Assembly: GCA_905178155.1 (NCBI GenBank)
Contig: CAJINV010000044.1
Span: 1 to 14,751 of the forward strand
Length of the DNA stretch: 14,751 nucleotides
Source of the DNA: Amoebophrya sp. A120
Lineage: Eukaryota; Protista; Dinoflagellata
Direction: 5' to 3'
Shown: piece by piece, positions 1 to 14,751 of the stretch
Layout: every line of letters starts with the position of its first letter
How positions within the stretch are numbered: the stretch's first letter is position 1
Position numbers and translations under genes: made by a program
Notes under the pieces: model-generated
Database searches by the model: none
What the model was told of the DNA's origin: nothing
Seen by the model: the letters and a program-made list of their open reading frames with translations, nothing else

Positions 1-616
1 TCCCGCGCCGTCCTGGGATAAACCTCCACCACGGGCACAGAAGTGGCGCCTATCCCCGCGCGAAACCAAACAGGCTGGGGCGGTGGCTTTCGTAGGTTTA
101 TCCCAGGCCGCCCCGGGATAAACCTCCACCCCGGGCAGAGCAATGGGCTTTATCCCCGTGCAGAGCAGGCGGGGGGGATGACAAACTGTCGTAGGTTTCT
201 CCCAGGCCGTCCTGGGATAAACCTCCACCACGGGCACAGAGGTGGTGCTTATCCCCGCGCGAAACAGGCTGGGGCGGTGGCTTTCGTAGGTTTATCCCAG
301 GCCGCCCCGGGATAAACCTGCACCACGGGCACGGCGGTGGGCGCTATCCCCATGCGAGACAGGCTGGGGGGATGCCTGTCGTAGGTTTATCCCGGGCCCT
401 CCTGGGATACATAAACCTCCACCACGGGCACAGGAGTGGGGTCTGTCCCCGCGCGCGCAAAACAGGCTGGGGCGGTGGCTTTCGTAGGTTTATCCCCGGC
501 CGCCCTGGGATAAACCTCCACCAAGGGCACAACAGTGGGACTCGCCCCCATGCAAAACAGGCTGGGCGGGCGCCTGTCGTAGGTTTATCCCAAGCCGCCC
601 CCCCTTGGATAAGCCT
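1..616. repeat. GC-rich tandem array, ~95-103 bp units (about 6 visible, may continue left of the window), alternating A/B units, hairpin at each unit junction
   Basis: GGGATAAACC or a variant recurs at about 15, 115, 214, 309, 404, 507 and 607. Junctions read AGGTTTATCCC-N~10-GGGATAAACCT (inverted repeat). Units 1/3/5 contain GGCGGTGGCTTTCGTAGG; units 2/4/6 contain CTGTCGTAGG. Confidence 0.92.
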
Positions 617-1005
617 CCCGCTAGCCAGGTCATCGGGCTGCGCGCCTGTTAGCGACTGGAAAGCCTTCAACCGCACCCCGTCAACGCCCGCGGCCTCCGG
701 GCTCACCCGCTGCAAATGCTGGCGCAACTGCTCGCCGACTATCGCTATCGGCGGCCGGCACCCATGTGCGAGCGGCCGCCAGCTCGTTAAGCATCTTGCG
801 GACCTCCTCCCCTGAGTACGTGCGCCCCCTTTGTTAATCCGCACGCCTTCGCCTTTCGGCAAGTGCCGCGCAGCGAGATGCTTCGTGCACTGTTCCACGC
901 CGTGGATGATGCTTGGCGCATCAGGCAAGCCGACGCCAAGTTCCGTCACTTGCGGAACTGGGGCGCCTCTGCCCTTCCCGCTCACTTCGTCTCGCGCTTG
1001 GCGTG
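612..1005 (-). CDS. Possible downstream exon of the 1146-2487 gene (hypothetical protein)
   Basis: Open frame (ORF 344..1015) directly after a T-rich acceptor-like TTTATTTTGATTCTAG (TAG at 1008-1006). I could not resolve its join to the upstream exon. Confidence 0.3.
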
Positions 1006-1145
1006 CTAGAATCAAAATAAATATAGCCGATCAGTTTTATTCGATACTGCTCCACTAGCTGCGCAACATGACCCTGCGATTCCAAATTTGTCATGCACAA
1101 CAGCAAAAGCTTCACCCTGGGGTGAGAACGTTTTCACGCAGGATA

Positions 1146-2487
1146 AGACCTCGAAGTAAGTCAAGCACTCGATGATCAAGTCACGGCTGGTAGTCGAAAG
1201 TACAATAGCAGCTTCCGCCACTGTATGAGATTCCACAATTCCCCCTCCCCCTGATTTGAGAAGTGGGGGGCATGAACAGCAACACAAGCTAGCAGTAGTA
1301 GAAGCAGAACTGAAAGAAGTTCTGTGGCCTCCGCATGACAAATCATAATCAGCAAACAGGCAGTGACTAGGTTGGGACTTCGGAAAGCTGTCATGCAAGC
1401 AGTGCGGAGAACTACAACCTTGAGTTGGTATTTTGCATGACAAATCATGATGAGGCGGAGGGGGGGTTGCGCAGTCTCATACGATGTGCCCAGGGTTGCT
1501 CCGTGGACACCAAGATCTTTGCGAAGGTCGTATGTTTGCCCGGTTGGAAATTTGCTTCTCCCCCGGACGGCAGCGACCAGTCGCCCGGCTGTGGCTTGTT
1601 TGACTTGGTAGAGGTGGTAGACGGGCTTGGCGTCGACAAACCCACCAGGAAGTAGCTTCGATCTTGTCGCAAAAATATCCATATGCAAATGTGCCTGGGG
1701 AAACAAAAATTTGCGTACCTTAGGGCTTCTACGAGATCTGTAGTGCATAAATTGGAGTGGAGAACTTGTTTGTCATGCTCAGATGAGCATGAGCACTGCA
1801 GGAAATAACATTCAATTCTCGGAAGGGCAGTTTGTCATGCGTGTATGCGTTTCTACTTTATATTAGTTGTTCACCAGGTACAACTACATCCAAAAAAAAA
1901 TATAGTACTTCCGTTAACGCAAGGAGCAGCAAGACAAATCATCTATATCGTACCAGACCCAGACACGTTTGCAGCTCGTAACACGTTACGACGAGCAAAC
2001 TTATCACTCCTAGTCCTCCGCTCGGGTCGGCAACTAGGCACATCGGCCGCTGGTTAGACTCTGCAGATTTAACGACTTGGTTCGCATCGACGCTTAGCGG
2101 CCTGCAACTTTCCCTGCATCGCCCCCTGCTGTGACATCTATTTCCGGTGAGCAGCCGAACTACTGCTCCGATGCTGCTGCTCCTCGGTGTAGTTGATGTT
2201 TGTTTTGTTGAAGTAGACCCCGGATTGCTATCCAGCGAAGATGAAGAAACGGACGACGAGGTGGACGCTACTTCTGCAACCGGTGTCCACGTGCTTGCTG
2301 GTTGTCTCGGAAATTCGGTACTTTCCGCGAAGTCTAGGACTTTCACCACTGGTTCGCGTAACTGCTCCTCAAGGATGTTCGCAGTGTCACTTCTACGAAC
2401 GGAAACGCTATGCATCGCAAACACGTAGTTGTCTAGATACGGAAGAATCCTCCGGGTTTGTGATGTGCAACTAGGCGGGGGTCCTCG
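1146..2487 (-). CDS. Hypothetical S/T-rich protein, partial spliced model with exons 2487-1981, 1675-1482 and 1223-1146
   Basis: Removing 1676-1980 (+5 nt) and 1224-1481 (+5 nt) joins three open frames: ...GLGVISLLVVTC/ATRSKLLPGGFVDAKPVYHLYQV...GATLGT/VAEAAIVLSTTSRDLIIECLTYFEV. The frame opens right after the acceptor-like TTACTTTTACTAG (2500-2488). Start and end are unresolved. Confidence 0.55.
1224..1481. mobile_element. TIR element / putative introner, family F (258 bp)
   Basis: Left end TATGAGATTCCACAATTCCCCCTCC; reverse complement of right end TATGAGACTGCGCAACCCCCCCTCC. Flanks CACTG/CGATG (3/5). GCATGACA motifs at 1333, 1389 (reverse) and 1435. Confidence 0.75.
1676..1980. mobile_element. 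Degenerate TIR element, family A-like (305 bp)
   Basis: Left TATCCATATGCAAATGTGCCTGG; right CCAGACCCAGACACGTTTGCAGCTCGTA. TGTCATGC at 1771 and 1833. TSD decayed (AAAAA/ACACG), but removal plus 5 nt keeps the frame. Confidence 0.6.
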
Positions 2488-2684
2488 CTAGTAAAAGTAA
2501 TAGTCAACGAAAGGGGAAAGGATTTGTCTAGTCACCGTCGATCATCACACCACACTTGTAACTTTTACGCGAACCGATTCCAACCGAAGTGATCACAGAC
2601 CAAAGAGGCATGCAATTACAAGCCGAAATATTTATGATCACGACATCATTCCTCCTCTGGAGGACCGAAAGGGCAAGGAAGTAC

Positions 2685-3846
2685 AGCTTTTTTCTGCCCC
2701 ATCACCATTACATTCTGCGAAGAACAAGTGTCTGATCGAGACACTTGGAGAGCAGAAAAGTGGTTCTTGCAGAACTTTCAAAAAAGAGAATCAGTTCGGT
2801 GGAGCTGTTCTAAGTCTATTTTTGCATGACAAATTATGCCAAAAATCCCAAACCCAAAGTTTGAGCTTTTTTCTGTCCAATCAGCACTACATTCTGCGAA
2901 GAACAAGTGTCTGATCGAGACACTTGGAGAGCAGAAAAGTGGTTCTTACAGAACTTTCAAAAACGAGAATCAGCTCGGTGGAGCTGTTCTAACTTTATTT
3001 TTGCATGACAAATTATGCCAAAAATCCCAAACCCAAAGTTTGACCTTTTTTCTGTCCAATCACCATTACATTCTGTGAAGAACAAGTATCTGATCGAGAC
3101 ACTTGGAGAGCAGAAAAGTGGTTCGTGCAGAACGTTCAAAAATGAGAATCAGCTCGGTGGAGCTGTTCTAAGCCTACTTTTGCATGAAAATTTATGCCGA
3201 AAATCCCAAAGCCGAAATTTGAGCTTTTTTCTGTCCAATCACCATTACATTCTGCGAAAAGCAAATGTCTGATCGAGACACTTGGAGAGCAGAAAAGTGG
3301 TTCGCGCAGAACTCTCAAAAATGAGAATCAGCTCGGTGGAGCTGTTCTAAGTCTACTTTTGCATGGCAAATTATGCCAAAAATCCCAAACCCAAAATTTG
3401 AGCTTTTTGCTGTCCAATCACCATTACATTCTGCGAAAAGCAAATGTCTGATCGAGACACTTGGAGAGCAGCAAAGTGGTTCGCGCAGAACTCTCAAAAA
3501 TGAGAATCAGCTCGGTGGAGCTGTTCTAAGTCTACTTTTGCATGGCAAATTATGCCAAAAATCCCAAACCCAAAATTTGAGCTTTTTGCTGTCCAATCAC
3601 CATTACATTCTGCGAAAAGCAAATGTCTGATCGAGACACTTGGAGAGCAGCAAAGTGGTTCGTGCAGAACTTTCAAACATAAGAATCAGCTCGGTGGCGC
3701 TGTTCTAAGTCTACTTTTGCATGTCAAATTATGCCAAAAATCCCAAAGCCGAAATTTGAGCTTTTTTCTGTCCAATCACCATTGAAGAACAAGTGTCTGA
3801 TCGACACATTTGGAGAGCAGAAAAGTGGTTCTTGCAGAACTTTCAA
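2685..3846. repeat. 179-bp tandem satellite, about 6.5 copies
   Basis: The ATGCC anchor recurs at 2836, 3015, 3194, 3373, 3552 and 3731 (exact 179-bp period). Units are highly similar; the last partial unit lacks ACATTCTGC. Internal hairpins CAAGTGTCT-GATCG-AGACACTTG (2725-2747) and CAGCTC-GGTG-GAGCTG. Confidence 0.97.
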
Positions 3847-4527
3847 GTTGAACAAGAATGCCTTGACATTAAAAACGTACGCAACATCGATGGTCGCCAG
3901 GCAGTGGAGACGAGCTCCCACAGTTTTTGAGGTTTCCTTGCATCACATCAGGGTTTCAAAGTAGTGCCACAACTTGCGATTCTCGTTCTCACATTGACAT
4001 TTTAGAATTTATTCTAGGGCGTGAAGTTCGCCTCACGAAGAAGCGCAATTTCAAGTAGTTCAAAGTAGTTCTACATACAAACAGCTACACTCGTTCCTTC
4101 CTTTCCCGGTGAAGCGAACCCCAACCGGTCTATCCATTTTACATTTTGACTTTAGCATACTTCCATCAAAATCGCAGAACTTCCTTACAATCCTGTGGAT
4201 TTCCGCATCAATGATCCATCTTCATCGTTGTCCAGTTTCATTTCACATTCCAGCAGTCCAGCTCCGTTTTTTAATTTTCCGACTTTGGTCGTTGCAGGGT
4301 GCAAAAACAGCGAGGACGGAAAGCGTGTTGGATCGTCGGAACCCGGTTTGGTTACCTACCAGTTCCGGGACGGAAATTTCCCACTCGTCAGCACCAACCC
4401 GAGGCTGTCGGAGAGTTGTCAAATTGAAAGATACAGTATTGAAGTCACACGTGCAGGTGCACCGGGGAATTGTTGTATATTTCATGCGAACATCATATTT
4501 CAAGAATTTATGAAAAAAAAACACTAT

Positions 4528-5334
4528 TTACCCGATCGCCACTAGCAACACCACAAACACAGATCCCAATCCCCAGTAAGACGTGGCGTTTTTTACCGTT
4601 CCGGTTACTGCAATTTGTGCTCTGCTTTTAATTTCCTCATGAGAACTGCAACGCGTGGTTTTCGAACTACTCGCTCCCCCGTCGAGCCGGGGCTCTTGCT
4701 CACGATCGACTGCGGGTTCGAGAATTGTGACCTCCTTGTGCAGCTTCTTCTCGACAAAGTTCAAAACCTTCATGTCGTCATTTTCAACTGCGCATCCCTG
4801 CGGCTCAGAGCTCCCCCTCCCGCGAAGTGCGGTGTCGATGTTTTCCACGAGATTCTTCAGGTGCTTCTGCCTCTCTTGGAACGACCACACGTTCGACAGG
4901 CCCCAGGCTGCAGAGGCATCAGTCTTCCTGCGCATGTCCTGGTTGAAAAGAAACACCTCCAGCTGGAAAATCTGGTCCCGCAACGCCGCTATCCACTTCT
5001 CCAGCGCCTCCAGTTGCAGTGTGTGCAGTCGGCGAGTTCGCGCGTCCGTGATCTTGCTCACAATGTCCTCGTGCACCCCCCGCTGTTGTACGAAATCCTG
5101 TTCAGCGTGCGCCAGCAGAGGCCACAGCCACTGACACTTCTGAATCAGCGTCTCCAGATCCGTGGCACTGTTTTCTAGTCTTTCGGAGCGGTTCACTTTC
5201 CATGCCACGTCTCCGACGCAGTGCAAGAGGTCGGAGACGTCATTCTTGTTCCGAAAGATACTGTTGTACGTGCGGGCGTAGAGGATCTGTTCGAGTGACT
5301 TCGAGAATTCTTTGTTTGCCCACTTAGTATCCAT
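4528..5334 (-). CDS. Hypothetical 268-aa helical protein with C-terminal hydrophobic (tail-anchor-like) segment, paralog 1
   Basis: ATG in an A-rich context, intact ORF. Shares blocks with the 6493 ORF (TDARxRRLHTLQLEALEKWIA, MKVLNFxEKKLHKEVTILEPAV). Ends GLGSVFVVLLVAIG*. Confidence 0.85.
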   Translation of the reverse strand: MDTKWANKEFSKSLEQILYARTYNSIFRNKNDVSDLLHCVGDVAWKVNRSERLENSATDLETLIQKCQWLWPLLAHAEQDFVQQRGVHEDIVSKITDARTRRLHTLQLEALEKWIAALRDQIFQLEVFLFNQDMRRKTDASAAWGLSNVWSFQERQKHLKNLVENIDTALRGRGSSEPQGCAVENDDMKVLNFVEKKLHKEVTILEPAVDREQEPRLDGGASSSKTTRCSSHEEIKSRAQIAVTGTVKNATSYWGLGSVFVVLLVAIG

Positions 5335-6492
5335 TCTTTTTCTTTATCTTCTCGGGGTCGAGAAACAACGAACTGCAAAAAAAACCACGGTGAGTCTCCG
5401 CTAAAACTTCTTCCTGTACTATATTTGGACAAATAAGAATAACAACACTCTTCGTGGCGGCCCGCATCAGTTACGGCGGAAAAAAATTTATTTAATGCCG
5501 TGTTCCCTTACTAAGCGAACGGTGTTTGAGATTCAAATTTGAATTCAAAGCGTCGACACGGCAAAATCTCTCGCCCAAAAAACTTTTATCGCTCAGCAAA
5601 CACCACCAAAGCAAAACCTCTCACAATCCTTATCTGCGTTTCAGGCTCTGCTTTGGTTCAAAACAAAACAAAACAAAAGCGACAGGATGGTACCGAGCGA
5701 GATAGGCGAAATGTGAAGCTAAAAAACGACAGAACGCGACTGCACGCCAGAAACATTCGGTGGTCTAGTTGCCATGCCAGAGCGTCAACCCTGAACCTCC
5801 TAAACGTCGACTCTAGTTTAATAGTCACATCAGAATCGCAATAGCGACGCTTCGGTAGCTAGGAGAACTACCGTGTTTCATAAGGCAGATTTTCTTGTTA
5901 GCTCTCGTCAGGAGTTTGAAGTAAGTACTATCAATCTCGTCGCTATTCTGATATTTCAGAACTTGGTCGCATCACGACCAATAAACGCAAGCTTAAAGCA
6001 GCTTCGGCACAACACTAGTTCTACATTGAAACAGCTATCTATCAATGAACTACCTACACTCGTTCCTTATCTTCCCCACCGGTCTAAGCATTTCACTTTT
6101 TATACTCATACATCCATATTTACTCTATACACTTCATCGATTTTCAGCAAAATTTCCGTGCACTTCATCTTCGAACTTCCACATCATTCCGTCGTGTTCA
6201 TCGTCCAGTTTCATTTCACATTCCAGCAGTCCAGCTAAATTATTCAAGTTGAAGTTTCCGACTTTGGTTCTTGCAGCATTCAAAACCAGCAAGGAAGAGG
6301 TTCTTGATCGTCGAGACCAGCGCTACCAGTTTCGGGGGAGAAATTCCCCCTTCGTCAGTTGTAGCCACCCGAGCCTGTTGTATAAAAGAGTTGTGACGTT
6401 GAGAGACCCACCAGTAAGTATCAAAATTCTGGTGCGTGCAGGAACTTCATGCGAACATATTTCAACATTTATTTAGGAAAAAAAGTAAGTCC

Positions 6493-7352
6493 TTACCCAA
6501 TCGCGACTAGGACCAGCAGCGCCGCAAACACGAAGCCCGCTCCGAACGTGGCGATCGCCGTCCCGGTAACCGCAACTTTCCTCTTTGTTTCCACATCACC
6601 GCCCCGCCGCGTGGTATCCTCGGTAGTTGTGGAATGGTCAAGCGGTTCTTCTTCCTCCTCAACTGCGGGTTCGAGAATTGTGACCTCCTTGTGCAGCTTC
6701 TTCTCGAGAAAGTTCAAAACCTTCATCTGGTCATTATTACGTTTCCCCCACCCGCCGAACCCAACATCTACAAAGCTGCAACTGTTCCCGCGCAGGGCCT
6801 TGTGAATGTTGTCCAACAGGTACCTCAGCTGTTGGTATATTCTAGAAAGGTTCAACATCCCCAGGGTGGCCGCAGTCTTTTTTGCAGCTCTTTCGAAGCG
6901 GAAACTACCCCCGTCTGTTCCCACGGGGAAACCCTGTTCCTCGTTGACAAGACACACCTCCAGCTCAAAAATCTGGTCCCGCATGTCCGCTATCCACTTC
7001 TCCAGTGCCTCCAGCTGCAGAGTGTGCAGTCGGCGAGCTCGCGCGTCCGTGACGCCACTCACGATCGCGTCGTGCTTCTCTCGCCATTGCTGGAGGGTTA
7101 CAACTATTCCCGCTACATCGCTCCACACCGACCGAGCCTTCATAATCAGCCACTCCACGTCCTTCCGCAAGCTGGACGAGACGGGGGCCATCCTCGCTCT
7201 TCGCACTATTCCTTCAATTGCTTGCAGCAGGTCGACGACGCTTCCCTCCAGGTCCGCTTCACCAAAGTGATTTTCACCAAAGACTTCTTGTTGAGGAACT
7301 CCCACAGGTCACTTTCAATTTGCTGAGAGTTGCCATTCCACTCCATATCCAT
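6493..7352 (-). CDS. Paralog 2 of the tail-anchored hypothetical protein; 5' frameshift (pseudogene, tiny intron or sequence error)
   Basis: Main frame 6493-7305 is homologous to 4528-5334. The homologous start AAAATGGATATGGAGTGG (MDMEW vs MDTKW) lies at 7352 in another frame, and the main frame has TGA at 7311-7309. Confidence 0.75.
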
Positions 7353-8147
7353 TTTTCTGTAGTTCAGTCCTCAGGGAACAAGCCCTGCGCAATTTGGGCA
7401 GACAACTAATATCATAGAAACGGCAAAAAAAAAGATTAACGACGGCGAATTTCTACAACATTTTTTTTGGACAAGAAAGTTCATCCTATGGATTGAGGTT
7501 AAGATTGAGAAGACTGCCAACTACAACAAGTTTCTCGAACGATAAAACGAGAACGAGAAGATAGAACCAAGAAATCCTGTACTGTCGAACTTGACGAAGT
7601 GAGAAGCGTACAACCATAAAAGCTCCCTCGTCTCTCCGCTCTACTCTTTCGTCTTTCTCTTTATGTAAGCCGTATAATATTGTTCCGTTACGTGTCGAAC
7701 ACTGTTGAGGGGTCAAACTCAATAATCTACTTGTGCAGTCATGGGACCACTTCTGAGTGGTCTAAAAGGAAACTAATTATACAGAACCATAAAGGTCGTC
7801 GAGCAGACTTACACATTCATCAATACGACTTGGTCATGCTCGATGGAGAATCGAATTTGGAAATTAATTGTACACGAAGATCTTCTTGATCAGAACCGTT
7901 ATTCCCAAAGAAGTAGTAGGAGTGCTGACAACGTAAAATCATACACCGATGGCACGACAGAGCGCGTTTAAGGTTATCATACATTTTCAAAAGACAACCG
8001 AAAATAAAATAGATCGGGATAATAGTAAAAGTAAAATTCCTACGCGCATTAATGATTTTGTCATGCGTGGAGAGGCAGTTCGTCTTCTTCGAGCTCAACC
8101 AGCATAATTCAGAATCATCTTACACAATGCGGTGTGCTCGTCCTCAA

Positions 8148-8467
8148 TATCAAAAGGAAAAATTCCCCCACCCCATATCAAAAGAAGTCTCTGATGCTGG
8201 ATTTCAGTACACAAATCAGATTTGTCTTGCAGTAGAGGACTGCAGGCATACGCAAAGCCTGAGCCGCGATGTTTTGGCGTAGGCTCCTAGCATGAAAAAC
8301 GTTGACGGTGTAGGCCCAACAGCATCACAAACCGCCTGCACAATGCGGCGGATTCTCTGCATTTGCCTGCATGCAAGACAGACAGGATTTGTGGTCACAA
8401 ATCCGCATCACAGATTTTCAGAAGGATGCGCTTTCAATATGGGGAGGGGGGATTTTTCCTCACAATA
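8148..8467. mobile_element. TIR element family B (320 bp)
   Basis: TATCAAAAGGAAAAATTCCCCCACCCCATAT...ATATGGGGAGGGGGGATTTTTCCTCACAATA; perfect TSD CTCAA/CTCAA. Confidence 0.93.
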
Positions 8468-8522
8468 CTCAAAACTTGTTGTTCCACCCAACTGGCGATC
8501 CGATTAGACTCGATCGCCAGGA

Positions 8523-8731
8523 TATGCAAGAAAAAAACGTTGTTAATGTAAATCTGTGATGCGTAACATGCAAGATGATTGCGCTTGTCATGCTTGGCAT
8601 GCATCGCAGGGTCTATTAAAGGATGTTTTCACGTTCTATCTGCGCATGACAGGTTTTTGCTGTCATGCCAGACAAGTTTGTAATGCTTCTCCTCCAAAAA
8701 AGTTACACCTACAATGTTTTTTTCTTGGATA
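8523..8731. mobile_element. TIR element family G (209 bp)
   Basis: TATGCAAGAAAAAAACGTTGT...ACAATGTTTTTTTCTTGGATA; perfect TSD CAGGA/CAGGA; several GCATGACA/TGTCATGC motifs. Confidence 0.9.
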
Positions 8732-8926
8732 CAGGACCTCCCCTCGACCTGCTCCTGCCGCCGATAACTGCTAGCCGCCCAGGAGGGCGCTCAGAGCCAA
8801 TAACTGGCACTCACGAATCATACAGTACAACACTACAACCACCAGATGCTGGCGGCGTTAATAAGGAGTAATCGTGGTAGCCTACAACTTGAGGATTTAT
8901 CATCCTTTCAGAAGTACGAGTGCCGA

Positions 8927-9242
8927 TATGGGGGTGTCAGGATTGAAATCGTTAAAGTTGAAATAAGTAGTTTCTCATGCATAAAATGCAGCCCACAAAG
9001 CGCCGGTCTTGCGGAGTAGGCAAGTGAGGCAGATGTAAGCCTGTTGAGGGGTAGAAACTGAGGTGCTAAAGTAGCATGACAAAAGGCGCCTTCCTTTGCC
9101 AAACAGCATGACAAACTGGATTTCAGGTCTACCCAAATTTGTCATGCGCCAATTGGAACCTGGGTCACAGCAACTTATTTCATCCATTCTATGCATTGCA
9201 AGTTCTTTCAACTTTGTCGATTTCAATCCTGACACATCCATA
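8927..9242. mobile_element. TIR element family D (316 bp)
   Basis: TATGGGGGTGTCAGGATTGAAATCGTTAAAGTTGAAA...TTTCAACTTTGTCGATTTCAATCCTGACACATCCATA; TSD GCCGA/TCCGA (4/5). Confidence 0.9.
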
Positions 9243-9305
9243 TCCGAGTTTTTTATCCTGCTCCGTCAGAGAATTGACAGTTCCTCATCGTTCCCATGTT
9301 CCCGT

Positions 9306-12300
9306 TCACGGCTGTTGTGTAGAAGTAGCCTGTTGCGTAGCCTGGGTGGACGCGCGTTGACCACGGGGTCTTCTCATGCCTGCGGCAACTGATCGCATCG
9401 TGTCTCTCATCGATCGCCCTGCCCTTCGTGCAGCGTTCCCAGCACTTGTGCGGCTGCGCCTTGCCGATTCTCCTGCGCTCCGCGCAATCCTCACGAAAAA
9501 AGCGCGCAGTTGCCGGAGGCTTTCCTGAAACTGTTCCGCGGCTGCGCTGCTAGCTCTCCCGAGGCGTTGTCTCGCGCTCGTCATGCCGGACCGAATAGCT
9601 GCACCAGTCGGTCTATTGATTGCAAATATGTCTGAGTCTGGAAGATTGCTGGTGCAAGTTGTCATGCTAAATATAGAATCATACAAAAAATCTGTGTTGC
9701 GTGAATACCAAAAGCTGCAGTCCACGTTCGACCAAAATGAGAGCGAGTTTCTCATGCAGGATTTCCATGACTGAGACCTCACAAAACCTGTCATGCTAGG
9801 TCCCGCACTCCAGACCTCCTGGGTACATGGAAAACCTGCATGACAAAGCTTGCATTCTTGCAACCCCAGACATATTTGCAATCCATACGGTCGCAGCAAG
9901 CGATCTCGCACCGGGCGTCCTATCCTGAGTAAAAACGTCCCCAACGTGTAGTCAAGATGGGGATCATAATTTTGCAACAACAACCTAGACGTCTTGGGGG
10001 TTACACATGACAGGTCGCAATCCGTGGTCGTGTAGTGCAGATTAGAGAGGACAGTCGCATCATAAATCCATTTTCTCATTCTGTTTACAGCATTACGAAT
10101 TCCAAAACATGACAGAGAATGGCTCTCATGATGGGGATAATGCGCATCACAAATGGTTTTGGAATTGCAAATCTGCATGACAACTACTGCGTGGGGACGT
10201 AGTTTTCACCCAGGATACGTCCGACAGCTGCGCCAGTCCTGTAAGCAAACCCGCCAACTGCTCTGGCTCCGCTCGCAATGCCTCTGCCCGCTGCTTTGGC
10301 TCCGATCGCAATAGCACCACTCGCTGCTCTGTATCAAGTGCAAAAGTGTCTGGCTCTGGAAACTTGTGATGCGGGTAGGACAATCATGAGGACGCCCCAA
10401 CTTGCAGCTCCGCATGACAAGTCTCTGGGTAGTACCTACGGTGTTGCGTATTCTGCATGACAGAGCGCGTTCCTGCATGACTGAAAAATAGGGCTTTTGG
10501 GTAATGTGCATGACAGACTTGGGAGTCATGCTAGCAGTGCATGACAAGTCTCAGAATCTTCCAGACCCAGACATTTTTGCAGTCCATACTCTGGCTCCGC
10601 GCGCAACAGCACCACGAACTCTTCTCAGTCCCCGCACTACCTATTGTGAGGAAAAATCCCCCCTCCCCATACCAGAACGGGATACTTCTCAAAATTTGTG
10701 ATGCTGATTTGAGGTCACAAATCGTCTCTGTATTGCAAGAAGAGAAATAAAAAAACCCCGCCGCGTTCTGCAGGCAATTTGTCATGCTGTCTGGCCTACA
10801 GAGAATGTCCCTACCTTGCTAGGCGCCTACGCCAAAACAGCCCTATTCCGGCTATGAATCTGTCTGCAGTCCTCTACCGCAAGAGAAGGCCGATTTGTGT
10901 ACACAAATCCCGCATCACAGATTTTCATTTCGATATGGGGTGGGGGGATTTTTCCTTTTGATACTACCGGGGGTCCAACCACGGCGCCGGCCGCGTAAAC
11001 ACCATCTCTAGCTGCGCGGTATGCATTGCAAATATGTCTGCGTCTGGAAGCTGTCATGCTGTTTTTGCACGACACAGAAGGTCTGGCATGGAAGCCCTGG
11101 CGTCACAGATTTCGAGAAGGTTTTGCAATGCCTAATCCGCATGACAAATCCCCAACTTTGGTGAAGACGAAAAGTGGGCAACACCTTTTGCTGTCTATGC
11201 ATGAGAGATTTCTGTGTGTTGTGAAATGCGCATCACAACTCCACATCCTTCGAGACCCAGACATTTTTGCAGTTGATACGCGGCCCGCCTGCGCAACGCC
11301 TCTGCCGACGTGCGCCAAACCTCTATCCCAGAGAAAAAACCTGGCAGGGCATATTTGTAATGCAAAAACAAATACACACTAAAACTTGTCATGGGTGGCC
11401 CCATAGCATGCTGTTTCGGATTTGCAATGCATATTTTTTTGTGTATTTATTTTTGCATGACAAATATGCCCTGCCAGCTTTTTTCTGTGTGATAACCTCT
11501 GCCTGCTGCTTTGGCTCCGGTCGCCACACCTCTGCCTGCTGCTCTGGCTCCGGTCGCAATAGCACCACCCGTCGCTTGCAGCGCTCTGCCCGTGCAGGCT
11601 GCCGCCCGACCGGCCGCATCGCAAACCATCGCCACCGGCGGACGGATCGCTGCGCGAAGGCGGGAGAGAAAAAGCCCGACCATTCGGCCAAACGCCACCA
11701 TCGCGGGCCACATGTAATCACGGCCGAGAGTCCCGATGGCGCTCCCGACAGTCGTGATGGCTCTCCCGACAGTCCTGAGCGCACAGAGCAATCCGGACCA
11801 CATGGCAGTTGCGGCGCTCGCCAACCTGCGCCACAGCCCTCTCGCGGCCGCTCCGCCCAACTCCCCGGCTCTTCGGGCGATGTTTCCGGCGATATTGAGG
11901 AAAGAGATCGCGGCCCGGGAGATCCCGTGTACGACGAATTCCACAACGGGGGCGCCGAACGCCACAGCGCGCCGAATGCCACTTTCCGCAAGACCGAAAA
12001 GAAAGCCGCCGGCTTGCCAAATAGCGTCTCCGAGTGCGATATGCAATGCAAATATGCCTGGGTCATCTGGACTTTTTGTTATGCGACATTTCAAGGGCAA
12101 CAAGATGGATCTGTAATGCATGAACAGAATTGGCCATTTTTTTTGTCGTGCTGAAAGCCAATTAGTCATGCGTTTCGCGAACGAATCTGCGATAAGCCTC
12201 GCAAAATTTCTATATGCTGTATATGCCGTACAACAAGTGGCCACTCTACTGCGCTGCGAGCCGTTCGGCAACACAGATTTATGATTCCAGACGCAGTAGA

Positions 12301-14751
12301 CATATTTGCAGTTTGATAAGCGACCATTCCCGTGCCCAATCGCCTGATGCCGCTTGCCACAAGTGTGCCGAGAGGAGAGAGCACGTATGTACGGGTGTAT
12401 TGTGAGGAAAAATCCCCCCTCCCCATATCGAAACGAAGTCTCTCACGCTGGATGTCCGTACACAAGTCAGAGCTGTCTTGCAGTAGAGGATTAGAGGCAT
12501 ATGCCGTGCCTGGGTACAGAGCTTCTGGCGTGGACGCTTAGCATCACAAACGTCTATGCTGTAGCCCAAGCAGCATCACAAACCGCGCGCATAATGCGGC
12601 GGAGACTGTAGAGCTGCCTTCTTGCAAGACAAATGGGTTTTTTTTGTGACCTCAAATCACCAACACAAATTTGCGGAGACATACCTTTTCAATATGGGGA
12701 GGGGGGATTTTTCGTTTCAATAAGGTCCACCTTGCCGCGCTCCACACCGCGTTCCCGACGTTTTGTGCAACCACTTGGACCGCCGCCAGTCCCCTCACCG
12801 CTGCCGCTGCAATACCGTTAAACACGATAACCGCTCCGCTGGCGAACAAGTTTCCTACCCTGGTGAGCACGTCCCACAGCACTGCTCCCATAGCGACAAG
12901 GCCGTGCAGAATCGGCCTGCCGAGGTTGTTGTACAGAGTATTGAGAGGAAAAATCCCCCCTCCCCATATCGAAAAGGCATGCTTCCGGAAATTTGTCTTG
13001 CTGATTTGAGACCACAAATCACGTCTGTCTTGCAAGAAGACAAATGCAGAGGCTTCCCTGCCATTATGGGAGCGGTTTGGCATGCTGTTCGGCCTAGAGG
13101 ACAGCCGTTTGAAATGCTAAGCAACTAGACCAAAATGTCCCTCCCTAGGCTGCGGATCTGGCTGCGATGCCGTATTGCAAGACAGCGCGTATTTGTGTAC
13201 GCAAATCTTGCATCACAGATTTCCCATTTGATATGGGGTGGGGGGATTTTTCCTTTTGATACAGAGCCTGCCCTACCCGCTGCGCCGCATTAGCGACAGA
13301 CACCAACACGGTGGCGATCCCGCTGCCGACCCATCCGGCCGCCCTTTATCAAGTGTAAAAATGTCTGGGTCTGGAAGATTGCCAGGTTTGTCATGCACAT
13401 TTTGCATGACTCCTGATGTCTGTGATGCATGCCCTAGCATCACAGATCTTGTGAGGGCTTCCAGATGCCTATACCGCATGACAAATGCTCTTTCCGTGTA
13501 GCAAAACTTGGACTCTCTTTGCTGCTAAAGCAATACAGATTTTTTCAGAATCCAAAATCAGCATGACAAGTTGGATTCTTCCAGACCCAGACATTTTTAC
13601 TTTTGATACCCTTCCGACGTTGACAAAACCCGTCCACACCGCCTGCGCCAACGTGGTGACCAAGCTGCTAAAGGCCAGCACAAAGTTGCTCCCGAACGCC
13701 AGCAGCTGCGGCGTGATCCGGCGGGCGACCCGCGCTGCCCCGCGCCACAGAAACACAATGGCCTCCGGGAGGCAAACCACCGCCAGGTGCGACAGGCCTT
13801 GAACGCTGATGCTGATCAGGTACACCACCGTAAACAGAACCGTGAAAGCCCCCCGCAAGGCTTTGGTAAAAAATCTTATCAACTGCAAAAAATGTCTGGG
13901 TCTGGAAGATTGCCATGTTTGTCATGCAGGTTTTCTGTGGCTCATAAGGTTTACAATGCAGCACCTAGCATGACAAAGTCTGTGAGGTCTCTATCATGGC
14001 TATCCTGCGTGAGAAATTCCCTCTCAACCTGGTAAAAAAGGACGGCTGTTGGTAATCACGCAATACAGATTTTTTGCATGATTCAGATTTAGCATGACAA
14101 GTTCCAATTCTTCCAGACCCAGACATATTTGCAATGCATACATCTTTGCACAAGACCACTCGGTCTCGGGGCGATAGGCTGGTGAACACCTTGTCGATCC
14201 TGCGGAAGAACCTCCCCTACGAGGGGCTGGGCGGCGGGGTTCATGCTAGTTGCTGGCTCTTGCAGTGCTTCTTCAACATCCCCTTGTTCATCATCATCGC
14301 CCCCCAGGCTAAGCCAAGGCCGGAATTGGCCACATTGCATCTGACGCTCGCGCTCGGGCTGGTCCTGGTCCTCCCCACGACCCTGGGGCAGACGGCGGTC
14401 GGGCTGGTGCTGGTCCTCCCCCTGGGGCAGATGACCTTCTTGCATGAAAGATACCCCGGCGGTGTCCATGCGGTCGACGTCCTCAGGATCGTTGGGAAGA
14501 TCAGCAGCTGTTGAACCGTTTTGCCCCTCGCCGCTGGCAACAACCTCCGCCGCTCGATGGTACGCGGCGTGTGCATCTGCCACGGCCCGACCAACAATCT
14601 CTTCCAGTGCAGCGGCGTCGACATCGACGGCGGGGGCGGCTGTCGTCCCGTTCAGCCGGGGGTTTTCTCGTTCCGGATGTTGAACAACGCTAGTACCAGC
14701 AGGTCCATCACCAGGTTGTAGAGCTTGGCTAACCGCCTGTTGACTAAGATC
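9306..14751 (-). CDS. Large hypothetical protein, 5'-truncated by the window (at least 785 aa), split into 12 exons by 11 TIR elements
   Basis: Segments including both TSD copies: 14751-14141, 13876-13609, 13346-13262, 12938-12723, 12397-12319, 12039-11495, 11323-11279, 11019-10964, 10641-10589, 10331-10218, 9920-9888, 9613-9306. Removing each element plus 5 nt (3088 nt in total) leaves 2358 nt = 786 codons with no internal stop, ending TGA at 9308-9306. Acidic Q/P-rich N-part, a hydrophobic segment, then A/G/R-rich 11-mer repeats. Confidence 0.9.
9614..9887. mobile_element. TIR element / putative intron, family A (274 bp)
   Basis: TATTGATTGCAAATATGTCTGAGTCTGGAAGA...CCCAGACATATTTGCAATCCATA; TSD CGGTC/CGGTC. 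Opposite orientation to the 13347 and 13877 copies. Confidence 0.93.
9921..10217. mobile_element. TIR element / putative intron, family E (297 bp)
   Basis: TATCCTGAGTAAAAACGTCCCCA...TGGGGACGTAGTTTTCACCCAGGATA; TSD CGTCC/CGTCC. Confidence 0.9.
10332..10588. mobile_element. TIR element / putative intron, family A (257 bp)
   Basis: TATCAAGTGCAAAAGTGTCTGGCTCTGGAA...TTCCAGACCCAGACATTTTTGCAGTCCATA; TSD CTCTG/CTCTG. Confidence 0.93.
10642..10963. mobile_element. TIR element / putative intron, family B (322 bp)
   Basis: TATTGTGAGGAAAAATCCCCCCTCCCCATA...TATGGGGTGGGGGGATTTTTCCTTTTGATA; TSD CTACC/CTACC. Confidence 0.93.
11020..11278. mobile_element. TIR element / putative intron, family A (259 bp)
   Basis: TATGCATTGCAAATATGTCTGCGTCTGGAAG...CTTCGAGACCCAGACATTTTTGCAGTTGATA; TSD CGCGG/CGCGG. 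Confidence 0.93.
11324..11494. mobile_element. TIR element / putative intron, family C (171 bp, mostly palindromic)
   Basis: TATCCCAGAGAAAAAACCTGGCAGGGCATATTTGTAATGCAAAAACAAATACACA and its near-perfect reverse complement at the right end; TSD ACCTC/ACCTC. Confidence 0.93.
11495..11570 (-). repeat. 33-bp coding tandem repeat (11-aa unit ARAAGRGVATG), with a related block at about 10258-10331
   Basis: ACCTCTGCCTGCTGCT(T/C)TGGCTCCGGTCGC occurs twice, 33 bp apart. CCTCTGCCCGCTGCTTTGGCTCCGATCGCAATAGCACCAC occurs near 10281. Confidence 0.8.
12040..12318. mobile_element. TIR element / putative intron, family A-like, diverged (279 bp)
   Basis: TATGCAATGCAAATATGCCTGGGTC...AGACATATTTGCAGTTTGATA; TSD TGCGA/AGCGA (4/5). 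Confidence 0.88.
12398..12722. mobile_element. TIR element / putative intron, family B (325 bp)
   Basis: TATTGTGAGGAAAAATCCCCCCTCCCCATATCGAAA...TTTCAATATGGGGAGGGGGGATTTTTCGTTTCAATA; TSD GGGTG/AGGTC (3/5). Internally the same orientation as 8148, opposite to 10642 and 12939. Confidence 0.92.
12939..13261. mobile_element. TIR element / putative intron, family B (323 bp)
   Basis: TATTGAGAGGAAAAATCCCCCCTCCCCATATC...GATATGGGGTGGGGGGATTTTTCCTTTTGATA; TSD CAGAG/CAGAG. Confidence 0.93.
13347..13608. mobile_element. TIR element / putative intron, family A (262 bp)
   Basis: TATCAAGTGTAAAAATGTCTGGGTCTGGAAGA...TCTTCCAGACCCAGACATTTTTACTTTTGATA; TSD CCCTT/CCCTT. Confidence 0.94.
13877..14140. mobile_element. 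TIR element / putative intron, family A (264 bp)
   Basis: TATCAACTGCAAAAAATGTCTGGGTCTGGAAGA...TCTTCCAGACCCAGACATATTTGCAATGCATA; TSD AATCT/CATCT (4/5). Confidence 0.93.

Follow-up and report, generated by a model that had tools for sequence, protein, structure and literature searches.

Inverted-repeat elements that probably act as unusual introns in an Amoebophrya A120 gene, and an internal motif common to several of their families

The 14,751-nt stretch of DNA analysed here (the window) carries numerous short elements that begin with TAT and end with ATA, and that belong to families which cannot be aligned end to end. This locus raises the question of what these elements are, how they are moved and removed, and what the different families share. 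A protein of the window is identical (100%) to one named from A120, which identifies the host as Amoebophrya A120. Elements are designated below by their first position.

Elements and their absence from RNA-type contigs

Sixteen TAT…ATA elements of 171 to 325 nt were delimited and assigned to seven end-families (Table 1), and the grammar put forward in the first-pass annotation (seven families, TAT…ATA ends, 170-325 bp) is supported as one common to families that do not align over their length. Family A groups five elements together with the diverged 12040 and 1676, family B contains four, and the remaining five families have one member each. Fourteen of the 16 lie inside a single minus-strand gene, 3 in its 3' UTR and 11 in its coding sequence (CDS). 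The gene has 785 codons in the window, a stop codon at 9308-9306 and a 3' UTR of 670 nt once spliced. A search among 7,990 candidates returned no longer homologue of exon 11495-12034, which is weak evidence, and the host protein therefore remains unannotated. The proteins of five window ORFs gave no Pfam match at cut-off, in line with the earlier statement that the window holds no transposase, and the size of the elements leaves no room for one inside them. No match was returned by an Rfam search or by a scan of viral contigs for the family-A pattern.

Table 1. Positions of the host gene and of the 16 elements in the window
Feature	Position	Strand	Remarks
Host gene	7776..14751	(-), inferred	15 exons within window; 5' end outside window
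Element, family G	1224-1481	none	outside any transcript seen; repeat 3/5; motifs at 1333, 1389, 1435
Degenerate family-A-like element	1676-1980	none	right end GTA; duplication absent; two motifs; outside any transcript seen
Introner, family B	8148-8467	none	3' UTR; perfect 5-bp repeat; orientation opposite to 10642
Introner, family C	8523-8731	none	3' UTR; perfect repeat
Introner, family D	8927-9242	none	3' UTR; repeat 4/5; informative junction; no A-tract
Introner, family A	9614-9887	none	CDS; perfect repeat; interior inverted relative to 13877
Introner, family E	9921-10217	none	CDS; perfect repeat
Introner, family A	10332-10588	none	CDS; perfect repeat
Introner, family B	10642-10963	none	CDS; perfect repeat; GT-AG reading possible
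Introner, family A	11020-11278	none	CDS; perfect repeat
Introner, family F	11324-11494	none	CDS; perfect repeat; GT-AG reading possible
Introner, diverged family A	12040-12318	none	CDS; repeat 4/5; informative junction; removed without exact motif
Introner, family B	12398-12722	none	CDS; repeat 3/5; junction sets cut between repeat positions 1 and 5
Introner, family B	12939-13261	none	CDS; perfect repeat
Introner, family A	13347-13608	none	CDS; perfect repeat; family highest in depth in DNA-like run
Introner, family A	13877-14140	none	CDS; repeat 4/5; informative junction

The 5-bp target-site duplication (TSD) proposed earlier is perfect in 10 of the 16 elements, all of them genic (10/14). 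It is imperfect in five, with four of five positions matching in three elements and three of five in two, and absent in one. TAT as the shared terminus was borne out at 28/28 ends of the 14 genic elements, and the likeness goes further than had been claimed, since TAT-N7-AAA is found at 24 of these 28 ends. A comparison set was drawn from 162 loci of another record, in which 221 elements were detected without requiring a duplication. In this set, which is skewed to family A (141/237), 171 of the 221 elements show a perfect 5-bp duplication (shuffled pairs: mean 1.1, maximum 7) and none shows a perfect 6-bp one. The duplicated 5-mers have no base preference, indicating a free target sequence. 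Complementarity between the termini is lower at positions 4-7 than at positions 8-15. A surplus of mismatches at the outer repeat positions, seen in 4/4 cases in the window, was discarded, as the loci gave 15/33, the chance level.

Contigs of three sequencing runs lack the genic elements. Those of run X3 skip all 14. Runs X4 and X6 contribute a single contig each, of 3,893 and 3,921 nt respectively, and in both the listed pieces are spaced as all 15 exons joined, with no other letters. These three runs are taken as RNA by guess only: they are strandless assembled contigs from one sample, and no listed run is recorded as RNA. The removed length equals the element plus exactly 5 nt in 14/14 cases, which restores the 785-codon frame. 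Elements in opposite orientations are both removed. Missing from what are likely RNA copies, the elements act as unusual introns, and the earlier reading of them as intergenic MITEs of an unknown kind is replaced for 14 of the 16 by introns of one gene. The raw RNA runs X9-X11 match the elements only, at 90-95% identity, with no match to exons of this gene, and are thus uninformative on it. There is good confidence that the elements are non-autonomous terminal-inverted-repeat (TIR) mini-transposons acting as introns, with a single transposase as the likely agent of their movement and hairpin-guided splicing as the likely route of their removal.

Two other explanations of the skipping are both highly improbable. 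Reverse transcriptase might have switched templates across GC-rich hairpins bounded by direct repeats, an arrangement known to produce spurious non-canonical introns (PMC4176328, available text), and the skipping data all come from cDNA-derived contigs. Against this, the dominant contig skips the 14 elements jointly in each of the three runs, the imperfect repeats (3/5, 4/5) obey the same +5 rule, and retention would break the frame by in-frame stops at 10 of the 11 CDS sites. Alternatively, the elements may be absent at the DNA level, from an empty allele or strain or through programmed somatic excision like that of ciliate IESs; precise loss of an element with one repeat would look the same, and the RNA nature of the skipping runs is itself a guess. 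Those runs, however, cover genes only, not 1-3936, share one starting point (7776) and vary in depth from gene to gene, whereas the DNA-like run X1 covers the window evenly (about 44x) and keeps the elements, its contigs traversing 9921-10217 and 12040-12318. Moreover, exons in the skipping runs show 0 differences from the window, and the joint at the 3/5 repeat of 12398 draws letters from both copies.

Position of the cut and predicted folding

That joint and the three other imperfect repeats within the gene (8927, 12040, 13877) place the cut inside the duplications, and the simplest rule is a cut 1-4 nt before TAT. An ordinary spliceosomal origin, in which the duplication supplies a GT donor (G-TAT reads GTAT) as in several known introners, appears very unlikely and is largely refuted. 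A sense-strand G does precede TAT in 10 of the 14 window introns, and this base is removed at all four informative junctions, but a canonical U2 GT-AG placement on the sense strand is possible in just 2 of the 14 and impossible in the other 12. Among 85 strand-called elements of the comparison loci there is no enrichment, G standing before TAT in 29 against 26-33 at the other four positions, although the strand calls are subject to noise, an exon of the window having been assigned wrongly; in 171 strand-free cases its frequency is 0.32 against a background of 0.27. Concordance of this G between neighbouring elements, 18 vs 9 pairs, comes from non-independent pairs. Roughly one copy in four of the published A120 families shows GT (for example 998/3,852). 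The co-opted donor was accordingly rejected as a general rule.

All 14 genic elements are predicted to fold as hairpins (z from -2.6 to -10.6). Counts of G-U and A-C pairs gave no sign of selection on the stem at the RNA level: 63 and 60, respectively, across 82 strand-called elements, and 11 and 13 across 12 introns of the window.

The motif GCAT(G/C)ACA and a proposed model

The motif GCAT(G/C)ACA (GCATSACA) has 47 matches in the window against 1.27 expected, and none of 200 shuffles reached that number. The elements (4,441 nt) hold 42 of them and the remaining 10,310 nt only 5, two of which lie within a single 179-bp array that does not look mobile. Copies occur at 1333, 1389 and 1435, as first noticed, and the reported scarcity in exons and in 4000-8000 is confirmed by 1 match in 3,028 nt of exon and none from 3948 to 8058. 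The motif is found in 15 of the 16 elements, an exact copy being absent from 12040. In the larger set, 612 matches fall in 55,986 nt of elements (10.9/kb) and a single one in clean flanks totalling 17,744 nt (0.06/kb). The most widely shared 8-mer is GCATGACA, present in 16 of 22 clusters, and the families that share the motif have only short mutual matches of up to 59 nt. Copies are mirror-oriented and located 32-55 nt from either end: the second tenth of the elements favours TGTSATGC (128 vs 3) and the ninth tenth GCATSACA (118 vs 4). Family 1 has the motif in only 9 of 23 copies. The distance from motif to end, over 34 modal positions, showed no helical (10.5-bp) phasing (p = 0.16).

Transposase sites are typically arranged as subterminal repeats in mirror orientation. 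The motif is likely a binding site of the enzyme that moves the elements, and one machinery may read it across families. A link with ApiAP2 (TGCATGCA-type) is a possible lead. A possible but doubtful alternative is a host signal, read either by an RNA-binding protein that tags the hairpin as a splicing substrate or by a host DNA-binding factor which the elements borrow. Mirror placement would keep such a signal at equal distance from the intron 5' end in either element orientation, and its occurrence in families with so little else in common and in the non-mobile-looking array agrees with this, as does the absence of any reported transposase in A120 (PMC7789003, available text). On the other hand, intron 12040 is removed although it has no exact copy, and the motif is also present in 1224 and 1676, which lie outside any transcript seen. 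In the predicted folds, pairing between the motif and its mirror copy occurs in just 6 of the 14 introns, end to end in only 3, and the transposase-like layout also argues against a host signal.

For the site of a mobilising enzyme, the proposed source is an enzyme of DDE type, like those of Ginger, GingerRoot or IS3EU, which probably moves the elements, the families all borrowing it; the borrowing would explain why many families share one grammar. Such an integrase-type transposase would cut at TAT, tolerate a variable spacer at positions 4-7, and grip the A-tract and the subterminal GCAT(G/C)ACA sites; a 5-nt staggered cut of the target would yield the duplications. The search for an autonomous copy yielded five longer TAT…ATA spans, of 457-1,031 nt, that have 5-bp repeats; one of them resolves into three separate elements. 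Ten frames from two A-ended longer spans gave no Pfam match at cut-off, and neither an autonomous element nor a motif-binding protein was found in the window or these spans.

Removal is, on balance, best attributed to hairpin-guided splicing that does not depend on GT-AG, a reading held slightly less firmly than the one on movement. In the pre-mRNA the inverted repeats would pair and leave the two duplications as single-stranded tails, with cuts falling 1-4 nt upstream of TAT and, correspondingly, 4-1 nt downstream of ATA. The machinery would most likely be a spliceosome so divergent that the stem substitutes for U1 and AG recognition. Any insertion, in either orientation, would then be harmless. 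An unlikely, more speculative extension is that a single protein reads mirror-set GCAT(G/C/T)ACAAA for two purposes. This protein, either a domesticated transposase of integrase-like type or its DNA/RNA-binding partner, would move dozens of unrelated families and would also flag them during transcription for a cut that does not rely on GT-AG and that reverses the 5-nt stagger at the RNA level. If true, this coupling of transposition and splicing by one code would account for the tolerance of some 30,000 insertions in either orientation where U1 snRNA has not been found.

A motif that crosses families offers a handle for pull-downs and for locating the missing autonomous element. The rule of element plus 5 with a cut inside the duplications is a second handle, which can be fixed genome-wide through imperfect repeats. 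Because orientation and flanking bases are irrelevant, the splice signal is limited to the symmetric ends, and an intron that tolerates any 5-mer and either orientation is a candidate tool for scarless insertion.

Comparison with known systems

The elements are the published introner elements of A120, a class already known (Farhat 2021, PMC7789003). The available text of that study describes hairpins of about 240 nt in 1,954 families and 29,850 repeated introns, with a transposase-free interior, an inverted repeat of TAT + 7 nt + AAA, and direct repeats of 3-5 nt over the borders (5 bp in the legend of Fig. S19). It reports neither a transposase nor U1 in A120 and argues against mobilisation by transposase. 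The window elements agree in all five respects: the A120 host, TAT-N7-AAA, direct repeats, non-canonical removal, and repeated families without a transposase.

The exclusion of Tc1/mariner, PIF/Harbinger, hAT and Transib in the first-pass annotation stands. An A120 introner family, number 38, has been filed as 'TIR DNA, Ginger' (Gozashti 2025, PMC12130899, supplementary file 8, row 580). As far as its description allows comparison, it shares a 5-bp TSD, TA/TA termini, TIR flanks and mostly non-canonical intron borders, but is about 810 bp long with ORFs like Copia/Gypsy integrase regions, whereas the window elements are 171-325 nt and non-coding. According to the available text on GingerRoot and IS3EU (PMC6839031, PMC10045372), these share the TA..TA termini seen here, TIRs and the lack of target preference, and encode their own integrase or IS3-like DDE enzyme. 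They differ in a 6-bp TSD (6-8), TIRs of 100-150 bp and lengths of 3.9-12.9 kb; here no enzyme was seen and the duplication is of 5 bp, never 6 bp, in the comparison loci.

Nonconventional introns of Euglena, as described in the available text (PMC12501133), have a proposed MITE-like origin, a TIR stem with staggered cuts outside it (N3 before, N5-6 after) and no GT-AG. A terminal stem with outside cuts is also indicated here by the predicted folds and the junction bounds. The Euglena signature N3CDG…CHGN5-6 with an exonic purine (R) belongs to an unrelated lineage, and differs from the TAT…ATA ends, the offsets summing to 5 and the absence of a flanking-base rule. TIR introners of Symbiodinium and Aureococcus are likewise MITEs turned introns through the TSD, but have GT/GC-AG borders (PMC9860276, available text), which the window elements lack.

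Relative to the published A120 class, where the border is given as '1-5 nt' and undefined (PMC7789003, available text), three things are added: a strict 5-mer with removal of element plus 5 and a cut narrowed to within the duplications, indifference to orientation and flanking bases, and the shared motif. No published description of the motif was found, the available text of Farhat 2021 (PMC7789003) naming none while its figures may show more.

Elements in the window and in related loci

Scans for spans with terminal inverted repeats (TIRs), together with manual checks, recovered 16 TAT…ATA elements of 171-325 nt in the window, divided between two stretches (Table). These elements are a real feature: the first-pass annotation had described TAT…ATA elements of 170-325 bp in about seven end-families, and the same families were recovered here. 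Its 5-bp TSD stands for part of the set, as 10 of the 16 elements have a perfect flanking repeat, 3 have a repeat with one mismatch and 2 a repeat with two, and the degenerate copy at 1676 has none.

The family-A end pattern led to at least 162 loci from a metagenome collection, of which the 80 listed all share one contig prefix; elements in the loci are 73-95% identical to those of the window. An element finder that required a TIR and TAT-N6-8-AAA ends, without asking for a duplication, recovered 221 distinct elements from these loci. A perfect 5-bp repeat flanks 171 of them and a repeat with one mismatch 33, against a mean of 1.1 and a maximum of 7 perfect repeats under shuffled pairing. None of the 221 has a perfect repeat at 6 or 7 bp, and no base preference was found within their 5-bp repeats. 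With those of the window, 237 elements group into 22 clusters, a comparison set that is biased because family A contributes 141. Among clusters 0-10, any mutual match is found in just 18 of 55 pairs, the longest being at most 59 nt. Agreement between both ends of the same element is poor at positions 4-7 and good at positions 8-15, positions 1-3 being fixed by the search. Four longer spans (457-834 nt) possess family ends and a perfect 5-bp repeat, with interiors that differ from those of the short elements; they could be captured DNA, remnants of autonomous elements or chance pairings. The two searched against Pfam gave no match, and the one in L027 is near the size of published A120 families, about 810 bp.

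Positions of features in the window and in the metagenome loci
Feature	Sequence	Position	Remark
Elements, first stretch	Window	1224-1980	Two elements
Elements, second stretch	Window	8148-14140	14 elements
Tandem array	Window	1-600	Unit about 95-99 bp, 6 copies
Tandem array	Window	2685-3846	6.5 x 179 bp, 92% matches
P0003	Window	4381-5343, minus	Tandem paralogue, 45% identical to P0004
P0004	Window	about 6340-7326, minus	Tandem paralogue
Host protein	Window	9306-14751, minus	At least 785 residues
Longer span	L027	632-1465	
Longer span	L055	1594-2224	
Longer span	L053	571-1051	
Longer span	L030	1804-2260	
X9-X11 read matches	Window	11381-11421	Element interior
X9-X11 read matches	Window	8624-8668	Element interior
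X9-X11 read matches	Window	14071-14130	Element interior

Excision of the elements as introns of a host gene

The 14 genic elements are introns, as seen in cDNA-type contigs. Contigs of run X3 skip, among the joints listed, all 14 elements in 8142-14142, and runs X4 and X6 each supply one contig (3,893 and 3,921 nt) that matches 15 joined exons by the listed pieces and gaps, with no extra letters, starting at 7776 and extending about 870-890 nt beyond the window. In each of the 14 introns, exactly 5 nt are lost together with the element; template switching (PMC4176328, in the portion available) is an unlikely source of these skips. The three runs, labelled RNA by guess and all from one sample, cover the genes and leave 1-3936 uncovered, an RNA-like pattern. 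In the DNA-like run X1, coverage of the window is even (about 44x) and contigs read across elements (9789-10360, 11467-12424). The elements are thus present in DNA, and skips due to their absence at that level are unlikely; X1 is possibly the window's own source and does not count as independent support. Over elements, the depth summed across contigs reaches 228,084 in one bin, far above the single-copy level of about 45; this indicates many copies but gives no copy number.

Excising the 14 spans yields a minus-strand frame of 785 codons, open at the window end, with its stop at 9308-9306. We infer a minus-strand host gene because this frame is protein-like and is longer than a plus-strand frame of 677 codons that also exists, because GC is lower in the 7776-9305 part, and because both neighbouring genes are on the same strand. 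Eleven elements fall in the coding part, 10 of which would bring in-frame stops if retained. The other three sit in the inferred 670-nt 3' UTR (7776-9305), where excision is equally precise and no reading frame requires it. The host protein is acidic in its N-terminal part and also contains a hydrophobic segment and long, amphipathic-looking Ala/Gly/Arg-rich repeats; three of its exons gave no Pfam match, and no longer homologue was found for one exon.

The protein encoded at 4528-5343 shares 100% identity with an Amoebophrya sp. A120 protein, its sole other match among 965 candidates being an A120 paralogue. Neither P0003 nor P0004 has a Pfam match or, among these candidates, relatives outside A120, and each ends in a C-terminal hydrophobic stretch. 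A short intron of P0003 is readable as GT…AG, and canonical and non-canonical introns therefore occur in neighbouring genes. Raw RNA runs X9-X11, under the same species label, show no match to host-gene exons. Hundreds of their reads match the interiors of elements at 90-95%, with fixed flanks of foreign sequence; the flanks of one group (11381-11421) recur in an X3 contig of high depth. Some abundant transcripts seem to retain related elements.

Where the repeat is perfect, the junction can slide over six positions. In the four introns with an imperfect repeat (8927, 12040, 12398, 13877), position 5 of the downstream copy is kept in the RNA-type contigs in all four cases, so the base before TAT is removed with the intron; at 12398, position 1 of the upstream copy is also kept. 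X4 and X6 repeat these boundaries. A single rule fits all: a cut 1-4 nt before TAT and 4-1 nt after ATA. A GT donor supplied by G|TAT seemed likely from the window (10 of 14 introns) but did not hold up in the larger sample (29 of 85), and GT-AG placement is possible for just 2 of the 14. All 14 are predicted to fold into hairpins in which the TIRs form the closing stem (z -2.6 to -10.6, 30 shuffles each), with 14-23 of 25 terminal bases paired; in the example folded, the repeats are predicted unpaired tails. Same-family copies in opposite orientations (B, 8148 and 10642; A, 9614 and 13877) are all excised, and the removal signal must therefore be symmetric.

The shared motif GCAT(G/C)ACA

GCAT(G/C)ACA (GCATSACA) occurs 47 times in the window against 1.27 expected, a count reached in 0 of 200 shuffles. 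The concentration of an internal motif in elements, noted in the first-pass annotation, is upheld: the elements, 4,441 nt in all, contain 42 of the matches, and the 10,310 nt outside them contain 5. Its density inside elements is 10.9 per kb (612 in 55,986 nt), while 60-nt flanks without another end signature contain 1 in 17,744 nt, the chance level. In the unmasked rest of the loci the density is 2.0 per kb; in loci of at least 1,500 nt, 236 of these 263 matches are within 350 nt of another, as expected of unrecognised or cut-off elements. When each cluster is counted once, GCATGACA is present in 16 of 22 clusters, more than any other 8-mer, followed by overlapping 8-mers and the variants GCATCACA and GCATTACA; 213 of the 237 elements possess an exact copy. 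The motif is mirror-oriented: TGTSATGC outnumbers its reverse complement by 128 to 3 in the second tenth of elements, and GCATSACA prevails by 118 to 4 in the ninth (18 to 1 and 22 to 1 without family A). The outermost copy typically begins 32-55 nt from the element end. A whole-word literature search for GCATGACA or TGTCATGC returned unrelated papers only, and the available text of PMC7789003 does not name the motif, which its figures and logos could still show.

In units of the 179-bp array, the motif or variants differing from it by one base follow a T run and precede AATTATG, as in elements, with exact copies at 2824 and 3003. The array has no match within the 162 loci; it may have originated from an element, or array and elements may be bound by a common factor. 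The units at 1-600 contain a 22-nt TAT…ATA palindrome resembling family E and F ends.

Proposed mobilisation and removal, and known systems

The element class and its end grammar are already known in A120 from the available portions of PMC7789003 and PMC12130899. In the former (Farhat et al. 2021), introner elements of about 240 nt have inverted repeats beginning with TAT, seven variable bases and three or more A, with 3-5-nt direct repeats across the borders; 29,850 repeated introns in 1,954 families are reported, with U1 snRNA undetected, no transposase found and the splice border undefined. The present elements are alike, with TAT-N7-AAA at 24 of the 28 ends of the genic elements. In the latter (Gozashti et al. 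2025, part of supplementary file 8), 58 A120 families are tabulated, the rows seen being mostly 'TIR DNA, unknown'; family 38, about 810 bp, is Ginger-like, with ORFs like LTR integrase regions and '5-bp TSD, TA/TA termini'. To what is known of this class the present analysis adds a mirror-oriented motif shared across families, a strict element + 5 rule and bounds on the cut, by which the way these introns are moved and removed becomes testable.

The elements were probably mobilised by a single DDE transposase of integrase type from the Ginger/GingerRoot/IS3EU neighbourhood, whose members have TA..TA ends (PMC6839031, PMC10045372, portions available). Such an enzyme would cut at TAT, bind the A-tract and subterminal motifs, and make a 5-nt stagger at any target. 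Membership in GingerRoot/IS3EU is not claimed, because their TSD in these sources is 6 bp rather than 5 bp and no transposase was found in the longer spans searched.

As to removal chemistry, we lean slightly towards stem-guided cutting in the repeat tails. The stem would bring the two repeats side by side, and cutting within the tails would be the work of a divergent spliceosome or, alternatively, of an endonuclease-ligase. Stems have no G-U bias (63 vs 60), which counts against RNA-level selection on the stem. A need for the motif in splicing is disfavoured, since intron 12040 is excised without an exact copy. The window elements differ from Euglena nonconventional introns in failing that family's signature; like those introns, cut 3 and 5-6 nt outside the terminal stem (PMC12501133, portion available), they are cut outside the predicted stem.

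What the first reader, a model, noticed from the sequence alone, without database searches (positions are those of the whole stretch)
9306..14751. One intact gene hidden under 11 MITE-like inserts that must be removed without GT-AG signals
Seen: 11 elements with TAT...ATA inverted termini and 5-bp direct repeats (8 perfect, two 4/5, one 3/5) fill about 57% of this span. One rule (delete the element plus one TSD copy) gives 786 contiguous codons with no stop, and the peptide style is continuous across junctions (...AKAAGRG/LAHVGRGVAQAGR/AARDGVYAAGAVVGPPV/VRGLRRVRGAVARGAR/AASGAIAIGAKAAGRG...). Copies within a family are clearly diverged, yet the exons carry no stop or frameshift. Only the 10642 and 11324 elements can be slid to a GT-AG pair at the precise length. 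Inference: the gene is under selection and the inserts are removed precisely, either as non-canonical transposon-derived introns or by DNA excision. Known analogues are the inverted-repeat/direct-repeat introners of the parasitic dinoflagellate Amoebophrya, euglenid nonconventional introns and ciliate IESs. I cannot tell whether these families are already described.
Basis: partly seen in the sequence, partly recalled or inferred. Interest (0 to 1): 0.95.

Follow-up and report, generated by a model that had tools for sequence, protein, structure and literature searches.

The report
Amoebophrya transposon introns, already published
An expressed gene of the marine parasite Amoebophrya A120 carries 14 small transposon-like inserts that stay in the DNA but are missing, to the base, from transcript-like contigs; this is a vivid case of an intron type published for this organism in 2021, likely spliced using a hairpin instead of the usual AG end signal.

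Summary
The 11 TAT...ATA elements and their 5-bp direct repeats are at the stated places. Removing each element plus one repeat copy gives 785 sense codons and a TGA stop. Three more elements lie in the 3' UTR.

Contigs of an RNA-like run match this splice model at every anchor checked. A DNA-like run keeps the elements, unbranched, at single-copy depth. Removal is therefore most likely RNA splicing, not DNA excision.

The two neighbouring genes encode annotated Amoebophrya sp. A120 proteins letter for letter. The element ends fit the A120 introner motif of Farhat et al. 2021 at 24 of 28 ends. So the system is already known.

Small additions from this locus: four imperfect repeats put the cut inside the repeat, at least one base before TAT. 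That gives a GT start in 10 of 14 introns but never a 3' AG. Elements are spliced in both orientations. Unrelated families share a subterminal motif. The protein has no detected homologue and is predicted to be a long amphipathic helix. The splicing machinery remains open.

The parts
7776..14751 (-). Expressed gene, 15 exons in the window. Its 5' part lies beyond the window (the RNA-like contig runs on for 872 nt). Coding to the stop at 9306-9308, then a spliced 3' UTR of about 670 nt.
   Evidence: (X3 records 9 and 11)
14142..14751 (-). First exon in the window; acidic region of about 203 codons. Exon borders here assume the cut one base before TAT.
13877..14140 (.). Element, family B, 264 nt, repeat 4/5; junction seen directly as adjacent contig pieces
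13610..13872 (-). Exon, 263 nt
13347..13608 (.). Element, family B, 262 nt, repeat 5/5
13263..13342 (-). Exon, 80 nt (length fixed by contig coordinates)
12939..13261 (.). Element, family A, 323 nt, repeat 5/5
12724..12934 (-). Exon, 211 nt
12398..12722 (.). Element, family A in the opposite orientation to 12939, 325 nt, repeat 3/5; confines the cut to 1-4 bases before TAT
12320..12393 (-). Exon, 74 nt (length fixed by contig coordinates)
12040..12318 (.). Element, weakly like family B, 279 nt, repeat 4/5
11496..12035 (-). Exon, 540 nt; predicted helical, amphipathic
11324..11494 (.). Element, 171 nt, repeat 5/5; can slide to GT-AG
11020..11278 (.). Element, family B, 259 nt, repeat 5/5
10965..11015 (-). 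Exon, 51 nt (fixed jointly)
10642..10963 (.). Element, family A, 322 nt, repeat 5/5; can slide to GT-AG
10590..10637 (-). Exon, 48 nt (fixed jointly)
10332..10588 (.). Element, family B, 257 nt, repeat 5/5
10219..10327 (-). Exon, 109 nt
9921..10217 (.). Element, 297 nt, repeat 5/5; a retained form appears in the RNA-like run at depth 4
9889..9916 (-). Exon, 28 nt (fixed jointly)
9614..9887 (.). Element, family B in the opposite orientation to 10332, 11020, 13347 and 13877; 274 nt, repeat 5/5
9244..9609 (-). Exon with the last 100 codons, TGA stop at 9306-9308, start of the 3' UTR
8927..9242 (.). Element in the 3' UTR, 316 nt, repeat 4/5; junction seen directly
8733..8922 (-). 3' UTR exon, 190 nt
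8523..8731 (.). Element in the 3' UTR, 209 nt, repeat 5/5
8469..8518 (-). 3' UTR exon, 50 nt (length fixed by contig coordinates)
8148..8467 (.). Element in the 3' UTR, family A, 320 nt, repeat 5/5
7776..8143 (-). Last 3' UTR exon; the RNA-like contig ends at 7776

Best explanation
These are Amoebophrya A120 introner elements: small transposon-like inserts with TAT...ATA inverted ends and a 5-bp direct repeat that stay in the genome, are absent together with exactly one repeat copy from transcript-like contigs, and are likely removed by RNA splicing on a modified spliceosome guided by a predicted hairpin between the two ends. Shown: the DNA anatomy, the exact length removed, retention in DNA, removal in both orientations and in the 3' UTR, and a cut inside the repeat at the four junctions where it can be mapped. 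Inferred: (1) insertion by a cut-and-paste transposase with a 5-bp staggered cut, probably binding the shared subterminal motif GCAT[G/C]ACA; (2) pairing of the inverted ends brings the two repeat copies together in the pre-mRNA; (3) the cut falls about one base before TAT, so the repeat's last base plus TAT often gives a GT donor, while the 3' site is set by distance from the stem (4 nt past ATA) rather than by AG. Confidence is about 0.93 for identity and RNA-level removal, about 0.6 that the spliceosome does it, and about 0.35 for the fixed one-base register.
For: Organism: P0003 (window 4531-5334) is 100% identical over its length to a protein named Amoebophrya sp. A120, and both neighbouring genes reproduce their A120 proteins exactly through one GT-AG intron each. 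Motif: 'TAT, seven bases, three or more A' (PMC7789003 section 11) fits 24 of 28 ends; the paper's Fig. S19 legend shows 5-bp direct repeats. RNA: X3 record 11 matches the model at 8 of 8 anchors, and record 9 at its listed piece ends and its 1031-nt length. X3 has depth 0 at 7400-7645, where the DNA-like run has 53.6. DNA: X1 contigs at depth 43-48 cross 18 of 28 borders without a break at the exon side (9 with 31 or more letters on both sides); elements 9921 and 12040 lie whole inside single contigs. Hairpin: mean pairing probability of the ends is 0.60-0.92 in 14 of 14. Keeping any one of 10 of the 11 coding-region elements gives an early stop. G precedes TAT in the sense strand in 10 of 14 (p 0.004 against exon G content), while the mirror C after ATA occurs in 4 of 14. 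A120 has nearly all spliceosomal proteins (PMC7789003 section 10).
Against: That X3 is RNA is the tool's guess, and only 1 of the 4 RNA-like runs was laid. Only 2 of 14 junctions appear as adjacent pieces; the other 12 are fixed in pairs or groups by length. Contigs drop rare variants. No lariat, branch point or machinery evidence was obtained. 4 of 14 introns would start TT or AT at this register and are still removed, so GT is not required. The G bias and the repeat-mismatch bias were noticed after looking at 6 registers and 2 ends; the sense-versus-mirror contrast is only p 0.057. At this register the first four bases of the 3' repeat copy are intronic and should drift, yet they mismatch less (1 of 56) than the last base (4 of 14; p 0.005), which the model does not explain. 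U1 snRNA was not found in A120.
Confidence: 0.9

Rival explanations
1. Same elements and RNA-level removal, but by a non-spliceosomal or separate machinery (an endonuclease and ligase reading the stem, or a euglenid-like second system) that needs the two repeat copies to be identical. This differs from the best explanation only in the machinery.
For: No register gives a shared AG (0-4 of 14 in each). U1 snRNA was not found. The first four repeat bases are very well kept (1 mismatch in 56). Splicing works in both orientations. Euglenid non-conventional introns with TIRs leave as circles, not lariats (review PMC11282704 section 6).
Against: The strand-specific G before TAT suggests a GT donor. 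GT-xx ends are among the commonest listed A120 non-canonical types (Table S4). Nearly all spliceosomal proteins are present. In Fritillaria, TIR/TSD introns are reported to be excised by the spliceosome.
Confidence: 0.35
2. Programmed DNA excision, like ciliate IESs: the elements are cut from the DNA of a transcribing stage or nucleus.
For: Transposon-like ends and repeats; precise removal with one repeat copy. The life stage of the DNA-like run is unknown.
Against: DNA-like contigs run through 18 of 28 borders at single-copy depth without branching. The element-free form appears only in a run with no coverage of the flanking silent stretch, and that run also holds a minor element-retaining contig (depth 4). 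The genome paper found these junctions from RNA-seq on the assembly. Recalled, not tested: no separate germline nucleus is known in this lineage, so excision would be inherited.
Confidence: 0.03
3. A cDNA artefact: reverse transcriptase jumps between the direct repeats across the hairpins, and the real RNA keeps the inserts (dead gene or pseudogene).
For: Strong hairpins flanked by short direct repeats are the known setting for template switching (recalled).
Against: The spliced form dominates (depth 79-195 against 4). All 14 removals would have to occur together. Retention gives early stops for 10 of 11. The joined frame has 100-degree amphipathic periodicity at z 12.9, against at most 3.1 in the other five frames.
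Confidence: 0.03
4. Ordinary GT-AG splicing at sites near the elements.
For: 10642 and 11324 can slide to GT-AG, and the neighbouring genes use GT-AG introns.
Against: 12 of 14 have no GT-AG at the length that the RNA-like contigs require.
Confidence: 0.02

Closest known systems
Amoebophrya sp. A120 introner elements / non-canonical introns (Farhat et al. 2021, PMC7789003)
   Same: Same organism; TAT-N7-AAA inverted ends (24 of 28); direct repeats at the borders; 171-325 nt (paper: about 240 nt mean for non-canonical introns); lower GC than exons (0.37-0.49 against 0.59); predicted hairpin; multi-copy families; RNA-supported removal; canonical introns at conserved positions next door.
   Different: No difference in kind. 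The text I read leaves the exact border unknown and does not discuss orientation, 3' UTR copies, the G bias or the shared internal motif. I could not see the figures (logos in Fig. 3, S19-S25) or the family sequences, so these may be shown there.
Amoebophrya A120 introners in Gozashti et al. 2025 (PMC12130899)
   Same: Reports diverse TIR-transposon introners in A120, with tens of introns in single genes.
   Different: Families here were not matched to their numbered families (datasets not seen). No transposase ORF was seen in these short elements.
Polarella and Symbiodinium introner-like elements (bioRxiv 10.1101/2020.10.14.339549)
   Same: TSD-flanked; some classes work in both orientations; class 12 (5-nt TSD) can build its donor from the TSD's last G plus the element's first base.
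   Different: The classes described in the passages I read carry or recruit recognisable splice sites (AG acceptors; GT, GC or GA donors). Here no AG is shared.
Fritillaria borealis non-canonical introns and euglenid non-conventional introns (review PMC11282704)
   Same: MITE-like TIR and TSD introns with non-GT-AG ends; a stem brings the ends together.
   Different: Other lineages and other end motifs (AG-AC/AG-AT in Fritillaria; CAG...CTG pairing and circular products in euglenids).
Ciliate internal eliminated sequences (recalled)
   Same: Transposon-like inserts in coding DNA, removed precisely with one repeat copy.
   Different: IESs are removed from DNA. Here the DNA keeps the inserts.

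Membership tests
Amoebophrya A120 introner elements | Located in the Amoebophrya A120 genome | tested here: met
   Both neighbouring genes encode A120-named proteins exactly
Amoebophrya A120 introner elements | Inverted repeat of 8-20 nt or more at both intron ends | tested here: met
   15-28 of 30 terminal bases complementary in the 13 elements listed; ends pair in folding for 14 of 14
Amoebophrya A120 introner elements | IR motif TAT + 7 nt + at least AAA | tested here: met
Amoebophrya A120 introner elements | 3-5 nt direct repeat over the exon/intron borders | tested here: met
   5-bp repeats, 65 of 70 positions match
Amoebophrya A120 introner elements | Removed from RNA with non-GT-AG ends | tested here: met
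   X3 contigs fit the model; 12 of 14 have no GT-AG at that length. RNA status of X3 is the tool's guess, backed by zero depth at 7400-7645.
Amoebophrya A120 introner elements | Repeated, in families across the genome | tested here: met
   Two families inside the window (60-78% identity); 19,522 contigs of the DNA-like run laid on the stretch, piling on elements (not a copy number)
Amoebophrya A120 introner elements | Assignment to one of the 1,954 published families | not testable with these tools
   Family sequences are not in the supplement text seen
MITE (non-autonomous TIR transposon) | Short, TIRs, TSD, many copies | tested here: met
MITE (non-autonomous TIR transposon) | Cognate autonomous transposase | not testable with these tools
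   No genome held; PMC7789003 reports none found in A120
Canonical U2 intron | GT...AG ends | tested here: not met
   2 of 14 can slide to GT-AG
Spliceosomal intron of any kind | Lariat with a branch point; snRNP dependence | not testable with these tools
   Needs lariat sequencing or inhibitor experiments
Ciliate-type IES | Element-free DNA in a somatic genome | tested here: not met
   DNA-like contigs unbranched across 18 of 28 borders; one run only, and rare forms would be dropped

The most novel reading that the evidence does not exclude
The apparent chaos of Amoebophrya A120 splice sites hides one simple rule: cut one base before the TAT stem (usually making a GT donor from the target-site repeat) and four bases past its ATA end, with no AG. 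A spliceosome that measures from an RNA stem, perhaps via a factor binding the shared GCAT[G/C]ACA motif, would let any transposon of this type become a clean intron in either orientation. Imperfect repeats make the rule testable genome-wide from existing RNA-seq.
Probability: 0.3. Interest if true: 0.7.

Novelty: already known. Interest (0 to 1): 0.2.

Why it matters
The system is remarkable but published: more than 60% of introns in this organism are non-canonical, and 29,850 are introner copies in 1,954 families (PMC7789003). The finding rediscovers it from raw sequence, which shows the scan works. What remains open is how these introns are cut without AG and apparently without U1 snRNA. 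This locus points to a cheap way in: junctions with imperfect repeats reveal the true cut site. All four here agree, a GT donor emerges at that register in most introns, and orientation does not matter. If that holds genome-wide it turns an unexplained list of splice dinucleotides into one structural rule.

Tried and rejected
No whole genome is held for this window, so no genome-wide test of register, orientation or transposase was possible.

RNA runs X9 and X10 (raw reads, same species label) put no reads on the exons at 92% likeness, only partial matches inside elements (169 and 71 reads laid). They look like another strain or species and say nothing on expression.

No homologue of the host protein was found. 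Word-index searches of longer proteins with two exon peptides gave none (weak evidence by the tool's own note). phmmer of the 180-aa exon against 1.84 billion representatives gave 0 hits. Pfam gave no match above cut-off in 7 peptides. ESM Atlas top scores were 0.83-0.87, below the useful level, and were rejected. So dN/dS was not measured.

The internal 11-residue repeat showed no synonymous bias (2 synonymous, 8 non-synonymous codons), so it gives no support for selection. The single-sequence fold was all helix at low confidence (pLDDT 57), so no fold search was run. Rfam gave 0 hits. An exact look-up of P0003 failed because the annotated protein has a further exon. Three searches of earlier scan findings returned nothing.

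A fixed register with both GT and AG was rejected. Uniform deletions of element+2, element-4 or element+8 also keep a long frame, so the open frame fixes only the phase. The contig coordinates fix +5.

Full report
Verdict.

Observation. The eleventh, 12040-12318, was placed by hand. The direct repeats are 8 perfect, two 4/5 and one 3/5 for the 11; over all 14 they match at 65 of 70 positions. Removing each element plus 5 bases gives 785 sense codons and a TGA at 9306-9308 on the minus strand, open at the window edge. Random junction phases gave a fully open frame in 14 of 3000 trials. Only 10642 and 11324 slide to GT-AG. Keeping any single element gives an early stop in 10 of 11 cases; 9614 reads through in frame.

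RNA evidence. Eleven runs were listed and four were laid on 7400-14751. In X3, which the tool guesses is RNA, a 2899-nt contig (depth 79) carries window pieces 11494-12035, 12724-12931, 13609-13872 and 14142-14751 at record positions that equal the model at 8 of 8 anchors. A 1031-nt contig (depth 195) carries 7776-8142, 8732-8922 and 9244-9608, again at the predicted positions, so the three extra elements are spliced from a 3' UTR of about 670 nt. The predicted end of that contig (10247) equals the end of a 339-nt element-retaining contig at depth 4, and the long contig's predicted start (10218) overlaps it by 30 bases, as expected at a graph branch. Limits: only two junctions (8927, 13877) are seen as adjacent pieces. 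Eight more elements have one border seen as a piece end. The short exons are fixed by exact length sums. X3 has depth 0 at 7400-7645, where the DNA-like run has 53.6, which fits RNA. X9 and X10 did not cover the exons and are uninformative.

DNA evidence. In X1, eight listed contigs at depth 43-48 with no other letters run from exons into elements across 18 of 28 borders (9 with at least 31 letters on both sides). They break inside the repeated element ends, not at the exon side. Elements 9921 and 12040 lie whole inside single contigs. A common element-free DNA form would have broken the contigs at the repeats. X1 may be the window's own source, contigs drop rare forms, and 648 joints were not shown, so stage-specific excision is unlikely rather than excluded.

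Identity. The ORF at 4531-5334 is 100% identical to a protein named Amoebophrya sp. A120, and its paralogue is the second of the two hits. Both annotated proteins are reproduced exactly from the window through one GT-AG intron each, at 4405-4531 and 6375-6496. Farhat et al. 2021 (PMC7789003; I read the abstract, sections 5, 10, 11, 12 and 16, passages, and supplement parts 2-3, but no figures) report 65% non-canonical introns in A120 and 29,850 introner copies in 1,954 families. These have inverted repeats, 3-5 nt direct repeats, and an A120 end motif of TAT, seven bases and at least three As. That motif fits 24 of 28 ends here. Gozashti et al. 2025 (PMC12130899, passages) note tens of introner introns in single A120 genes. 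Two reviews repeat this (PMC11282704, passages and section 6; PMC11453091, passages).

What this locus adds. (a) Cut site. At the four imperfect repeats the contig piece ends show that the mRNA takes the last repeat base from the downstream copy (4 of 4) and, at 12398, the first base from the upstream copy. The cut is thus 1-4 bases before TAT there and 1-5 at the other three. This reading rests on piece ends reported with zero other letters, not on raw reads. (b) At one base before TAT, 10 of 14 introns start GT and none ends AG; no other register exceeds 1 GT or 4 AG. G before TAT is above exon G content (p 0.004) and is not mirrored on the other side (4 of 14; contrast p 0.057), which points to splicing rather than target preference. 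These tests were chosen after seeing the data. (c) Repeat mismatches fall on the last base (4 of 14) more than on the first four (1 of 56; p 0.005), which is unexplained. (d) Two families occur in both orientations relative to the transcript and are removed either way. All 14 are predicted to pair their ends. (e) The motif GCAT[G/C]ACA or its complement occurs 37 times in 3878 nt of elements (0.23 expected, at most 3 in 500 shuffles; once in 3112 nt of exon), mostly 32-55 nt inside the ends, and across families that do not align. The Farhat text says the border relative to the hairpin is variable or unknown. Six literature searches showed no later paper on the mechanism. The library lacks most subscription journals, the 2023 Current Biology dinoflagellate introner paper was not available (I saw passages of a related 2020 preprint, with no mention of Amoebophrya), and figures or datasets that I could not see may already show (b), (d) and (e).

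Mechanism. Shown: anatomy, exact length removed, retention in DNA, both orientations, removal in the UTR. Inferred: insertion by a TIR transposase with a 5-bp staggered cut; a stem that joins the intron ends; cutting within the repeat so that one copy is left and the coding sequence is restored; the spliceosome as the machine, because nearly all its proteins are present and a GT donor is favoured, although U1 snRNA was not found and 4 of 14 lack the GT. A separate stem-reading machinery is the main rival. DNA excision, template-switch artefact and nearby GT-AG splicing are each unlikely, for the reasons given in the rival list.

Host protein. No homologue was found. After an acidic region (net charge -22 over 203 residues), residues 204-785 are basic and rich in Ala, Gly and Arg, with hydrophobic periodicity peaking at 100 degrees (z 9.2, 6.8 and 4.9 by segment; z 12.9 overall against at most 3.1 in the other five frames). 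A low-confidence model of one exon is all helix. My best guess (about 0.5) is a long amphipathic membrane- or lipid-surface-binding helix, working like perilipin or apolipoprotein repeats (resemblance recalled, not tested). The periodicity supports a real constrained protein; dN/dS was not measurable.

Score. Already known; interest 0.2. The residual value is a genome-wide test of the cut register.

Noticed in passing
window 1224-1481: A fifteenth TAT...ATA element (258 nt, 20 of 25 terminal bases complementary, direct repeat 3/5) with the shared motif; its gene context is unknown.
   Followed up: no
window 4356-5334 and 6323-7191 (minus): Two tandem paralogues (42% identical), both annotated A120 proteins of unknown function, with a hydrophobic C-terminal tail and one canonical GT-AG intron at the same position (4405-4531, 6375-6496). 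They carry no introner elements, in contrast to the gene next door.
   Followed up: partly
window 2685-3846: 179-bp tandem repeat, 6.5 copies, 92% matches. Two units carry the exact GCAT[G/C]ACA motif that the elements share, hinting at a link between satellite and elements.
   Followed up: no
window 7-600: 95-99 bp GC-rich tandem repeat, about 6 copies; each unit holds a short palindrome with TATCC...GGATA ends.
   Followed up: no
window 11381-11421 and 14071-14130: Raw RNA reads of runs X9 and X10, which do not match the exons, match short parts of the elements at about 90-95%, suggesting related elements are transcribed in another organism under the same species label.
   Followed up: no
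window 10258-10331 and 11495-11557: 33-nt (11-residue) coding repeats in two exons separated by four elements; they fit the amphipathic helix period.
   Followed up: partly
window 9306-10205 (minus): Element 9614 plus one repeat copy is 279 nt and stop-free in frame, so its retention would add 93 residues rather than truncate the protein.
   Followed up: no
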